DNA from: Acidimicrobium ferrooxidans
Lineage (GTDB): Bacteria; Actinomycetota; Geothermincolia; Fen-727; Anoxymicrobiaceae
DNA length: 64,000 nt
Assembly (NCBI GenBank): GCA_020723485.1
Contig: DYIU01000001.1
Coordinates: forward strand, 646,265 to 710,264
Direction: 5' to 3'
The notes beneath the pieces were generated by a model that searched no databases, was not told the origin of the DNA, and saw nothing but the letters and a program-made list of their open reading frames with translations. This document shows, in pieces, positions 1 through 64,000 of the stretch; within the stretch, counting starts at the first letter, position 1, and the number at the start of each line of letters is the position of its first letter. A program made the translations under genes and the position numbers.

Positions 1-11
1 GCACTCTAATA

Positions 12-785
12 CTACAGAGTGATGACCTCACCTGCCCGGTCCTGCCAGCCGAGGGTGACGGTCACCCTCGAGCAGCGGGGCCCGAGTGCGCCGCGGACGG
101 CCTCCAGCGGCAGGTCGGGGTGGTTGTTGGTCCGGCTCAGGTGCGCGAGCACCAGGTGAGCCATGCTGTCGTGAAAGAGGGAGTTCGCGAGCTGCGCCGC
201 GTCGCTGTTCGAAAGGTGCCCGTAGGGGCTCGAGACACGCTTCTTGAGGAACTCGGGGTACGGTCCATCAGAGAGCATCGCCTCGTCGTGGTTGGACTCG
301 AGCACCACCAGGTCGCAGCCCGAGAGGCCGGCGAGCACGTCGAGGGTGACGCTCCCCAGGTCGGTCGCGAACCCGGCTCGCATCCTGCCGTCAGAGACCG
401 CGAAACCCACGGTCTCCGCCGCGTCGTGCGGGAGCAGGAAGGGCGTTACCTCCAGGCAGCCGACCGTGAAGGGCGACCCGGTGACGAACTCGACCAGCGC
501 TCCCCTCGGAACCGCGCGGAGCAGCCGCGCGCCGGTGGACGTGGCGCGGTTGGCGTAGACGGGGCAGCCCAGGCGCCTGGAGACGGCCGCGGCGCCCCTG
601 ACGTGGTCGTTGTGCTCGTGGGACAGGAGCAGCGCGTCGATGCGGACGTCCCCGAGGCCGGAGACCGCCAGCCTTCGGGACAGCTCCCTCGCCGATATGC
701 CCGCGTCGATGAGCAGGGCGGTACCGCCGGAGCGCAGCAGTGTGGCGTTTCCGGCCGAGCCGCTGGCGAGCACGCATATCTCGAT
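12..785 (-). CDS. MBL-fold metallo-hydrolase, YycJ/WalJ-like nuclease
   Basis: LASGSAGN N-terminus, SHEHNDH (HxHxDH), ESNHD, GHLSN and LAHLS motifs. GAGGAGG RBS at 797-791 points to an ATC start at 785 (MEICVLASGS); the track starts at GTG 773. Confidence 0.85.
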   Translation of the reverse strand: MEICVLASGSAGNATLLRSGGTALLIDAGISARELSRRLAVSGLGDVRIDALLLSHEHNDHVRGAAAVSRRLGCPVYANRATSTGARLLRAVPRGALVEFVTGSPFTVGCLEVTPFLLPHDAAETVGFAVSDGRMRAGFATDLGSVTLDVLAGLSGCDLVVLESNHDEAMLSDGPYPEFLKKRVSSPYGHLSNSDAAQLANSLFHDSMAHLVLAHLSRTNNHPDLPLEAVRGALGPRCSRVTVTLGWQDRAGEVITL

Positions 786-805
786 GATGTCCTCCTCTGG
801 CAGGA

Positions 806-1651
806 CTATATCCTGCGGAAATCGATGATACGGTCGAGGCGGTAGGTCTTGTGAATCCCGTCCCTGTGGCAGTAAGCCTTCATGTAGCTGTACTCGGTGC
901 CCTCGAACAGGTACAGCGGTGTCACCACCACCGGAGCGCGCCCGCTGCCCGGCCCGTATTCCATCTCGATGGTAAGGCGCGACCGCGCGATTGTCTCGAG
1001 CTCCTGCAGGTCGCCTGTAGGTTCGATGTCCTCGACGGAGGGCGGCGCCACAGCGTCAAACGCCCCCATGAAGCCGGGCAGCTCACCGACCGCGGTCCCG
1101 GGGCCGAGCCCGCCAACCGCTTCGAGGAACACCCCCATTGCGGCACGGGCGTCAGGCAGCGCGTTGTGCAGCCGCTCGACCTCGATCCCCAGGTGGTCGA
1201 CCAGGGTCGCCAGCCTGTAGTTCGGGACGTCCTTTATCCGGCTCCTTGCGAGCCGGACGGTGCAGACCACCGGGTGGCCGGGCTGCGGGGTCCTGGTCCT
1301 CGCAAGCTCGTTGCCGATCATACGCACGTCGAAGGAGGCGTTGTGCGCCACGAAGACGCACCCGCGCATGAAGTTCAACAGGCCGGGAAGGACGTCCGGC
1401 GCCCTGGGCGCGCTTGCCACCATCTCGTCGGTGATGCCGTGGATGCCCGTCGCGCCCGCCGAGATGCGCTCGCACGGGTTCAACAGCGTCTGGAACTCTT
1501 CGCGGGCTCCCGCGAGCCCGAACCTTACCGCCCCTATCTCGATGAGCCTGCTGGTCATGCTGAGGCCGGACGTCTCCACATCGACCGCGCAGAACGTCGC
1601 CTCCGAGACCGGGATATCGAGGGGCGGGGATGAATCGGTCAATGATACCAC
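806..1651 (-). CDS. DnaQ-family (DEDDh) 3'-5' exonuclease with C-terminal WYL-like domain
   Basis: DVETSG, AHNASFD and HNALPDA exo motifs; C-terminal VTPLYL..YMKAYCH..KTYRLDRI is WYL-like. Confidence 0.85.
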   Translation of the reverse strand: MVSLTDSSPPLDIPVSEATFCAVDVETSGLSMTSRLIEIGAVRFGLAGAREEFQTLLNPCERISAGATGIHGITDEMVASAPRAPDVLPGLLNFMRGCVFVAHNASFDVRMIGNELARTRTPQPGHPVVCTVRLARSRIKDVPNYRLATLVDHLGIEVERLHNALPDARAAMGVFLEAVGGLGPGTAVGELPGFMGAFDAVAPPSVEDIEPTGDLQELETIARSRLTIEMEYGPGSGRAPVVVTPLYLFEGTEYSYMKAYCHRDGIHKTYRLDRIIDFRRI

Positions 1652-1730
1652 CCGGGGTTTTCGTCAATTATAGACCGGGGCGCCCACCGGCGCCCGGGCA
1701 TGGCGGGCCCGACGGCTTCCGCGGCCGCTC

Positions 1731-2753
1731 TTACTGCACCGGGAAGGTCGTCGGGATGCTCAACCGCCGGAGCATCTCCTCGTTGAGGTACAACTCCTGG
1801 TCGGGCGGCAGCGCGTCGCTGGGGAACGTGGGCTGGGTCGTGGTCTGTCCCTGTGTCGACGGCTGCGTACCCTGGTCGTACGGATAGGTGTTCTGGTCGC
1901 CGGAGTCGAAGGTCGAGCCGTACTCGAACACCAGCGAGCTCAACGTCGCGCCGGAGAGCTCGATCGAGCCGGCCGGTTTCTGCTCGGTGAACGACTTGTT
2001 GGTGCCCGCCTCCACCGGCACCGTGAAGCTGACGAGCTCCTCCTGCCCCTTGCTTATCGCCTGGATGGTGACGATGACGTCGCCCTCGGACTTCGTGTTG
2101 TTGTCGTATGTCCCGGTCAGCGCGAGGACCTCGTCCTCCTGTTTCAGCACCATGTCGCTGAAGGTGATGTCGGCCCCGGTGACCTCGCCGTCGCCTATCC
2201 TGAAAGTAGCGTTGGTGCTCCCGGTCAGGAGGACCGCCGCGGCGACCCCGCCCCCGATGACGATGAGCGCGCCGATGATTATGAGCACTATGAATAGCGG
2301 CCTCATCCTCTTCCTGGGAGCAGGCGCGGCGTAGGCGTACTGCTGCGCGGCGGGGTAACCTCCGTACATCCCGGGGTTGGACATGAACGGGAAAGGACAC
2401 GCGAAGAACGGCGGCATGCACGGCCACCACCCGTAGCCCGGGTAAGGCCAGCCGAAGCCATACGGGTAGTACGGGGGATACCATGGCGCCGCCGCCCCGT
2501 AAGCGGGGGGCGACGCGTATGCCGACTGCCACCCCTGGGCGAAGCCCTCATCGCCCGCCGGCTGCTGCCCGGGAACGGCCTGTTCTCCTGCCTGCTGCTC
2601 GCCCTCCGCGCCAACCGGTTCCTGCCCGGTAGCAGAGGCCCTCCCCGCTTCTTCAGGGGCGGCCCCGGCGGCCGGGAGGGGCGCGCCGCAGTAGGAACAG
2701 CTCTCTGATTCTTCCTGGTTGATGTTCCCGCAAGCAGGACAGGTAACGGTCAT
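1731..2753 (-). CDS. Zinc-ribbon membrane protein with Pro/Tyr-rich linker
   Basis: N-terminal CPAC..CSYC, P/Y/G-rich region, one TM helix (LFIVLIIIGALIVIGGG); GGAGAGG RBS. Confidence 0.7.
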   Translation of the reverse strand: MTVTCPACGNINQEESESCSYCGAPLPAAGAAPEEAGRASATGQEPVGAEGEQQAGEQAVPGQQPAGDEGFAQGWQSAYASPPAYGAAAPWYPPYYPYGFGWPYPGYGWWPCMPPFFACPFPFMSNPGMYGGYPAAQQYAYAAPAPRKRMRPLFIVLIIIGALIVIGGGVAAAVLLTGSTNATFRIGDGEVTGADITFSDMVLKQEDEVLALTGTYDNNTKSEGDVIVTIQAISKGQEELVSFTVPVEAGTNKSFTEQKPAGSIELSGATLSSLVFEYGSTFDSGDQNTYPYDQGTQPSTQGQTTTQPTFPSDALPPDQELYLNEEMLRRLSIPTTFPVQ

Positions 2754-2890
2754 TACAACCTCTCCGGTCTTTCGGCCGTGTGCCGTTATTATAGGCTAAC
2801 ATACTGGAGGTTGGCTTCTTCCAACCTTTAGACGCACCGCGCGGCCCTCTGTTCGAGGCGGCCGGCGCGCCGGCGGAAAGTGAGGTCTCG

Positions 2891-3370
2891 ATGCCGGAAG
2901 AACAGCTTGCGGATGAGTGGGACGTGAAGAGCGCGGTGGTGAACCAGGCGCTGCTCTGCCTTCCTTTCCCCGTGGGAGCCTACGCGCTGTGGAAGCACAA
3001 GCCCTGGAAGCTGCCTGTGTTCGTGGGGGGAGCCGTCGCTTTCCTGACCATCTGCCGGCGCTACGCCTGTGCGAGATGCCGGTACTACGGCCGGGTGTGC
3101 TCGACCATGCTCGGTGTCGCGACCGCGAGCATGATGCCGCGCAATCCCGACAGGGAGCTCGACCGGCGGGCGATGGCGGCCGACTTCGCCTTCGTGGGAG
3201 CTGTGGTGATGGTGCCGCTGCCCCAGGCGCTGAAGAGCCTGCGGCTCGCCGTTCTGTACCTGGGAGCGTGCGCCGCCGCGGTCGGGGCCATACTCCTGAA
3301 TGCCTGCCCGAGGTGCGGAAACGACTTCTGCCCGATGAAAGACGTGAGCAGGGCGCTGAGGAGGGGCTAG
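2891..3370 (+). CDS. Hypothetical Cys-rich membrane protein
   Basis: About 4 hydrophobic segments; CARC..C and CPRC..CP motifs; GAGG RBS. Confidence 0.6.
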   Translation: MPEEQLADEWDVKSAVVNQALLCLPFPVGAYALWKHKPWKLPVFVGGAVAFLTICRRYACARCRYYGRVCSTMLGVATASMMPRNPDRELDRRAMAADFAFVGAVVMVPLPQALKSLRLAVLYLGACAAAVGAILLNACPRCGNDFCPMKDVSRALRRG

Positions 3371-3458
3371 CACTTGCGGCGCGCGCTTTGCCAGCACGCC
3401 GCCGCCGTGTGTACAATGTAGGGCACCAGCAGGTCATCGGAAAAAAGGGGGAAGCAGC

Positions 3459-3743
3459 ATGCCCAAGTACATAATGCTCTCGAGCCTCACCGATGAGGGC
3501 GCGGCGACGATCAGGAAGAACCCCGAGCGCATCAAGGAAGTCAACAAGGACGTGGAAGCGCTGGGCGGCAAGGTGCTGGACCAGTACGCGGTGATCGGCG
3601 AGTATGACTTCGTGAACATACTCGAGGCGCCCGACATGGAGACCATCGCCCGGATATCCGTGGAACTGGGCTCCAGGGGCTCGGTGCACATCAAGACGCT
3701 GGCCGCGATACCGGTCGACGAGTTCATCGCCAGGCTCAAGTAG
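3459..3743 (+). CDS. GYD domain protein
   Basis: 94 aa with GEYD motif and family-typical LTDEG..LGG..T-L-A pattern. Confidence 0.85.
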   Translation: MPKYIMLSSLTDEGAATIRKNPERIKEVNKDVEALGGKVLDQYAVIGEYDFVNILEAPDMETIARISVELGSRGSVHIKTLAAIPVDEFIARLK

Positions 3744-3764
3744 CCAGACCCGGCACGACTATTG

Positions 3765-3790
3765 AAGCCCCGGCCCGCGCCGGGGCTTTT
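3765..3790 (+). terminator. Intrinsic terminator after GYD gene
   Basis: AAGCCCCGGC-ccgc-GCCGGGGCTT followed by TT. Confidence 0.6.
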
Positions 3791-3821
3791 GTCGGAGTCG
3801 CACCCGGACCATGAAGGTGAG

Positions 3822-4796
3822 ATGTACAGACACTCTCGTGCAATAGCGGCGCTGCTCGTTCCACTCCTGCTGTCGGCCGGCCTCGCTCTCTCGTGCGGCC
3901 CGTCCTCGCCGTGGCGTTTCCAGACCGTCGAGGGTGAGTCTTCCCTCCTGGCGGTCTCCGCCGCGGACCCGTCGCACGTGTGGGCGGTCGGTGGTGGACC
4001 GGTCTACTTCTTCGACGGCGTGTCCTGGGGCCTCCAGACGGACGACCTCGAGATCGAGCCCCTGGACGTGAGCGCCGCCGCGCCGGACCGGGCCTGGGCG
4101 TGCGGGGGAGACGGCGCCGGGGTGGTGCTCGCGTTCGACGGCACCACCTGGGTGAAGCAGTTCCAGACCGCGGACGAGACCATCAACATAATCTCTGCCG
4201 CGGACGGGTCGCACGTCTGGGCTGTGGGGACGAACGAGACGAGCGCCAGCATCTACTTCTTCGACGGGGCTGCCTGGACCCTCCAGTACCAGGCGGAGGT
4301 CCACCTCCAGGACATGCACGCCATGGACCCCACGCACGTGTGGGCGGTAGGCGAGGACAGGAGCGGCCGGAGCGGGATCTACTTCTTCGACGGGGCTGCC
4401 TGGAACAGGACCTGGGAGACCCCCGGCGGCGAGCTTCTCATCGGGGTCGGCGCGGCCGACCCGTCGCACGTGTGGGCGGTCGGCTCCTCGCCACCGGAGT
4501 CGGGGGGCGCCGAGCACTCGGGCGGGACGGTGTACGCCTTCGACGGCAAGGCATGGTCGCTGCAGTACCAGACCATGGAGGAGCTCCACCGGGTATCGGC
4601 TGCCGACGCCGAACACGTCTGGGCGACGGGCGGCATAGGAAGGGTCGGACCCATCTACTTCTTCGACGGCGAGTTCTGGAGCAAGCAGTTCGAATGCTCC
4701 GAAGCCCTCTTCGATATCTGCTCCGCCGGCCCCTGGAGCGCCTGGGCGGTAGGCGGGCTCGGGGGCATCTATACCTACGAGCCCGGCGAGATCTGA
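3822..4796 (+). CDS. Lipoprotein with ~7 beta-propeller-type repeats
   Basis: Signal peptide ending LALSC; repeated AADPSHVWAVG..IYFFDG..W units; ATG 3822 after GAAGGTG. Confidence 0.7.
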   Translation: MYRHSRAIAALLVPLLLSAGLALSCGPSSPWRFQTVEGESSLLAVSAADPSHVWAVGGGPVYFFDGVSWGLQTDDLEIEPLDVSAAAPDRAWACGGDGAGVVLAFDGTTWVKQFQTADETINIISAADGSHVWAVGTNETSASIYFFDGAAWTLQYQAEVHLQDMHAMDPTHVWAVGEDRSGRSGIYFFDGAAWNRTWETPGGELLIGVGAADPSHVWAVGSSPPESGGAEHSGGTVYAFDGKAWSLQYQTMEELHRVSAADAEHVWATGGIGRVGPIYFFDGEFWSKQFECSEALFDICSAGPWSAWAVGGLGGIYTYEPGEI

Positions 4797-4951
4797 GCCC
4801 GGCCGGCGGCGCTCGCGAGTCCTCCGGCGCGCATCCCCGGAGTCGTTCCCGGGCACCGGCCCGTCCTTGAAGAAACAGAATCACTCTGAAAAAATTACTT
4901 TGCGCGCCACAGCTAAAGCCACAGCACTCGTAGTCTCTCGGAGCCGCGGCC

Positions 4952-6985
4952 ATGCCGGATGAAGAAAAAAGCGAAACCAAGGGCATCCGACCTTCGGAGG
5001 GGAGTAACGGCGCGGGCGTCGACATTGCGGCAGGCGGGGGTCTCCCCGAACCGCGCGAGAAGGTGCTGCTCGACGAGGAACTGGAGCCTGACGACGGTTT
5101 CTCCGCGGCAGAGCGGCTGAGCAGGCTTCCCAGGATAACGAAGCTCACGGTGACCCTGGTGCTGCTGTTCATCCTGAGCACCGTTGCGCTGCTGAGCGTC
5201 CTGAACCTCCCGGGGGTGAGGGATTATTTCGAGGGCGAAGCCGCTTTCTGGGTCCTCAGGATCGGCCTGCTGGTGATGATAGCTTCGATAATCATCTACT
5301 TCGTTCTCCGTGAGAGGTCCACCCTGAGGTTTGCCGAGAAGCTGCTCGCAGAGATGTCCGAGGCCAACAAGCGCCTCCGGCTCTTTCTCAGGGCGGAGCG
5401 GGACATTGGCTCTTCGCTCGAGCTCGAAAGGACCCTGGAGGAGACTCTCAAGTACGCCTTCGAGCTGACCGGCTCCGACATGGGAGCGGTGTACCTCTGG
5501 GAGAAGGGCGCGGAGGTCCTCAAGCTGTCGCTGGTCCGGGGAGTGGAAACCGGGGGTGTGACACGCGAGCGGGTCCCGCCCGGAGAGGGGCCCGTTGGAG
5601 AGGCGGCGGTGGACCACGAGCTCCGGATCGTTGAGGACGTATCATCCCTGTCCGAGAGCGACAGGACATTCTCGGCCGAGGAGTCGCCGTCTTCCCTGGC
5701 AGTAGTCCCGCTCGTCGCCGGCGGCAAGTTCGTCGGCGTCCTCACCGTGGCGACCAGGGAGCCGCACCCGTACGGCCCGGCCGAGCAGAGGATGCTTCTC
5801 GGGCTGGCCGAGCTTGCGAGCATCTCGATCACCAACGCCGAGCTCCTGCGCATCTCGCGCAGGAGCCTGAAGGCCGCCGCGAGACAACGGGAGTTCACCG
5901 GGCAGGTGCTGGACGAGATGGTCGCCGGGGTCATGACCGCCGACAGCCGCGGCAACATCACAGTGTTCAACCGGGAGGCGCAGCGGCTGACGGGCTACAC
6001 GCCCGACGAGGTAGCAGCGGTCGACCGCAGGCCCGGGCTCACCCTGGAGCAGAGACCCCTGGGCCAGCTCGAGCAGGGGATACTCGAGGTGCTGAACGAC
6101 CCCACATCGTTTAGGGAAGGCGACGCCCTGGTGCTCAAGAAAGACAGGACGCTCCTTCCGGTCAGCTACAGGGTCAACCCGCTTTTCGAGGAATCTACGG
6201 TGGTCGGGGCGACGGTCGTGTTCATGGAGGAGAAAGAGCCATCGAGAGTTTCTTCCTCAAGGGAGGACGTGGACTACCAACTGCTCCTTCGCTCCCTCGG
6301 CAGCCGCATAGAGTTGTTGTTCATCCATCCACTGGCCAGGGTCACCGAGCAGGTCAGAGGCATGGATGCCGACGATTGGGCCCGGGCCCGCGAGGAGTTC
6401 CTCCGGGGAGTCGAGGCCGGCTCGGCCGCCCTCGCGAACCTGCTCGAGGACGTCGAGCAGTACCTGAGCTGCGTGACCTTGAGGGAGTGGGACGCGCCGG
6501 CGGAGTGCGACACCGCGGCCGCCGTCTCGGAGGTCGTGGAGCGGGTCCTCAGGTCTCCCGAGACGCAAGGAGTGGTCGTGTCCGTCAAAATGGCCGACGC
6601 GCCCCCGGCGTTCGGCTTCGAGCGGATGATCAAGACCGCGCTGGAGAAGGTGGTCGAGAATGCCTGCATCGCGTCCGCCAACGGAGGGAAGAAGGTCGAG
6701 ATCTCAGGGACCGCCGTCGAGGGAGCGGTGCGCATAGAGGTAGCCGATACCGGGCCGGGGGTCGACGAGGACTCCCGTGAGTTCATATTCAACCCGTTCT
6801 TCACCACGAGGGAGGGGCGTTCCGGTCTCGGGCTCTCCATCGCGCGGAGGGTGGTCGACAGGCTGGAAGGGCGCCTCGGCCTCGCCGGTTCCGAGAGCGG
6901 TGCTCTGTTCTTTCTGGAGTTGCCGCGCACCCCGTCGCCCGCGGGCGGCGGGACCGGGTCCGAGACAGCCCCGGCCGGCGGGTGA
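4952..6985 (+). CDS. Membrane GAF-PAS-HATPase sensor kinase-like protein (H-box degenerate)
   Basis: 2 TM, GAF, PAS (VFNREAQRLTGY), DTGPG, FNPFFTT and GLGLSI boxes. Confidence 0.8.
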   Translation: MPDEEKSETKGIRPSEGSNGAGVDIAAGGGLPEPREKVLLDEELEPDDGFSAAERLSRLPRITKLTVTLVLLFILSTVALLSVLNLPGVRDYFEGEAAFWVLRIGLLVMIASIIIYFVLRERSTLRFAEKLLAEMSEANKRLRLFLRAERDIGSSLELERTLEETLKYAFELTGSDMGAVYLWEKGAEVLKLSLVRGVETGGVTRERVPPGEGPVGEAAVDHELRIVEDVSSLSESDRTFSAEESPSSLAVVPLVAGGKFVGVLTVATREPHPYGPAEQRMLLGLAELASISITNAELLRISRRSLKAAARQREFTGQVLDEMVAGVMTADSRGNITVFNREAQRLTGYTPDEVAAVDRRPGLTLEQRPLGQLEQGILEVLNDPTSFREGDALVLKKDRTLLPVSYRVNPLFEESTVVGATVVFMEEKEPSRVSSSREDVDYQLLLRSLGSRIELLFIHPLARVTEQVRGMDADDWARAREEFLRGVEAGSAALANLLEDVEQYLSCVTLREWDAPAECDTAAAVSEVVERVLRSPETQGVVVSVKMADAPPAFGFERMIKTALEKVVENACIASANGGKKVEISGTAVEGAVRIEVADTGPGVDEDSREFIFNPFFTTREGRSGLGLSIARRVVDRLEGRLGLAGSESGALFFLELPRTPSPAGGGTGSETAPAGG

Positions 6986-7491
6986 TGCGGGTGTTGATAG
7001 GTCTGGTCGCCGATACGCACCTCATGGACGAGCCGGTCCCCGGGAACGTGATCGATGCCCTGCGCGGCTCGGACCTGATAATGCACGCCGGCGACATCGT
7101 CGACATGCAGGTCATCGACCAGCTGTCCGGCATCGCCGATACCGTGGCCGTGAAGGGAAACATGGACTACGACGAAGCGGTGAGGCTACTGCCCGAGACA
7201 CGGGTGATAGAGGTGGGAGTCTTCAGGATAGGGCTCACGCACGGGTTCGGCGCCCCGACGGACATGCCGCGCAAGGTGAGGGGGCTGTTCGAAGACGTGG
7301 ACTGCATAGTCTTCGGGCACACGCACAAGCCCCTGGTGCTCGAGGAAGGCGGCGTCCTGTTCGTGAATCCCGGGAGCCCGACCGACAGGAGGTTCACCGA
7401 CGTTAACGCCGTAGGCCTTCTCGAGGTCACGGATACCCTTGAGCCGCGGATCGTCTACCTGGACGGGCCTCAAGGGGAGAGCGGGAGCTGA
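6985..7491 (+). CDS. YfcE-family metallophosphoesterase
   Basis: DTH, HAGD, GNMD, THG, GHTH and NPGS motifs; overlaps the upstream stop (TGATG). Confidence 0.9.
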   Translation: MRVLIGLVADTHLMDEPVPGNVIDALRGSDLIMHAGDIVDMQVIDQLSGIADTVAVKGNMDYDEAVRLLPETRVIEVGVFRIGLTHGFGAPTDMPRKVRGLFEDVDCIVFGHTHKPLVLEEGGVLFVNPGSPTDRRFTDVNAVGLLEVTDTLEPRIVYLDGPQGESGS

Positions 7492-8639
7492 TGGAAGAGG
7501 TCGCCGTAGTAGGCTGGGCCCAGACCCGGCACGAAAGGGTGAAGCGACGCGACACCCAGCAGAGCATGGTATTCGACGTGGTGACCCGCGCCCTGCGCTC
7601 GTGCAGCATGACCATCCGGGACATAGACGTGGTGGTCGACGCCGGGAGCGATTACCTCGACGGGAGGAACACCTCCAATTGCGCGACCGTGGACGCGATG
7701 GGCGCGCACTTCAAAGAGGAGTCCAGGGTCGCGGGCGACGGGCTCCTCGCCGCGATATACGCTTACCTCAGGGTGGCTTCGGGACTTTTCAGCTCGGCCC
7801 TGGTGGTCGCCTACGGCAAGAGCTCGGAAGGTTCGCTGCTCGACCAGACCAGGGCGATGGCGGACCCGTTCTACCTGAGGCCGCTCGGCCTGGACGCCCT
7901 GTCGGCGGGAGCCCTGCAGGCGCGGGCTTACATGGACCACTACGGGGTCGCCCCGGAAGCGCCCGCCGGGGTCGCGGTCAAGAACCGTTCGGCGGGGGCG
8001 GCTAACCCCAACGCGCAGCTCAGGCGCCCTGAATCGCTCGCGGACGTCCTCTCGTCCGGCGACCTTGTGGCGCCTATCCGCAGGAAGGAGGCCTGCCCGG
8101 TGAGCGACGGCGCGTGCGCCGTTGTCCTGGTGGACTGGGCGACCGCGCAGACCCTCGGTGTCAGGCCCGCGTGGATAACCGGCGTCGGCCACATGCAGGA
8201 CGCCTACTATCCCGGCTCGAGGGAGCTCTACAGGGCGGTCTCCTCGAGGCGGGCCTCGAGGCGGGCCTGCGAGATGGCCGGTATATTCGACCCCTTCGCG
8301 GAGCTGGACGTGATAGAGCTGACCGAGTACTACGCCTACCAGGAGCTGATGCTCTACGAGGCGCTTGGCTTCTGCGGCGAAGGGGAGGGAGCGGAGCTGC
8401 TCGACTCGGGAGAGACGGCGCAGGGGGGCAGGACCCCGGTGAACCTCTCCGGGGGCGCCCTCTGCGCGAACCCTCTGGTCGCCACCGGCCTGGTAAGGCT
8501 CACTGAAGCGGCCGCGCAGGTGAGCAATCGCGCGGGCGACCTCCAGGTGGACGGTGCCGAGAAAGCGCTTGCGCACGCGACGGGCGGGTTCGCCATGCAG
8601 AGCGCGGCCACGATCGTACTGGAAAGGAAGCGCGAGTGA
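7491..8639 (+). CDS. Thiolase-fold (SCP-x/Ltp4-like) protein
   Basis: VAVKN, PVSDGACA and VNLSGG motifs; no canonical thiolase catalytic Cys. Confidence 0.85.
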   Translation: MEEVAVVGWAQTRHERVKRRDTQQSMVFDVVTRALRSCSMTIRDIDVVVDAGSDYLDGRNTSNCATVDAMGAHFKEESRVAGDGLLAAIYAYLRVASGLFSSALVVAYGKSSEGSLLDQTRAMADPFYLRPLGLDALSAGALQARAYMDHYGVAPEAPAGVAVKNRSAGAANPNAQLRRPESLADVLSSGDLVAPIRRKEACPVSDGACAVVLVDWATAQTLGVRPAWITGVGHMQDAYYPGSRELYRAVSSRRASRRACEMAGIFDPFAELDVIELTEYYAYQELMLYEALGFCGEGEGAELLDSGETAQGGRTPVNLSGGALCANPLVATGLVRLTEAAAQVSNRAGDLQVDGAEKALAHATGGFAMQSAATIVLERKRE

Positions 8640-8652
8640 GGATGGGGGAGAG

Positions 8653-9816
8653 TTGGCCAGGGCAGCCGCGGTAGTCGGAACGGGCCAGACGGACTACTCC
8701 GCCAGGCGACAGGACGTCAATGTCCCCGAGCTCGTCCGCGAGGCCGTCACGGGCGCGCTCGAGGACGCGGGGATAACGTCGCGGGACGTGGACGCGGTCG
8801 TGCTGGGCAGCGCACAGGAAGCGCTCGAGGGTGTCAACCAGCCCGAGCACTGGGTCGGGCCCGCCATGGGGGTCCACGACAGGCCCGTCATGAGGCTGCA
8901 GACCGGCGGGACCGCGGGGGCCGCGGCTACGATTGCGGCGTTCTACCACGTCGCGTCAGGCCTCTTCGACGTCGTTCTCGCGGTCTCATACCAGAAGCCG
9001 TCGGACGGCTCCGATACCTTCGGGATGCCGGTGTGCGGCGACCCCCTGTGGGAGCGCGACTTCTCGCTCGGCGCCGCCGCCCTGGCCGGGCTACAGGCGA
9101 GGCAGTACCTCGCCAGGCACGAGCCGAAGGTCGGCGAGGAACACGGGGCGATGGTGGTGGTGAAGAACCGCCTCAACGCGACGATGAACTCCCGGGCGCA
9201 CCTGAGGCACGAGGTGACGCTCGAGGAGGTGATGGATTCGCCACCTGTCGCAACCCCGGTAAAGGAGCTCGACTGCTGCCCCTTGAGCGACGGCGCCGCC
9301 GCGCTCGTGATAGCCGAAGAGCGGAGGGCCAAGAAGATGACGAAGAGGCCGGCGTGGTTCGCCGGTATCGGGACCTCCAGCGAGAGCCAGTACGCTCCCC
9401 ACACGGACAAGGCGTACCCGGAGTCGTGCGTCAGGGCGGCCCAGGTGGCCTACCAGATGGCGTGGATCTACGACCCGGTAAGGGAGCTCGACCTCGCCGA
9501 GGTGCACGAGGCGTTCAGCTACCAGGAGCTGATATGGACGGAGGTGCTGGGGCTCTGCAATCCCGGGGAGGGGGGAAGGATGGTGGAGTCGGGGATAACA
9601 GCGCTCGACGGCGAGTTCCCGGTGAACCCGTCGGGCGGACTGCTGTCCGCGAACCCGGTCGGGGCGTCCGCCATGATCCGCCAGCTCGAGGCCGCGCTGC
9701 AGGTGATGGGGAAAGCGGGAGACCACCAGGTGCCGGGCGTCCAGAAGGCGCTTGCCCACTCCTGGGGGGGAGCGCTGCAGTTCAGCACCGTGACGATATT
9801 CGCGAGAGAGTTGTAG
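8653..9816 (+). CDS. Thiolase-fold (SCP-x/Ltp3-like) protein
   Basis: VVKN, CCPLSDGA and VNPSGGLLSANPVGAS motifs; TTG start at 8653 after GGGGGAG. Confidence 0.85.
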   Translation: MARAAAVVGTGQTDYSARRQDVNVPELVREAVTGALEDAGITSRDVDAVVLGSAQEALEGVNQPEHWVGPAMGVHDRPVMRLQTGGTAGAAATIAAFYHVASGLFDVVLAVSYQKPSDGSDTFGMPVCGDPLWERDFSLGAAALAGLQARQYLARHEPKVGEEHGAMVVVKNRLNATMNSRAHLRHEVTLEEVMDSPPVATPVKELDCCPLSDGAAALVIAEERRAKKMTKRPAWFAGIGTSSESQYAPHTDKAYPESCVRAAQVAYQMAWIYDPVRELDLAEVHEAFSYQELIWTEVLGLCNPGEGGRMVESGITALDGEFPVNPSGGLLSANPVGASAMIRQLEAALQVMGKAGDHQVPGVQKALAHSWGGALQFSTVTIFAREL

Positions 9817-9830
9817 GAGAGGAGGCCGGG

Positions 9831-10280
9831 TTGGACGAGGCCCAGCCGGAACTCGGGCAGGTCGAGGCGGTGAGGCGCAACAGCTATGCGTGGTCCACCG
9901 GCGAAATAACCGGTGCGTTCCTCGAGGCGCTCCGGGACAGGGGTACCATCCTCGCTTCGCTCTGCCGCGGCTGCGGGACGGTGGCCGTTCCCCCGAACTC
10001 CTTCTGCGAGGCATGCGGCTCGACCATGAGGGATTGGAGGGAGGTCGGCCCCCGCGGGGTGGTGATGTCGTGGGCCAGGGTGGAGGCGCCGTTCGACGGG
10101 GCGCCGCTCGAGGCTCCGTTCAGATACGTGCTGGTCAGGCTGGCCGGCGCGGACACCTCCATCCTTCACCTCGCGCCGGATGACGACGCGGTGAGGATCG
10201 GGGTGACCGTCGCCCCGGAGTTCCGCGAGGAGCGCACCGGCTCGATAACAGACATCAAGTGGTTCGTACCGGAGGTATGA
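9831..10280 (+). CDS. DUF35 Zn-ribbon/OB-fold protein
   Basis: CRGC..PP..CEAC and OB-fold ending RTGSITDIKWF; TTG after GAGGAGG. Confidence 0.85.
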   Translation: MDEAQPELGQVEAVRRNSYAWSTGEITGAFLEALRDRGTILASLCRGCGTVAVPPNSFCEACGSTMRDWREVGPRGVVMSWARVEAPFDGAPLEAPFRYVLVRLAGADTSILHLAPDDDAVRIGVTVAPEFREERTGSITDIKWFVPEV

Positions 10281-10283
10281 GAA

Positions 10284-10787
10284 CTGGCCAGGAAGCAGAA
10301 AAAGCGCGAGGGTTACAGTCTGGGTGAGGCAGCCGCGGCGGCCGCCGGCGCGCAGGTTGAAGAGGTCGCGGCGGAGCTCGAGCTCTCCTACACGTACTCC
10401 CTGGGGGAATATTACGACCGCTTCTTCCGCGAACTGCGCGACAACATGCGGATAATGGGCGTCGCCTGCTCCAGGTGTGGAGCGGTGCTGCTGCCGCCCA
10501 GGCCCTACTGCGGCTTCTGCTTCGAGCCGGCCGAGGAATGGGTCCAGGTATCAGATGAGGGGACCGTGGTCACCTACACCGATGTCCACCAGGCGGTCGG
10601 CGGCCAGCCGGCCGAGCCGCCCTATACCTGCGCGCTCATCGTCCTTGACGGCGCCGATGTGCAGGTCCCTCACCTGGTGGACGAGCTGCCGCCGGGGGGC
10701 GCGCAGGTGGGCATGAGGGTGAAGGCGGTCTGGGCGGAGGATAGAAAAGGAACGCTGCACGACATAAAATACTTTCGCCCCCTTTGA
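10284..10787 (+). CDS. Second DUF35 Zn-ribbon/OB-fold protein
   Basis: CSRC..PPR.YCGFC and RKGTLHDIKYF. The frame is open upstream of the track ATG (YTYSLGEYYDRFF) to a CTG 8 nt after GGAGG. Confidence 0.8.
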   Translation: MARKQKKREGYSLGEAAAAAAGAQVEEVAAELELSYTYSLGEYYDRFFRELRDNMRIMGVACSRCGAVLLPPRPYCGFCFEPAEEWVQVSDEGTVVTYTDVHQAVGGQPAEPPYTCALIVLDGADVQVPHLVDELPPGGAQVGMRVKAVWAEDRKGTLHDIKYFRPL

Positions 10788-10833
10788 CGGGGGTGGAGTA
10801 AGCGGCGGTACCTTAGACGAGCAGGAGAGATCT

Positions 10834-12357
10834 ATGACAAGGCTCAGGGCGCCGAGGCGTCGGTGGGAGGTCCGGTGCGAAAAAGGCTGGGACACCTGGA
10901 GCGCGACTGAGATAGCGGCGCTCCAGGACGAGAAGCTCGAGCTCTTCATCAGGGACCTCGTCTATCCGTACCACCCTTACTACCGCAGGATCTTCGACGA
11001 GAACAGGATAGACCCGAAGAGCATACGCTCGGTTGCCGACCTCCAGAGGATACCGTTCACGTACAAGGAGGACATCGCCCCCTTTCCCCAGGACCCGTAC
11101 AATCCGCGCGCGTTCGTGCTCGAGCCGGGATTCGACAGTGTCAAGCTCTACAGGTCCAAGGGCTGGGTTCCGCAGGTCACGCGCGAGGAGACTGGCTCCC
11201 AGCAGGAGGAGCAGGAGTTCCGCGAGGAGTACCAGCCCGTGCTCACCATGTTCACAACCGGCCGGACCGCCGAACCGACACCGTTCTTCTTCACCCTCCA
11301 CGACCTGGAGCGGATGCGGGAGGCCGGGCGGAGGCTCGCGTCCCTGGCCGCTACTCGCGCGTCGGAGGACCTGGATTCCAGGGCTGTCCTGCTCAACAAC
11401 TTCCCGGGGACCCAGCACCTGGCATACTGGGTGGCCATCCTGTGCGCTGAAGGAACTGCAATGACGGCGCTCAACACCGGGAGCGGCCCGTCGCTGGGCG
11501 ACGAGCGGATGCTCAACATCATAGAGAGAGCGAAGCCGACGGTGTTCATGGGGCTACCGGGCTACACGTACGACCTGCTCAAGGTGGCGGCCGCCGAGGG
11601 GCGGGACTTCTCGAGCATAGAGATAGTGGTGATGGGCGGTGACAGGATAAGCAGGGGCTCGAGGGAGAAGATAGCGGAGCTCCTCGAGGAGATGGGGGCG
11701 GTGGACCCCGTCATCACCGGGGGTTTCGGTGCGACCGAGATGAAATACGCCTGGGGTGACTGCGGCGCCGATGAGAGCACCGGTTACCACACCAATCCGG
11801 ACATGAGCATCATCGAGGTGGTGAACCCGGAGACCGGAGATGTCCTGGGCGAGGGTGAGACGGGGGAGCTCGTGATAACCAACGTCGACGCGAGGGGTTC
11901 GGTGGTCCTCAGGTACCGCACCGGCGACATACTCGTCGGGGGATACACCACCGAGCCGTGCCCGCACTGCGGCAGGACCATGCCGCGCATAAGCGCGACC
12001 ATCAACCGCGGCGGCCTGTCCAAGGAGTTCGCGCTGGCGAAGGTCAAGAGCAACCTCGTGGACCTGAACACGTTCACGGCGATACTGGACAACAGCGTGG
12101 ACGTCCTGGAATGGGTCGTGGAGATAAGGAAGAGGAACGACGACCCGGAGGGAAGTGACGAGGTCTGGATATTCGTCTGCCCGACATCGGTCGGGGAGAT
12201 ATCGGGCCTGGCTGAGAGGATCGCCCGCGACGTGAAGACGAGCCTCGAGTTCAGCCCCGATAAGGTGACGGTCACGACCTACGAGGAGGTCGCCGAAAGG
12301 CTGAGCGCGGGCGGAGGCCCCAAGATCGCCCGCGTCCTCGACCTCCGCCCCCAGTAA
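10834..12357 (+). CDS. Phenylacetate-CoA ligase-like (PaaK/F390 family) adenylating enzyme
   Basis: LQRIPFTYKED, TTGRTAEP, FGATE, GELVIT and LRYRTGD motifs. Confidence 0.8.
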   Translation: MTRLRAPRRRWEVRCEKGWDTWSATEIAALQDEKLELFIRDLVYPYHPYYRRIFDENRIDPKSIRSVADLQRIPFTYKEDIAPFPQDPYNPRAFVLEPGFDSVKLYRSKGWVPQVTREETGSQQEEQEFREEYQPVLTMFTTGRTAEPTPFFFTLHDLERMREAGRRLASLAATRASEDLDSRAVLLNNFPGTQHLAYWVAILCAEGTAMTALNTGSGPSLGDERMLNIIERAKPTVFMGLPGYTYDLLKVAAAEGRDFSSIEIVVMGGDRISRGSREKIAELLEEMGAVDPVITGGFGATEMKYAWGDCGADESTGYHTNPDMSIIEVVNPETGDVLGEGETGELVITNVDARGSVVLRYRTGDILVGGYTTEPCPHCGRTMPRISATINRGGLSKEFALAKVKSNLVDLNTFTAILDNSVDVLEWVVEIRKRNDDPEGSDEVWIFVCPTSVGEISGLAERIARDVKTSLEFSPDKVTVTTYEEVAERLSAGGGPKIARVLDLRPQ

Positions 12358-12423
12358 CGCAAAATCGGGGTCAGGTCATTTTGTTGCATTTTCCTGCAAC
12401 ATGGGGCCGGGTCGCTTGTTACA
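12358..12423. repeat. REP-like element plus degenerate tandem copy
   Basis: CGCAAAATCGGGGTCAGGTCATTTTGTTGCA at 12358-12388 (1 mismatch to 63698-63728), then degenerate TGCAACATGGGGCCGGGTCGCTTGTTACA. Confidence 0.75.
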
Positions 12424-12471
12424 TCTTTCCGGCGGCCCTGCGCTCATTGAGACAGGTAAGTACAGAAGGGA

Positions 12472-12921
12472 GTGGAGCCAGTGATTGACCACAAGTTCAT
12501 CGGCAAGGAGTACCCGGTCACCGAGTACGAGATCGGGCGCGAGAAGATGAAGGAGTACGCCTCCGCCATCAACGACTCGAGCCCGTACTACTTCGACAGG
12601 GAGGTAGGAAAAAAGAGCGAGTACGGCGACAACATCGCACCACCCAACTTCGCCGCCGTCTATAGCCTCCTGGGGTGCGCCAACCTGTTCTTCGACCCCG
12701 AACTCGCGCTCAACTTCGCCATGCTGGTGCACGGCGAGCAGGAGTTCGAGTGGCTGAGGCCCGTCAAGCCGGGTGACGTCATAACCACGACCGGAAAGAT
12801 CGTGGACATAGCCGAGAAGGGCAACAACGACGTCATCAGCTACGAGGCCGAGTCGAAAAACCAGGACGGCGACGTCGTGACGGTCGCTCGCGCGACCTTT
12901 GTGATAAGGGGTGGTAACTGA
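12472..12921 (+). CDS. MaoC-like dehydratase, HadA-type subunit
   Basis: IAPPNF and LVHGEQEFEWLRPV hotdog motifs. Confidence 0.85.
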   Translation: MEPVIDHKFIGKEYPVTEYEIGREKMKEYASAINDSSPYYFDREVGKKSEYGDNIAPPNFAAVYSLLGCANLFFDPELALNFAMLVHGEQEFEWLRPVKPGDVITTTGKIVDIAEKGNNDVISYEAESKNQDGDVVTVARATFVIRGGN

Positions 12922-13337
12922 TGGCTGTCGCATTCGATGACGTCAAAGTCGGGGACGAGATCCCCAGCTTCTCCATACAGCTCGACCAGATGATGCTCTG
13001 GATGTACTCAGGGGCTTCAGGGGACTTCAACCCTATCCACAACGACAAGGAGTTCGGCGAGAAGGTCGGGCTCGGGGGGACCATTGCCCACGGCCTGTCC
13101 AGCATGGGACGCATGCAGAAGACCGTCGTCGACTGGATCGAGGACCCGGGCAAGCTGAAGAAGCTCAAGGTGCGCTTCGCCGCGCCGGCGCGCCCCGGCG
13201 ACACGGTTACGTTCAAGGGGAAGGTCATCGACAAGAAGGAAGAGGACGGCAAGAAGCTGGTGGTCCTCGAGGTCGGGGCCGAGACCCAGGACGGCGTGCA
13301 GGTCCTCACCAAAGGCGAGGCCGTAGTCCAGCTCTGA
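12921..13337 (+). CDS. MaoC family (R)-hydratase, HadB-type subunit
   Basis: SGDFNPIH and IAHG hydratase-2 motif. Confidence 0.9.
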   Translation: MAVAFDDVKVGDEIPSFSIQLDQMMLWMYSGASGDFNPIHNDKEFGEKVGLGGTIAHGLSSMGRMQKTVVDWIEDPGKLKKLKVRFAAPARPGDTVTFKGKVIDKKEEDGKKLVVLEVGAETQDGVQVLTKGEAVVQL

Positions 13338-13362
13338 GCGGGGTCAGCCCACTTTCGTCGCA
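13337..13362. repeat. Degenerate REP-like copy
   Basis: AGCGGGGTCAGCCCACTTTCGTCGCA resembles the 36033 copy. Confidence 0.4.
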
Positions 13363-13532
13363 CCGGAACAGTCGAGGTGCCCTTTGGAGAGGCGACTGAT
13401 CAGCCCCGCCCGCTCTTTGCGCGTCTAAAGTCGTCCGAATGTATCAGGGCGCCGTCTTTTGGCAAGTGACCGAGAGGCGATGTTCCCGTTATACTAGACG
13501 CCACACGAATCGTCGCTTGGTGGAGGTATATC

Positions 13533-14408
13533 TTGATAAAGATGGTCATACCCAAGGGGAGCCTGGAGGAGCAGACGCTCGCGCTCCTGAGGGACGCGGA
13601 CCTGCCGGTCAGGCGCTCGGGAGACCGCGAGTACAACGCCCGCATAGATGATGAGCGCATCTCGCAGGTCGCCATCCTGCGCCCCCAGGAGATCGGCAAG
13701 TACGTCGAGGAAGGGCTTTTCGACCTCGGGATAACGGGGCATGACTGGATACTCGAGACCGGTGCCGACGTCGAAGAGATCGCGGAGTTCCCCTACGCGA
13801 AGACCGGAACCGGCGGCAGGCTGCGCATCGTGCTTGCGGTCCTGAGCTCCTCAGGGGTCACAAGCCCCGGGGACCTGCCCCCCGGCACGAAAGTCGCGAC
13901 CGAGTACCCGAACATAGCCGGGAGGTACTTCGCCGAAAAGGGCGTGGACGCGAAGGTCATACTCTCGGCGGGGGCAACCGAGGCCAAGGTCCCCAACATC
14001 GTCGACGCGGTGATCGAGATAACTGAGACGGGCAGCACGCTGCGGGCCCATGGGCTCGAGATCATCGACGAGGTGCTCGAGACCTCTACCAGGCTGGTGG
14101 CTAACCGTGACAGCTGGGCGGACCCGGACAGGCGAAAGGTGATGGAAGAGATAAAGATGCTCCTGCTGGCGGCACTCCTGGCGCGCGGAAAGGTGCTCCT
14201 CAAGATGAACGTCAACTCACAGGACCAGAAGAAGGTGCTCGAGATACTTCCATCTCTCGATTCTCCGACCCTGAACCACCTGGCTAACGGCGAGTTCGCC
14301 ATCGAGACGGTGGTCGAGAAGAGGAGCCTCGCGGAGCTCATCCCTCGCCTGAAGGAGGCGGGAGCGACCGGCATACTCGAGATACCCCTGGGCAAAGTGG
14401 TGCCCTGA
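13533..14408 (+). CDS. hisG: ATP phosphoribosyltransferase (long form)
   Basis: PKGSL, DLGITGHD, ATEYP, GATE and ETGSTL motifs; C-terminal regulatory domain (SPT..GATGIL). Confidence 0.92.
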   Translation: MIKMVIPKGSLEEQTLALLRDADLPVRRSGDREYNARIDDERISQVAILRPQEIGKYVEEGLFDLGITGHDWILETGADVEEIAEFPYAKTGTGGRLRIVLAVLSSSGVTSPGDLPPGTKVATEYPNIAGRYFAEKGVDAKVILSAGATEAKVPNIVDAVIEITETGSTLRAHGLEIIDEVLETSTRLVANRDSWADPDRRKVMEEIKMLLLAALLARGKVLLKMNVNSQDQKKVLEILPSLDSPTLNHLANGEFAIETVVEKRSLAELIPRLKEAGATGILEIPLGKVVP

Positions 14409-14427
14409 CGACTTCGACGGAGGCAAG

Positions 14428-16968
14428 GTGAGGAGGCAGTACACCCCGGAGGACATGGCGATGGCCGCCCAGTGGGCGGTATGCCTCGTGCTCGCCCCCT
14501 TCGTTCTGCTCCCCCTGTTCCCCAGGCAGGAGATCGCGCTCTTTATCCGCATGTCGATAGTGATCGGCTCGTTCCTGTTCAGCGGCCTGATGACCGCGAT
14601 CTACCTCAAGGCGCGGCAGACGTCCCGCAGGCGCGCCGCAATGGTGGTGAACATAACCGCGGCAGCGGACGCGCTGCTCGTTCTGCTGGTGCTGCTGATA
14701 TGGCCGAGGTACATTCCCGGTGCGTTCTGGATACTGACCATCCTCATCGTGGTCATCGCCGCCCGGTTCGGATACCTGGAGGCTGTGGTCCTTGCGATGG
14801 TCGTATCGATACTCTATCTCGTGACCATCTTCGTGGGGTACGGCTCGGAGATAAACAGGATGATAATAGCGGACGCGTCCCTGCGCCTGGTGCTCATGTG
14901 GATGATAGCCGGCGTCGCCGCGGTCCTGGTACAGAGCGAGAAGCGCGAGCGGAGGGAAGCCAGGATCCTCTCGCGCATAGCCGCGGCGATAGGTTCCACG
15001 CTGGATGCCGACGAGCTCCTGAGCGCCGTAGTGGAGGGCATCAGCGAAGCGACCGGGCCCGGCCGTGTCAGCGCTTTCATGCTCACATCCGACAGGAGGT
15101 GGGCGATCCCGAGGAGCACCACCGAGCGGGACCACGAGCTCCGCGAAAAGATCTTCGCGCGCAGGGTCGACCTCAAAGCGGAGAACGTCGTCAGCCGGGC
15201 CGTGGAGACGGGCCAGCCGGTCATAGTGGAGGATCCCGCCAGCGAGCCGCTGCTCGATAGCAGGTGGACGGAGGAACTGGACCTGCAGTCGCTCATGGTG
15301 CTCCCCATAACGATCCGCGACGAGGCCAGGGGAATAATCGCCGTCGAGAGGCGCGGGCGCAACCGTCCCTTCACAGACCGGGAGCTCTTCGTGTGCGGGG
15401 CCATTCTCGCCCAGGCGGCCGCCGGTCTCGAGAACGCAATGAGGTACGCCGAGGAGCAGCGGAAGCGGAGCGAGGCGGACACGCTCTACCGGGCCAGCAG
15501 GGAGCTCGGTTCGACCCTCGAGCTCGACGGCGTGCTCGAGAACGCCTGCAGGCTGGCGGCCCGGAACACCGGGGCGTCCGGGTGTGCCGCGTTCCTGCTG
15601 GACCAGCAAGGCCGCACGCTGGTCCCACGCCTGATGATGGGCGGAGGCGCCAGACGCACCACGTTCCCCCCCGGCAGCGGCATAGACGCGGTCGATTTCG
15701 AGGAGATGTACAACCTCGCCCAGAGGCCTCCCGCGCTGAGCCTCGACAACCCCGCCGACAATCCCGCCCTGCCGGCCTTCATAAGGTCCGCGCGCACAGC
15801 GATGGTCTCGCCGTTCTACATGCACGGGGTCATCGGCGGCCTCCTGTGCGTGACCGATACCGAGCCCCGGGATTTCGACGACACCCAGGTGACAAAGCTC
15901 GCCCTGGTCGCCAGCGAGGTCGCGCTCGCGGTGATCAACGCGAGGCTGCACGAGCGCATCAAGACCGACGCCGCTCAGATGGCCAGCCTGGTCCAGCTCA
16001 CCAATGCCATCGGCTCCACCGACGACCTCTCCACCATTATGAGGCTCGCGCTGGACAGCGTGCGCCACCTGTTCGACTGCTCCTCGGGGCTCATCTACCG
16101 CATCGACGAGAAGGACGGGACGATGCGCTGCGTCGAGTCCTTCGGTTACGACCGCGAGATACTCGAGCGGATCTCCTCGCCGCCGTACCCCCGCACCGAG
16201 GACTGCTGGACCGTATCGGAGGGCCGCCTCATCGGGGTGGACGACCTCTCCCGGACCAGGCTCTCGTGCAGGACGCTCGAGAAGATAGGGCAGGGCTCTA
16301 CCATGTGCGTGACCATGCAGGCCGAGGGCAGGCCGCTGGGTGTCCTGCACGTCCGCAGCGAGCGGCCCAACGCCTTCACCGAGGAGGACCAGCAGCTTGC
16401 GCTTGCATTCGCGGACCAGGTGGGACTCGCGCTCCAGCGCGCGCTGCTCTTTGAAGAGATAAACAGGCTCGCGATAACCGACCCGCTGACCGGCGTCTTC
16501 AACGTCCGCAGGCTGGAGGTAGTGCTCGCGGACGAAGTATCCAGGGCACGGCGGTACAGGCGTCCCATCTCCTTCCTGATGGTCGACCTCGACAACCTCA
16601 AGGACTACAACGACACCCACGGCCACCAGCAGGGAGACATAGTGCTCTCGCAGGTGGCGTCCATCATCGACTCGAGCACCCGCGACGCGGACAAGGTGTT
16701 CAGGTACGGGGGCGACGAGTTCTGCGTCATCCTCCCGGAGACCGACTCCGACGAGGCCATGGTCGTCGCGGAGAAGGTCCGCCGCGCGGTGGCTGAGTTC
16801 CACTTCGCCGGGGAGGAGAAGCTGCCCTCGGAGAGCATGACCATAAGCGTCGGCGTCGCGGCCTTCCCCCGTGACTGCGAGGAGGAAGCCACCCTCATCC
16901 ACAAGGCCGACCTGGCCCTCTACGCGGCCAAGCAGACCGGCCGCAACTCGGTCTCGTCAGCTTTCTAG
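14428..16968 (+). CDS. Membrane triple-GAF diguanylate cyclase
   Basis: N-terminal TMs, three GAF repeats, TDPLTG, RDAD I-site, YGGDEF. Confidence 0.9.
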   Translation: MRRQYTPEDMAMAAQWAVCLVLAPFVLLPLFPRQEIALFIRMSIVIGSFLFSGLMTAIYLKARQTSRRRAAMVVNITAAADALLVLLVLLIWPRYIPGAFWILTILIVVIAARFGYLEAVVLAMVVSILYLVTIFVGYGSEINRMIIADASLRLVLMWMIAGVAAVLVQSEKRERREARILSRIAAAIGSTLDADELLSAVVEGISEATGPGRVSAFMLTSDRRWAIPRSTTERDHELREKIFARRVDLKAENVVSRAVETGQPVIVEDPASEPLLDSRWTEELDLQSLMVLPITIRDEARGIIAVERRGRNRPFTDRELFVCGAILAQAAAGLENAMRYAEEQRKRSEADTLYRASRELGSTLELDGVLENACRLAARNTGASGCAAFLLDQQGRTLVPRLMMGGGARRTTFPPGSGIDAVDFEEMYNLAQRPPALSLDNPADNPALPAFIRSARTAMVSPFYMHGVIGGLLCVTDTEPRDFDDTQVTKLALVASEVALAVINARLHERIKTDAAQMASLVQLTNAIGSTDDLSTIMRLALDSVRHLFDCSSGLIYRIDEKDGTMRCVESFGYDREILERISSPPYPRTEDCWTVSEGRLIGVDDLSRTRLSCRTLEKIGQGSTMCVTMQAEGRPLGVLHVRSERPNAFTEEDQQLALAFADQVGLALQRALLFEEINRLAITDPLTGVFNVRRLEVVLADEVSRARRYRRPISFLMVDLDNLKDYNDTHGHQQGDIVLSQVASIIDSSTRDADKVFRYGGDEFCVILPETDSDEAMVVAEKVRRAVAEFHFAGEEKLPSESMTISVGVAAFPRDCEEEATLIHKADLALYAAKQTGRNSVSSAF

Positions 16969-17018
16969 AGCGTTTCCCGGGGCGCTAAAGCCGCGCCTGA
17001 ACGCGGCCGATAATCTCC

Positions 17019-17046
17019 TTGCAAATGTTATTCGCCGTGCTATAAT
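17019..17046 (+). promoter_or_regulatory. Sigma70-type promoter of greA
   Basis: TTGCAA-16 nt-TATAAT with extended TG. Confidence 0.6.
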
Positions 17047-17127
17047 ACTCGCCAATGCCACGGCGATAACAAACGGAAGCTACTGTCTTGAAAGGGCGGT
17101 AGCGTCCATTTTTTTCGGGGTGAATCG

Positions 17128-17625
17128 ATGGAAATGCTGGACCAGGAGATGAAAGGCGAAGTCGTCCTCACCGAGGCAGGACGCAAAAAGCTCGCCGACG
17201 AGCTCGCCGAACTCAAGAGTGTCAAGCGGCGCGAGGTGGCCGAGAGGCTCAAGAACGCCATAACTTACGGCGACCTCACCGAGAACTCGGAATACGACGA
17301 CGCGAAGAACGAGCAGGCTCGCGTAGAGCACCGCATCGACCAGATCGAGACCATGCTCTCCAAGGCGAGGGTGATCAACCCGCGCCAGGTCAAGACCAAG
17401 GAGGTCGGCATCGGCTCCCTGGTCGAGATCAAGAAGGTCGGGCACAGCAAGCAGCAGTTCACCTACAGGATAGTGGGGCCCGCCGAAGCGAACCCGGACA
17501 ACCACATGATCTCCTACGAAAGCCCGGTAGGCCGCGCGCTGATGGGCCTCAAGGTCAACGAAATCGCGGTCGTAAAAGCGCCCGCGGGCGAGATCAAGTA
17601 CCGGATACTCTCCATCAAGCGATAG
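17128..17625 (+). CDS. greA: Transcription elongation factor GreA
   Basis: GDLTENSEY and ISYESPVGRAL motifs. Confidence 0.95.
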   Translation: MEMLDQEMKGEVVLTEAGRKKLADELAELKSVKRREVAERLKNAITYGDLTENSEYDDAKNEQARVEHRIDQIETMLSKARVINPRQVKTKEVGIGSLVEIKKVGHSKQQFTYRIVGPAEANPDNHMISYESPVGRALMGLKVNEIAVVKAPAGEIKYRILSIKR

Positions 17626-17784
17626 CCGGCCAGGCGGCATCCCGCCAGTCCGGACCCCTGAAGGACCTGCGCGCCGTCCCCCGCCGGGCGCGGGACGTCC
17701 ACGAATGAAATCGCCTCACACTCCGTATTACCGTGCGATCAGGTCATGGCGCACTGTACTTTTCGACAGGGAGGGTGACGGTCG

Positions 17785-18303
17785 ATGTCGGAATACCAGC
17801 CGAAGTCCTATCCGTGGAGGGCCTGGCGGCGGCTCGCCGCGCTGGCCCGCGGGCGCTCGGTCCCACTGCGGGGCAACAGGCGCGCTCTCAGAAAGCGGGT
17901 GCTCGCCCGCTCGCTGGTGCCCCTCGCCCCGGCGCTCGTCGGACATCCCGCGCAGGCATTCGACCTGGAACCGCGCGTTGTGGCGGACGCCGCATCCGAG
18001 ATGATAGTCGCCGGGCCCGCCGAGGCGTTCCTGGCCGTGCTGGGGAGCGTTCACGTCCTGAACTTCCTGTCGGTCATCACGACAGGAAGGCGCCTGCGGT
18101 CCCTGGGCGAGCCCGACCAGGCGAGGGTCATCTCGCGGGCTTCTACGAGCAGGGTCATGCTCCTCAGGGGCGCCTCGATGCTCGCCGGGCTGCCCCTGAA
18201 AGTCGCTTACTACAACCACGACGACGTCTGCTGCGGCCTGGGCTTCACACGGTCCGCGCTCCGGGAGGACGCGGGCAGGCACCAGGTGACCCGGGACCGC
18301 TGA
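17785..18303 (+). CDS. Hypothetical protein, likely small partner of the GMC oxidoreductase
   Basis: GGAGGG RBS; C-terminal LKVAYY..LGF pattern seen in GMC partner subunits (from memory). Confidence 0.5.
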   Translation: MSEYQPKSYPWRAWRRLAALARGRSVPLRGNRRALRKRVLARSLVPLAPALVGHPAQAFDLEPRVVADAASEMIVAGPAEAFLAVLGSVHVLNFLSVITTGRRLRSLGEPDQARVISRASTSRVMLLRGASMLAGLPLKVAYYNHDDVCCGLGFTRSALREDAGRHQVTRDR

Positions 18304-18344
18304 GTCCAGCCGGGCGCGCATACGAACGAGAGGGGTCGAGACAT

Positions 18345-19949
18345 ATGCTCCATACCTGGAAGAGCCTCGGACTCAGGGGGAAGACACGCGCGGTCGAGCT
18401 CGAAGCCGACGTCGTGATAGTGGGCTCCGGTGCCGGGGGCGCCCCGCTCGCGAGCGAGCTGGCCGGCGAAGGTTACTCCGTCGTGGTCCTGGAGGAGGGC
18501 GGGTACTTCCCGACAGAGTCGTTCGGCTTCGACTGCCGGCGCGCCGTCGTGGAGATGTACAGGGACGGCGGGATGACCTTCGCCCTGGGGATGCCGGTGG
18601 TGCTCTGTCCGACAGGCAGGACTATCGGGGGCACCACCACCATCAACCAGGGCACGGCCCTCAGGATGCCCCGGGGGGTCCTGCAGGAATGGAGGACCGG
18701 GTATGGGCTCTCGGAGATCACCTACGAGGAACTGAGCCTCTACTACGGGGCTGTGGAGGAGTTCATATACGTCTCGAAGCCTGACCCCGAGGTCGCGGGC
18801 CTCAACGCCGCTAAGTTCATCGCCGGCGCCAGGGCGATGGGGCTCGAGGCCGAGTACCTGCCGAGGAACGCCAAGGACTGCGAGGGGTACGGCGTGTGTT
18901 GCTTCGGCTGTCCCACCGGCGCGAAGCAGAGCACGAATATCTCGTACATCCCCGAGGCGCTCAGGAAAGGGGCCGACGTCTACGCCGACTGCCGCGTGGA
19001 CCGGGTGCTGGTCGAGGAAGGCAGGGCCGCGGGCGTCACGGGTCGGTTCGTAGAACACGACACGCGCGCGTCCGGGCCCCGGATCACGGTCCACGCCGAG
19101 GTCGTCGTCCTGTCCTGCGGGACAGTCGGGACGCCGCTGGTGCTCAAGCGGAGCGGGATCGCCGATTCGAGCGGCCAGGTCGGACGTAACTTCAGGCTCC
19201 ACCCGGTCACGCAGGTGGTGCCGATATTCGACGAGCTGGTGGAACCGCACAGGGGGGTCTCTCAGAGCGCCTGGGTCCACGAGTTCCTTGACCAGGGTAT
19301 CAGCCTCGAGACCACCGTCCTGCCCCCGGACATGCTCACCATGACGGTCCCCCATGCTGCGCGCGAGCACGCCGAGGTCATGTCTCAGTATCCGAACAGC
19401 GGGCTGGTGGGAGTGATGATAAAGGACTCCACTACCGGCCGGGTCATGCCGAGGCCGGGCGGCGGAGCGTCGCTCTACTACCAGGTCGGCAGGGAAGACC
19501 TGCGGCGGATGAAGCTCGGGAACCTGGTCGCGAGCGAGATATCGTTCGCCGCGGGGGCGAAGCGCGTCATCACGATGATCTCGGGCCACCACGAATTGAG
19601 GGGCCCGGGCGACGTCGCGAGGCTGAGGGCAGCGAAGGTGAAGGCGCGCCAGTACTTCGCGATGAGCGGCTGGCACCCGATGGGCACCTGCAGGATGGGC
19701 TCCGACCCCGAGTGGTCGGTGGTAGGGCACACCCTGGAGACGTGGGACGTGCCGGACCTGTTCATCTCGGACGCGAGCGTCTTCCCGACCGCGCTGGGCG
19801 TGAATCCCCAGCTCACCATAATGGCGCTGTCCATGCGCTGCGCCGGCTTCATCGACGAGAGGCTGCGTGAGCGCGGCGTCCCGGCCCGGGGCCGCGACGA
19901 CGAGCTCGAGCGCATGCTCTTCGCCGAGCGGGCCGCGTCCTCGCGCTGA
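18345..19949 (+). CDS. GMC-family oxidoreductase
   Basis: DVVIVGSGAGG, GGTTTIN, C..C.FGCPTGAKQS, HPMGTCRMG and GVNPQLTI motifs. Confidence 0.9.
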   Translation: MLHTWKSLGLRGKTRAVELEADVVIVGSGAGGAPLASELAGEGYSVVVLEEGGYFPTESFGFDCRRAVVEMYRDGGMTFALGMPVVLCPTGRTIGGTTTINQGTALRMPRGVLQEWRTGYGLSEITYEELSLYYGAVEEFIYVSKPDPEVAGLNAAKFIAGARAMGLEAEYLPRNAKDCEGYGVCCFGCPTGAKQSTNISYIPEALRKGADVYADCRVDRVLVEEGRAAGVTGRFVEHDTRASGPRITVHAEVVVLSCGTVGTPLVLKRSGIADSSGQVGRNFRLHPVTQVVPIFDELVEPHRGVSQSAWVHEFLDQGISLETTVLPPDMLTMTVPHAAREHAEVMSQYPNSGLVGVMIKDSTTGRVMPRPGGGASLYYQVGREDLRRMKLGNLVASEISFAAGAKRVITMISGHHELRGPGDVARLRAAKVKARQYFAMSGWHPMGTCRMGSDPEWSVVGHTLETWDVPDLFISDASVFPTALGVNPQLTIMALSMRCAGFIDERLRERGVPARGRDDELERMLFAERAASSR

Positions 19950-20064
19950 GTCCGCGCCACGGCGCAGCACCGGCCTTTTCTGTGTTATCCTTACTTCTCG
20001 CGCGGCGGAGCCGCGGCTCCGGCCCCGCATCCGACTGTGTCCGCCTCCGGAGGTCCATTCAACC

Positions 20065-21585
20065 ATGAGCGATGACGAGATCCATGACCTGGAGACGCCG
20101 GAGAGCGAGCTCGTGAGGGTTCGCCGGGCCAAGCTCCAGAAGATGAAAGACTCGGGGGCCGAGCCGTACAAGTCGGCCTACGCCAGCCCGGGGGAGATCG
20201 CCCTGTCCTCCGACCTGCGCGAGGAGTACGGCCCGCTCGAGCCCGGGGCCGGCTCGGGCAGGCAGGTCGCCGTGGCAGGACGGCTGATGGGCCGCCGGGA
20301 GCACGGCAAGGCCGCGTTCGCGGACCTGCAGGACTCCTCCGGCAGGATACAGCTCATGCTCCGGCAGGACGTACTGGGACCGGACGCGTTCGGCGACTTC
20401 GCCGAGCTCGACATCGGGGACTGGATAGGGGCCGCGGGCGAGGTCGTCCGCTCCCGCAGGGGAGAGCTGTCCATCGCTGTGGAGTCGTTCGAGCTCCTCT
20501 CCAAGTCGTTGCGCCCCCTGCCGGAGAAATGGCACGGCCTCAAGGACCGCGAGCACCGGTACCGCCAGCGTTACCTCGACCTGCTGATGAACGAGGACGC
20601 GAGGAGGGCTCTCGAGGCCCGTTCCACGATCGTCAAGGAGATAAGGCGCTTCCTCGACGAGCGCGGCTTCCTCGAGGTGGAGACCCCGATGCTGCAGCAG
20701 TTGCCCGGCGGCGCGGTGGCGAAGCCTTTCGTGACCCATCACAACGCCCTCGGGATGGACCTCTACCTGCGCATCGCGCCCGAGCTGTACCTGAAGAGGC
20801 TCCTGGTCGGAGGGTACGACAAGGTATACGAGCTCAACCGCAACTTCCGCAACGAGGGCATAAGCGCCCGGCACAACCCCGAGTTCACGATGCTGGAGGC
20901 GTACGTTGCGTTCGTCGACTACCGCTACATGATGGAGCTGCTCCAGGAGCTCATAACCGCAGCGATAACGGCCGTCACCGGCAGCACCGAAATCGAGTAC
21001 GACGGCAACAGCATATCTCTGGCGCCGCCCTGGAAAGAGGTGACCATGCTCGGGGCGCTGTCCGAGTACGCGGGCCTCGAGGTTGATCTCTCGATGGACG
21101 CGGCCGAACTGGCCGCGATCGCCTCCGAGAAGGAAGTGGAGGTCCCGGCCGGAGCCGGCCCCGGTTGGATCGTCGCCGAGCTGTACGAGAAGCTGGTCGA
21201 GCCCCGCCTGGTCCAGCCCACGTTCGTGCTGGAGTACCCGGAGGAGATATCCCCGCTCGCACGCAGGAGCCCCGCCTCCCCGGGTTTTACGGAGCGCTTC
21301 GAGATACTCATCGCCGGGCAGGAGATCGCCAACGCCTTCTCGGAGCTCGCCGACCCGCTGGACCAGCGCGAGCGGTTCGAGTCCCAGGCGCGCAAGAGGG
21401 CTGCAGGGGACGAGGAGGCGCACAGGATCGACGAGGACTACCTCACCGCCCTGGAGTACGGCATGCCGCCGGCCGGAGGTCTCGGAGTCGGGATCGACAG
21501 GCTGGCCATGCTGGCGACGGGCAGCCACAATATAAGAGACGTCATCATCTTCCCTCACCTGCGCCCGCCTCAAGGTAGGTCATAA
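20065..21585 (+). CDS. lysS: Lysine--tRNA ligase (class II)
   Basis: PLPEKWHG, RYRQRY, LRIAPELYLK, FRNEG..HNPEF and YGMPPAGG.G.GIDR motifs. Confidence 0.96.
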   Translation: MSDDEIHDLETPESELVRVRRAKLQKMKDSGAEPYKSAYASPGEIALSSDLREEYGPLEPGAGSGRQVAVAGRLMGRREHGKAAFADLQDSSGRIQLMLRQDVLGPDAFGDFAELDIGDWIGAAGEVVRSRRGELSIAVESFELLSKSLRPLPEKWHGLKDREHRYRQRYLDLLMNEDARRALEARSTIVKEIRRFLDERGFLEVETPMLQQLPGGAVAKPFVTHHNALGMDLYLRIAPELYLKRLLVGGYDKVYELNRNFRNEGISARHNPEFTMLEAYVAFVDYRYMMELLQELITAAITAVTGSTEIEYDGNSISLAPPWKEVTMLGALSEYAGLEVDLSMDAAELAAIASEKEVEVPAGAGPGWIVAELYEKLVEPRLVQPTFVLEYPEEISPLARRSPASPGFTERFEILIAGQEIANAFSELADPLDQRERFESQARKRAAGDEEAHRIDEDYLTALEYGMPPAGGLGVGIDRLAMLATGSHNIRDVIIFPHLRPPQGRS

Positions 21586-21721
21586 TTTTCCAGCGTCGAA
21601 TAGGTTAACGAGGGTGTTCCGGACGCGGGAATCCCGATTGACAGATGTCATCATGCGAATCCTTCGGACGTTATAGTATTTAGTAGCCCGGACCCCGCGT
21701 GCGTCCGGGCCGGGAGAGCGA

Positions 21722-22264
21722 ATGAACATCTTCTGTGAAGAGTGCAAGAAGAATATAGCGACCGTGTTCCTCACCAAGATATCGGGCAATGAGGTCTCGA
21801 AGGTGCAGCTCTGCGAGGAGTGCGCGGCCAGGATGGAGGAGACCACCGAGGCGGCCAACCTCCTGGCTTTCCTCCCGCAGATACTCTCGGGGCTGCAGGG
21901 GGTGGAGGAGCACCTGGTGGAGGACGTGCTCTCATGCGAGCTCATATCCTGTGATTCCTGCGGGACGTCGTTCAACGACTTCCAGAAGATGGGGTTCCTC
22001 GGGTGCGCCAGGTGTTACGAGTCGTTCGGCGAGGCGCTGATGAAAGTCATAATCGAGTTCCAGGAGTCCGAGGAGCACTGCGGCAAGATGCCTGGAAAGG
22101 TGTCCGAGGGAGCCCGCCTCCGCAAGAGGCTCGTGGACCTGGAGAGGGACCTCGAGCACCAGATAGCGGAGGAGGAGTACGAGGCCGCCGCCGCGGTCCG
22201 CGACCAGATACGCGAGATCGAGGGCAGGTTGAACGAGGAGGCGTCAGATGGCGGGCAGGAGTAA
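21722..22264 (+). CDS. mcsA: McsA, activator of protein arginine kinase
   Basis: Four CxxC motifs plus C-terminal UVR (EEYEAAAAVRDQI); lies upstream of mcsB. Confidence 0.9.
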   Translation: MNIFCEECKKNIATVFLTKISGNEVSKVQLCEECAARMEETTEAANLLAFLPQILSGLQGVEEHLVEDVLSCELISCDSCGTSFNDFQKMGFLGCARCYESFGEALMKVIIEFQESEEHCGKMPGKVSEGARLRKRLVDLERDLEHQIAEEEYEAAAAVRDQIREIEGRLNEEASDGGQE

Positions 22265-23300
22265 GAAGCCGCCGGCCGGCGCCTCGTGGCTCAGGACCCA
22301 GGGTCCAGGCTATCCGCTCGTGCTCTCGTGCCGCGCGCGGCTCGCGCGCAACCTTGAGGGCCTGCCGTTCCCGACCTCCGCGAAGGAGGAGGAGACCGAG
22401 AGGGCGAGGGGCATGGTTCTCGAGGCCGTATCCAGGAAGGTGGCCGTCGACCGCGACTGGGACATCAGGTTCGCGGAAGAGCTGTCCCGCGACGAGCTGG
22501 CCTCGATGGCCGAGGAGCACCTCACGAGCCAGTCATTCGCCGACCGCCCCCCCGGACGGGCGGTGGCGCTCTCGTGGAGGGACGGCCGCAGCGTGACGGT
22601 CAACGAGGAGGACCACGTGAGGGTCCAGGCCGTGATGCCCGGGGCGCAGTTCATGAAAGCGTGGCGCGCGGCCGATAAAATCGATAGCAGCATCGAGAGC
22701 GAGGTGCAGTATTCATTCGACCAGAAGCTGGGTTACCTGACGACCAGCCCCAGCAACGTGGGGACGGGTTTGAGGGTCTCGGCGATGCTGCACCTGCCTG
22801 CGCTCGTTATAACGGGCGAGATAGCGCGCACCATCTCGGCGCTGGGCCAGGCGGGCGTTTACGTCCGGGGCCTGTACGGCGAGGGCTCCGGGGTGGCCGG
22901 CAACCTGTTCCAGGTATCGAACAGGCAGACGCTGGGCCGCACGGAGGAATCGATCGTCGGCAACATGGACATGATCGCGCGCCAGGTCTCGGATAACGAG
23001 AAGACGGCCAGGAAGATGATGCTCAGGGAGTCGCCGCTGGACCTGGCGGACAGGGTATACCGATCGCTCGGCATACTCGAGCGGGCCAGGCGGATGAGCT
23101 TCTTCGAAGCCCTGGAGCTCGTCTCGATGGTGAAGCTGGGGATAGACCTGGAGATCATCCCCCTGGAGGATTTCAACATCCTCGAGGTCGGAGTCGGGGC
23201 GGGTCCTTCACACCTGAAGGCCGTCCTCGGCGGAGAGGCGGAGCCGGAGGACATAGACAGCGAGCGCGCGGTCCACGTGAGGAGGATGCTCGACCTGTAA
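22248..23300 (+). CDS. mcsB: Protein arginine kinase McsB (catalytic Cys replaced by Ser)
   Basis: RLARN, NEEDH, GYLTTSPSNVGTGLR, RGLYGEGS and QVSN motifs. Confidence 0.9.
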   Translation: MAGRSKKPPAGASWLRTQGPGYPLVLSCRARLARNLEGLPFPTSAKEEETERARGMVLEAVSRKVAVDRDWDIRFAEELSRDELASMAEEHLTSQSFADRPPGRAVALSWRDGRSVTVNEEDHVRVQAVMPGAQFMKAWRAADKIDSSIESEVQYSFDQKLGYLTTSPSNVGTGLRVSAMLHLPALVITGEIARTISALGQAGVYVRGLYGEGSGVAGNLFQVSNRQTLGRTEESIVGNMDMIARQVSDNEKTARKMMLRESPLDLADRVYRSLGILERARRMSFFEALELVSMVKLGIDLEIIPLEDFNILEVGVGAGPSHLKAVLGGEAEPEDIDSERAVHVRRMLDL

Positions 23301-23367
23301 GGCGTTTTGTGAATTTGTGGGCGGAGTGCCCTACAATATACATGGATGTACATAGGAGGAATGTAGT

Positions 23368-25839
23368 TTGTTCCAGAGGTTTTCAGACAGCGCGAGACGG
23401 GTTGTGGTCCTGGCCCAGGAAGAGGCCAGGAAGCTCAACCATAACTACATAGGCACAGAGCACCTGCTCCTGGGGCTCATCCAGGAGGGCGAGGGCATCG
23501 CCGCGAAGGCCCTCGAGGCCTTCCAGGTCAACCTGGACGCGGTGCGCAGCCAGGTGGTCGAGGTGATAGGCAGGGGCTCCAGCGCCCCGAGCGGGCACAT
23601 CCCGTTCACGCCGCGCGCCAAGAAGGTCCTCGAGCTCTCGCTCCGCGAGGCGCTCCAGCTGGGTCACAACTACATTGGCACCGAGCATATCCTGCTCGGC
23701 CTCATCCGCGAGGGTGAGGGCGTCGCGGCCAAGGTCCTGGTGAAGCTCGGCGTCGACCTCGAGCGACTGCGCAACCAGGTCCTCAAGAACCTCTCCGGCA
23801 GCGGCTCCGCGGCCGGCGAGCTCCCGGGCGGCGAGGGCGGCCAGGGCGCGCTGATGCTCGACCAGTTCGGCCGCAACCTGACAGAGCTGGCTGCCCAGAA
23901 CAAACTCGACCCGGTCATCGGGCGCGAGAAAGAGATAGAACGCGTGATGCAGGTGCTCTCCCGGCGCACCAAGAACAACCCCGTGCTTGTGGGCGAGCCC
24001 GGCGTGGGCAAGACCGCCATCGTTGAGGGCCTCGCGCAGGCCATCACCGCCAACGAGGTCCCGGAGATGCTCCGTGGCAAGCACCTCTACACGCTCGACC
24101 TCGGGGCGCTGGTGGCGGGTTCCCGCTACAGGGGCGATTTCGAGGAGAGGCTCAAAAAGGTAATAAAAGAGATACGCGGCCGGGGTGACATCATCCTGTT
24201 CATCGACGAGCTGCACAACCTTGTGGGCGCCGGCGCCGCGGAGGGCGCCATCGACGCGGCCAGCATCCTCAAGCCCGCGCTGGCGCGCGGCGAGCTCCAG
24301 ACCATCGGCGCGACCACTATGGACGAGTACCGCAAGCACCTCGAGCGTGACGCCGCTCTCGAGCGCAGGTTCCAGCCCATCACCGTCGACGAGCCGACGG
24401 TCGAGCACACAATCGACATACTGCGCGGCCTGCGCGACCGCTACGAGGCGCATCACAAGGTCCAGATAACCGACGGCGCGATGATCGCCGCCGCCAGGCT
24501 CGCTCAGCGCTACATATCCGACCGGTTCCTGCCCGACAAGGCCATCGACCTCATCGACGAGGCGGCAAGCCGGCTCCGCATGCACGCGATGACCGCTCCA
24601 CCGGACGTCCGCGAGCAGGAGGAGGCCCTGCAGAAGCTCCGCGGCGAGAAGCAGGCCGCCATCGCAGCGCAGGACTTCGAGAAAGCAGCCGAGATACGCG
24701 ACCGCGAGCAGGACGTGATACTCGACATCGCTGAGAGCGAGAAAGACTGGAAGGTCCCACACCAGAGCCACCAGCTCCAGGTGACCGACGAGGACATCAC
24801 GGACATCCTCTCCTCCTGGACAGGCATACCGGTCTACCAGCTGACCGAGGCCGAGAGCGAGAAGCTCCTCCGCATGGAGGACGAGCTGCACAAGCGCGTC
24901 ATCAGCCAGAACGAGGCCGTCGTGGCCATAGCGCAGGCGCTCAGGCGTACGAGGGCCGGCCTCAAAGACCCGCGCAGGCCGGGGGGCTCGTTCATATTCC
25001 TAGGGCCGTCCGGCGTGGGCAAGACCGAGCTCGCCCGGACGCTGGCCGAGTTCCTGTTCGGCAACGAGGACGCGCTGCTGCAGATAGACATGTCCGAGTA
25101 CATGGAGAAGCACTCCGTCTCGAGGCTGGTGGGCTCGCCCCCCGGTTACGTGGGCCACGAGGAGGGCGGCCAGCTCACCGAGGCGGTGCGCCGCAAGCCG
25201 TTCTCGGTGGTCCTGCTGGACGAGATCGAGAAGGCTCACTATGACGTCTTCAACGTCCTGCTCCAGATACTGGAGGACGGCCGGCTGACCGACTCGCAGG
25301 GCCACCAGGTTGACTTCCGCAACACCATAATCATCATGACGTCCAACCTGGGCACGCGCGAGATTCACAACGCGGCGCCCCTCGGATTCCAGGTCGGCAG
25401 CGAGACCGGCTCCCTGGCCTACGACGACATGAAGGAAAAGGTCATGAGCGAGCTCAAGCGGACGTTCCGGCCCGAGCTGCTCAACCGTATCGACGACGTG
25501 ATAGTCTTCCACGAGCTCTCCACCGAAGAGGTGAAGGCCATCGCCGACCTCATGCTCGACCGGGTGCGCACCCAGCTCGCGGACCAGGACATAAAGCTCG
25601 AGGTCAGCGAAGATGCCAAGGACGTCCTCGTGAAAGAGGGGTTCGACCCGTCGCTCGGCGCTCGGCCGCTGCGCAGGGCCATAACACGCCTCATAGAGAA
25701 CCCGGTCTCCGAGGCCATCCTGAAGGGCCAGTTCACCGGTGGGCACGTGATAGTGGTCGCCGAGAAAGACGGCCGCCTCGAGTTCGACGTCAGGCAGGAC
25801 ACCGAGGTGCCGACTACCCCGGTTGGTGCCAACAATTAG
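23368..25839 (+). CDS. clpC: ATP-dependent Clp protease ATPase ClpC
   Basis: Two Clp N repeats, [11 protein letters not shown] middle domain, [11 protein letters not shown] ClpP-docking loop. Confidence 0.96.
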
Positions 25840-25861
25840 CCCACGGGCGTCAAAGGGCGAA

Positions 25862-25894
25862 ACGGGCCTCCTCCGGGAGGCCCGTCTCATTTTT
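25862..25894 (+). terminator. Intrinsic terminator after clpC
   Basis: ACGGGCCTCC-tccg-GGAGGCCCGT then CTCATTTTT. Confidence 0.7.
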
Positions 25895-25956
25895 GGAGGT
25901 GGCCGCCGCCGTGATATCATTTAGCCGGTCCGGTAATTCTTATCAATCGAGGTGTC

Positions 25957-27048
25957 ATGCGCGCTGAGACCGAGCGTGAAAAGCAGGCCAAACTCATTGA
26001 GGTCCTGGAGCAGGTCGCGCCGGGCACAGAGCTGCGCGAGGCCATCGACAGGATACTAAACACAGGAACCGGCGCCCTGATAGTCGTGGGCAACCTGGGC
26101 GAGCTGAGACCCATCATGACCGGCGGTTTCAACATCAACTGCGAGTTCACCGCCCCGAGGCTCTTCGAGCTCGGCAAGATGGACGGCGCTGTGATACTCG
26201 GCAGGGACCTCAAGACGATTACCTGGGCGAACGTCCACCTCATGCCGGACCCCGCGATTCCGACCCACGAGGCCGGCACCAGGCACCGCACCGCGGAGAG
26301 GGTGGCCAAGAGCCACAAGAACGCCTTCGTCATCGCCATATCAGAGAAGATGAACACCGTGTCCATATACGTCGACGACGAACACTTCACTCTCGAGAGC
26401 ATCCCCCTGGTCCTTGCAAAGGCCGACCAGGCGCTGCAGACGCTCAGCAGGTACCGCGCGAGGCTCGACAAGGAATACGGGCACCTGAACACCCTCGAGA
26501 TAGAGGACCTGGTCACCCTCAACGACGTGGTAAGGGTGATTCAGCGCAACGAAATGGTCGTCCGCATCGCCGACGAGATAAGGTTCCAGGCGAGCGAACT
26601 GGGCAAGGACGGCCGGCTGGTCGGGCTCCAGTTGAACGAGCTGATGGCCGGGGTGGAGAGGCTTGGCAGGCTCCTGGTCAGCGACTACTTCATATCAAGG
26701 GACGGCAAGGGGCCCGACGACGTCATGAGGGACCTCAGCAGGCTCAGCGCCGACGAGCTGATGGAGGAGACCGCGCTCGCCAAGACGCTCGGCTACCGTG
26801 GCTCGATCGAGCTCATGAACAAGCTCATAAGGCCGCGGGGCTACCGCGTCCTCTCGATGATAACCCCACGCATTCCCGCCAACGTCGTGGACAAGGTCGT
26901 CGGCCGCTTCGACAACCTCAAGAACATCATGCGCGCGTCCCCGGCGCTGCTCGACGAGGTCGACGGTGTCGGAGAGCGCAGGGCACAGGCCATCAAAGAG
27001 GGCCTCGACCGCATCTCCGAATCCATCATCATGGAGGGCTACCTCTAA
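25957..27048 (+). CDS. disA: DNA integrity scanning diadenylate cyclase DisA
   Basis: DGA and GTRHRTA DAC motifs; C-terminal HhH (EVDGVGERRA). Confidence 0.95.
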   Translation: MRAETEREKQAKLIEVLEQVAPGTELREAIDRILNTGTGALIVVGNLGELRPIMTGGFNINCEFTAPRLFELGKMDGAVILGRDLKTITWANVHLMPDPAIPTHEAGTRHRTAERVAKSHKNAFVIAISEKMNTVSIYVDDEHFTLESIPLVLAKADQALQTLSRYRARLDKEYGHLNTLEIEDLVTLNDVVRVIQRNEMVVRIADEIRFQASELGKDGRLVGLQLNELMAGVERLGRLLVSDYFISRDGKGPDDVMRDLSRLSADELMEETALAKTLGYRGSIELMNKLIRPRGYRVLSMITPRIPANVVDKVVGRFDNLKNIMRASPALLDEVDGVGERRAQAIKEGLDRISESIIMEGYL

Positions 27049-28042
27049 GGGGGAGGAAGGGCCACAGGGGCAGGTCCTGGTCGACCGAGTTGCCGTACCA
27101 AAGAACTTCTATGCCGTGTTCCCTGCCGAACTCCGTAGCAAGCTCGTAGCAGCGACGGGCAGACTCCAGGTCGGGCGGCTTCGTCCGGATGTGGTCCAGT
27201 ACGAGAACTGGCATCGGGTGCCGCTTGAGGACCTCGACGAGGAGCGCAAGCTCCTCTGAGTTCTCCCTGTTCCCGTCCTCGCCGACCTGCATGTGATAAC
27301 GGTGATAGCAGGGTTCCCCTTCCACCGTGCCGTACGCGCCGTTCATCTCCTCGAACTTGAACGCGTCTATGTAAGGCGCTATCTCCTCGAGAATGCCGAA
27401 GCCGCGGTTCGGTATGAGCATGAGGTCGGGATACCTGTCGCGGATTCCCTTGACGAGCTCGATCATCCCCTGTCTCATGCGGTCCCCGTCCGGCCAGGCC
27501 TCGTACTCGTCTACCACGTCCACGACGTCGAGCATCAAGCCGTCGAACCGACCTTTGCCCAGCCAGAGTATGTAGGGGATTTCCTGGTCCAGGACGATGT
27601 CCCTCCAGACCGGGCTGCCAGCGTCGACGAAGTAGGAATCCTCCCAGCCGGGGTCGGGGCCGATGAGAGCGGGATCTCCCGCGGACAGCACGGTCCTGGG
27701 GATCCCCGGATTGTCCGGAACCCCGTCTCCCGGCTCCCAGTCTTCCCGGTACCGCCTCCCGCTGTCCGCTTCGCCGATGCTCACGTAGGCCAGCACCTGC
27801 GTGCCGGCTTCCACGAGCTCACCCACGAAATCGCGGTCCGGCATCGAGTACGGCTCGATCGCTACCACGTCGAACAGCTTGAGCCTGGCGAGGTCGCTTC
27901 TCGTGTAGTCCTGGTAGGTGTTCGCGTAGCTTCTGGACCCGCCGGGCGCTCGGCCGCATCCGCAGCCAGGCGCCGAGAGCAGCACGGCCACGGCGATGAC
28001 CGTGGATATCGGGATCCAACGGCTGGAACGAGATCTCCGCAT
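27029..28042 (-). CDS. GH114/PelA-like endo-alpha-1,4-polygalactosaminidase, lipoprotein
   Basis: LAYVSIGEA, FDGLMLDVVD and IPNRGF motifs; signal peptide with Cys; ATG 28042 after GGGGAG. Confidence 0.75.
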   Translation of the reverse strand: MRRSRSSRWIPISTVIAVAVLLSAPGCGCGRAPGGSRSYANTYQDYTRSDLARLKLFDVVAIEPYSMPDRDFVGELVEAGTQVLAYVSIGEADSGRRYREDWEPGDGVPDNPGIPRTVLSAGDPALIGPDPGWEDSYFVDAGSPVWRDIVLDQEIPYILWLGKGRFDGLMLDVVDVVDEYEAWPDGDRMRQGMIELVKGIRDRYPDLMLIPNRGFGILEEIAPYIDAFKFEEMNGAYGTVEGEPCYHRYHMQVGEDGNRENSEELALLVEVLKRHPMPVLVLDHIRTKPPDLESARRCYELATEFGREHGIEVLWYGNSVDQDLPLWPFLPLRGSPP

Positions 28043-28077
28043 GCGGCTCCCCGCCTCTCCGCCGCGGGTAGACTGCC

Positions 28078-28518
28078 CTACTTGTCGGTGAGCTTGTACT
28101 TTATGGTGCAGTAGCCGACCGGCTTGCCTTCCTTGTCGGCGCCCAGGAGCGTGGCGTGCTTCCCCAGCACCCTGGAGATCGCAGTGAGGCCCGTCGCGAG
28201 GATCGGGCACATCGCGGGCTCGCCGGCCTTGCGCAGCAGGTCGTTGCCCTGGCAGATCGCGCAGCCGCCGACGTCGATTGTGAGCTCGTCGCCGCTTATC
28301 TCAACCTTACTGGTGTCGGCGAAGCCAAGCTCGTCGGTGAGGAACTCCTCGAACTTCGCCCTGAACTCCTCCGTGTCGGTGACCTTGCCGCCGAGCGAGT
28401 CCATCCACTCCTTGATCCACTGCGACGCGATCTTCGGCTTCATCTTATCAAGCTGGTCCTTGTTGGCCAGCACGACCGCCTGGTGATACTTCTTGATGAA
28501 CTGGTCTTCCTTCGCCAC
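28078..28518 (-). CDS. Hypothetical protein, V4R/methanogen-output-domain-like
   Basis: GGAGG RBS; CAIC..CP..C pattern; strong coding codon bias. Confidence 0.55.
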   Translation of the reverse strand: MAKEDQFIKKYHQAVVLANKDQLDKMKPKIASQWIKEWMDSLGGKVTDTEEFRAKFEEFLTDELGFADTSKVEISGDELTIDVGGCAICQGNDLLRKAGEPAMCPILATGLTAISRVLGKHATLLGADKEGKPVGYCTIKYKLTDK

Positions 28519-28709
28519 CTCACACCTCCACGTTTTCCAGTATTCTCCCTGGTTACGAAATCACACACAATGACGCAGAACACCCTCAGGCGGAGGTTCT
28601 ACGACTGGAGTCTATTTCCTATCTGAGGGGCGAGGGGGTCTTTTTCCCGAAGCCTTTGGTACTCCAACCAGCGAGGGAAAAACGGCCCCCGAGCCTACCC
28701 CCGAGCCAC

Positions 28710-29114
28710 CTAGGTCAGGCTGTAGAAACCGAGCGTGGAAATCCGGTCGTTCTCGCGCCTTATGATCTCGTGGAGGTCGAGCCCGGTGAGGGTGCAGATA
28801 GCGGCCAGAAAGAACACCGACTTGCCCATTTCCTGCTCGATGATCTCGGCGCAGTTGGGGCACAGGTGGCCTTCCAGGTGTGTCTTGACGTACTCGCTCA
28901 TCTCGCTGAGCGAGGTATCGGCCGGGAGGTCCTGCTTCTCGGCCTCGATCCTCAGGCATCCGCAGGTGGTCACCGATTTCGCGAGCGCCCGGTTGACCCG
29001 CGAGCAGGCGTCCTGGTACTTGGTCATGACGTCGAGGATGCTGCGATGCCGGATGAGGTGAAGAGACACCGTCTTCTGGAAATCGTTACAGGTCTGCTCC
29101 ATCTCTCTTGGCAT
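28710..29114 (-). CDS. Conserved hypothetical protein divergent from carD
   Basis: RHRSILDV.TK.Q..RVNRA..K.VT.CGC..CPNC..EMG; resembles proteins at this locus in Clostridia (from memory). Start uncertain (29102-29144). Confidence 0.7.
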   Translation of the reverse strand: MPREMEQTCNDFQKTVSLHLIRHRSILDVMTKYQDACSRVNRALAKSVTTCGCLRIEAEKQDLPADTSLSEMSEYVKTHLEGHLCPNCAEIIEQEMGKSVFFLAAICTLTGLDLHEIIRRENDRISTLGFYSLT

Positions 29115-29164
29115 CTCAACACCCGCCTCGAAGGCCATTCGCAAGCGTACATAACGGTCGACTC

Positions 29165-29247
29165 ATTATATTGACTCGCGAGAAAGAGTGTCAAGAAATC
29201 CTTTAATAATGCGCATTCTTGAACCTCGAGGGTCGTTATGGTAACAT
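29165..29247. promoter_or_regulatory. Divergent sigma70-type promoters
   Basis: Minus strand TTGACA(29194-29189)-18-TATAAT(29170-29165); plus strand TTGAAC(29219)-17-TAACAT(29242). Confidence 0.55.
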
Positions 29248-29392
29248 ATCACCGCCTCTTCGTGCCGGGCATTGAAGAGCTCTCATCGAGACTCGTTTGC
29301 GCACCTGAAGCCAAATACGAAGCTTCCCTCGGGTCTGGGTGCTCGCGCCGAGGCGGGGGCCTGGGGACCCGGCTTTGAGCCCAGAAAGGGAG

Positions 29393-29884
29393 ATGTTGAA
29401 ATTGTTCAACGTTGGAGACAAGGTCGTGTATCCGCACCACGGAGCCGGGGTCGTCGAGAGAGTTGAGACCAAGACCATCGAAGGGGAGAAAAAGAAGTAC
29501 TTTATCCTCAGCCTCTGCGGGGGAGACCTCAAGATCACCGTTCCCGAGGACAGCACCGAGGAAGTAGGCCTGCGCAGCGTAATCCCCAAGTGCGAAGTGA
29601 AGTCCGTCTTCGAGGTCCTCAACCAGGAGCAGAGCCAGATGCCCACCAACTGGAACCACCGCTACAAGAAGAACCGCGACAAGATAAGGAGCGGGGACGT
29701 CTACCAGGTGGCCGAGGTGGTCCGCAACCTCTCGATACGCGAGCACGAGAAAGGGCTCTCCACGGGCGAAAAGAGGATGCTGAACCAGGCGCGTCAGATT
29801 CTCCTGAGTGAGATAATCTACGTGCTTAACATAGACAGCGAGAAGGCTACAAGGATGCTGGACGAGGTTTTCTCGCAGAGGTGA
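29393..29884 (+). CDS. carD: CarD-family transcription factor
   Basis: FNVGDKVVYPHHGAG, NWNHRY and LSTGEKRML motifs. Confidence 0.92.
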   Translation: MLKLFNVGDKVVYPHHGAGVVERVETKTIEGEKKKYFILSLCGGDLKITVPEDSTEEVGLRSVIPKCEVKSVFEVLNQEQSQMPTNWNHRYKKNRDKIRSGDVYQVAEVVRNLSIREHEKGLSTGEKRMLNQARQILLSEIIYVLNIDSEKATRMLDEVFSQR

Positions 29885-29944
29885 TGGACCTGTCTGCCTC
29901 CTTAGCCTTCGTGCGGCACGGGCAATCAAAAGGAGGTTTATCCA

Positions 29945-31006
29945 GTGGTCGTTATCGTCGTCCGCTTTTTGAGCATGTTCTTATGCGCATTCAGCGGATA
30001 CAGGATAGCGGTCCTGCTGAACGAGAACTACATACTGAGGGACCCACAGCAAGCACTTGCAATCATAGTTAGCATCATTCTCGGGCTCCTCATCGGGTAT
30101 GTTCTCGGCGGTGTGATCGGCAGGTATGCCGCTAGCGCGCTGGGAGGCCTGGAGTCAATGGTCTTCAAGGCGTCCGGCGCGGACATCTTCTTCAGTTCCC
30201 TGGGGGCGCTGGCGGGTTTCCTCGTCGCCCTGATGCCGTCGATCGCGCTCTTCCACTTCGGGGAGGCCGGGTACATCGTCTCCCTTATACTGTTCCTGTT
30301 CTGCGGTTTCGCGGGCACGCGGATGGCTTACATCAAGAGGGCGGAACTCGCCAGCATGTTCAAGCTGGGCCCCAGCTTCAGCCAGGAGAGGGGCGGCGCC
30401 ACCAGCCGGATACTCGACACCAGCGTGATCATAGACGGCCGGGTCGTCGACATCGCGCGGGCGGGATTCCTCGACGGGACGCTGGTGGTGCCCAGATTCG
30501 TGCTCGAAGAACTCCAGGCCGTGGCTGACTCGGCCGATAACCTCAAACGCAGCAGGGGCCGGCGGGGCCTCGATGTGCTGAACTCCCTCCAGCGGCTCGA
30601 CAACGTGAGGATCGAGGTCACCGACCAGGATTTCCCCGAAGTCATGGGGGTGGACGCCAAGCTCGTCGTCTACTCGAAGGTGAGCGGGCTGCCGCTGGTG
30701 ACAAACGACTTCAACCTGAACAAGGTCGCCGAGCTCCAGGGTGTGCAGATACTCAACATCAACGAGCTCGCGAATGCCCTCAAGCCCGTTGTCCTCCCTG
30801 GCGAGGAGATGACCATCAAGATAATCCGTGAGGGAAAGGAGCCCGACCAGGGGGTCGGCTACCTTGACGACGGGACGATGGTCGTCGTCGAGCGCGGCAA
30901 GAGCGAGGTCGGCAACGAGGTGACCGTCACGGCCACCAGCGTCCTGCAGACGCCCGCCGGCAAGATGATCTTCACCGAGCTCAGGTCGCCGCACCAGGAG
31001 GATTAG
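29945..31006 (+). CDS. yacL: Membrane PIN/TRAM protein
   Basis: 4 TM, LDTSVIIDGR, RGRRGLD and GVGYLDDGTMVVVE motifs. Confidence 0.9.
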   Translation: MVVIVVRFLSMFLCAFSGYRIAVLLNENYILRDPQQALAIIVSIILGLLIGYVLGGVIGRYAASALGGLESMVFKASGADIFFSSLGALAGFLVALMPSIALFHFGEAGYIVSLILFLFCGFAGTRMAYIKRAELASMFKLGPSFSQERGGATSRILDTSVIIDGRVVDIARAGFLDGTLVVPRFVLEELQAVADSADNLKRSRGRRGLDVLNSLQRLDNVRIEVTDQDFPEVMGVDAKLVVYSKVSGLPLVTNDFNLNKVAELQGVQILNINELANALKPVVLPGEEMTIKIIREGKEPDQGVGYLDDGTMVVVERGKSEVGNEVTVTATSVLQTPAGKMIFTELRSPHQED

Positions 31007-31009
31007 CAG

Positions 31010-31699
31010 GTGGCCTTCGGCATAATAGCCGCGGGGGGCCGCGGCGCCCGGCTTGGCGCAACAGTGCCGAAGTTCGAACTGGAACTCGAGGGCAGGCCGC
31101 TGCTCGCCTACACGCTGGAGGTATTCCAGGACGCTCCATCGATCGAGTCGGTGGTGCTCGTCGTCCCTCCCGACCGCAAGGAGGCATGGTCCGTTTCCCG
31201 GCTGAGGGAGCTCGGCCTTTCCAAGCCGGCCGTCACTGTGGCCGGTGGGACTACGCGCCGGGGCTCCGTCGGCCTGGGCCTGCTCGCTGTCGAGGGAGAG
31301 TCGGGCGTGGCGGTCGTCCACGACGCGGCCCGTCCCCTGCTCACCGTCGAATTGCTGGAGAGGGCGTGCGATATCCCTGCCGGCGCGGACGGCGTGGTCA
31401 CGGCGGTGCCGGTCACCGACACCGTGAAGGAGGTTGACTCCTCGGTGGTAACCGCTACCCTTGACAGGGAGCGGCTGGTGGCGGTCCAGACGCCGCAGGC
31501 GTTCAGGCTGGACGTTCTCAGGAACGCGCACGCCGCCGCGGAGCGGGACGCCTTCGAGGGGACGGACGACGCTTCCCTGGTGGAAAGGATAGGGGGCCGC
31601 ATAGTCGTGGTCGAAGGCAGCCGCGAGAACATCAAGGTGACCTACGGCGAGGACCTTGAGCGGGCCCGCGTCGTGCTGCTCGAAAGGAGCGGGGGTTGA
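31010..31699 (+). CDS. ispD: MEP cytidylyltransferase
   Basis: AGGRGARLG, VHDAARP, QTPQAF, TDDA and NIKVT motifs. Confidence 0.93.
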   Translation: MAFGIIAAGGRGARLGATVPKFELELEGRPLLAYTLEVFQDAPSIESVVLVVPPDRKEAWSVSRLRELGLSKPAVTVAGGTTRRGSVGLGLLAVEGESGVAVVHDAARPLLTVELLERACDIPAGADGVVTAVPVTDTVKEVDSSVVTATLDRERLVAVQTPQAFRLDVLRNAHAAAERDAFEGTDDASLVERIGGRIVVVEGSRENIKVTYGEDLERARVVLLERSGG

Positions 31700-32172
31700 G
31701 GACCGGCATCGGCATCGACGCGCACAGGTTCGCTGAAGGCCGGAGGCTCGTCCTGGGAGGGGTCGAGTTCGAAGGAGAGCGGGGCCTCGCGGGCCACTCG
31801 GACGCGGACGTGCTGCTCCATGCCATAATGGACGCGCTCCTGGGGGCCTGCGGCGCCGGTGACGTAGGAGAGCTGTTCCCGGACAGCGACCCGACCTTCG
31901 AAGGCGTCTCGAGCCTGGAGCTGCTCGAGCGCGTCGCAGGTGAGGTGAGCTCCAGGGGCTTCCGGGTGGTCAACGTGGACGCGGTCGTCGTCTGCGAAAC
32001 GCCCAGGATCTCGCCCTACCGCCGGATGATGACCGACCGGATCTCCGCCGCGCTGGGCCTGGAGCCTCAGGCGGTCTCCGTCAAGGGGACCACGACCGAG
32101 GGAATGGGCTTCACCGGGGCGGGGGAGGGGATCCTGGCTGCCGCTACCACCCTGGTAGAGGCCGTGAAGTAG
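31696..32172 (+). CDS. ispF: MEcPP synthase
   Basis: GIDAH, GHSDADVLLHA, FPD and KGTTTE motifs. Confidence 0.94.
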   Translation: MRTGIGIDAHRFAEGRRLVLGGVEFEGERGLAGHSDADVLLHAIMDALLGACGAGDVGELFPDSDPTFEGVSSLELLERVAGEVSSRGFRVVNVDAVVVCETPRISPYRRMMTDRISAALGLEPQAVSVKGTTTEGMGFTGAGEGILAAATTLVEAVK

Positions 32173-32220
32173 AGAGGGCCGGGCGCCCCGGCCGACCCAG
32201 GACATCCATGGAGAGAGACA

Positions 32221-33609
32221 TTGGCCAAGAAACAGTTCGTACCTGACCGCGTTCCGGTAAGGAGGCAGGACGCCTCAGAAAGGATCGGGAACTTCGGCGA
32301 GGTGGCGCTGGGCTACGACGAATCCGAGGCCAGGTCGGAGGCGGCCCGCTGCCTCCAGTGCAAGAAGCCGACCTGCGTAGACGGATGCCCGGTCAACATC
32401 GATATCCCCGGGTTCGTGGGGGAGATCGAGAAGGGCGTCCCCGGTGAAGCGGTCGAGACCATCAAGCGCGAGAACCTCCTGCCCGGCGTCTGCGGCAGGG
32501 TCTGCCCGCAGGAGTCGCAGTGCGAGGAGAAGTGCATCCTGGGCAAGAAAGGCGACCCCCTCGCCATAGGGAAGCTGGAGAGGTTCGCGGCCGACTGGGA
32601 GGCTGGGAGCGGGGCCTCAGGGGTGCCGGCGGCCGCCGGGCCGACCGGCAAGGCCGCGGCGGTGGTCGGCTCTGGGCCCGCCGGGTTGACGGTAGCGGCG
32701 GAGCTCGCGAAGAACGGCCACCGCGTTACGGTGTTCGAGGCGCTCCACGTCGCCGGGGGGGTGCTCACCTACGGCATCCCGGAGTTCCGCCTGCCGCAGT
32801 GGGTCGTCGACCGGGAGGTCGGCATGCTCGAGAAGCTGGGCGTCGAGATAGTCCTCGACTTCGTGGTAGGGAGGACCGCGACGGTGGGTGATCTCCTGGA
32901 GGAGTACCAGGCCCTGTTCGTGGGCATCGGAGCGGGCCTGCCCAGCTTCATGGGCATCCCGGGGGAGAACCTGAACGGCGTGTATTCCGCGAACGAGTTC
33001 CTGACGCGCAGCAACCTGATGCTCGCCCGCAGCTTCCCGGAGTACGACACGCCGGTCAAGAGGGGCGGCAGGGTCGTAGTGGTCGGCGGCGGCAACGTGG
33101 CCATGGACTCCGCGCGCACCGCGCTCAGGATGGGCGCCGACGAGGTCCACATCGTGTACCGGAGGTCCCGGGTGGAGATGCCGGCGCGCGTGGAGGAGGT
33201 CGACCACGGGGAAGAAGAAGGCATAGTCTTCCACATGCTCACCAACCCGGTGGAGGTCCTGGGAGAGGACGGTTACATACGGGGGATGGTGTGCCAGCGC
33301 ATGGAGCTGGGTGAGCCCGACGAGTCGGGACGCCGGCGCCCGGTGCCGATCGAGGGCGACTACTTCGAGCTGGACTGCAACGTGATGGTAATGGCGATAG
33401 GGACGCGGGCGAACCCGCTTCTCCCCTCGACCACGGAGGGTCTCGAGCTCAACAAGCGGGGATACATCCAGATCGATCCCGAGACGTTCGCCACGAGCCT
33501 GCCGGGGGTCTATGCCGGCGGTGACATAGTCACCGGCTCGGCGACCGTCATCGAGGCGATGGGGGCCGGAAAGATCGCCGCTGCAGCCATGCACGCCCAC
33601 ATGACCTAG
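32221..33609 (+). CDS. GltD/SudA/NfnB-family NADPH-dependent Fe-S flavoprotein
   Basis: RCLQC..C..GCP, CGRVCPQE..C, GSGPAG, GGGNVAMD and GGDIVTG motifs. Confidence 0.9.
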   Translation: MAKKQFVPDRVPVRRQDASERIGNFGEVALGYDESEARSEAARCLQCKKPTCVDGCPVNIDIPGFVGEIEKGVPGEAVETIKRENLLPGVCGRVCPQESQCEEKCILGKKGDPLAIGKLERFAADWEAGSGASGVPAAAGPTGKAAAVVGSGPAGLTVAAELAKNGHRVTVFEALHVAGGVLTYGIPEFRLPQWVVDREVGMLEKLGVEIVLDFVVGRTATVGDLLEEYQALFVGIGAGLPSFMGIPGENLNGVYSANEFLTRSNLMLARSFPEYDTPVKRGGRVVVVGGGNVAMDSARTALRMGADEVHIVYRRSRVEMPARVEEVDHGEEEGIVFHMLTNPVEVLGEDGYIRGMVCQRMELGEPDESGRRRPVPIEGDYFELDCNVMVMAIGTRANPLLPSTTEGLELNKRGYIQIDPETFATSLPGVYAGGDIVTGSATVIEAMGAGKIAAAAMHAHMT

Positions 33610-34277
33610 TGCTCGTGAAGGTGCTCGCCCACTTCCTCGTTGAGCTTGTCCGCTTCCTCGATCGACATCAGCTCAGGGTACGACCTCTCCCCGGAGATCA
33701 CCTGGTCGACCGTGCTCAAGAAGTTCTCGTAGATGAGCTTCTGGTCCTCGTCGTCGGTCAGGCTTATCGCCTTGAGCAGGTGGTACCGGGCTTTTTTCGC
33801 GTCCTTCTTGAAGAAGAAGTAGATTGAAGCCAGGTTGTACTGCAGCATCTCGGAGTCGGGATTGTAACGGACCCCCTCCAGCGCGAGGTCGAAACCCTCG
33901 TCGACCCTGCCGAGCCGGGCGAGCGTCCAGCTCGCGTAGTAGTAGGCCATTGCGAAACGCGGGTGGAGCTTGGTTATAAGCCAGTAGTACGGGAAGACCC
34001 CTACATCCTTTGAGACGCTGCCGCCCATGTACTCGTGGAAGATGTCGTCGGTCTTGCTCCACAGGTTGGTGGCGAGCGACTCACGCACCCCTCCGAGAAC
34101 GTCGAGCACCGAGCGGGCTGTATCGAACGGAGTGCTGTCATCCCAGCCTGCGCGCGAACCGCTCGACCCGTCGATCGAGTACTGGAGGGCGATGCCTCCC
34201 GCCAGGAGCGCGGCGATGACCACGAGCGCCATCCAGGTCGAGACCTGCCTGCCCTTCGAATCGCGGAGCGCCTTCAT
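33606..34277 (-). CDS. Membrane-anchored TPR protein (PilG/XapA-like)
   Basis: N-terminal TM and TPR-like helices; translationally coupled to the permease. Confidence 0.65.
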   Translation of the reverse strand: MKALRDSKGRQVSTWMALVVIAALLAGGIALQYSIDGSSGSRAGWDDSTPFDTARSVLDVLGGVRESLATNLWSKTDDIFHEYMGGSVSKDVGVFPYYWLITKLHPRFAMAYYYASWTLARLGRVDEGFDLALEGVRYNPDSEMLQYNLASIYFFFKKDAKKARYHLLKAISLTDDEDQKLIYENFLSTVDQVISGERSYPELMSIEEADKLNEEVGEHLHEH

Positions 34278-35044
34278 CAGAGGTCCCTCCGCCTGAAGAC
34301 CAGGTATCCGATAATCAGGAAGATGGCTATGAACATCAGCGCGTATGCGGTAATGCGCAGCATCTGGGTGGCCGGGACCCCCCCGCCGTAGCCGACCTGC
34401 AGCGAGACGTTGAAGTTCTCGAGGTTGGGGATGACGTAGTAGAGGCTCCAGCTGAAGACCCTGACGAAGCCGGTGGCGCCCTCGACCAGCTTCTCGTGCA
34501 GGAACCCCGTCTTGACGTGGCATACCAGGTAGAAGAGGACGGTGGCGAAAACGTTCACCGGCACGGTTGCGAACGTGGAGAGTGCCAGGCAGAAAGCCGC
34601 GATCACCGCGCTCTCCAGGAACACGGCGAAGACCCCCTGGAACACCACCGGCGTGAAGACGCCGAGCCTGACGTATATGAGGACCAGCACCTCCAGGCCC
34701 ATGACCGCCAGGATACCGGCCAGCGCCGCGATGACCCCCAGGTACTTGCCCGCCATGTACTGCAGCCTGCTGACGGGCTTGGACAGGACGTTATAGATGG
34801 TCCGCCTGTCGATCTCGCCGGGTATCTGGCCTACGGACAGGATTACCGCTAGCACCACCCCGAACAGCGCCGTCAGGCTCAGTGAGACGTCCCTGAGGAA
34901 CTGCGCCCTCGCGCCCATCTCGAACGTAGGCAGGAGCGGCGAGAGCGCAACGACGGCGAGGCCGAAGAGGAAGACAACGTAGAAGATCTTCCTCCTCGCC
35001 GCGTCCTTCACCACGTTGATTGCGATGTAGGCGATGTTCCTCAA
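34277..35044 (-). CDS. ABC-2 type permease (PilI-like)
   Basis: EIDRRTIYNVLSKPVSR..GKYLG, PNLENF and terminal FRRRDL. Confidence 0.85.
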   Translation of the reverse strand: MRNIAYIAINVVKDAARRKIFYVVFLFGLAVVALSPLLPTFEMGARAQFLRDVSLSLTALFGVVLAVILSVGQIPGEIDRRTIYNVLSKPVSRLQYMAGKYLGVIAALAGILAVMGLEVLVLIYVRLGVFTPVVFQGVFAVFLESAVIAAFCLALSTFATVPVNVFATVLFYLVCHVKTGFLHEKLVEGATGFVRVFSWSLYYVIPNLENFNVSLQVGYGGGVPATQMLRITAYALMFIAIFLIIGYLVFRRRDL

Positions 35045-35970
35045 GCCGATGTCTCCCTGATGGTCTCGAGGAAGAGTTCCTCGAGCGACTGCTGGTAAGG
35101 CTTCACGGATACAAGCTCCATCCCGAGGTCCTTAGCGGCCTCGAGCGCCTGGAAGACCCGTACCCCCTCCACGTCCAGCAGCGTCTCCTCTCCCTGGCGG
35201 CTGACCTGCGGGGAGACCTGACCGAGGCGTTCCGCGGCATCGGGACCGCCTCCCTTCAGGGTTATCCTGGTGAGCCCCCGGGCGGCGAGGAGGTCGGAGA
35301 GATTGCCCTCCTTCACCGAGCGGCCGCGGTTGACGATGGTCACGCTGTCGCAGATGTTCTCCACCTCGGAGAGCTGGTGGCTCGAGAGGAAGATGGTCTT
35401 TCCGAGCTCCTTGAGGTGGACGAGGATGTCGCGGACCTCTTTCTGGCCCACCGGGTCCAGCCCGCTCGACGGCTCGTCCATCACCACCAGCTCTGGATCG
35501 TTCAGGAGCGCCTGGGCGATGCCGAACCGCTGGAGCATCCCCTTGGAGTACTTGTCCAGCGTGAGATGGTTTCCGGCGCTCAGCCCGACCAGGTCGAGCA
35601 GCTCTCCCGACCGCTGTCTGAGCGAGGCACGGTCGAGGCCGAAGAACTTACCGTAGAGCTCGAGCCCTTTCTCGGCGGTCAGGAAACCGTAGAAGTAAGG
35701 CTGCTCCGGCAGGAAACCCAGCCTGTCGTGCGCCGCGCGGCCGCCCAGGGGCTCCCCGAGAAGGGACCCGCTTCCCCCTTCGGGGAACACTATCCCCAGG
35801 AGCACCTTGATGGTGGTGGTCTTTCCGGCGCCGTTCGGGCCCAGCAGCCCGAATATCTCACCGGCGCGCACCTCGAGCGAGAGGTCCTCGACGGCGGTCT
35901 TGCGCTTCCTCCTGAGACCGGTCCGGTAGGACTTGCTGATGTTTCGAAGCGAGATAGCGTTCTCTGTCAA
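35041..35970 (-). CDS. ABC transporter ATP-binding protein (PilH-like)
   Basis: GPNGAGKTT, YSKGM, DEPSSGLD and SSH motifs. Confidence 0.92.
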   Translation of the reverse strand: MTENAISLRNISKSYRTGLRRKRKTAVEDLSLEVRAGEIFGLLGPNGAGKTTTIKVLLGIVFPEGGSGSLLGEPLGGRAAHDRLGFLPEQPYFYGFLTAEKGLELYGKFFGLDRASLRQRSGELLDLVGLSAGNHLTLDKYSKGMLQRFGIAQALLNDPELVVMDEPSSGLDPVGQKEVRDILVHLKELGKTIFLSSHQLSEVENICDSVTIVNRGRSVKEGNLSDLLAARGLTRITLKGGGPDAAERLGQVSPQVSRQGEETLLDVEGVRVFQALEAAKDLGMELVSVKPYQQSLEELFLETIRETSA

Positions 35971-36032
35971 ACGAGTCTCCGAAAGGCACGGTGGGTTCCG
36001 CCCGTATTATAGCAGAGCCCCTCACCGCAGAA

Positions 36033-36063
36033 CGCAACAGCGGGGTCAGGTCACTTTGTTGCG
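36033..36063. repeat. REP-like element
   Basis: CGCAACAGCGGGGTCAGGTCACTTTGTTGCG; ends are self-complementary; same family as 12358 and 63698. Confidence 0.75.
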
Positions 36064-36189
36064 TTTTCTGTTCCGCCCACGACGGTTGCCGGCGCGCCGG
36101 TCGGCGGTGGGGCACATCGACGCGCGGCGGTGCAAGCGCGGCGGCAAATCCATTACAATTCACTGAGAAGCGCGACATACCGGAGGCGC

Positions 36190-36378
36190 ATGATGTGTGA
36201 ATCGAACATCTACCTGAGGGACGACGAGGGAGACCGACTGGTCATGGAGGACGCCGTGATGGTCGAGACCGAGGGCGGCCGCATAAGCGTCACGGATATC
36301 CTCGGCGAGAAGAAGGAGTTCGAGGGCACCCTCGAGGAGATAACCTTCCTGGACCACCGCATCGTCATCCGGGTCTGA
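36190..36378 (+). CDS. cooT: CooT-family nickel-binding protein
   Basis: MCESNIY..VMED..DILGE..HRI, ~62 aa; GGAGG RBS. Confidence 0.8.
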   Translation: MMCESNIYLRDDEGDRLVMEDAVMVETEGGRISVTDILGEKKEFEGTLEEITFLDHRIVIRV

Positions 36379-36390
36379 AGAAGGCTCGCG

Positions 36391-37815
36391 GTGGGTTCGG
36401 GGTTCCGGTTCTTCAGGGAAGACCTCTGCGACCGCTGCGGCGTTTGCTTCGAGCGCTGCCCGGTGCTCGAGCTTCCCCCCGAGGAAGCGAAGCGGCAGAT
36501 CGAGATACTCATCAGCGGCGATGCGGGCGCCTCCTTGGTGCTCCGGCGCTGCGTAACCTGCAACATCTGCGAGTTCGCCTGCCCGCAGCGCGCGAACCCT
36601 TACGGCCTCATCCTCGAACGCCACAATGAAGCCCTCGAGGACCGCGGCCTGCCCTACATAGCCAGGTTCATCTTCCCGAACGAGCGCGAGAACATGTGGA
36701 CCTCCACCCGGGTGCTGATGGACGATGAAGAACTCGCGCTCCTTCGTTCCTGGGAGGACAACCTCAACAACCCGAGGAAGGAAGTCCTGCTCACCGGCTT
36801 CTACAACAACCTGGTGCCGTTCATCGCCGGGGCATCGCTCCTCGAGGAGCTCAAGCCGGCAATCGTCGGCAGCGACATGATGTTCGGGATGGGCGAGGAC
36901 GCCTACAGGATCGGTTTCTTCGAGGAGGCTGAAAGGCTGGGCCGGCTCGCCGGTCGCAGATTCTCGGAGATGGGCGTGGAGAAGATGTACTGCTTCATGG
37001 TCGTGGAGGCCTCCATGTTCACCGACGTGCTGCCGAGGAAGTTCGGCGTCGACTTCGACTTCGAGGTCGAACTGCTGGACAGCTGGATACTCGACCGGCT
37101 GAAGAGCGGGAAGATCGAGGTCAGGGAGCAGCTCGACATGAAGGTCGCCGTCCACGACAACTGCTGCGGCAGGTACATGGACGGGACACTGCCCGGCGCA
37201 ACCCGCGAGATAGTGAAGCTTACCGGCTGCGAGGTCGTCGAGATGCGGCACTGCGGCGAGCGCGCTCTCTGCTGCGGTTGGGCCGGGACCGTTCCAACTC
37301 TTTTCGGGCCGACATCGAGCAACCCCCTGCATACCCTGCTCAACCTGCTGCAGGGCCTGTACCTCAGGCAGCAGGAGGCCGAGGCGACGGGAGCCGACGC
37401 CGTGGTCGTACCCTGTCCCGGCTGCTACGTGTTCCTGTCGATGATAAAGGTCCTGACCGACGGCAGGGTGGACGTGTACCTCCCGATAGAACTGGTGCAG
37501 ATGGCAGCCGGGGAGACTCCAGCGCACAGAAACGAGGAAAGGGCCTGGGACATCCTCGCAGTCACCAGCAACCTCGTTCTCAAGTGGATATTCTCACCAA
37601 AGCGGTTCTTCCCAGGACCTGTTGACATCGACATGCCGCTCCCCGAAGCAAGGGCGGGCGACGCCGCCCGCATAAAGCTGTTCGCCAGGCTGTATCACAG
37701 CGCCATTGTGCAGAACCGACTTACGAGGACCGCCATCGCCGCGGCCACCAGGGCCATCATAGCGGCCTACCGTGTATACCTCGAAACAGAGAAGCGCAGG
37801 CTGCTCCGCACTTGA
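36391..37815 (+). CDS. Fe-S protein with 2x[4Fe-4S] and CCG domain (HdrD/GlpC-like)
   Basis: CDRCGVCFERCP, CVTCNICEFACP, HDNC, LCCG and CPGC motifs. Confidence 0.85.
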   Translation: MGSGFRFFREDLCDRCGVCFERCPVLELPPEEAKRQIEILISGDAGASLVLRRCVTCNICEFACPQRANPYGLILERHNEALEDRGLPYIARFIFPNERENMWTSTRVLMDDEELALLRSWEDNLNNPRKEVLLTGFYNNLVPFIAGASLLEELKPAIVGSDMMFGMGEDAYRIGFFEEAERLGRLAGRRFSEMGVEKMYCFMVVEASMFTDVLPRKFGVDFDFEVELLDSWILDRLKSGKIEVREQLDMKVAVHDNCCGRYMDGTLPGATREIVKLTGCEVVEMRHCGERALCCGWAGTVPTLFGPTSSNPLHTLLNLLQGLYLRQQEAEATGADAVVVPCPGCYVFLSMIKVLTDGRVDVYLPIELVQMAAGETPAHRNEERAWDILAVTSNLVLKWIFSPKRFFPGPVDIDMPLPEARAGDAARIKLFARLYHSAIVQNRLTRTAIAAATRAIIAAYRVYLETEKRRLLRT

Positions 37816-37819
37816 TCCA

Positions 37820-38224
37820 GCCAATCAATTTCCCTGAGACAGCGCGCCGGTGGCAGGGTCCCCATCGCTGCAACGCCAACTGATTTCCACAAGAACCCAT
37901 CCGTTGGTAGGGGTCCCCATCGCTGAAAGGCCAACTGATTCCCACAATCTTCAATCCGTTGGTAGGGGTCCCTGGCGTCAAACGTGCGTTGAATACCCAC
38001 CACTCCACGCCGGGGGTAGCCAAGGATTGGCTGAACGATTCCCATATGCACCCATCCGGTGGTAGGGGTCCCCATCGCTGAACGCATGCAGAGAAAATGT
38101 AGTTCGCGATGGGGGTAGACGAGGGATTGGCCGACTAGTTCCCACAACCGCCCATCCGGTGGTAGGGGTCCCCATCGCTGAGCGCATGCAGAGAAAATGT
38201 AGTTCGCGATGGGGGTAGACGAGG
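37820..38224. repeat. Non-coding tandem array of structured repeats (units at 37847, 37901, 37956, 38056, 38156)
   Basis: Core CCGKTGGTAGGGGTCCC occurs 5 times with periods 54, 55, 100, 100; 38051-38124 and 38151-38224 differ at one base. Confidence 0.9.
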
Positions 38225-38269
38225 AGCCTATGAAACACACGACAAACAACTTCCTCGTCGTTGGGGAGA

Positions 38270-38389
38270 GGACAACCGGGCCTTGGAACCGGGTCCCGCA
38301 TGATGCGGCGTATCAGACCTTAATGCGGCAACTCTTGGGGATATTTGGATGGTCCAAATACTTTAACCCTGAGCTGTACCCGGTTGTCC
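38270..38389 (-). ncRNA. Candidate structured RNA element
   Basis: Perfect 11-bp closing IR GGACAACCGGG/CCCGGTTGTCC enclosing TATTTGGA/TCCAAATA and CCGCAT/ATGCGG stems. Confidence 0.4.
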
Positions 38390-38583
38390 GAACTTGGTAC
38401 TGGCAACCAATTCTCCCGGCGACGCCGGGAGTCCCGGCCGCCTGTCGGATGAGAAGCGGTACCTCTGGGTACCATTTTTACCGGTGAACGGTCGATTATC
38501 AACGTAAATACCCATTTGCGGGCAAAAACGGGTGTTAAACAGCATATTCAGTAGGTGAGCGGAAAAAATGAACAATAAGCAGG

Positions 38584-39321
38584 CTACATGTTCAATATCT
38601 TCTTGAGTTCCGAGCTCTGGCGTCGGCTCATCGGTATCTTGCTCTGCCCGGGGTCGTTCATGGTGAGCTCGTACGAGGAGGTGCCTATCCTGGTGATGGC
38701 TTTGACCTTCTGCAGGTTGACGATGTAACCCCGGTGGGCGCGGAAGAACTTGAGCGGGTCGAGCATCCGTTCGAGTTCAGCAAGGGTATGGTTGGTCAGG
38801 AACCGGTCGTTATCGGTATGCAGGTACGTGTACTCGCGCTGGATGTTGATGAAGTTTATGTCGTCCACGTTGACGAGGTAGATCTTGTCGCCCTTCCTCG
38901 CCGGTATCTGCGGCCTCGTGGAGTCGCGATATGTCGTCCTCTCGGAGCGCTTCAACACCGCCTCGACCCGGGCCATCAATTCAAGCGCGCTGAAAGGCTT
39001 GGTGACATAGTCGTCGGCCCCGCCCCGCAGTCCCTGGACCTTGGACTTCTCGTCGGCGAGCGCGGTGAGCATTATTATCGGGAGGTCCCTGCTCTTGGGA
39101 TCGTCGCGCAGACGGGTCAGCACCTCCCACCCATCGATCTTGGGCAGGAGCACGTCGAGCAGCACGAGGTCGGGATTGGCCTCCTTGACCTTCTTGAGGC
39201 CTTCCTCGCCGGTCGCCGCCGATTCCACGAGGTAACCCTCGAGCCTCAGGCTCTTCGTTATCATCTCGCTGATGAGAGGCTCGTCCTCTACAACGAGCAC
39301 CCGCAGCTTCTCCCCGTTCAT
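38584..39321 (-). CDS. LytTR-family response regulator (REC + LytTR)
   Basis: VVEDE, LLD and KPF receiver motifs; FFRAHRGYIVNL and IPMSRR LytTR motifs. Confidence 0.92.
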   Translation of the reverse strand: MNGEKLRVLVVEDEPLISEMITKSLRLEGYLVESAATGEEGLKKVKEANPDLVLLDVLLPKIDGWEVLTRLRDDPKSRDLPIIMLTALADEKSKVQGLRGGADDYVTKPFSALELMARVEAVLKRSERTTYRDSTRPQIPARKGDKIYLVNVDDINFINIQREYTYLHTDNDRFLTNHTLAELERMLDPLKFFRAHRGYIVNLQKVKAITRIGTSSYELTMNDPGQSKIPMSRRQSSELKKILNM

Positions 39322-39466
39322 TTCACCTTTCACGCCGCCCGGGACTCCGCCGACCGGACAGGGTCATCGATAGAACTTGCTCGCATGAGACGTGGCTTGC
39401 CGCTCCCGCTCCGCATCATCGGCCTCGTGCCGTTCGCATAGGCCGCTCCGGCACAGCCGATAATGG

Positions 39467-39493
39467 ATTATAACACAGGCCGATAGCTGTCAA
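39467..39493 (-). promoter_or_regulatory. Promoter of the LytTR regulator
   Basis: Extended -10 TGtTATAAT; TTGACA lies only 15 nt upstream, which is short. Confidence 0.45.
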
Positions 39494-39637
39494 AGATGTC
39501 GCTCGGCAACCAGGCCTCGCGGGCGTTCCGGGCGGGCCTCGACGGTTAATCGAAAATTAACACGAGAGTAAGGGAACGTTAACGCCACGGAGCGATACTC
39601 GATCCAGGAGCTCCAGAGAAACGGTCAAAGGAGTCTG

Positions 39638-40255
39638 ATGGAGATGAGTGAGAAGACAGACCCGGACGTCCGGATTGAGAACGGTGCCACCCGTCCGGAA
39701 CCGGACGCGGCCCAGCCCGTGGCGCCGGGCACTGCCGGAAGTAGAGGACAGGGGAGCGGCGGCAAGATGCTTATCGGCCTGGGCATCGCTGTCCTCTCTG
39801 TGGTGGTAATCGCCGCTTCATTCGGCCTGGGCTACGCTATAGGGCACCGGGATGAAGGTGTGCCTCAGCTCGGCCGCGCCCTTAGACAGAACGCGCTGGA
39901 CGGAATCGCCGGCGGAGCAGGGAAACAGGGCGCCCAAGATGCGGGTGTGCGCGGACGCCTCCGCCAGATGGTCGCGAGCGGAGAGGCGAGCGTGGTGAGA
40001 GGCAGCGTCGCCTCGGTCGAGGACGGGGCCGTTACGGTCGATACGCCGGATGGTCAGCAGACCGTCAGCCTCACCGACCGGACCAGGTACCTGGTGGCCG
40101 GAGGCGGCGCGTCCGGCGGAGGCCCCGGCGCCATGGAGCCGGGACAGCAGGTCCAGGTGCTTGCGCGCAAGGCGGGTGACGGGAGTCTGAGCGCCGTCGC
40201 CGTGCGGATGGGCACAGATAGGATGAAGCCGGAAAAGCAGGATAAGGAGCAGTAG
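39638..40255 (+). CDS. Membrane protein with DUF5666-like OB domain
   Basis: One TM; G.V..V..T.V..TD.T..GQQVQV pattern; AAGGAG RBS. Confidence 0.6.
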   Translation: MEMSEKTDPDVRIENGATRPEPDAAQPVAPGTAGSRGQGSGGKMLIGLGIAVLSVVVIAASFGLGYAIGHRDEGVPQLGRALRQNALDGIAGGAGKQGAQDAGVRGRLRQMVASGEASVVRGSVASVEDGAVTVDTPDGQQTVSLTDRTRYLVAGGGASGGGPGAMEPGQQVQVLARKAGDGSLSAVAVRMGTDRMKPEKQDKEQ

Positions 40256-40278
40256 AGCCTGAAGGACCTGGAACGGGC

Positions 40279-40755
40279 CTACCCGTTTTCGGGCGCGGCG
40301 GACGCTCCCGCCGCTTCCCGCTTGTCCGCCTCCGAGTACGCCTGCGCCACGAAGTATATGGCGCGGTCGAAGTAGAGGACGACACGGTTGTTGAGCTCGA
40401 GCGCCTGGTAGAGCTCGAGGTTCACGTTGAGGAACCCCTCCTGCATCACGAAAAGCCAGATCTGGCGCTTGAGCAGGAGGAGCGCCATGACGACCTCCTC
40501 CACCTCGTAGCCCTGAGCCCTCCTCGCCTCGCCTATCCTGCGGTAGAAGGACGCGAGCCGCTCCCTCGGCAGCCGCTTTCCCAGGAAGTAGCCGATGCGC
40601 TGGCAGATGTTTGCCGCCCTCTCCGTGAGGTCCTCGCGCGAGACGTTCCAGTAGGAGCGGGTATAAGGGGACGTCGTGACCTCGTCCACCCACTTGTCGG
40701 CGATTATGTCCGAGTTCTTCTCGATGATCTTTATGAGCTTCGTCGCGATTACCAT
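40279..40755 (-). CDS. Hypothetical globin/RsbRD_N-like helical protein
   Basis: IADKW..IG..RRAQG..EVV.A..LKRQIW..FDRAIY pattern. Confidence 0.6.
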   Translation of the reverse strand: MVIATKLIKIIEKNSDIIADKWVDEVTTSPYTRSYWNVSREDLTERAANICQRIGYFLGKRLPRERLASFYRRIGEARRAQGYEVEEVVMALLLLKRQIWLFVMQEGFLNVNLELYQALELNNRVVLYFDRAIYFVAQAYSEADKREAAGASAAPENG

Positions 40756-40855
40756 GGTGGTCCCTTCGAGAGGACTTGCGGATTCACTCTATTCGAATGC
40801 ATAGATTTTATTGGAATGCTCTGGGCGTGGCAAATCCTCAGCTCGGGTGGTCGTC

Positions 40856-42868
40856 TCACCTGGCGGAGCGAGGCACCACGGCCGGCTCGCGCGCCATCGA
40901 GCGGTCCACCTTGTCCAGGATGGACTCGCCGCTCAGGTTGAATGCCGGGTAGTAAGCGCCTCCCATCGCCTCCGCGAGGCGCCAGGCCGAGCTCGGCTTG
41001 CCCGGTATCATCGTGGTTGGAGCGCTGTCGAGGGTGACGGAGCTGATCCCGCGCTCGCGGATCTCACGCGCTATGTCCAGCGCCTCCGCCATGGGGTCGG
41101 TCGACCCCATCGTAACGTTGCCGCCGCCGTCGGATATGAGCACCAGGACGGGGAACGGTCGCGGCGTGCGCGAAAGCTCCCGCTCCAGCACCTTGCACCC
41201 CAGCGACAGCCCGTGGGAGAGCGGGGTGGTCCCCCCCGGGGAAAGCTCGGACAGCAGTCTGCTGGCAAGCGCCTTGCTGGAGGTCGGGCTCATCACCAGC
41301 TGGGCGGCGTCATCCTTGAATACGACCAGGCCCACGCGGTCCCGCTTCTGGTAAGCCTCGACAAGCAATGACAGTATGGCCTGCCTGGCGGCCTCCAGTC
41401 TCTGCATCGCCCCCATCGACGCGCTGGCGTCCACCACAAAGACTATCGAGGCCCCGCACCTGCGCTTCCTCAGCTTCACACGCAGGTCCTCGGGGAGCAC
41501 GTCCGGCGTGCCGTCGGGAGCGGCTCCGCCCCTCGCGGCCGTCGCCCTGAGCGTCGCGTCGAGCGCGATGTCCGAGCCAGTGAGCTGCCTCCTGGCGGCA
41601 CGGGGCGGCGCGCTCCTGTAGTAGCGGCCCCTGGAGTCGTCGGACTGCTGGTTGCCGCGCTTGCCCGGCATCTTCCCGTTCGCCTCCCTGTCGGGGAGGC
41701 TGGTCTCCTCGAACGCGGTGGGAGAACCGGAAGGCGGCTGCTGGATGCGCACCCTCTTCTCCTTCGAGTCCTCGCCGGCGGTAGTAGCGCGCTGTGACCT
41801 GCCCATCGAAGCGACCGCGGCAGGGCCCGCCTGTGCCGCCGCCTGGCGCACAAGGGCGCCGGTGTCCAGTTTCTGGCCGTTCCCCGACCTGGCCGGCGAC
41901 CTTCGCACCCTGTGGTTGAGCGCGAGTCCCGCGACGCTCTCCAGGTGCTCAACACGCACGGTATCCCGGCCCTCGAGGGCGGCGAGAGCCCTTGCCGCGT
42001 GAACCATGGCGATGTCGGCCCTGTGGCCGTCGGCCCTGGCCGCCTCCACAAGCTTCGCCACCACCTCGAGGATCTCGTCCGGGACCTCCACCTCAGGGTA
42101 TGCCTGCCTGGCCCCCACCAGCCTGTTCCGGAGTACCTCCTGGGAACTGTGCCACCTCGACTCGAACTCGACCGGGTTCTTCCTGAACTGGATGTTCCGG
42201 CGCAGTATCTCGGCCCGGTCCTCCGCGCCCACCTCGTCGTCCACCTCCGCGCACAGGCCGAACCGGTCCTCGAGCTGCGGCCTGAGGTCTCCCTCCTCGG
42301 GGTTCATGGTCCCGACCAGGATAAAGCTGGCGCCGTGCTTGAAGGAGATGCCCTCGCGCTCCACGACGTTGACTCCCATCGCCGCCGAGTCGAGCAGCAC
42401 GTCCACCAGGTGGTCCTCGAGCAGGTTGACCTCGTCCACGTACAGTATCGAGCGGTTCGCCTTTGCGAGGATACCGGGCTCGAAGGTCTTCTCCCCGTGG
42501 CGCAGCGCCTTCTCGAAGTCGAGCGTCCCGACCACCATCTCCTCTGTAGCGTTGAGGGGAAGGGTGACCACCTTCATGCGGGTGGTGGCGGATTTGAGCG
42601 AGCCTTCCATCGCGAGGGTCCCGGCGCAGTAGCCGCAGAGCGACTCGAGGTCCGACGGGTCGCAGGAGAACGGGCAGTCGCTCACCACCTCAATCTCCGG
42701 GAGGAGGTAGGCCACCGCCCTGGCGAGCGTCGACTTGGCGGTGCCGCGGCTCCCCCTGATGAGGACGCCGCCGACCTCGTGGCTGACGGCGTTGAGCAGC
42801 AGCGCCTGCTTGACCTGCTCCTGGCCGACCACCGCCGTGAAAGGGTAAACGATTTCCTGCCTGTGCAA
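40856..42868 (-). CDS. Chelatase subunit D-like AAA+ ATPase with vWA domain (ChlD/BchD family)
   Basis: [46 protein letters not shown]; TTG at 42868 after GGAGAGG. Confidence 0.88.
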
Positions 42869-43062
42869 TACCTCTCCCCTCGTCCGGGCACCCTGAAACG
42901 CTGAAACGCACATATTGGTGCGATTTCAACGATGAACCTCAATATATAGATTCACCTCCCGGTCGAGGGTGTCCTTTTCAGCGGCTGTCGGGCAGGTCCG
43001 GAGCCTGCTGAAGGACGGGCTGTCGCGGGGGTCGAAGTTATCTATCGATTGAGGGGTTGCGT

Positions 43063-43156
43063 TTGAAGACCCGGGCCGGCTGTGTTAAAATTCGCCCTGA
43101 TTTGCTAATCAGAGCGAACCAAGAAAGTTGAACCGACGACCGCCTCTCTGTATAAT
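43063..43156 (+). promoter_or_regulatory. Two tandem sigma70-type promoters for the NlpC/P60 gene
   Basis: TTGAAG-17-TAAAAT (43063-43091, extended TG) and TTGAAC-17-TATAAT (43128-43156). Confidence 0.65.
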
Positions 43157-43220
43157 ACCCGGGTCCAAGAGCACGGAACCGGTTTGTGCAGAGAGACAGA
43201 AGATCAGGGGGTTAGATAGC

Positions 43221-44252
43221 ATCTTAACGAAAAGGCCAAGAACGGAGATTCTCCTGGGGGCGGCACTGATCGTTATGCTTGTCCTGACGGCGGTCCCCGG
43301 CGCACTGGCCCAGACGGCCAACCAGCGCCAGACCGACGCCAAGAAAGAGGTTGAAAGACTCCAGCAGAAGATGGAGGACGCAGTCGAGCGCTACAACTAC
43401 GCGTGCTCCAAGCTCGAGAACACCCGTGCGCAGATATCTGAGAACAAAGAGAAGCTCACCGCAGCCGAGCAGGAACTGGCGGCGAACAAGGCCAGGCTCA
43501 ACAGCCGAGTCCGGGCCATGTACGTGAACCAGCGCAGCAACTTCGTAGAGGTCGTCGTCAACGCCGGCGACTTCGACTCCTTCCTGGTGGGGCTCGACCT
43601 GGTGAAGAGGGTCGGCCAGAAAGACGCGAACCTGGTGCGCCAGGTGAAAGACGCGAAGGCCAAGCTCGAGCAGGCGCGAGCTTCCCTGCAGGAGCAGAAG
43701 GCGGCGCAGGAGGCCGCTAAGCAGGAGATAGCCTCGGCCAAGTCCAGCGTCGAGGGTGAGCTCGCGAACGCTCAGGGGCAGCTGGCCAACGTCGAGGCCG
43801 AGATACGCGCAGCGATGTCGCGCCGCGCCTCCGAGTCCAGCTCTTCCAGCAGCTCCACCAGGGCTGCTTACGACCCGACGGCGCGCAGGTCCAGGCCGCC
43901 GGGAGCGCCCAACGGCGGAGTGGTCGGCGTGGCCTACGACCAGCTCGGCAAGCCGTACGTGTGGGGGGCCGCGGGCCCTAACTCGTTCGACTGCTCCGGG
44001 CTGACCATGTACTGCTACAGGGTCGGGGCGGGCATATCCATATCTCACAGCTCCTACGCGCAGGCGTACTGCGGCGTGGCGGTCAGCGTCAGCGAGCTGG
44101 CTCCAGGTGACATCCTCGGGTTCCGGGGCTGGGGCCACGTCGGACTTTATGTCGGCGGCGGCGAGTTCATACACGCGCCCCACTCGGGAGACGTGGTGAG
44201 GGTCGCATCGCTGGCAGCGAGAAGCAACTTCTGCGGGGCCGTAAGGCCTTGA
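43221..44252 (+). CDS. Secreted coiled-coil NlpC/P60 peptidoglycan endopeptidase (CwlO/RipA-like)
   Basis: Signal peptide ending ALA-Q, coiled coil, GKPYVWG..FDCSG..HVG..IHA. Start probably ATC 43221. Confidence 0.88.
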   Translation: MLTKRPRTEILLGAALIVMLVLTAVPGALAQTANQRQTDAKKEVERLQQKMEDAVERYNYACSKLENTRAQISENKEKLTAAEQELAANKARLNSRVRAMYVNQRSNFVEVVVNAGDFDSFLVGLDLVKRVGQKDANLVRQVKDAKAKLEQARASLQEQKAAQEAAKQEIASAKSSVEGELANAQGQLANVEAEIRAAMSRRASESSSSSSSTRAAYDPTARRSRPPGAPNGGVVGVAYDQLGKPYVWGAAGPNSFDCSGLTMYCYRVGAGISISHSSYAQAYCGVAVSVSELAPGDILGFRGWGHVGLYVGGGEFIHAPHSGDVVRVASLAARSNFCGAVRP

Positions 44253-44276
44253 GCGCATAGAGATACAGGTTTGTAC

Positions 44277-44301
44277 GAAAGGCCCCGGAAAGGGGCCTTT
44301 C
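44277..44301 (+). terminator. Hairpin/terminator after NlpC/P60
   Basis: GAAAGGCCCC-ggaaa-GGGGCCTTTC. Confidence 0.55.
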
Positions 44302-44329
44302 CCATCTCAAGCGGCGGAGGGTGGTACCG

Positions 44330-45367
44330 ATGTCGGACGCTGTCATCTTCTACGACCCCATATTCGAGGAGCACAAGACCGGCTACGGCCACCCGGAGAC
44401 CCCGGAGAGACTGCCGGTCGCCCTGAAGGCGCTGGAGGAATCGGGGCTCCTCGGGCAGGTCGAGATCAAGGCGCCACGCGACGCCACCGTCGAGGACATA
44501 GAGCTCGTCCACACGAGCGCCTACATAGCGCAGGTCCAGTCGATGGCCGAGAGGGGAGGCGGCCACCTCGACATGGACACCGCGCTCTCGGGGGATACCT
44601 ATGACGCGGCGCTCAAGGCTGCGGGCGCGCTGCTGGACAGCGTGGACGGGTGCCTGGACGGGAGCTTCTCCAGGTCGTTCTGCCTGGTCAGGCCCCCGGG
44701 GCACCATGCGCTGCCGATGCGCGGTATGGGTTTCTGCATCTTCAACAACATAGCCATCGCAGCTCGATACGCGATATCCCGGAAGGGGCTCTCCAGGGTG
44801 ATGATAGTCGACTGGGACGCCCACCACGGCAACGGTACCCAGGATGTCTTCTACGACGACGCCTCCGTGCTGTATGTCTCACTGCACCAGTATCCCCATT
44901 ACCCCGGCACGGGCTGGGTCGACGAGGTCGGCCACAAGGCGGGCAAGGGTTATACCATCAACTTCCCGTTTCCCAACGGGACAGGGGAAGAGCATTACTA
45001 CGAGGCCTTCGAGCGCGTGATACTGCCCGCCGGCCGGAAGTTCGATCCCGACTTTGTGATGATCTCAGCGGGGTACGACAGTCACGAGGGCGACCTCCTG
45101 TGCTCGATGCGGCTTAACGACCGCTCGTACAGGAGGATGACCGACTACCTGACCGGTCTGGCCGACGAAACCTGCGATGGTAGACTGCTGGCGACCCTCG
45201 AAGGCGGTTACAACCTCGGTGCTCAGGCGCGTGCGATAGTGCAGACCGTCGCCGGCCTCGCAGGCGTCGACATCCCCGGCAAGGACGAGGGGACCCAGCC
45301 TACCGCATACGTGGACAGGGCGAACGAGGTGATCCTCGAGGCCGCGCGACTCCAGGGCCTCGATTAG
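44330..45367 (+). CDS. Histone deacetylase-family protein
   Basis: HPE, RPPGHHA, GFC.FNN, DWDAHHGNGTQ and LEGGY motifs. Confidence 0.93.
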   Translation: MSDAVIFYDPIFEEHKTGYGHPETPERLPVALKALEESGLLGQVEIKAPRDATVEDIELVHTSAYIAQVQSMAERGGGHLDMDTALSGDTYDAALKAAGALLDSVDGCLDGSFSRSFCLVRPPGHHALPMRGMGFCIFNNIAIAARYAISRKGLSRVMIVDWDAHHGNGTQDVFYDDASVLYVSLHQYPHYPGTGWVDEVGHKAGKGYTINFPFPNGTGEEHYYEAFERVILPAGRKFDPDFVMISAGYDSHEGDLLCSMRLNDRSYRRMTDYLTGLADETCDGRLLATLEGGYNLGAQARAIVQTVAGLAGVDIPGKDEGTQPTAYVDRANEVILEAARLQGLD

Positions 45368-45456
45368 GCTCAAGGTGCCGCGCGGTTTAATCCGAATAAC
45401 TAAACGTCGGAGATAGGACGCAGCGTCAGCCGAACGTTGATCGAAAGGCGGTCGAG

Positions 45457-46554
45457 TTGGACATAAACGCTCTGCTCGCGACAGCCGTCGAGCAGAAAGC
45501 ATCGGACATACACATCAAGGCGGGCAGCCCGCCGTACCTGAGGGTCGACGGGACACTCTACGAGGCCGACTTCCCCAGGCTCTCGCCCACCGACGTCGTC
45601 GAGATAGCGTTCTCTCTGATGGACGAGAAGCAGGCCCGGGCGTTCCACGACACCAACGAGGCCGACTTCGCCTACAGCGTCGCCGGGCTCGGGCGGTTCA
45701 GGGCGAACATCTTCAAGCAGAGGGGGACCATAGGGATCGCCATCCGGCGGGTGCTCACGAAGAAGATCCCGAGCTTCGAGGAGCTTGGCCTGCCCCCGGT
45801 GATGAAGCGGATCGCTGACGAGGCGCGCGGGCTCGTTCTCATCACGGGGCCGACCGGAAGCGGGAAGACGACCACGCTCGCTTCGGTCGTGGACTGGCTG
45901 AACGAGAACCAGCGCCTGAACATCATCACCATCGAGGACCCAATCGAGATATTGCACATCGACAAGAAGTGCATCGTGCACCAGCGCGAGATCGGCACCG
46001 ACACCGAGTCGTACAGGGAGGCGCTCCGCCACGTGACGCGCCAGGACCCGGACGTCATACTCATCGGGGAGATGAGGGACGTTGAGACCGTGACGTCCGC
46101 CATGAACATCGCCATGACAGGTCACCTGGTCCTCTCGACTTTCCATACCCAGGACACCACCGAGACCGTGAACCGCATGATCGACTTCTTCCCGCCGCAG
46201 CAGCAGAAGCAGGTGCGCATAACGCTCACCAGCACGCTCGGCGGGGTCATCAGCCAGATACTACTTCCGAGGTGCGACACGGCCGGCCGGGTGCCCGCGG
46301 TCGAGGTCATGGTCATGAACGGCAGGCTGGCGGAGTGCCTGCTGAACGAGGAGCCGACCATGGTGATGCGCGAGATAATCGCCGACGGTGAGTTCTACGG
46401 GATGCAGACGTTCAACCAGTCGCTGGTCTCGCTCTACGCGGACGGCCTCGTCGACTTCCAGACCGCCCTGAAGGCGTCGAACCAGCCCCACGACTTCATC
46501 CTGATGGCAAAGCAGATGGGCCTCCCTGTGGAGGAGACCCTGGCCATCCGCTAG
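45457..46554 (+). CDS. pilT: Type IV pilus retraction ATPase, PilT/PilU family
   Basis: ASDIH, GPTGSGKTT, TIEDPIE, GEMRD, TGHLV and GMQT motifs. Confidence 0.88.
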   Translation: MDINALLATAVEQKASDIHIKAGSPPYLRVDGTLYEADFPRLSPTDVVEIAFSLMDEKQARAFHDTNEADFAYSVAGLGRFRANIFKQRGTIGIAIRRVLTKKIPSFEELGLPPVMKRIADEARGLVLITGPTGSGKTTTLASVVDWLNENQRLNIITIEDPIEILHIDKKCIVHQREIGTDTESYREALRHVTRQDPDVILIGEMRDVETVTSAMNIAMTGHLVLSTFHTQDTTETVNRMIDFFPPQQQKQVRITLTSTLGGVISQILLPRCDTAGRVPAVEVMVMNGRLAECLLNEEPTMVMREIIADGEFYGMQTFNQSLVSLYADGLVDFQTALKASNQPHDFILMAKQMGLPVEETLAIR

Positions 46555-47969
46555 GGTTGGGCGACGGCCCTGTTGCGGCCGTTCTCCTTTGCCGAGTAGA
46601 GCGCCCTGTCGGCTGCCGCCACGATGTCCCTCATCTCGAGGTCGTTCCGAGCGAACCATGAGACCCCCGCGCTCAGCGTCACACCGAGGCCGGCAGTCGC
46701 ACCCGGCGGCACGATGTCAAGGCGCTCGACCTCAGCGCGCAGCTTCTCCATGAGCTCGAGGGCGTCCTGCCAGTCGGTCTCCGGCAGCAGTATCGCGAAC
46801 TCGTCCCCGGCGTAGCGGTAGACACGGTCCACCTCGCGGCTGCCCTGCTCGAGCAGGCGCGCGACGGCGCGCAGCACCGCGTCCCCCGCCAGGTGGCCGT
46901 GGACGTCGTTGACCTGCTTGAAGCCGTCCACGTCGGCCATTATGAAGGAGAACGAGTGCTCGTACCGCCTCGAGCGGAGTATCTCCCGCTCCATGTCGCG
47001 GCAGAGCTGCCGGTAGTTGAACAGCCCGGTGAGGGGGTCCGTCACCGCGAGCAGGTTCACCTGCTCGAAGAGCGCGGACCTCTGCATGGCGAGCCCGAAC
47101 TGGTAGGCGATGGCCTGGGCGAGCTGCAGGTCCTCGTAGGAGAACGAGGCGGGTTCGGCCCTCCGAAGGTGCAGCACCCCCCGCAGGACCTCGCCGTCGG
47201 TTATGGGAATGCATATGCTCGAGCCCGAGGCCACCCGCGCCAGGTTCTCGCACTTGTTGTCGGTTGAGAGGTCCTCCACGGTCACCGCCTGCATCCTCCG
47301 GCAGGCAAGGCAGGAGGCGACATCGCCGCGGGTCTCCCACTTGCGCTTCATCTTGCCCAGTATCTCCGGGTCGTAACCGAACGAATCGGTGATGGACATG
47401 TGACCGGTCGCGTCCACGCTGTAGATGAGCCCCGAGTCGGCGCTGAATATCTTTCGGGCCTCATCGAGGCCGATGGTGAATATGTCGTGGAGCCTGTTCT
47501 CGGAGCCGATGGCGCTCATCACCGCGAGGAGCGCGTTGCCGCGCTCGAGCCACCTGCTGAGCTTGGCAGCCGCAGCCTGGCGCTCGGCCGCCAGCCGCTG
47601 CATGTCGAGGTAGATGCTGTGGGCGAGGTCGGTCAGAAGCGAGGCGAAGAACGTGATGAGCAGCCCGGTCACGGTAAACCTGGCCAGCACCGAGAACATG
47701 AAGAGGACGCTTCCCTCGTCGCGGAGGATGAGTTCGAGCGCCAGGGCGCCGATGACGGCCACCAGCACCGCGAACCGCCAGTAGCTCGTGGTGATGATGG
47801 AGACGAACCCCACCACGCCGGCCCCCGCGAGGATGACCAGCGCCGTGGCGTTCGATACACCGTATATACATATGAACAGCAGAAACGTCATCGCGGCGAA
47901 TGCGACCGCCGTCAGCACGGTGTTCCGCTGCAGCTCGTTCAGGTCTTCGATGCGCGTTCTCAGTCCCAT
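46551..47969 (-). CDS. Membrane GAF diguanylate cyclase
   Basis: 4 TM, GAF, TDPLTG, REVD I-site, YAGDEF. Confidence 0.88.
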   Translation of the reverse strand: MGLRTRIEDLNELQRNTVLTAVAFAAMTFLLFICIYGVSNATALVILAGAGVVGFVSIITTSYWRFAVLVAVIGALALELILRDEGSVLFMFSVLARFTVTGLLITFFASLLTDLAHSIYLDMQRLAAERQAAAAKLSRWLERGNALLAVMSAIGSENRLHDIFTIGLDEARKIFSADSGLIYSVDATGHMSITDSFGYDPEILGKMKRKWETRGDVASCLACRRMQAVTVEDLSTDNKCENLARVASGSSICIPITDGEVLRGVLHLRRAEPASFSYEDLQLAQAIAYQFGLAMQRSALFEQVNLLAVTDPLTGLFNYRQLCRDMEREILRSRRYEHSFSFIMADVDGFKQVNDVHGHLAGDAVLRAVARLLEQGSREVDRVYRYAGDEFAILLPETDWQDALELMEKLRAEVERLDIVPPGATAGLGVTLSAGVSWFARNDLEMRDIVAAADRALYSAKENGRNRAVAQP

Positions 47970-48093
47970 AAACGCCTAATGATGATTCTTGCCGGGGCCG
48001 CTGTCAATCTTGGACCAGTGCCATGATTATGACTCGAGCCGCGCGAGCAGGAGCGCACCATCGGTTCAGGCTTACCTTCAGACCCGACCCCGA

Positions 48094-48882
48094 TCAGAGC
48101 TCCTGGATGAAGTTGTAGCTGGTCTCGAAGATGTGTTCCTTGTCGAAGTCCAGCGTGCAGACGTGGTATGAGTTATCGAGCCACACCAGCTCTTTGTCCT
48201 CGGAAGCGACGTGCTCGTAGATGTAGGGCGCGTTCTCGGGGGGCACCACGTGGTCCTCCCGCGCGTGGAATATCCTTATGGGGACGGTTATGCGGCCGAG
48301 ATTGCTGTCGACATACTTTATGAGCCTGGTCAGCTCGTGCAGCGCGCTGGTGTTCAACTTGGCGTAGGCCACCTCGGTGACGCTGGGGTCCTTGAGGTCT
48401 CCGCCCGGCCCCGGAAACGTCTTCAGCACGTGCTTGAGCACCGGGACGAGCGGAAGCATCGCGCCCTGGGCACCCTTGACCAGCCAGTGCGCCGGGGCGC
48501 TGATGGGCATGATCCCCGCCAGGGTGTCGGAGTGCTGCTCGCCCATGTAGAGGGTCAGCGTCCCGCCCATTGAGAGGCCCGACACGAAAACCCTGTCGCA
48601 CATGCCCTGCAGCTCCGCCAGGGCGGTCTCAGCAGCGGCTATCCAGTCGTTGTATGTGTAGCGTCCCTGGTCCTTTACGTCGGTCCCGTGGCCCGGGAGC
48701 CTCGGGCCGAGGACCGTGAGGCCCCTGCCCGCCAGGTATTCGCCCATCGGCTTCATGCTCGAGCAGGTGCCTGTGAAGCCGTGGATAAGGAGGACGCCGG
48801 TCTTGCCCCCTTCGAAGAAGAAAGGCTTTCCCTCCTCCATGACGTCCAGTCCTGCCGGTATCTCCATGGTCTTGAGAGCCAT
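48094..48882 (-). CDS. Carboxylesterase/monoacylglycerol lipase (alpha/beta hydrolase)
   Basis: HGFTG, GLSMG, DHVV and SYH motifs. Confidence 0.9.
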   Translation of the reverse strand: MALKTMEIPAGLDVMEEGKPFFFEGGKTGVLLIHGFTGTCSSMKPMGEYLAGRGLTVLGPRLPGHGTDVKDQGRYTYNDWIAAAETALAELQGMCDRVFVSGLSMGGTLTLYMGEQHSDTLAGIMPISAPAHWLVKGAQGAMLPLVPVLKHVLKTFPGPGGDLKDPSVTEVAYAKLNTSALHELTRLIKYVDSNLGRITVPIRIFHAREDHVVPPENAPYIYEHVASEDKELVWLDNSYHVCTLDFDKEHIFETSYNFIQEL

Positions 48883-48945
48883 CTCGACCTCCGTGTCTCG
48901 AGCGCCGCGGCGAGGGCCGTTGCCCCGCCGGCGCCTCAGGGTTCG

Positions 48946-50226
48946 TCAGTTGTTCGGGTTGCCGTGCGTGCCGGAGCTCTCCGAGCCCGACTGCCCCGCC
49001 CTCTGCCCGGGAGGCGGGCCGAACTCGGCCCAGTAGGTGAAGAACGTCTCCAATACTCTGTAGAACCAGCCCGGGCTTGTCATCTGGTACAGGCCGTGGC
49101 CTCCCGTCGGGACTATGAGGGAGTCGACCATGGGGTTGTCCATCGCCGCGGCGAGCAGGTCGTACGCCTCGTCGACCGGCACCACGCGGTCGTCGATCGC
49201 ATGGATTATGAGGCAGGGTACCTCTACCTCGCCAACAGCTTTCACGGCGCTCGCCCTTGCGAAGATGTCCCGCTCGGCCAGCTCGTAGTACTGCGCGGTG
49301 ACCTCCCGGTTGTAGGCGCGGAGGTCGGTGAACAACCTCGGCCCCCCCAGGAGCGTCTTCGCGGCGAGAAGGACGCGGAAGAGGAGCCATACCCCCGCCG
49401 CGTCCGGCGAGAGTCCGGGGGTGGAGCAGACGAACTCGAGCTCCCTCTCGGCGTCGGCGTACCCGTTGAGGGCGACTACGCCCCCGGAGAGCGGACGGTC
49501 GAGCTTTGACCTTCCCGCGGCAAGGAGGGCGGAGGCCGCTCCCATGCTCACGCCGCAGACCCCGACCGTGCTCACGTGCGGCATGGACTCGAGGTATTCG
49601 GCGGCGGCCGACACGTCGTCGGACTCGCGGTAACCCCAGCTGGTGGGCGCCTCGGAAAAGCGGCTCGAGTCCCCGAAGTTGCGCAGGTCGAGGGCACAGA
49701 CGTGGAACCCCCACTCGTAGTATGCCTTCAAGGCGAGCTGCTGCATCCCGTAGGAGTTCTTGCTGCCGAAGAGGCCGTGGACGACTACCAGGGCCGGGCG
49801 CGCGTCGACATGCGGCTGCATGGCGAGCAGACCGCACACCGGCGTGCCGTCCTGTGATTCCACGACCACCGGCTCGAACACGTCGGGGTACGGGTAGACG
49901 AGCCCGGCGGTCGCCCGCATCGAGTTGAGCGCCGCCGGAACGGCGTCGAGCAGGAGGTACCCCGCGGTGGCGAGCCGGGTCGGCACCCTGGTGCGGAACG
50001 GCACCTCCTTGAGGAGGCCCATGAGCTCTGACATGGTCTTTACGCCCGGCGTCCGCTCAAGGGGCGCAGGCGCCGCTGAGCGCAGCCGCACCCCGCGGTA
50101 GCGCGCGCGGATGTAGAGCACCAACGCGGCGCTTACCGCGAGCGGCAGCGTCGCCGCCAGCAAGAGCGCCGCGAGCACCGTTCTGAGAGCTTCCGGGGTT
50201 TTACTCTCCGGCGAGGTTACTTTCAT
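48946..50226 (-). CDS. Membrane-anchored alpha/beta hydrolase
   Basis: HGL, DLRNFG, GVSMG, DDRVVP and GGH motifs. Confidence 0.8.
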   Translation of the reverse strand: MKVTSPESKTPEALRTVLAALLLAATLPLAVSAALVLYIRARYRGVRLRSAAPAPLERTPGVKTMSELMGLLKEVPFRTRVPTRLATAGYLLLDAVPAALNSMRATAGLVYPYPDVFEPVVVESQDGTPVCGLLAMQPHVDARPALVVVHGLFGSKNSYGMQQLALKAYYEWGFHVCALDLRNFGDSSRFSEAPTSWGYRESDDVSAAAEYLESMPHVSTVGVCGVSMGAASALLAAGRSKLDRPLSGGVVALNGYADAERELEFVCSTPGLSPDAAGVWLLFRVLLAAKTLLGGPRLFTDLRAYNREVTAQYYELAERDIFARASAVKAVGEVEVPCLIIHAIDDRVVPVDEAYDLLAAAMDNPMVDSLIVPTGGHGLYQMTSPGWFYRVLETFFTYWAEFGPPPGQRAGQSGSESSGTHGNPNN

Positions 50227-50353
50227 AGCGGGTGTATTCTATCACAGGCCGCGGACCGCCCGGCGCCCGGCACCGGGTGACAAATACCTCTTTATCAGAT
50301 AAGTTGATACACGTTGCGTACGAAGGGCCGACAGATGAGAGGAAAGCGATCCA

Positions 50354-51298
50354 GTGAGTGAATCCGGAAAGCGCGTGCTCGTGACGGGAGGGGCGGGTTT
50401 CATAGGCTCACACCTCTGCGACGCGCTCCTCGCGAGGGGCGACGAGGTCATCTGCCTCGACAACCTCTCGACGGGACACCGCGACAACATAGCCGGGGCG
50501 CTCGAGTCCGGCGCTTTCACGTTCGACGAGGGGGACGTCTCCGAACCACTGGATTACAAAGTGGACTGCGTGTTCCACCTGGCGAGCCCGGCGAGCCCCG
50601 TCGACTACTACGGCATGCAGGTCGAGACGATGCGCGCGAACTCCCTCGGCACGATGAACTGCCTGGAACTGGCGCGGCGCACCGGGTGCAGGATGCTCAT
50701 GGCATCGACCTCGGAGGTCTACGGCGACCCCCAGGTCACCCCGCAGCGCGAGGACTACTTCGGCCACGTGAACCCCGTTGGGCCGCGCTCTTGCTACGAC
50801 GAGGGCAAGAGGTTCGCCGAGGCCGCGTGCAAGGCCTACGAGCGCGAGCACGACGTCGAGGTCGTCATCGTGAGGATATTCAACACCTACGGCTCCCGGA
50901 TGAGGAAGAGCGACGGCAGGGTAATACCCAACTTCGTGTGCCAGGCGCTGGACGGCGAGCCGCTCACCATCTACGGGGACGGAGGGCAGACCCGGAGCTT
51001 CTGCCACGTGAGCGACATGGTGCGCGGGCTCGCGCAGGCGATGTTCACCGCGGATGCCGCGGGGCAGGTGATCAACATCGGCAACCCGAACGAGATGCGG
51101 GTGATAGACCTGGCGGGACGCATCAGGAAGAAGACGGCCTCTTCCTCGGAGATGGAGTTCAAGCCGCTGCCCGAGGATGACCCGATGCAGAGGAATCCCG
51201 ACATCTCGAAGGCCATGAGCCTTCTCGGCTGGGCGCCGGAGGTCGATCTCGACGCGGGTCTCGACGACGTCATCTCTTGGTTCCGGGAGAACAGGTAG
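50354..51298 (+). CDS. UDP-glucuronate decarboxylase-family SDR
   Basis: GGAGFIG, HLASPASP, STSEVYG, YDEGK and RIFNTYG motifs. Confidence 0.92.
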   Translation: MSESGKRVLVTGGAGFIGSHLCDALLARGDEVICLDNLSTGHRDNIAGALESGAFTFDEGDVSEPLDYKVDCVFHLASPASPVDYYGMQVETMRANSLGTMNCLELARRTGCRMLMASTSEVYGDPQVTPQREDYFGHVNPVGPRSCYDEGKRFAEAACKAYEREHDVEVVIVRIFNTYGSRMRKSDGRVIPNFVCQALDGEPLTIYGDGGQTRSFCHVSDMVRGLAQAMFTADAAGQVINIGNPNEMRVIDLAGRIRKKTASSSEMEFKPLPEDDPMQRNPDISKAMSLLGWAPEVDLDAGLDDVISWFRENR

Positions 51299-51300
51299 CG

Positions 51301-51762
51301 ATGGACCGGGATTCGACCGTCTGGGAGGAGGCCACCCCGGAGGAGGACGAGCGCTACCGCGAGATAATCCGGGAGCGCGTCGAGAACTCGCCCTACTACC
51401 AGCTGCTCGGTCTCGAGGTCACCGGGCTGGGCGCCGGCTGGGCGACGTTCCGGATGCCCGTCGACAGCCGCCTCTTCAACGTCGGAGGAATAGTCCACGG
51501 GGGAGCCATCACCTCGATAGCGGACGCCGCTGCCGGCGTGGCGCTCGCCACACTGCTCGAGAAGTTCAAGGAGAGGCCGCTCACCATCGAGCAGAAGGTG
51601 AACTTCTGCGCTCCCGTGGCCGAGGGCGTGCTGGAGGCCCGGGGGCAGGTCGTCCAGAAGGGCGGGAAGATAGCGGTCTGCGACGTCGAGGTCACCGAGG
51701 GCGACCGCCTGGTCGCCAAGGGCCTCTCTACCTACATGATCCTCCGCATCGGCGAGAAATGA
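51301..51762 (+). CDS. PaaI-family thioesterase
   Basis: N..GIVHGG...D hotdog motif. Confidence 0.88.
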   Translation: MDRDSTVWEEATPEEDERYREIIRERVENSPYYQLLGLEVTGLGAGWATFRMPVDSRLFNVGGIVHGGAITSIADAAAGVALATLLEKFKERPLTIEQKVNFCAPVAEGVLEARGQVVQKGGKIAVCDVEVTEGDRLVAKGLSTYMILRIGEK

Positions 51763-51832
51763 AAACGGGCCAGGTCTTATAACTCCCCAGTGATCCATGG
51801 GTCTAGGGCTGCCGGGAGGCAGGTTCTTCCCA

Positions 51833-51940
51833 GGAGGCGGTCCCGGCGGGGCAGAGCGGGTCGACCGCGACACAGCGGCCCCCGTGGGAGGCGTTCCCGG
51901 CGGGGCAGAGCAGTCGACCTGAATACAGTAATCCCCCATG
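51833..51940. repeat. Two imperfect 54-bp direct repeats
   Basis: GGAGGCG(G/T)TCCCGGCGGGGCAGAGC..GTCGACC..ACAG..CCCCC(G/A)TG at 51833 and 51887. Confidence 0.75.
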
Positions 51941-51965
51941 CCGGGCCCGGGCTTCAGGGAGATGA

Positions 51966-52124
51966 CCGCAGGTTTGAATCTCAAAAGCTAACAGTAATTA
52001 TCAACTGTTATTCAGAACAACAGGAGTAACGCCCGTTGCGGCTTTCGTGCCCCGGTTTGGGTGAATTCCGTGGTCAGGGACCACTTCTGTTAACGACTGT
52101 TGTCAGTGTGATTCAAACCTGCGG
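51966..52124. other. 159-nt element with perfect 15-bp terminal inverted repeat (candidate ncRNA or MITE)
   Basis: CCGCAGGTTTGAATC / GATTCAAACCTGCGG; lower-GC interior with AACAGGAGT/ACTTCTGTT stem. Confidence 0.55.
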
Positions 52125-52133
52125 CGCCACACT

Positions 52134-52367
52134 CTATTCGGGCTCGATCTCCCAGAAATCAGATATGGTGAAGTAGGTCAGCCTGTACCGCGCGCCCAGC
52201 TCGTCCTCAACAACCCAGACGTGGCGCGTCATCCCTTCCATACCTTCGGATTCCTCCAGTCGGTTGGCGATGACCTGTGAGACCGCGTGGTGTTCTTCGC
52301 CGATGAAGAACTCCAGCGGGACGTTGGAGTAGCTGCAGCCGCTGTGGGCGATGACGCGGTGTTGCAT
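52134..52367 (-). CDS. Small hypothetical protein (DUF6504-like)
   Basis: GAAGG RBS; SG..P..F..V..V....V.D..G..Y.L..WE pattern. Confidence 0.55.
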   Translation of the reverse strand: MQHRVIAHSGCSYSNVPLEFFIGEEHHAVSQVIANRLEESEGMEGMTRHVWVVEDELGARYRLTYFTISDFWEIEPE

Positions 52368-52448
52368 CTCGACCTTCTTCGTAGCGCCGGCCCCCGGCCC
52401 GGCTTTGATATTGAGCCGGCAGGAGGCCGGTGCTACGATACCGGCGCC

Positions 52449-53594
52449 TCAGTCATTGACCGGGTTCTGCATCTCCTCGAGCTCTTTGCCGTTGCCCATC
52501 TCGGCCGTGGTCAGCAGGCCGTGGTCCTCGCCGCGGATGAACGCCTCCACCATGTCCCGGGCTTCCGTGTCGGCGAACTGCACCGGCGGCGACTTCATGA
52601 AGTATGCTGACGGCCCCATCAACGCTCCGGACATCCCGCGGTCCATCGCGAGCTTGCAGCAGCGGAGCGCGTCGATGACTATCCCGGCGGAGTTGGGGGA
52701 GTCCCAGACCTCCAGCTTGAACTCGAGGTTGAGCGGCACGTCGCCGAACGCCGTACCCTCGCAGCGGATGTAGGCCCACTTGCGGTCGGTGAGCCAGGAG
52801 ACGTAGTCGGACGGGCCGATGTGGATGCAGCCGCTCTCTATGTTGTGGTCGAGCTGCGAGACCACCGAATTCGTCTTGGAGATCTTCTTGGACTCGAGCC
52901 TCTCGCGCTCGAGCATGTTCTTGAAGTCCATGTTGCCGCCGACGTTGAGCTGGCTGGTGCGGTCGAGCGTGACGCCGCGGTCGTTAAAGAGCTTGGCGAG
53001 CATGCGGTGCACGATGGTGGCGCCCACCTGGCTCTTGATATCGTCCCCCACGATGGGGACGCCGGCTTTGCGGAACTTGCCCTGCCACATCTCCTCGTTC
53101 GCGATGAAGACCGGGATGCAGTTAACCACCCCGCAGCCCGCTTCGAGCGCCTCGCTCACGTAGAAGCGGGTGGCGTCCTCGCTGCCCACGGGAAGGTAGT
53201 TGATGAGCACCTGGGCGCCGGACTCGATTAGCGCCTCGGACACGTCGACGACCGGGTCGTGGCTCTCGTCGATAGTCTCGCGGTAGTACTTGCCCATGCC
53301 GTCGAGTGTGGGCCCGCGCATCACCTCGACCCCGAGGGGAGGCACCTCGGAGAACTTGAAGGTGTTGTTGGGCTCGGTGAAGATGGCCTCTGACAGGTCC
53401 TTTCCGACCTTGTTCTCGTCCACGTCGAACGCGGCGACGAACCTGATGTCGCTTATGTGGTAGGGTCCGATGTTAACGTGCATCAGCCCGGGGATCTGGT
53501 CCCCGTCGCGCGCGTCACGGTAGTACTCTATCCCCTGGATAAGGGACGACGCGCAGTTACCGGCCCCCACTATCGCTACCTTGACCTCTGCCAT
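52449..53594 (-). CDS. ino1: Inositol-3-phosphate synthase
   Basis: [32 protein letters not shown] and DSPNSAG motifs. Confidence 0.95.
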
Positions 53595-53639
53595 CTCTCG
53601 CTGCCTCCTATCCGCCCCCGGCGGGGGCTCGGCCATCCG

Positions 53640-54230
53640 CTATACCGCGGAGACCTGTCCTTCGCTCTTGTCGATGTCGAGCTTGATCTCGGGCGCCTGG
53701 TCGCGCTTCTTGATAGCTTCCCTCTCGTGCGCCATCAGCCTGTCGAGCCACCTGATGTCGCTCTTCACCTGGCTCACCTTGTGCCGCATCAGGCCGGCCC
53801 GATACTGGTCCTCGTCCTTGTTCGTGGAGCGGTAGGCCTTGAACTTCTCCACCTGGTCCTCCAGGAACCTGCGCCGCATCTCGAGCAGCTCGAGCCTGGT
53901 CTCCGGCGTCAGGTACTGGAAGAACGCCATCCGGACGTCGAACTTCTCGGTATCGGCGAGCGCGCTGTCGCTCACGTTCTCGGTGAGCATCCGCATGAAC
54001 GCCGCCTCGCCCTTGGGTGTGATGCGGTAGACGTTGCGATTGCGGGTCTTCTCCTTGACAGAGTACGCGCGCTCGATCGAGCCGGTCTTCTCCAGCCGCT
54101 TGATGGCCGGGTACAGGGAGCCGTAGCTGACCGTCCAGAAGTGGCCCAGCATGTAGGAGAGCCTCTTCTTCAGCTCGTACCCGTGCATCGGCCTCTCTTT
54201 CAGGAGGCCGAGTATCGCCAGCTCCAGCAC
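53640..54230 (-). CDS. PadR-family regulator upstream of ino1
   Basis: LAILGLL..PMHGYEL..SYGSLYP..Y.IT..G. Confidence 0.92.
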   Translation of the reverse strand: MLELAILGLLKERPMHGYELKKRLSYMLGHFWTVSYGSLYPAIKRLEKTGSIERAYSVKEKTRNRNVYRITPKGEAAFMRMLTENVSDSALADTEKFDVRMAFFQYLTPETRLELLEMRRRFLEDQVEKFKAYRSTNKDEDQYRAGLMRHKVSQVKSDIRWLDRLMAHEREAIKKRDQAPEIKLDIDKSEGQVSAV

Positions 54231-54263
54231 TTTCGCAACCTTTCTCGACGCACGGTCGGTAAA

Positions 54264-54319
54264 TGTATCAAATCGATATAATCCGCGGCAAGTATATATC
54301 GATTCGATATAAAGGTCAA
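54264..54319 (-). promoter_or_regulatory. padR-ino1 promoter with two palindromic operators
   Basis: TTGACC-17-TATACT; TATATCGattCGATATA at 54295-54311 and a variant at 54264-54280. Confidence 0.75.
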
Positions 54320-54428
54320 TAACCCTTCCAGACTCGAGATGTTGTGTCGCCGCGTCGCCTGGATAACTACATGTTGTGAAAGTGCGGATTCTCGAGTTTT
54401 TGTCGCGCGGCCGTCCCTTTTATGACGT

Positions 54429-55124
54429 CTACCTCTGGAAGTGGTCGAGGTAGCCCTGGATGTAGGAGCGGACGGCGTCGGCGGGGCTGTAGATGCCGAA
54501 GTGGCCTTCGCAGAGGATGTCGGCCTCCAGGGCGAGGACCTTCTGCATCGAGTCGCGCCAGAGGTTGATGTCGGAGCCGAAGTCCGGGTGGAACGGGCCG
54601 TGGATGTCCTGCCCGAAGAGCACCCGCGTCCCGGCGATGTCGACGTACGCGACGATGGAGCCGGGGGTGTGCCCCGGCGCGAGCAGAGTCTTCAGGATCA
54701 GGTCGCCGACCACGACGTCTTCTTCATCCCCCGAGAGCTTCCGGTCGATTACCATCGGCTCGAACCTCACGTTGTACAGGAACGCCGCGGTCATGAGACG
54801 GTCTCCCGCCTCGCAGGGAGGGCAGTCGAGCTCGTGTTCGACAAGCCGCGCGCCGAATTCGGCCTTGAAGAGGTCCGCCGCGCCGACATGGTCTATGTGG
54901 CAGTGCGTGAGGAGAACTGTCTCCAGGTTCTCGGGCTCGAACCCGAGCCGGATGATGTTCGCGACCGTGGCCTTGTACCCGGGGCCGCAACCTGCGTCGA
55001 CGAGCGCCAGCGGCCCGCCGCCGTCGACAAGGTACACGCAGCAGTCCTGGCCGTGAGTGAGGTCGGGCCCCCCCACGTGGTAGACCCTGTCGCAGACCTT
55101 CGCCGGCTGTCTTCCCGAACGCAC
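54429..55124 (-). CDS. MBL-fold metallo-hydrolase
   Basis: THCHIDH, PGHTPG, GQD and EGH motifs. Confidence 0.9.
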   Translation of the reverse strand: MRSGRQPAKVCDRVYHVGGPDLTHGQDCCVYLVDGGGPLALVDAGCGPGYKATVANIIRLGFEPENLETVLLTHCHIDHVGAADLFKAEFGARLVEHELDCPPCEAGDRLMTAAFLYNVRFEPMVIDRKLSGDEEDVVVGDLILKTLLAPGHTPGSIVAYVDIAGTRVLFGQDIHGPFHPDFGSDINLWRDSMQKVLALEADILCEGHFGIYSPADAVRSYIQGYLDHFQR

Positions 55125-55279
55125 AATACCTCCCCGCTCCTGGTGCCGGACATACGAAGTCTACTCCACATCCCTCCGGCCGCGCACATGACCTGGCGCA
55201 ATGCCGGCAAGCGGACCGTTTGCTAATATCGGGGGAGCCCTTTGGCTGCCGTACGTTTTAGTCGATTACTAGGGGTGAC

Positions 55280-56251
55280 ATGGACCTCTTCGAAGCCCAG
55301 GACAAGACCCGGACGCTCCGGGCCAACGTGGAGAAGGTAATAAAGGGCAAGGACCGCACCGTGGACCTCGCCGTCATCGCCCTGGTCTCCGGCGGGCAGC
55401 TCCTCATCGAGGACGTGCCGGGGGTGGGCAAGACTATGCTCGCCCGGTCGCTCGCCCGTTCCATAGACGCCTCGTTCCACCGCATACAGTTCACGCCGGA
55501 CCTGCTTCCCTCTGACATCACCGGCGTCTCGATATACAACCAGAAGACCGCCGAGTTCGAGTTCCAGCCCGGCCCCATCTTCGCGAACGTGGTGCTCATC
55601 GATGAGATAAACCGCACGACGCCGCGGACGCAGTCGAGCCTGCTCGAGGCGATGGAGGAGCACCAGGTGACCGTCGATGGCCGCACGTACTCGCTCCCGG
55701 AGCCGTTCTTCGTCATGGCCACGCAGAACCCCATCGAGTTCTACGGGACCTACCCGCTGCCGGAGGGCCAGCGGGACAGGTTCATGGTATCGGTGGGGCT
55801 CGGCTACCCGTCGGTCGAGACGGAAAAGCAGATTGCCTCAGACCAGATGGTGCAGCACCCGATCGAGACGCTCGAGCCGGTGCTCTCGGTGGAGGACGTC
55901 CGGCACCTGCAGGCCGCAGTCAGGCGGGTGCACGTCGACGCTGACCTGCTCGATTACGCGGTCTCCATCGTGCACGCGAGCCGCAACCACCGCGCCCTGC
56001 TGCTGGGCTCCAGCCCCCGAGGCAGCCTCGCGCTGGTGCGCTGCTCGCAGGCCTCGGCCCTCGTCGAGGGGCGGGACTTCGTCACCCCCGACGACGTGAA
56101 GAGTATGGCGCGCCACGTGCTGCCGCACCGCTTCGTGACGAGGGAGCGCTCCCGGACGACCCCGGGCGACACCGCGGGGATAATCGCGGAGATACTGGAA
56201 GAGGTCCCCGTGCCGGTGAGGGTAGGGGAGCTCCAGGGCGAGGAGAGTTGA
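55280..56251 (+). CDS. moxR: MoxR-family AAA+ ATPase
   Basis: DVPGVGKT, RIQFTPDLLPSD, DEINR and ATQNP motifs. Confidence 0.93.
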   Translation: MDLFEAQDKTRTLRANVEKVIKGKDRTVDLAVIALVSGGQLLIEDVPGVGKTMLARSLARSIDASFHRIQFTPDLLPSDITGVSIYNQKTAEFEFQPGPIFANVVLIDEINRTTPRTQSSLLEAMEEHQVTVDGRTYSLPEPFFVMATQNPIEFYGTYPLPEGQRDRFMVSVGLGYPSVETEKQIASDQMVQHPIETLEPVLSVEDVRHLQAAVRRVHVDADLLDYAVSIVHASRNHRALLLGSSPRGSLALVRCSQASALVEGRDFVTPDDVKSMARHVLPHRFVTRERSRTTPGDTAGIIAEILEEVPVPVRVGELQGEES

Positions 56252-57588
56252 AGCGCAGGGCCCTGGTACTGGTCATGGTCGCGGTCGCCCTCCTGCTCAT
56301 CGCGGCTACCATAAAATCCGGCTGGCTGTACCTGGTCGCGAGCGTCCTCTTCTCCCTTGTGATCCTGAGCGCGCTCTCGGGCCGCCTGGCCAACCGCAGG
56401 GTGGAGATAGGGAGGGAATGCCCGGGCGAGGCGTTCGAGGGCGAGCCGTTCCCGGTCGCCCTCAAGGTGCGTAACAGGGGCAGGCTCACCAGGTACTTTC
56501 TCCTCCTCGAGGACATGGCGTTCGAGCGCCCGCGCAAGGTGAGTTTCGCGAGGTCCGTGAGGGAGCACCGGGCCGAGATGAGAGTTGCGCGCGAGACCGG
56601 CGTCTCCCGCGCGCCCGAGCCCCGGGATAAGTCGCCCCACTCCGCGACCGCCGCGGTCGAGAGTGTGGCGCCCGGTACCGAGGTCTCGGTCGAGTACGAG
56701 CTCAGCGCCCCCCGCCGCGGGGTCTTCACGCGCGCCGACATCAGGGTGAGCTCGGGCGGTGTCTTCGGGGCCGCAGGCTCCTCGAGGGTGCTGAGTGTCG
56801 CGGCCCCGATGGTGGTCTACCCACGGGTCAGCCCGCTGGTCCATTTCCCGTTCGAGCCGCGCAGCATGGCCGCTCCCCTCGAGTCGTTCGAGTGGTCGCG
56901 CAAGGGCATCGGGCAGGACTACTACGGCGTGCGGGAGTACGTGCACGGCGACTCCCTAAAGCACATACACTGGAGGTCGAGCGCCCGCCAGCGCGAGCTC
57001 ATTGTGAAGGAGTACCAGCAGGAGTACCGGCCGTTCGCGGGGCTGGTGGTGCTGCTGGGGGAGCCCGGTCACAGCGACGGGAACACGAACAGCCTCGAGG
57101 ACGGGCTGAGGTGCGCCGCCTCCATCCTCAATTACTACGAGGCTATGGGCAGCAAGCCGCGGCTGGTGGTCCCGGGTGACGGGGGCTTCGAGGTCCTGCG
57201 CGAAGCGACGCTCTACGGGGGCCTGGCGGCCCTGGCCGCTTACTCGCCTTACCGGTGGCCGTCCGCAGGGACGGGCGGAAACGGGCTGCTCGAGGCTATG
57301 TCGCTGGTGCGGGCGGCCCTGGTGCCCGGCTCGACCGTATCCGTCGTCACAAACGCGCCGGTCGAGCAGGTGGCCTCGGTGGTGGAAGCCGCCCCAGACG
57401 TCGAGGGGGCGAGCCTCGTGGTGGTCCTGGACGGGTCCTACGGGGGAGGGTGGGACACCGGCGATTCACTGCTCGAGGTTGCCAAGCTGGAGGGCGCGGC
57501 GTCGCGCCGTCTCAACCTGTTCGTCATGACGATGGGGCAGGAGATAGGTGAATGTTTGAGCGAGCCGTTGAGTCTTACCGCGCGATGA
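56248..57588 (+). CDS. DUF58 protein
   Basis: VREYVHGD..HIHWRSSAR..VKEY; follows moxR. Confidence 0.88.
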   Translation: MKRRALVLVMVAVALLLIAATIKSGWLYLVASVLFSLVILSALSGRLANRRVEIGRECPGEAFEGEPFPVALKVRNRGRLTRYFLLLEDMAFERPRKVSFARSVREHRAEMRVARETGVSRAPEPRDKSPHSATAAVESVAPGTEVSVEYELSAPRRGVFTRADIRVSSGGVFGAAGSSRVLSVAAPMVVYPRVSPLVHFPFEPRSMAAPLESFEWSRKGIGQDYYGVREYVHGDSLKHIHWRSSARQRELIVKEYQQEYRPFAGLVVLLGEPGHSDGNTNSLEDGLRCAASILNYYEAMGSKPRLVVPGDGGFEVLREATLYGGLAALAAYSPYRWPSAGTGGNGLLEAMSLVRAALVPGSTVSVVTNAPVEQVASVVEAAPDVEGASLVVVLDGSYGGGWDTGDSLLEVAKLEGAASRRLNLFVMTMGQEIGECLSEPLSLTAR

Positions 57589-59735
57589 ACCGGGGCGGCA
57601 CCCCGGAGGACTCGAAGAGCTTCCGGGTCGCCGTCGCGGTCACCGTGCTCATAAGCGTCTTCGCCGCCGTGAGGTTCGGCGCGGTCGGCTGGCCCGCCGG
57701 CATCGCGGTGATGACTGGCGTGGTCGCGGGCTCTTACCTCTCCTACAGGTGGCGGCGGAAGGACAACCTACTGTTGAAGCTCGTGCTGAGCGTGCTCCTG
57801 CTGGTGGTGTTCGCGCTGTTCTGGACGGAACTCGGCGGCTCAATCCACGATCTGCGCTACCCGCTGGTGAGGCTTTTCCTCTGGCTGCAGGTGCTCCACT
57901 CCTTTGACCTCCCCACCAGGCGCGACCTCGACTTCTCGCTGGTGAGCGCGGCCATTCTCATAGCGTTCGCCGGGTCCCTCAGCACCTCGAGTGACTTCCT
58001 TCTCGTGCTGGTCCCGTTCTTCGGGTCGGGGCTCGTCGCGCTGTACCTCGGCCACCGCTCCGGCCTGAAGGCGGGCGCCGACGTTGTCGCCTCAGGCACG
58101 GGGCGTTCTCCAGTCTGGCGGCTCGTGCTCACCGGGTTCGTGCTTGTCCCGCTCGTGCTGGGGTTCTTCATGGTGCTGCCGCGCCTACCCGGCTTCAACT
58201 CTTACTACCTGCCGGTCTCCGATTCGGATTCGGCGAGGCGGGATTTCACCGCGATCATCCGCAACCCCGGGTACGAGGATTACCCCGACGAGTTCCCGGA
58301 CAGGCCTCTGCCTTACAACCCCAACGCGTACTTCGGGTTCAACAAGTTCATGGACCTGAGGGTAAGGGGCATACCGGCGGATGTCACGGTGATGAAGGTG
58401 CGAAGCGACATGCCGGCCTACTGGAGGTCCACGGCTTTCGACCGGTTCCTCGGCAACGGGTGGGAGAACACGGAGAGCCGCAGGGACATGGAGGAGATAT
58501 ACTCCGATTCGCTGCCGCTCACCCTTAGCTACCCGGATGAGATAGGCCGCTACCGCACGAGAGAGCTCGTCCAGACTTTCTTCATAGAGGGCGAGCTTCC
58601 CAACACCATGTTCGCGGCTTACATCGCCAGGGACGCGTTCTTCCCGACCAGGGTCCTCAAGACGGACTCCCTCATGACGGTGCTCACGCCGCTCCAGCTT
58701 GACCCGGGCCTCATCTACACGGTGGTGTCGGAGGTGAGCGACGTCGAGCCGGAGGTCCTGAGGGAAGGGCGCGCATGGGGCAGCGTCCCCCCGGAGCTGC
58801 TCGCCAGGTACACGCAACTCCCCGGGATGTCGCCCGCGGTCAAAGACCTGGCCCTGCAGGTGACCGCGGGCCGGACTAGCCAGTACGACCAGGTGGTCGC
58901 CATTTCCGACTACCTCAAGCAGACCTACCCCTACGACCTGGATACGCCGAAGCAGGGCGACGCACAGAACACCGTCGAGTTCTTCCTCTTCGAGGCGAAG
59001 AAAGGGTACTGTGAGCACTTCGCCACGGCGATGGCGGTGATGTGCAGGTCCATCGGGATCCCGGCGAGGGTAGCCGTCGGATTTGACACCGGCGAGTACA
59101 ACTCGCTGACCGGCTACTACGAGGTCAGCGGCAGGGACGCCCACGCGTGGGTCGAGGTCTACTTCCCGGTGTTCGGCTGGATCGAGTTCGACCCGACCCC
59201 GGGCTGGTCGGACCCGTCCGAACTGAAGGAGACGAACAGCACCTGGTCGGGGTTCGCGCTGCTCAGGAACATCGGTAAGGCGATAGCGGACGCGCTACCG
59301 GCCGGATGGGCACGGGCGGCCTGGTCGGGGGTCAAGACCGCCGCGGACGGGGTGGCGGGCTTCGTTACCCGGTTCTGGCCCTGGCTTGTCGGGATCACGC
59401 TGGCCGCGGCGGCGCTTGCGCTGTTGAGGCGCTACAGGCCCCGCCGGGGGAGGGCCCCGGGGCCCGCCGGAGGCGATGGAGGCCCGCGCGAGACCGCCTT
59501 CGAGATGTTCGCCAGGATGGCGGCGGCGCTGGAGCGCAGGGGAGTGGCCAGGCGTCCCGCTCAAACGCCGGTCGAGTACGGTCACGAGGCGGACCGGCGG
59601 CTGGGCCTAGCGGGGATCGCCGGCATGGCGGCCGCGCTGTTCGATCGGGCGAGGTTCGCGAAAGAACCCACAGCAGAAGACCTGGCCGCCCTCGGCCGGG
59701 CCGTCGACGCGGTCATAAATGGGGGTCACGTCTGA
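57552..59735 (+). CDS. TgpA-like membrane transglutaminase-domain protein
   Basis: Multi-TM N-terminus; GYCEHFA, AHAWVE and FDPT triad. Confidence 0.9.
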   Translation: MFERAVESYRAMNRGGTPEDSKSFRVAVAVTVLISVFAAVRFGAVGWPAGIAVMTGVVAGSYLSYRWRRKDNLLLKLVLSVLLLVVFALFWTELGGSIHDLRYPLVRLFLWLQVLHSFDLPTRRDLDFSLVSAAILIAFAGSLSTSSDFLLVLVPFFGSGLVALYLGHRSGLKAGADVVASGTGRSPVWRLVLTGFVLVPLVLGFFMVLPRLPGFNSYYLPVSDSDSARRDFTAIIRNPGYEDYPDEFPDRPLPYNPNAYFGFNKFMDLRVRGIPADVTVMKVRSDMPAYWRSTAFDRFLGNGWENTESRRDMEEIYSDSLPLTLSYPDEIGRYRTRELVQTFFIEGELPNTMFAAYIARDAFFPTRVLKTDSLMTVLTPLQLDPGLIYTVVSEVSDVEPEVLREGRAWGSVPPELLARYTQLPGMSPAVKDLALQVTAGRTSQYDQVVAISDYLKQTYPYDLDTPKQGDAQNTVEFFLFEAKKGYCEHFATAMAVMCRSIGIPARVAVGFDTGEYNSLTGYYEVSGRDAHAWVEVYFPVFGWIEFDPTPGWSDPSELKETNSTWSGFALLRNIGKAIADALPAGWARAAWSGVKTAADGVAGFVTRFWPWLVGITLAAAALALLRRYRPRRGRAPGPAGGDGGPRETAFEMFARMAAALERRGVARRPAQTPVEYGHEADRRLGLAGIAGMAAALFDRARFAKEPTAEDLAALGRAVDAVINGGHV

Positions 59736-59795
59736 TCTTATGACCCTGGATTTTCCACGGCCACCAGCCCCGGTCATAAAATCAGACGTTACCCC
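59722..59795. repeat. 24-bp imperfect inverted repeat (REPIN-like / bidirectional terminator)
   Basis: GGGGTCACGTCTGATCTTATGACC / GGTCATAAAATCAGACGTTACCCC, 2 mismatches, between convergent genes. Confidence 0.7.
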
Positions 59796-59801
59796 AGTCT
59801 A

Positions 59802-60977
59802 TTACAGGCGTTCCAGGATGATGGCGGTGCCCTGGCCGCCGCCGATGCACATGGTGGCGAGCCCGTAGGTCTTGTCCCGGTCGCGGAGCTCGTCGATGAG
59901 GCTGTAGGTTATGCGGTTGCCGGTCGCCCCGACCGGGTGCCCGTAAGCCACCGCGCCGCCCCAGATGTTCACGGTCTCCGGGTCCAGGCCGAGCTCGCGC
60001 TCGCAGTACAGGTACTGCGCCGAGAAGGCCTCGTTTATCTCCCACAGGTCTATGTCGGAGACCTTCATGCCGGCCCTTTCGAGGGCCTTGCGGGAGGAGG
60101 GGACCGGGCCGTATCCCATGTACTCAGGCGGGCATGCCGCAACCGCGAAATCGACGATTCTTGCGAGAGGCTTTATCCCCTCGGCCTTTGCCCGGGATTC
60201 CGACATTATTATGACGGCGCTGGCTCCATCGTTTATGCCGGACGCGTTCGCCGCGGTCACGGTGCCGCCCTCCTTGAAAGCAGGCTTGAGAGAAGCGAGC
60301 TTCTCGAGCGGGGTGTCCTTCGGGTGCTCATCCGTGTCAAAGACGCGAACGGACTTGCGCTCTCTGACCTCCACCGGGAGTATCTGCGGCCCGAGCTTGC
60401 CGTCCGCTATCGCCTGGAGCGCCCGGCGGTTGGACTCGAACGCGTGCTTGTCCTGGTCTTCACGGGTGATGCCGTGCTTCTCCACTATGTTCTCGGCGGT
60501 CAGGCCCATGATGAGCTGGGTGTGCGGGTCGATAAGGACCTCCCATAGGCTGTCGATGAACCGGACGTCCTTCATCCGCGCGCCGTAACGCATGTCACGG
60601 GAGATGTAAGGGGTGCTGCTCATCACCTCGACGCCGCCCGCCAGGATGATGCTGTCCTCGCCGAGCATTATCTGCCTGGAGCCGGCGAATATGGACTGCA
60701 TGCCGGAGCCGCATCCGCGGATGACCGTGTGGGCCGGAACGGTATTCGGTATCCCGGCCGCCAGCGCGGCTCCCCTGGGGACCAGGTTGTTCTCGTCGGT
60801 GCGTGGGATGACCTGCCCGAATATCACCTCGTCCAGCATGTCACCCGTCAGCCCTGCGCGGTCCAGCACCTCGATTATCATCAGCTTCGCCAGTTCTGTG
60901 GGTGTCATGTCCTTGAGAGAGCCGCCGAACGACCCGAACGCGGTCCTCACACCTGCTACGATTACGACATTCTCCAC
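59802..60977 (-). CDS. Acetyl-CoA C-acyltransferase (canonical thiolase)
   Basis: CGSG, NEAF, GHPVG and CIGGG catalytic motifs intact. Confidence 0.93.
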   Translation of the reverse strand: MENVVIVAGVRTAFGSFGGSLKDMTPTELAKLMIIEVLDRAGLTGDMLDEVIFGQVIPRTDENNLVPRGAALAAGIPNTVPAHTVIRGCGSGMQSIFAGSRQIMLGEDSIILAGGVEVMSSTPYISRDMRYGARMKDVRFIDSLWEVLIDPHTQLIMGLTAENIVEKHGITREDQDKHAFESNRRALQAIADGKLGPQILPVEVRERKSVRVFDTDEHPKDTPLEKLASLKPAFKEGGTVTAANASGINDGASAVIIMSESRAKAEGIKPLARIVDFAVAACPPEYMGYGPVPSSRKALERAGMKVSDIDLWEINEAFSAQYLYCERELGLDPETVNIWGGAVAYGHPVGATGNRITYSLIDELRDRDKTYGLATMCIGGGQGTAIILERL

Positions 60978-61091
60978 CGGAGCCTCCTTGTAGCGCTTCC
61001 GAAATAAGAAATGACCGGGCCGTCATGGCAACAGCCTGTTCGGCCAGTATTCTATATCCAGCCCGGGGGCAGGGCAAACATGGAATCCCAT

Positions 61092-61122
61092 AAAAAAACG
61101 GCGCCCGTTGAAGGGCGCCGTT
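61092..61122 (-). terminator. Intrinsic terminator after veg
   Basis: 10-bp stem AACGGCGCCC/GGGCGCCGTT with a 7-T run on the minus strand. Confidence 0.85.
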
Positions 61123-61138
61123 CCAGCGAATGTCTCGT

Positions 61139-61429
61139 CTAGCTGCTGAGCCAGTCGAAAAGACCCTCGTCCGTCTCCGGGTGCGAGAGCTCGACCGTGC
61201 GAGTGATGATGTCGGCGTAGCTGTAGGAAACCCTCTGGCTGGGCGAGGCCTTGGTCTCGACCCTGACCACGAAAACGTGGGGGTAGGTCTCCTCGAGGAC
61301 GGCCATGTTCTCGATGACGATCTTGCGTCCCTTGTTGGCGCGGACCTTGAGCTTGGTGCCGAGGCATTCGTTGAGGTCGTCGCGGATTCTCTTCATCACG
61401 TTCATCTGCAGGGGCTCGGAGTTTCTCAA
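61139..61429 (-). CDS. veg: Veg family protein
   Basis: G..L.VRANKGRK..ETYP.VF..SYSYADI.T..VE. Confidence 0.88.
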   Translation of the reverse strand: MRNSEPLQMNVMKRIRDDLNECLGTKLKVRANKGRKIVIENMAVLEETYPHVFVVRVETKASPSQRVSYSYADIITRTVELSHPETDEGLFDWLSS

Positions 61430-61472
61430 TTTTCACCTTCCAGCTTCGGTTCGGGCAAAAAGTGGCGCGATT

Positions 61473-61501
61473 ATTATATTTGAATTGGCAAAAAATGTCA
61501 A
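61473..61501 (-). promoter_or_regulatory. Consensus sigma70 promoter of veg
   Basis: TTGACA-17 nt-TATAAT, perfect match. Confidence 0.85.
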
Positions 61502-61589
61502 CATCTGTGGCCGGCGGGTACTGATCCGTGCCTGGCTGTTCCTTGGGTTGCGGCCCCAGAAGTGGTAGCGACCCGCGTCCCCCGCGTCC

Positions 61590-62510
61590 CTATACTTCAG
61601 TCCCGCACTTCGTGCAGAACTTCCGGCCGGGCTTTACGCGGGCCCCGCACTTGCGGCAGAACTTCTTTGCCTTCGGCGGCTGCTCCGCGGCCGGCGCGGG
61701 CTCTGGCGCAGGGGCGGCAGCGGCCGCCGGACCCGTCGTCTCAGGGGGCGCCTGGACCGCGGCGGATGCAAGAGTGGCCGGGACAGGCTCGGGCGCGGGA
61801 GCCGCCACGCCGGCTGTCGGGGCTTCGGGCTTCCGCCTTATGACGAGCACAAGCCCGGTCCCGAACGCCAGGGTCATGACGGCGAAGACTATTGAGAGCA
61901 GGGTCTTGTTCTCGCTGAAGAACCCCATCTGGGCGGAGGCGGGGGGCATGTCGTAGAGCACTGCCGATTCCTCGGCGTCGTAGCGAGCGTTGGACGCGGA
62001 GCCGGGAAGCTCTATCACCGTCCTGGTCAGGATCACCTGGTCGGTGAAGAGCGTGAACTCGCTGTTGATGGTGGACTTTTCCTCGAAGGTGAAGACCTTG
62101 CCGTCCTCGTCCTTGGGCTTCTCGGGGAGGCCGTAGACTGCGAACCTGCCCTTCTCGTTGTAGACAAAGCCCGGCTTGTCGTACGTAAGGACCACGGAGC
62201 GCTTGGCGTCGTCGAGGTCCGTCTTGAAGTCGACGAGCTCGCCGGTGTTGTCCACGGTTGTGAACCGCCTGGTCAGGAACCCGCGGTTGTCCTTCTCCAC
62301 CTTCTTTATCTCCGCGTAATCGTCCTTCTGGTAGGTGATGGTGTCGACGATATGGCCGTCGCCGACCTCGTTGATTATCACCCTGTATTCCTCGTTGATC
62401 GTCGGGGCTTCTTCCTCCTGGGCCAGGCAGAGCCCGGCTGCGAGGACGACAGCCGTAATGACCAGGGCCGCCGCAATGAATATCCTGAAGGCGTTCTTGC
62501 GCTTTACCAT
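61590..62510 (-). CDS. Secreted/membrane protein with C-terminal zinc ribbon
   Basis: Signal peptide, TM, Pro/Ala linker, FCRKCG..FCTKCG. Confidence 0.7.
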   Translation of the reverse strand: MVKRKNAFRIFIAAALVITAVVLAAGLCLAQEEEAPTINEEYRVIINEVGDGHIVDTITYQKDDYAEIKKVEKDNRGFLTRRFTTVDNTGELVDFKTDLDDAKRSVVLTYDKPGFVYNEKGRFAVYGLPEKPKDEDGKVFTFEEKSTINSEFTLFTDQVILTRTVIELPGSASNARYDAEESAVLYDMPPASAQMGFFSENKTLLSIVFAVMTLAFGTGLVLVIRRKPEAPTAGVAAPAPEPVPATLASAAVQAPPETTGPAAAAAPAPEPAPAAEQPPKAKKFCRKCGARVKPGRKFCTKCGTEV

Positions 62511-63610
62511 GCCGGCATCACCCCCGCCTGCCACCAGTAGCCAGGGTCGATCATGATTATCTCACCGCTCTCCTGGGCGCCGTTTATCTCTTCGCTGGCG
62601 ATGTCGATGCACTCGCTCGAGCTCACTTCGCCTGACACTATGTCGCCGTGCTTTGCGATGGCGTAGTCCTTGTCGATGAACGTGGACTCGATGGCGTAGA
62701 GGTCGCCGCTCTCGGGCAGTTCCACCAGCGGGATGGCGTGCCCGGGGATGAGGGCGACGTACGACTTCACCCCTATGGCCTCCATGAGCGCGCTCATGGC
62801 GACGGCGAGGTCGAGGCACGTGCCCGATTTGCGCTCGATAGTCTCACGCGGGTACTGCACGTACTGGGCGGCAGACCCGGCCCAGAACCCCTCGGGCTCC
62901 ATGATGTACTCGACACCCTCGGCTCGCAGCATGTCGAAGCATCTCTTGAACGCCTCGAGGGCGTCGTCATCGCTTGCGCGGGTCTCGAGGCCGCCCCCGA
63001 CCGTGTTGGCGAACGCCTTTGTGCTCTCTTCGTTCGGCGTGATAAATGCCGCAATGAACCTGTAGTTATCGAACTCGTCTGAGAAAGTGACCCTGTCTTC
63101 CTCGGGAAGGCTCGTGAACACGAAGTCGTTCCTGCCCAGCAGGAATATCTTCTGGTAGTCCTTGGCGGGCTTCGCGAGGCCCCGGTAGTCGTACTGCATG
63201 ACGAGTTCGACTGGGGTCTTCGTGGTGATGGCCTTCACCTGCTCTTCGTCCAGGGTGGGCCAGCAGTAGTCGCGGATCGTCTGACCGGGGCGGATCTCCG
63301 GGTACTCCTCTCCGGAAGTCCAGTCCGTGAGGTCTCCCACCTTGTAGGAGATCTTGAAGTCGTAGACCGGCATCTTGCCGGTGTTCTTTATGAGTGTCTT
63401 CGCCACCCACATGTCCTGGCTGTCGTCGCCGTAGGTCTTGTAGGCCGCGGTCAGTATCTCCTCGCGTGTGATCAGCTTGACGTCCAGCTTGACCTTGCCG
63501 GGGTTGTAACCCGTCCCCTGCGCACTCACCGCGACCAGGAACAGGATGCCGGACGACGCGGTCATCACCGCCAGGAGGACCACAAGGACGGTCTTCACCT
63601 GCTTGCTCAT
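62504..63610 (-). CDS. Secreted transglutaminase-like (Cys-His-Glu) protein
   Basis: QYPRETI..SGTCLD, PGHA and IEST motifs; signal peptide; AAAGGA RBS. Confidence 0.7.
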   Translation of the reverse strand: MSKQVKTVLVVLLAVMTASSGILFLVAVSAQGTGYNPGKVKLDVKLITREEILTAAYKTYGDDSQDMWVAKTLIKNTGKMPVYDFKISYKVGDLTDWTSGEEYPEIRPGQTIRDYCWPTLDEEQVKAITTKTPVELVMQYDYRGLAKPAKDYQKIFLLGRNDFVFTSLPEEDRVTFSDEFDNYRFIAAFITPNEESTKAFANTVGGGLETRASDDDALEAFKRCFDMLRAEGVEYIMEPEGFWAGSAAQYVQYPRETIERKSGTCLDLAVAMSALMEAIGVKSYVALIPGHAIPLVELPESGDLYAIESTFIDKDYAIAKHGDIVSGEVSSSECIDIASEEINGAQESGEIIMIDPGYWWQAGVMPAW

Positions 63611-63697
63611 TAGCAGTCCTTTCGTGAAGGCGGTCAGGCTTGGCTAAAAGTATAACGACAAAGTGCCGTTAGAGGGCTCCAACCAAATGTTAACACA

Positions 63698-63807
63698 CGC
63701 AACATCGGGGTCAGGTCATTTTGTTGCATTTCAGTACCGCGGGAGCTCCAGTGCCCTGGCCTCTTCAGGATGGACCTGCAACAAAATGACCTGACCCCGA
63801 TGTTGCG
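63698..63807. repeat. REPIN-like doublet: two perfect inverted 31-bp REP copies
   Basis: CGCAACATCGGGGTCAGGTCATTTTGTTGCA and its exact reverse complement, 48-bp spacer. Confidence 0.9.
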
Positions 63808-64000
63808 AAGCGGCAGGCCTCCTCGATCGCTGGAGCCAGGGGGCCGGGGGAGTAACCGAGTGACCGCTCGGCCTTCTCCGAGCTGTAGTACAGGGTCATG
63901 GAGGACACTCGAGCGAGCTCGCTCGAAAGACAGGGCCTGCGGCCGGTGAGCTTCCCCTTGAGTGAAGCACGCCTGCCGAGCGACAGCATCTTCTTCGTGT
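63765..64000 (-). CDS. C-terminus of NAD-dependent epimerase/dehydratase-like protein (truncated by window end)
   Basis: YYSSEKAERSLGYSP..AIEEA..F is typical of extended-SDR C-termini. Confidence 0.55.
   Translation of the reverse strand, partial: TKKMLSLGRRASLKGKLTGRRPCLSSELARVSSMTLYYSSEKAERSLGYSPGPLAPAIEEACRFATSGSGHFVAGPS

Follow-up and report, generated by a model that had tools for sequence, protein, structure and literature searches.

The array and its neighbourhood

The window, that is, the whole stretch of 64,000 nucleotides that was analysed, carries a non-coding array of structured repeats between a protein-coding gene and the gene for a small RNA. To the left of the array, a gene for a CCG/4Fe-4S (HdrD-like) protein on the plus strand (36391..37815) ends 5-30 nt before the repeats. 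To the right lies the gene for a structured RNA of about 204 nt on the minus strand (38262..38465), the 3' end of which reads ...CCA and is abutted by the array; the array and its 37-nt trailer stop 2 nt short of position 38262. Upstream of this RNA gene and syntenic with it is a gene for a response regulator with a LytTR domain, also on the minus strand (38584..39333). An earlier, sequence-only reading of the same DNA had associated the array with the LytTR regulator. This link is not supported, since the 204-nt RNA gene intervenes between the two and the constant partner of the repeats across genomes is the 3' end of a tRNA, a tmRNA or the 204-nt RNA. A search with ARAGORN detected no tRNA within the window. 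The HdrD-like gene is missing at the syntenic position in four other genomes (G001, G007, G013 and G009), in which a convergent upstream gene is found 200-400 nt from the 204-nt RNA gene. A search for a pseudo 3' end to the left of the HdrD-like gene found none, and the gene is thus not bounded like cargo.

The array is made up of five units arranged head to tail on the plus strand, with starts at 37847, 37901, 37956, 38056 and 38156 and lengths of 54, 55, 100, 100 and 69 nt, as had been described. Units 1 and 2 (37847..37955) are half units of 54 and 55 nt, in which the head, a mimic of a 3' end, is followed by the 5' arm of a hairpin designated P1 and by a linker. The suggestion that the short units are internal deletions is borne out to the extent that they are devoid of the loop and the 3' arm. 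Unit 3 (37956..38055), with P1 at 37970-37978/38007-38015 including one T.G pair, and unit 4 (38056..38155), with P1 at 38070-38078/38106-38114, are full units of 100 nt. The terminal unit 5 comprises 69 nt and extends with its trailer over 38156..38261; its P1 is at 38170-38178/38206-38214, and a second helix involving the trailer, P2, is at 38218-38224/38253-38259 of the plus strand. Tandem Repeats Finder reported the two kinds of unit separately, as a repeat of period 55 at 37856-37972 (2.1 copies, 87% matches, score 178) and one of period 100 at 38012-38224 (2.1 copies, 89% matches, score 340). The head motif TGGTNGGGGTCC has four exact occurrences in the window, every one inside the array; with up to one mismatch, it has 10 matches in the window against 1.9 expected, a number reached in none of 100 shuffles.

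The repeats are explained by no open reading frame, in agreement with the non-coding nature assigned to them earlier. The 9-bp stem claimed for units 3-5 is present, and unit 3 differs from units 4 and 5 in it by three double changes and one substitution of T.G for C-G. A search of Rfam 15, including the RtT, tRNA, riboswitch and ribozyme models, with cmscan over 37000-39500 (E up to 10) gave no covariance-model match in 37820-38262. The observation itself is therefore upheld by the units, the stems, the absence of an ORF and the absence of an Rfam match. Two further structural proposals fared differently: the second hairpin is predicted in single units of the window's genome only and is missing when 11 units of three genomes are folded to a consensus, and for the pseudoknot between the tail of one unit and the head of the next, a crude column-pair scan gave scattered pairs with no contiguous covarying helix. 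A CRISPR array was considered and rejected, because the stretches between the conserved motifs are themselves repeated, units 4 and 5 being near-identical throughout. Arrays of the same kind were found in independent assemblies, and the half units have a counterpart on an unrelated metagenome contig (L113), where two 54-nt half units precede the full unit.

Distribution of the element and its partner RNA genes

A covariance model (R1) was built from 11 units of three genomes and used to search the genome of the window (hereafter G000) and other genomes of the family (G001, G007, G013 etc.). R1 has 9 matches in G000 (E up to 1), and matches are present in 6 of the 16 other genomes assigned to Ca. 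Anoxymicrobiaceae by record title, with 1 to 13 per carrier genome (E up to 0.01). The match in G012 falls in coding sequence and is probably false; a match on contig C189 of G005 (L009) was discarded as a chance match within coding sequence. The element is restricted to this one family, with a single weak match (E = 8e-4) among 34 genomes of other families of the class. An exact-motif scan with one genome per species yielded 11 loci, 10 of them in records of Ca. Anoxymicrobiaceae, Ca. Geothermincolia or Actinomycetota. The eleventh, from Vicinamibacterales (L053), is without the flanking motifs and looks unrelated; the flanking motifs are also missing from L095, L115 and L122, which were set aside likewise. 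A scan of metagenomes added 30 loci.

The unit recurs both in relatives and elsewhere in the window's own genome, where it lies beside tRNA-Thr-CGU; ARAGORN places this tRNA on the opposite strand, just past the array. Of the 31 model matches that were inspected, 10 face an intact tRNA encoded on the other strand and stop 30-34 nt short of its 3' end, a conserved trailer filling the interval, and two more are inner units of tRNA-abutting arrays. The tRNAs abutted in the ten cases are Thr-CGU, Thr-UGU, Leu-CAA, His-GUG, Gly-GCC, Gly-UCC and Arg-CCG, and the tRNA partners of the element overall represent at least 8 anticodons. Four loci adjoin the 204-nt RNA gene, one array adjoins a tmRNA, and several more copies are found beside a tRNA 3' fragment that has been split from its gene by another insertion. 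All copies at these RNA genes have one fixed orientation, with the last base set against the reverse complement of the CCA end of the tRNA, tmRNA or 204-nt RNA. A single copy is present at most loci, and truncation or loss of the 3' arm is seen in some copies.

The exception to this placement is one copy of G000 (L023, C3:755260-755365), which has no RNA gene near it and consists of P1 and the head between a gene for a PALP enzyme and a gene for a protein kinase. This copy is without P2 and is followed by a U-rich stretch, and hence might work as an ordinary terminator there.

Anatomy, covariation and the folding strand

In plus-strand order, a full copy is composed of a leader, the head, the hairpin P1 and then either 2-4 nt or the hairpin P2, over a total of about 60-150 nt. 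P1 is a 9-bp stem closed by an A/C-rich loop of 24-30 nt, and its foot is GGGGT/GTAG in every copy; the loops and linkers in general are A/C-rich and G-poor on the plus strand of the window. The head is the reverse complement of a tRNA-like 3' end, ...ACCCC[G/T]ACCA, and its reverse complement corresponds to the last 10 nt of tRNA-Pro of the window's genome. Followed in the direction of the resident gene, each unit ends in a mimic of a tRNA 3' end (...ACCA). Long-type units carry the tRNA-Pro-like end irrespective of the resident gene, and the linkers of short-type arrays keep remnants of the end of the resident tRNA or tmRNA.

The helix P2, which the sequence-only reading did not contain, is conserved. 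In copies with a long trailer it is formed by the 7 nt that follow P1 and the 7 nt just before the RNA gene, and seven different complementary versions of it were seen. Its pairing brings the foot of P1 next to the junction with the RNA gene, which is the geometry of the short-type copies from metagenomes, in which P1 is followed, without P2, by 2-4 nt and then by the reverse complement of the tRNA end.

Both helices are kept by compensatory change across many copies. For P1, an alignment of 27 sequences has 96.7% of cells paired and 5 of 9 pairs changed on both sides, and values as high were obtained in none of 500 shuffles. In 14 terminal units, P2 by itself is 98% paired, and 5 of its 7 pairs have changed on both sides. 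When P1 is considered jointly with P2 in these 14 units, 96.8% of cells are paired and 7 of 16 pairs show double changes; the observed values are reached by none of 500 shuffles, and slid controls give 33-56% paired.

The strand on which the structure forms can be approached through the wobble pairs. From the window alone, the plus strand had been proposed as the favoured one; every wobble pair in the wider set of copies fits this strand, which runs opposite in sense to the RNA genes. In P1, 9 cells are wobble pairs, and the 6 cells that are unpaired include no A.C or C.A; at the fourth pair, a pattern permitting all four combinations found CG in 27, TG in 9 and CA or TA in none of 36 distinct copies. 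The P2 of the copy on contig C2 of G000 has two G.U pairs. Shared descent of many copies reduces the independent wobble events to about four, and on the opposite strand the P1 variant is also readable as a one-base bulge. Folding on the plus strand, antisense to the RNA genes, is favoured by these comparisons of sequences, not proven.

The 204-nt RNA gene

The RNA gene next to the array also follows the element in G001, G007 and G013. It was identified at 82-94% identity in 7 further genomes among 301 sampled from the phylum, all within the order, and occurs as one copy per genome across the family and the order (also L066-L072, L033 and L035). Its minus-strand fold has many invariant G.U pairs (z = -4.4), and a promoter-like site at 38502-38474 on the minus strand is placed for a start near 38465. 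Contigs of 159-235 nt assembled from RNA libraries, from four runs of four studies (X1, X2, X5 and X12), cover 38261-38465 and little else. Over 37600-38238 such contigs provide only the unaligned end of X5 and, being assembled, are uninformative on the transcription of the array and its strand. One RNA-library contig closes on itself, 38465 being joined to 38262 with a period of 204, which implies that the RNA is circular or that its genes lie directly in tandem in the organism concerned.

An Rfam scan of 38225-38480 gave only two matches, both at chance level (E = 1.5 and 2.4). Identity with 6S RNA was considered and not adopted: RF00013 finds nothing in the genome, although 9 of 14 control genomes also go undetected by this model, and the rod-like shape of 6S RNA is not seen in the fold. 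The SRP RNA is located elsewhere in the genome. A second small locus, found in G001 (L073, C94), G002 (L074, C19), G019 (L075, C42) and G009 (L076, C28), shares with the 204-nt RNA a core of 35-45 nt, 95-100% identical to the middle of that RNA and situated inside a long hairpin of about 95 nt. The flanks of the second locus are promoter-like and U-rich, and it has no Rfam match at gathering score. It may represent a paralogous small RNA or a shared binding module.

Spread within genomes

Copies of the element group by genome rather than by locus. Those of G001 at tRNA-Gly-GCC, Thr-UGU and Thr-CGU are 82-92% alike; the genus g7 has a subfamily of its own at Thr-UGU, Gly-UCC, Arg-CCG and Ala-GGC; and the orthologous copies of G000 and G001 at Leu-CAA and His are not mutual nearest relatives. 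The element is absent from the tRNA-Gly-GCC and Thr-UGU genes of G000. The grouping by genome and these element-free genes together suggest that copies reached new RNA genes, or were overwritten, within lineages. The likeness within genomes could also stem from gene conversion. Four kinds of locus (His, Leu-CAA, Thr-CGU and the 204-nt RNA) hold copies in two or more genera, and this retention could mean a function for the host and not selfish spread.

No pair of a filled and an empty site with alignable flanks was found in the comparisons of G001, G007 and G013 with G000, of G013 with G007, and of G009 with G007, G013 and G001, and the boundaries of the insertion are for this reason not defined; in the comparison of G007 with G013, the contig ends at the repeat. 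The 3' flanks of the tRNA genes differ in each genus examined. The nearest approach to an empty site is provided by G004 and G009, in which the 204-nt RNA gene is followed, where others have the element, by a hairpin and a T-run that constitute an ordinary intrinsic terminator.

Other repeats at tRNA ends

Small bacterial repeats (REP, MITE and similar) are usually scattered through intergenic DNA. Downstream of about 12 tRNA genes and of the tmRNA in G000 (e.g. C3:550860, C5:530045 and C2:241526) there are repeats of another family, composed in order of a spacer of about 25 nt, an inverted T-arm-like fragment and hairpins of G6/C6 runs. This second family lies just outside the array of hairpin units at tRNA-Thr-CGU of G000 and G007. 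Upstream of the array, the tRNA 3' end recurs as an inverted copy at 2 of 15 loci (tRNA-Thr-CGU of G000 and G007); this copy belongs to another element. A third repeat, containing ...GTCGGTACAGG..., parts a 3' fragment of tRNA-Thr-UGU from the intact gene by 150-270 nt. Splitting of tRNA genes by other insertions was noted at L038 (G007:C300), L042 (G013:C227), L047 (G007:C169), L027 (G013:C325) and L007 (G001:C8); at the last of these, nothing but the 3' half of tRNA-Thr-CGU is left next to the array, the arrangement to be expected where an integrated element has its distal end. G000 has three Y1_Tnp (PF01797) matches, and two of them (C5:225451-225711 and C3:242875-243060) are within about 1 kb of tRNA genes (Ala-GGC and Ser-GCU), which suggests that the tRNA flanks of this genome are also used by HUH-type elements.

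Interpretation of the array

The array is best explained as a cluster, amplified in place, of a repeat element that is non-autonomous, depends on its structure and homes to the ends of stable-RNA genes, a reading that we regard as somewhat probable. The element, which would be mobile at present or have been so recently, would carry no gene of its own and would depend on a trans-acting enzyme that recognises the P1/P2 fold and places the element at the 3' terminus of genes for CCA-ending RNAs. The element's own ...ACCA mimic would regenerate the insertion site, and tandem and half copies would accumulate through further insertion or unequal recombination. Array growth would follow from the regeneration of an ...ACCA end by each unit together with unequal recombination. 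In the window, insertion and amplification would have occurred at the end of the 204-nt RNA gene; the half units there are themselves duplicated.

Among the Y1/HUH and reverse transcriptase genes that were profiled, no candidate enzyme tracks the element. Y1_Tnp genes (PF01797) are present in 14 of the 17 genomes of the family, G000, G001, G007 and G013 included, and the element in 7 of the 17; no copy of the element adjoins a PF01797 match. Reverse transcriptase (PF00078) was not found in G000 (95% complete), G007 (90%) or G013 (77%), which hold most of the copies; it was found in G001 and five other genomes, four of these five being without a convincing copy. The neighbouring ORFs of the window and of L023 include no recombinase.

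A more specific proposal is that the element is copied via RNA: a plus-strand transcript folded into P1 and P2 would serve as template for reverse transcription primed by the 3'-OH of a mature RNA that ends in CCA, and recombination would afterwards fix the resulting RNA-cDNA hybrid at the gene. Priming at the level of RNA would account jointly for the exact abutment, the antisense orientation, the unrelated targets that have only CCA in common and the chaining of units via the ...ACCA mimic. As no reverse transcriptase was found in the three genomes with most of the copies, we rate this proposal as quite unlikely; if true, it would mean a class of bacterial retro-elements targeted by RNA 3' ends.

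Two alternatives assign the repeats to RNA rather than to DNA mobility. The main competing reading is that the repeats are a co-transcribed 3'-trailer module similar to rtT, made on the same strand as the tRNA, tmRNA or 204-nt RNA precursor, with hairpins that form or protect the 3' end or are released as small RNAs ending in ...ACCA. The position directly downstream of a stable-RNA gene and in its sense, the CCA-end mimic that closes every unit in that sense and, at the 204-nt RNA gene, the replacement of the intrinsic terminator of G004 and G009 all accord with such a module, as do the terminator-like hairpin and U-rich tail of the window's trailer on the minus strand (38261-38239) and the contig X5, in which the RNA gene is continuous with the trailer and with 68 nt of a unit (an assembled contig, the strand of which is not readable). 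We nevertheless consider a trailer module unlikely, since all wobble pairs fit the opposite strand and become mismatches or a bulge on the tRNA-sense strand, no U-run follows either hairpin with the exception of the window's trailer, tRNA-His and tRNA-Leu-CAA in five element-free genomes show no common signal that has been replaced, and the arrival of near-identical copies at new tRNA genes is left unexplained. The preference of the wobble pairs for the plus strand, the covariation of both helices and the A/C-rich, G-poor loops and linkers on that strand would instead agree with an independent plus-strand ncRNA (a multimeric aptamer, a sponge or a processed array) transcribed towards the RNA gene. 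Such an RNA is highly improbable here: most loci have a single copy, some of them truncated or without the 3' arm, no sigma-70-like promoter was found on the plus strand in 37700-38650, the transcript would run antisense into an essential RNA gene, a free-standing RNA gene is not expected to abut a CCA end constantly, and no Rfam family matches. Of the multimeric ncRNA or HUH-type ssDNA substrate that the sequence-only reading had envisaged, the part that stands is a structure under compensatory change; a multimeric ncRNA is considered the less likely reading.

The remaining two alternatives invoke known kinds of DNA mobility. An HUH-type substrate would be one possible form of a mobile element, but HUH genes are uncorrelated with the repeats (14 of 17 genomes for Y1_Tnp against 7 of 17). 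A miniature element of REP/RAYT or IS200/IS605 type, with P1 and P2 recognised by a Y1 transposase, is suggested by hairpins that are strand-specific and tolerate G.T, by the GTAG motif beside the foot of P1 and by the Y1_Tnp genes of G000, G001, G007 and G013. It is hardly to be expected given that no copy flanks a Y1_Tnp gene and that G000 has only 9 copies, whereas hundreds are typical of REPs; moreover, IS200/IS605 elements have their target 5' of the left end on the folding strand, and the fixed neighbour here lies 3' of it. The ends of tRNA and tmRNA genes are classical integration sites, and the array might consist of old attachment-site scars, stacked and decayed, from integrative elements that insert at these ends, as happens in the accretion of cis-mobilisable elements. 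The pseudo 3' ends in direct orientation with the resident gene, the remnants of the end of that gene in short-type linkers, the insertion of other elements into the same tRNA genes and the tandem islands with 20-bp ssrA repeats described for Dehalococcoides in PMC3146451 are in line with this. The copies are distributed over more than 10 different RNA genes with 3' sequences that share little beyond CCA, unlike the sites of a single integrase with sequence specificity; selection on folding, as implied by the compensatory changes of P1 and P2, would be surprising in scars; and no integrase gene is linked to the copies examined, all of which makes scars very unlikely.

The element described here is placed to the exact base at mature 3' ends, whether of tRNA, of tmRNA or of an unrelated RNA, and its two helices are kept by compensatory change. 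This pattern points either to a hitherto unknown mode of DNA insertion, guided by a feature that exists at the level of RNA, or to an undescribed 3'-end module that serves stable RNAs in a deeply branching actinobacterial lineage without cultured members. The analysis has in addition brought to light a conserved RNA of about 204 nt that has no match in Rfam and is recovered in RNA libraries of several habitats, and the covariance model and the clear junctions can be used for tracking the element in metagenomes and metatranscriptomes.

Comparison with known systems

The literature searched in full text (subscription journals being outside the scope of the search) holds no description of the element or of repeats in this lineage and, as far as it was searched, no retroelement primed at CCA ends in bacteria. 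Several known systems share some of its features. The rtT structure is a 178-bp tandem repeat distal to tRNA-Tyr in the tyrT operon of E. coli. Like rtT, the array consists of tandem non-coding units directly downstream of an RNA gene, each with a copy of a tRNA 3' end. It differs in that rtT occupies one locus in enterobacteria, whereas the element is found at many RNA genes, including a tmRNA and a non-tRNA gene, and has covarying hairpins of its own, wobble pairs that fit the opposite strand and no match to Rfam, the RtT family included. The rtT RNA has been tied to the processing of the tyrT transcript in bioRxiv 10.1101/2024.07.17.603846.

With REP and REPIN sequences the element has in common that it is a short extragenic palindrome with GTAG beside the stem, occurs singly or in arrays and is homogeneous within a genome. 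REPs exceed 100 copies per genome according to PMC2817692, whereas the element has around ten (9 in G000 and 1-13 in the other carriers), strictly at the 3' ends of RNA genes, without alternating orientation and without linkage to or correlation with RAYT genes. The tandem islands of Dehalococcoides, separated by 20-bp ssrA repeats according to PMC3146451, are likewise units stacked behind the gene of a stable RNA, with direct copies of a segment of its 3' end as boundaries; the units described here are, in contrast, only 55-100 nt long, contain no genes and no integrase, are found at many RNA genes and have covarying hairpins.

The attC sites of integrons conserve structure over sequence, fold in a strand-specific manner, are homogeneous within a genome and form arrays, often just after an ORF; their R''/R' core is GTTRRRY. 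Conserved structure, strand-specific folding, homogeneity within a genome and arrangement in arrays are also properties of the element, but P1 is not flanked by an R''/R' core, no cassette ORFs separate the units, and the anchor is the end of an RNA gene and not an attI site beside an integrase. Identity with attC was accordingly rejected, the foot of P1 being GGGGT/GTAG in all copies and the units abutting without ORFs.

In the Mauriceville retroplasmid, the plasmid reverse transcriptase starts at tRNA 3' ends, as PMC9925561 reports. A mechanism of this type acting at CCA ends would account for the presence of the element at tRNA, tmRNA and another RNA alike and for its antisense orientation to them, although, unlike in the retroplasmid, no reverse transcriptase gene was found in G000, G007 and G013. 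We file the finding as a variant of the small structured repeat elements, notable for its target, the 3' ends of stable RNAs, and for the 204-nt RNA to which it led.
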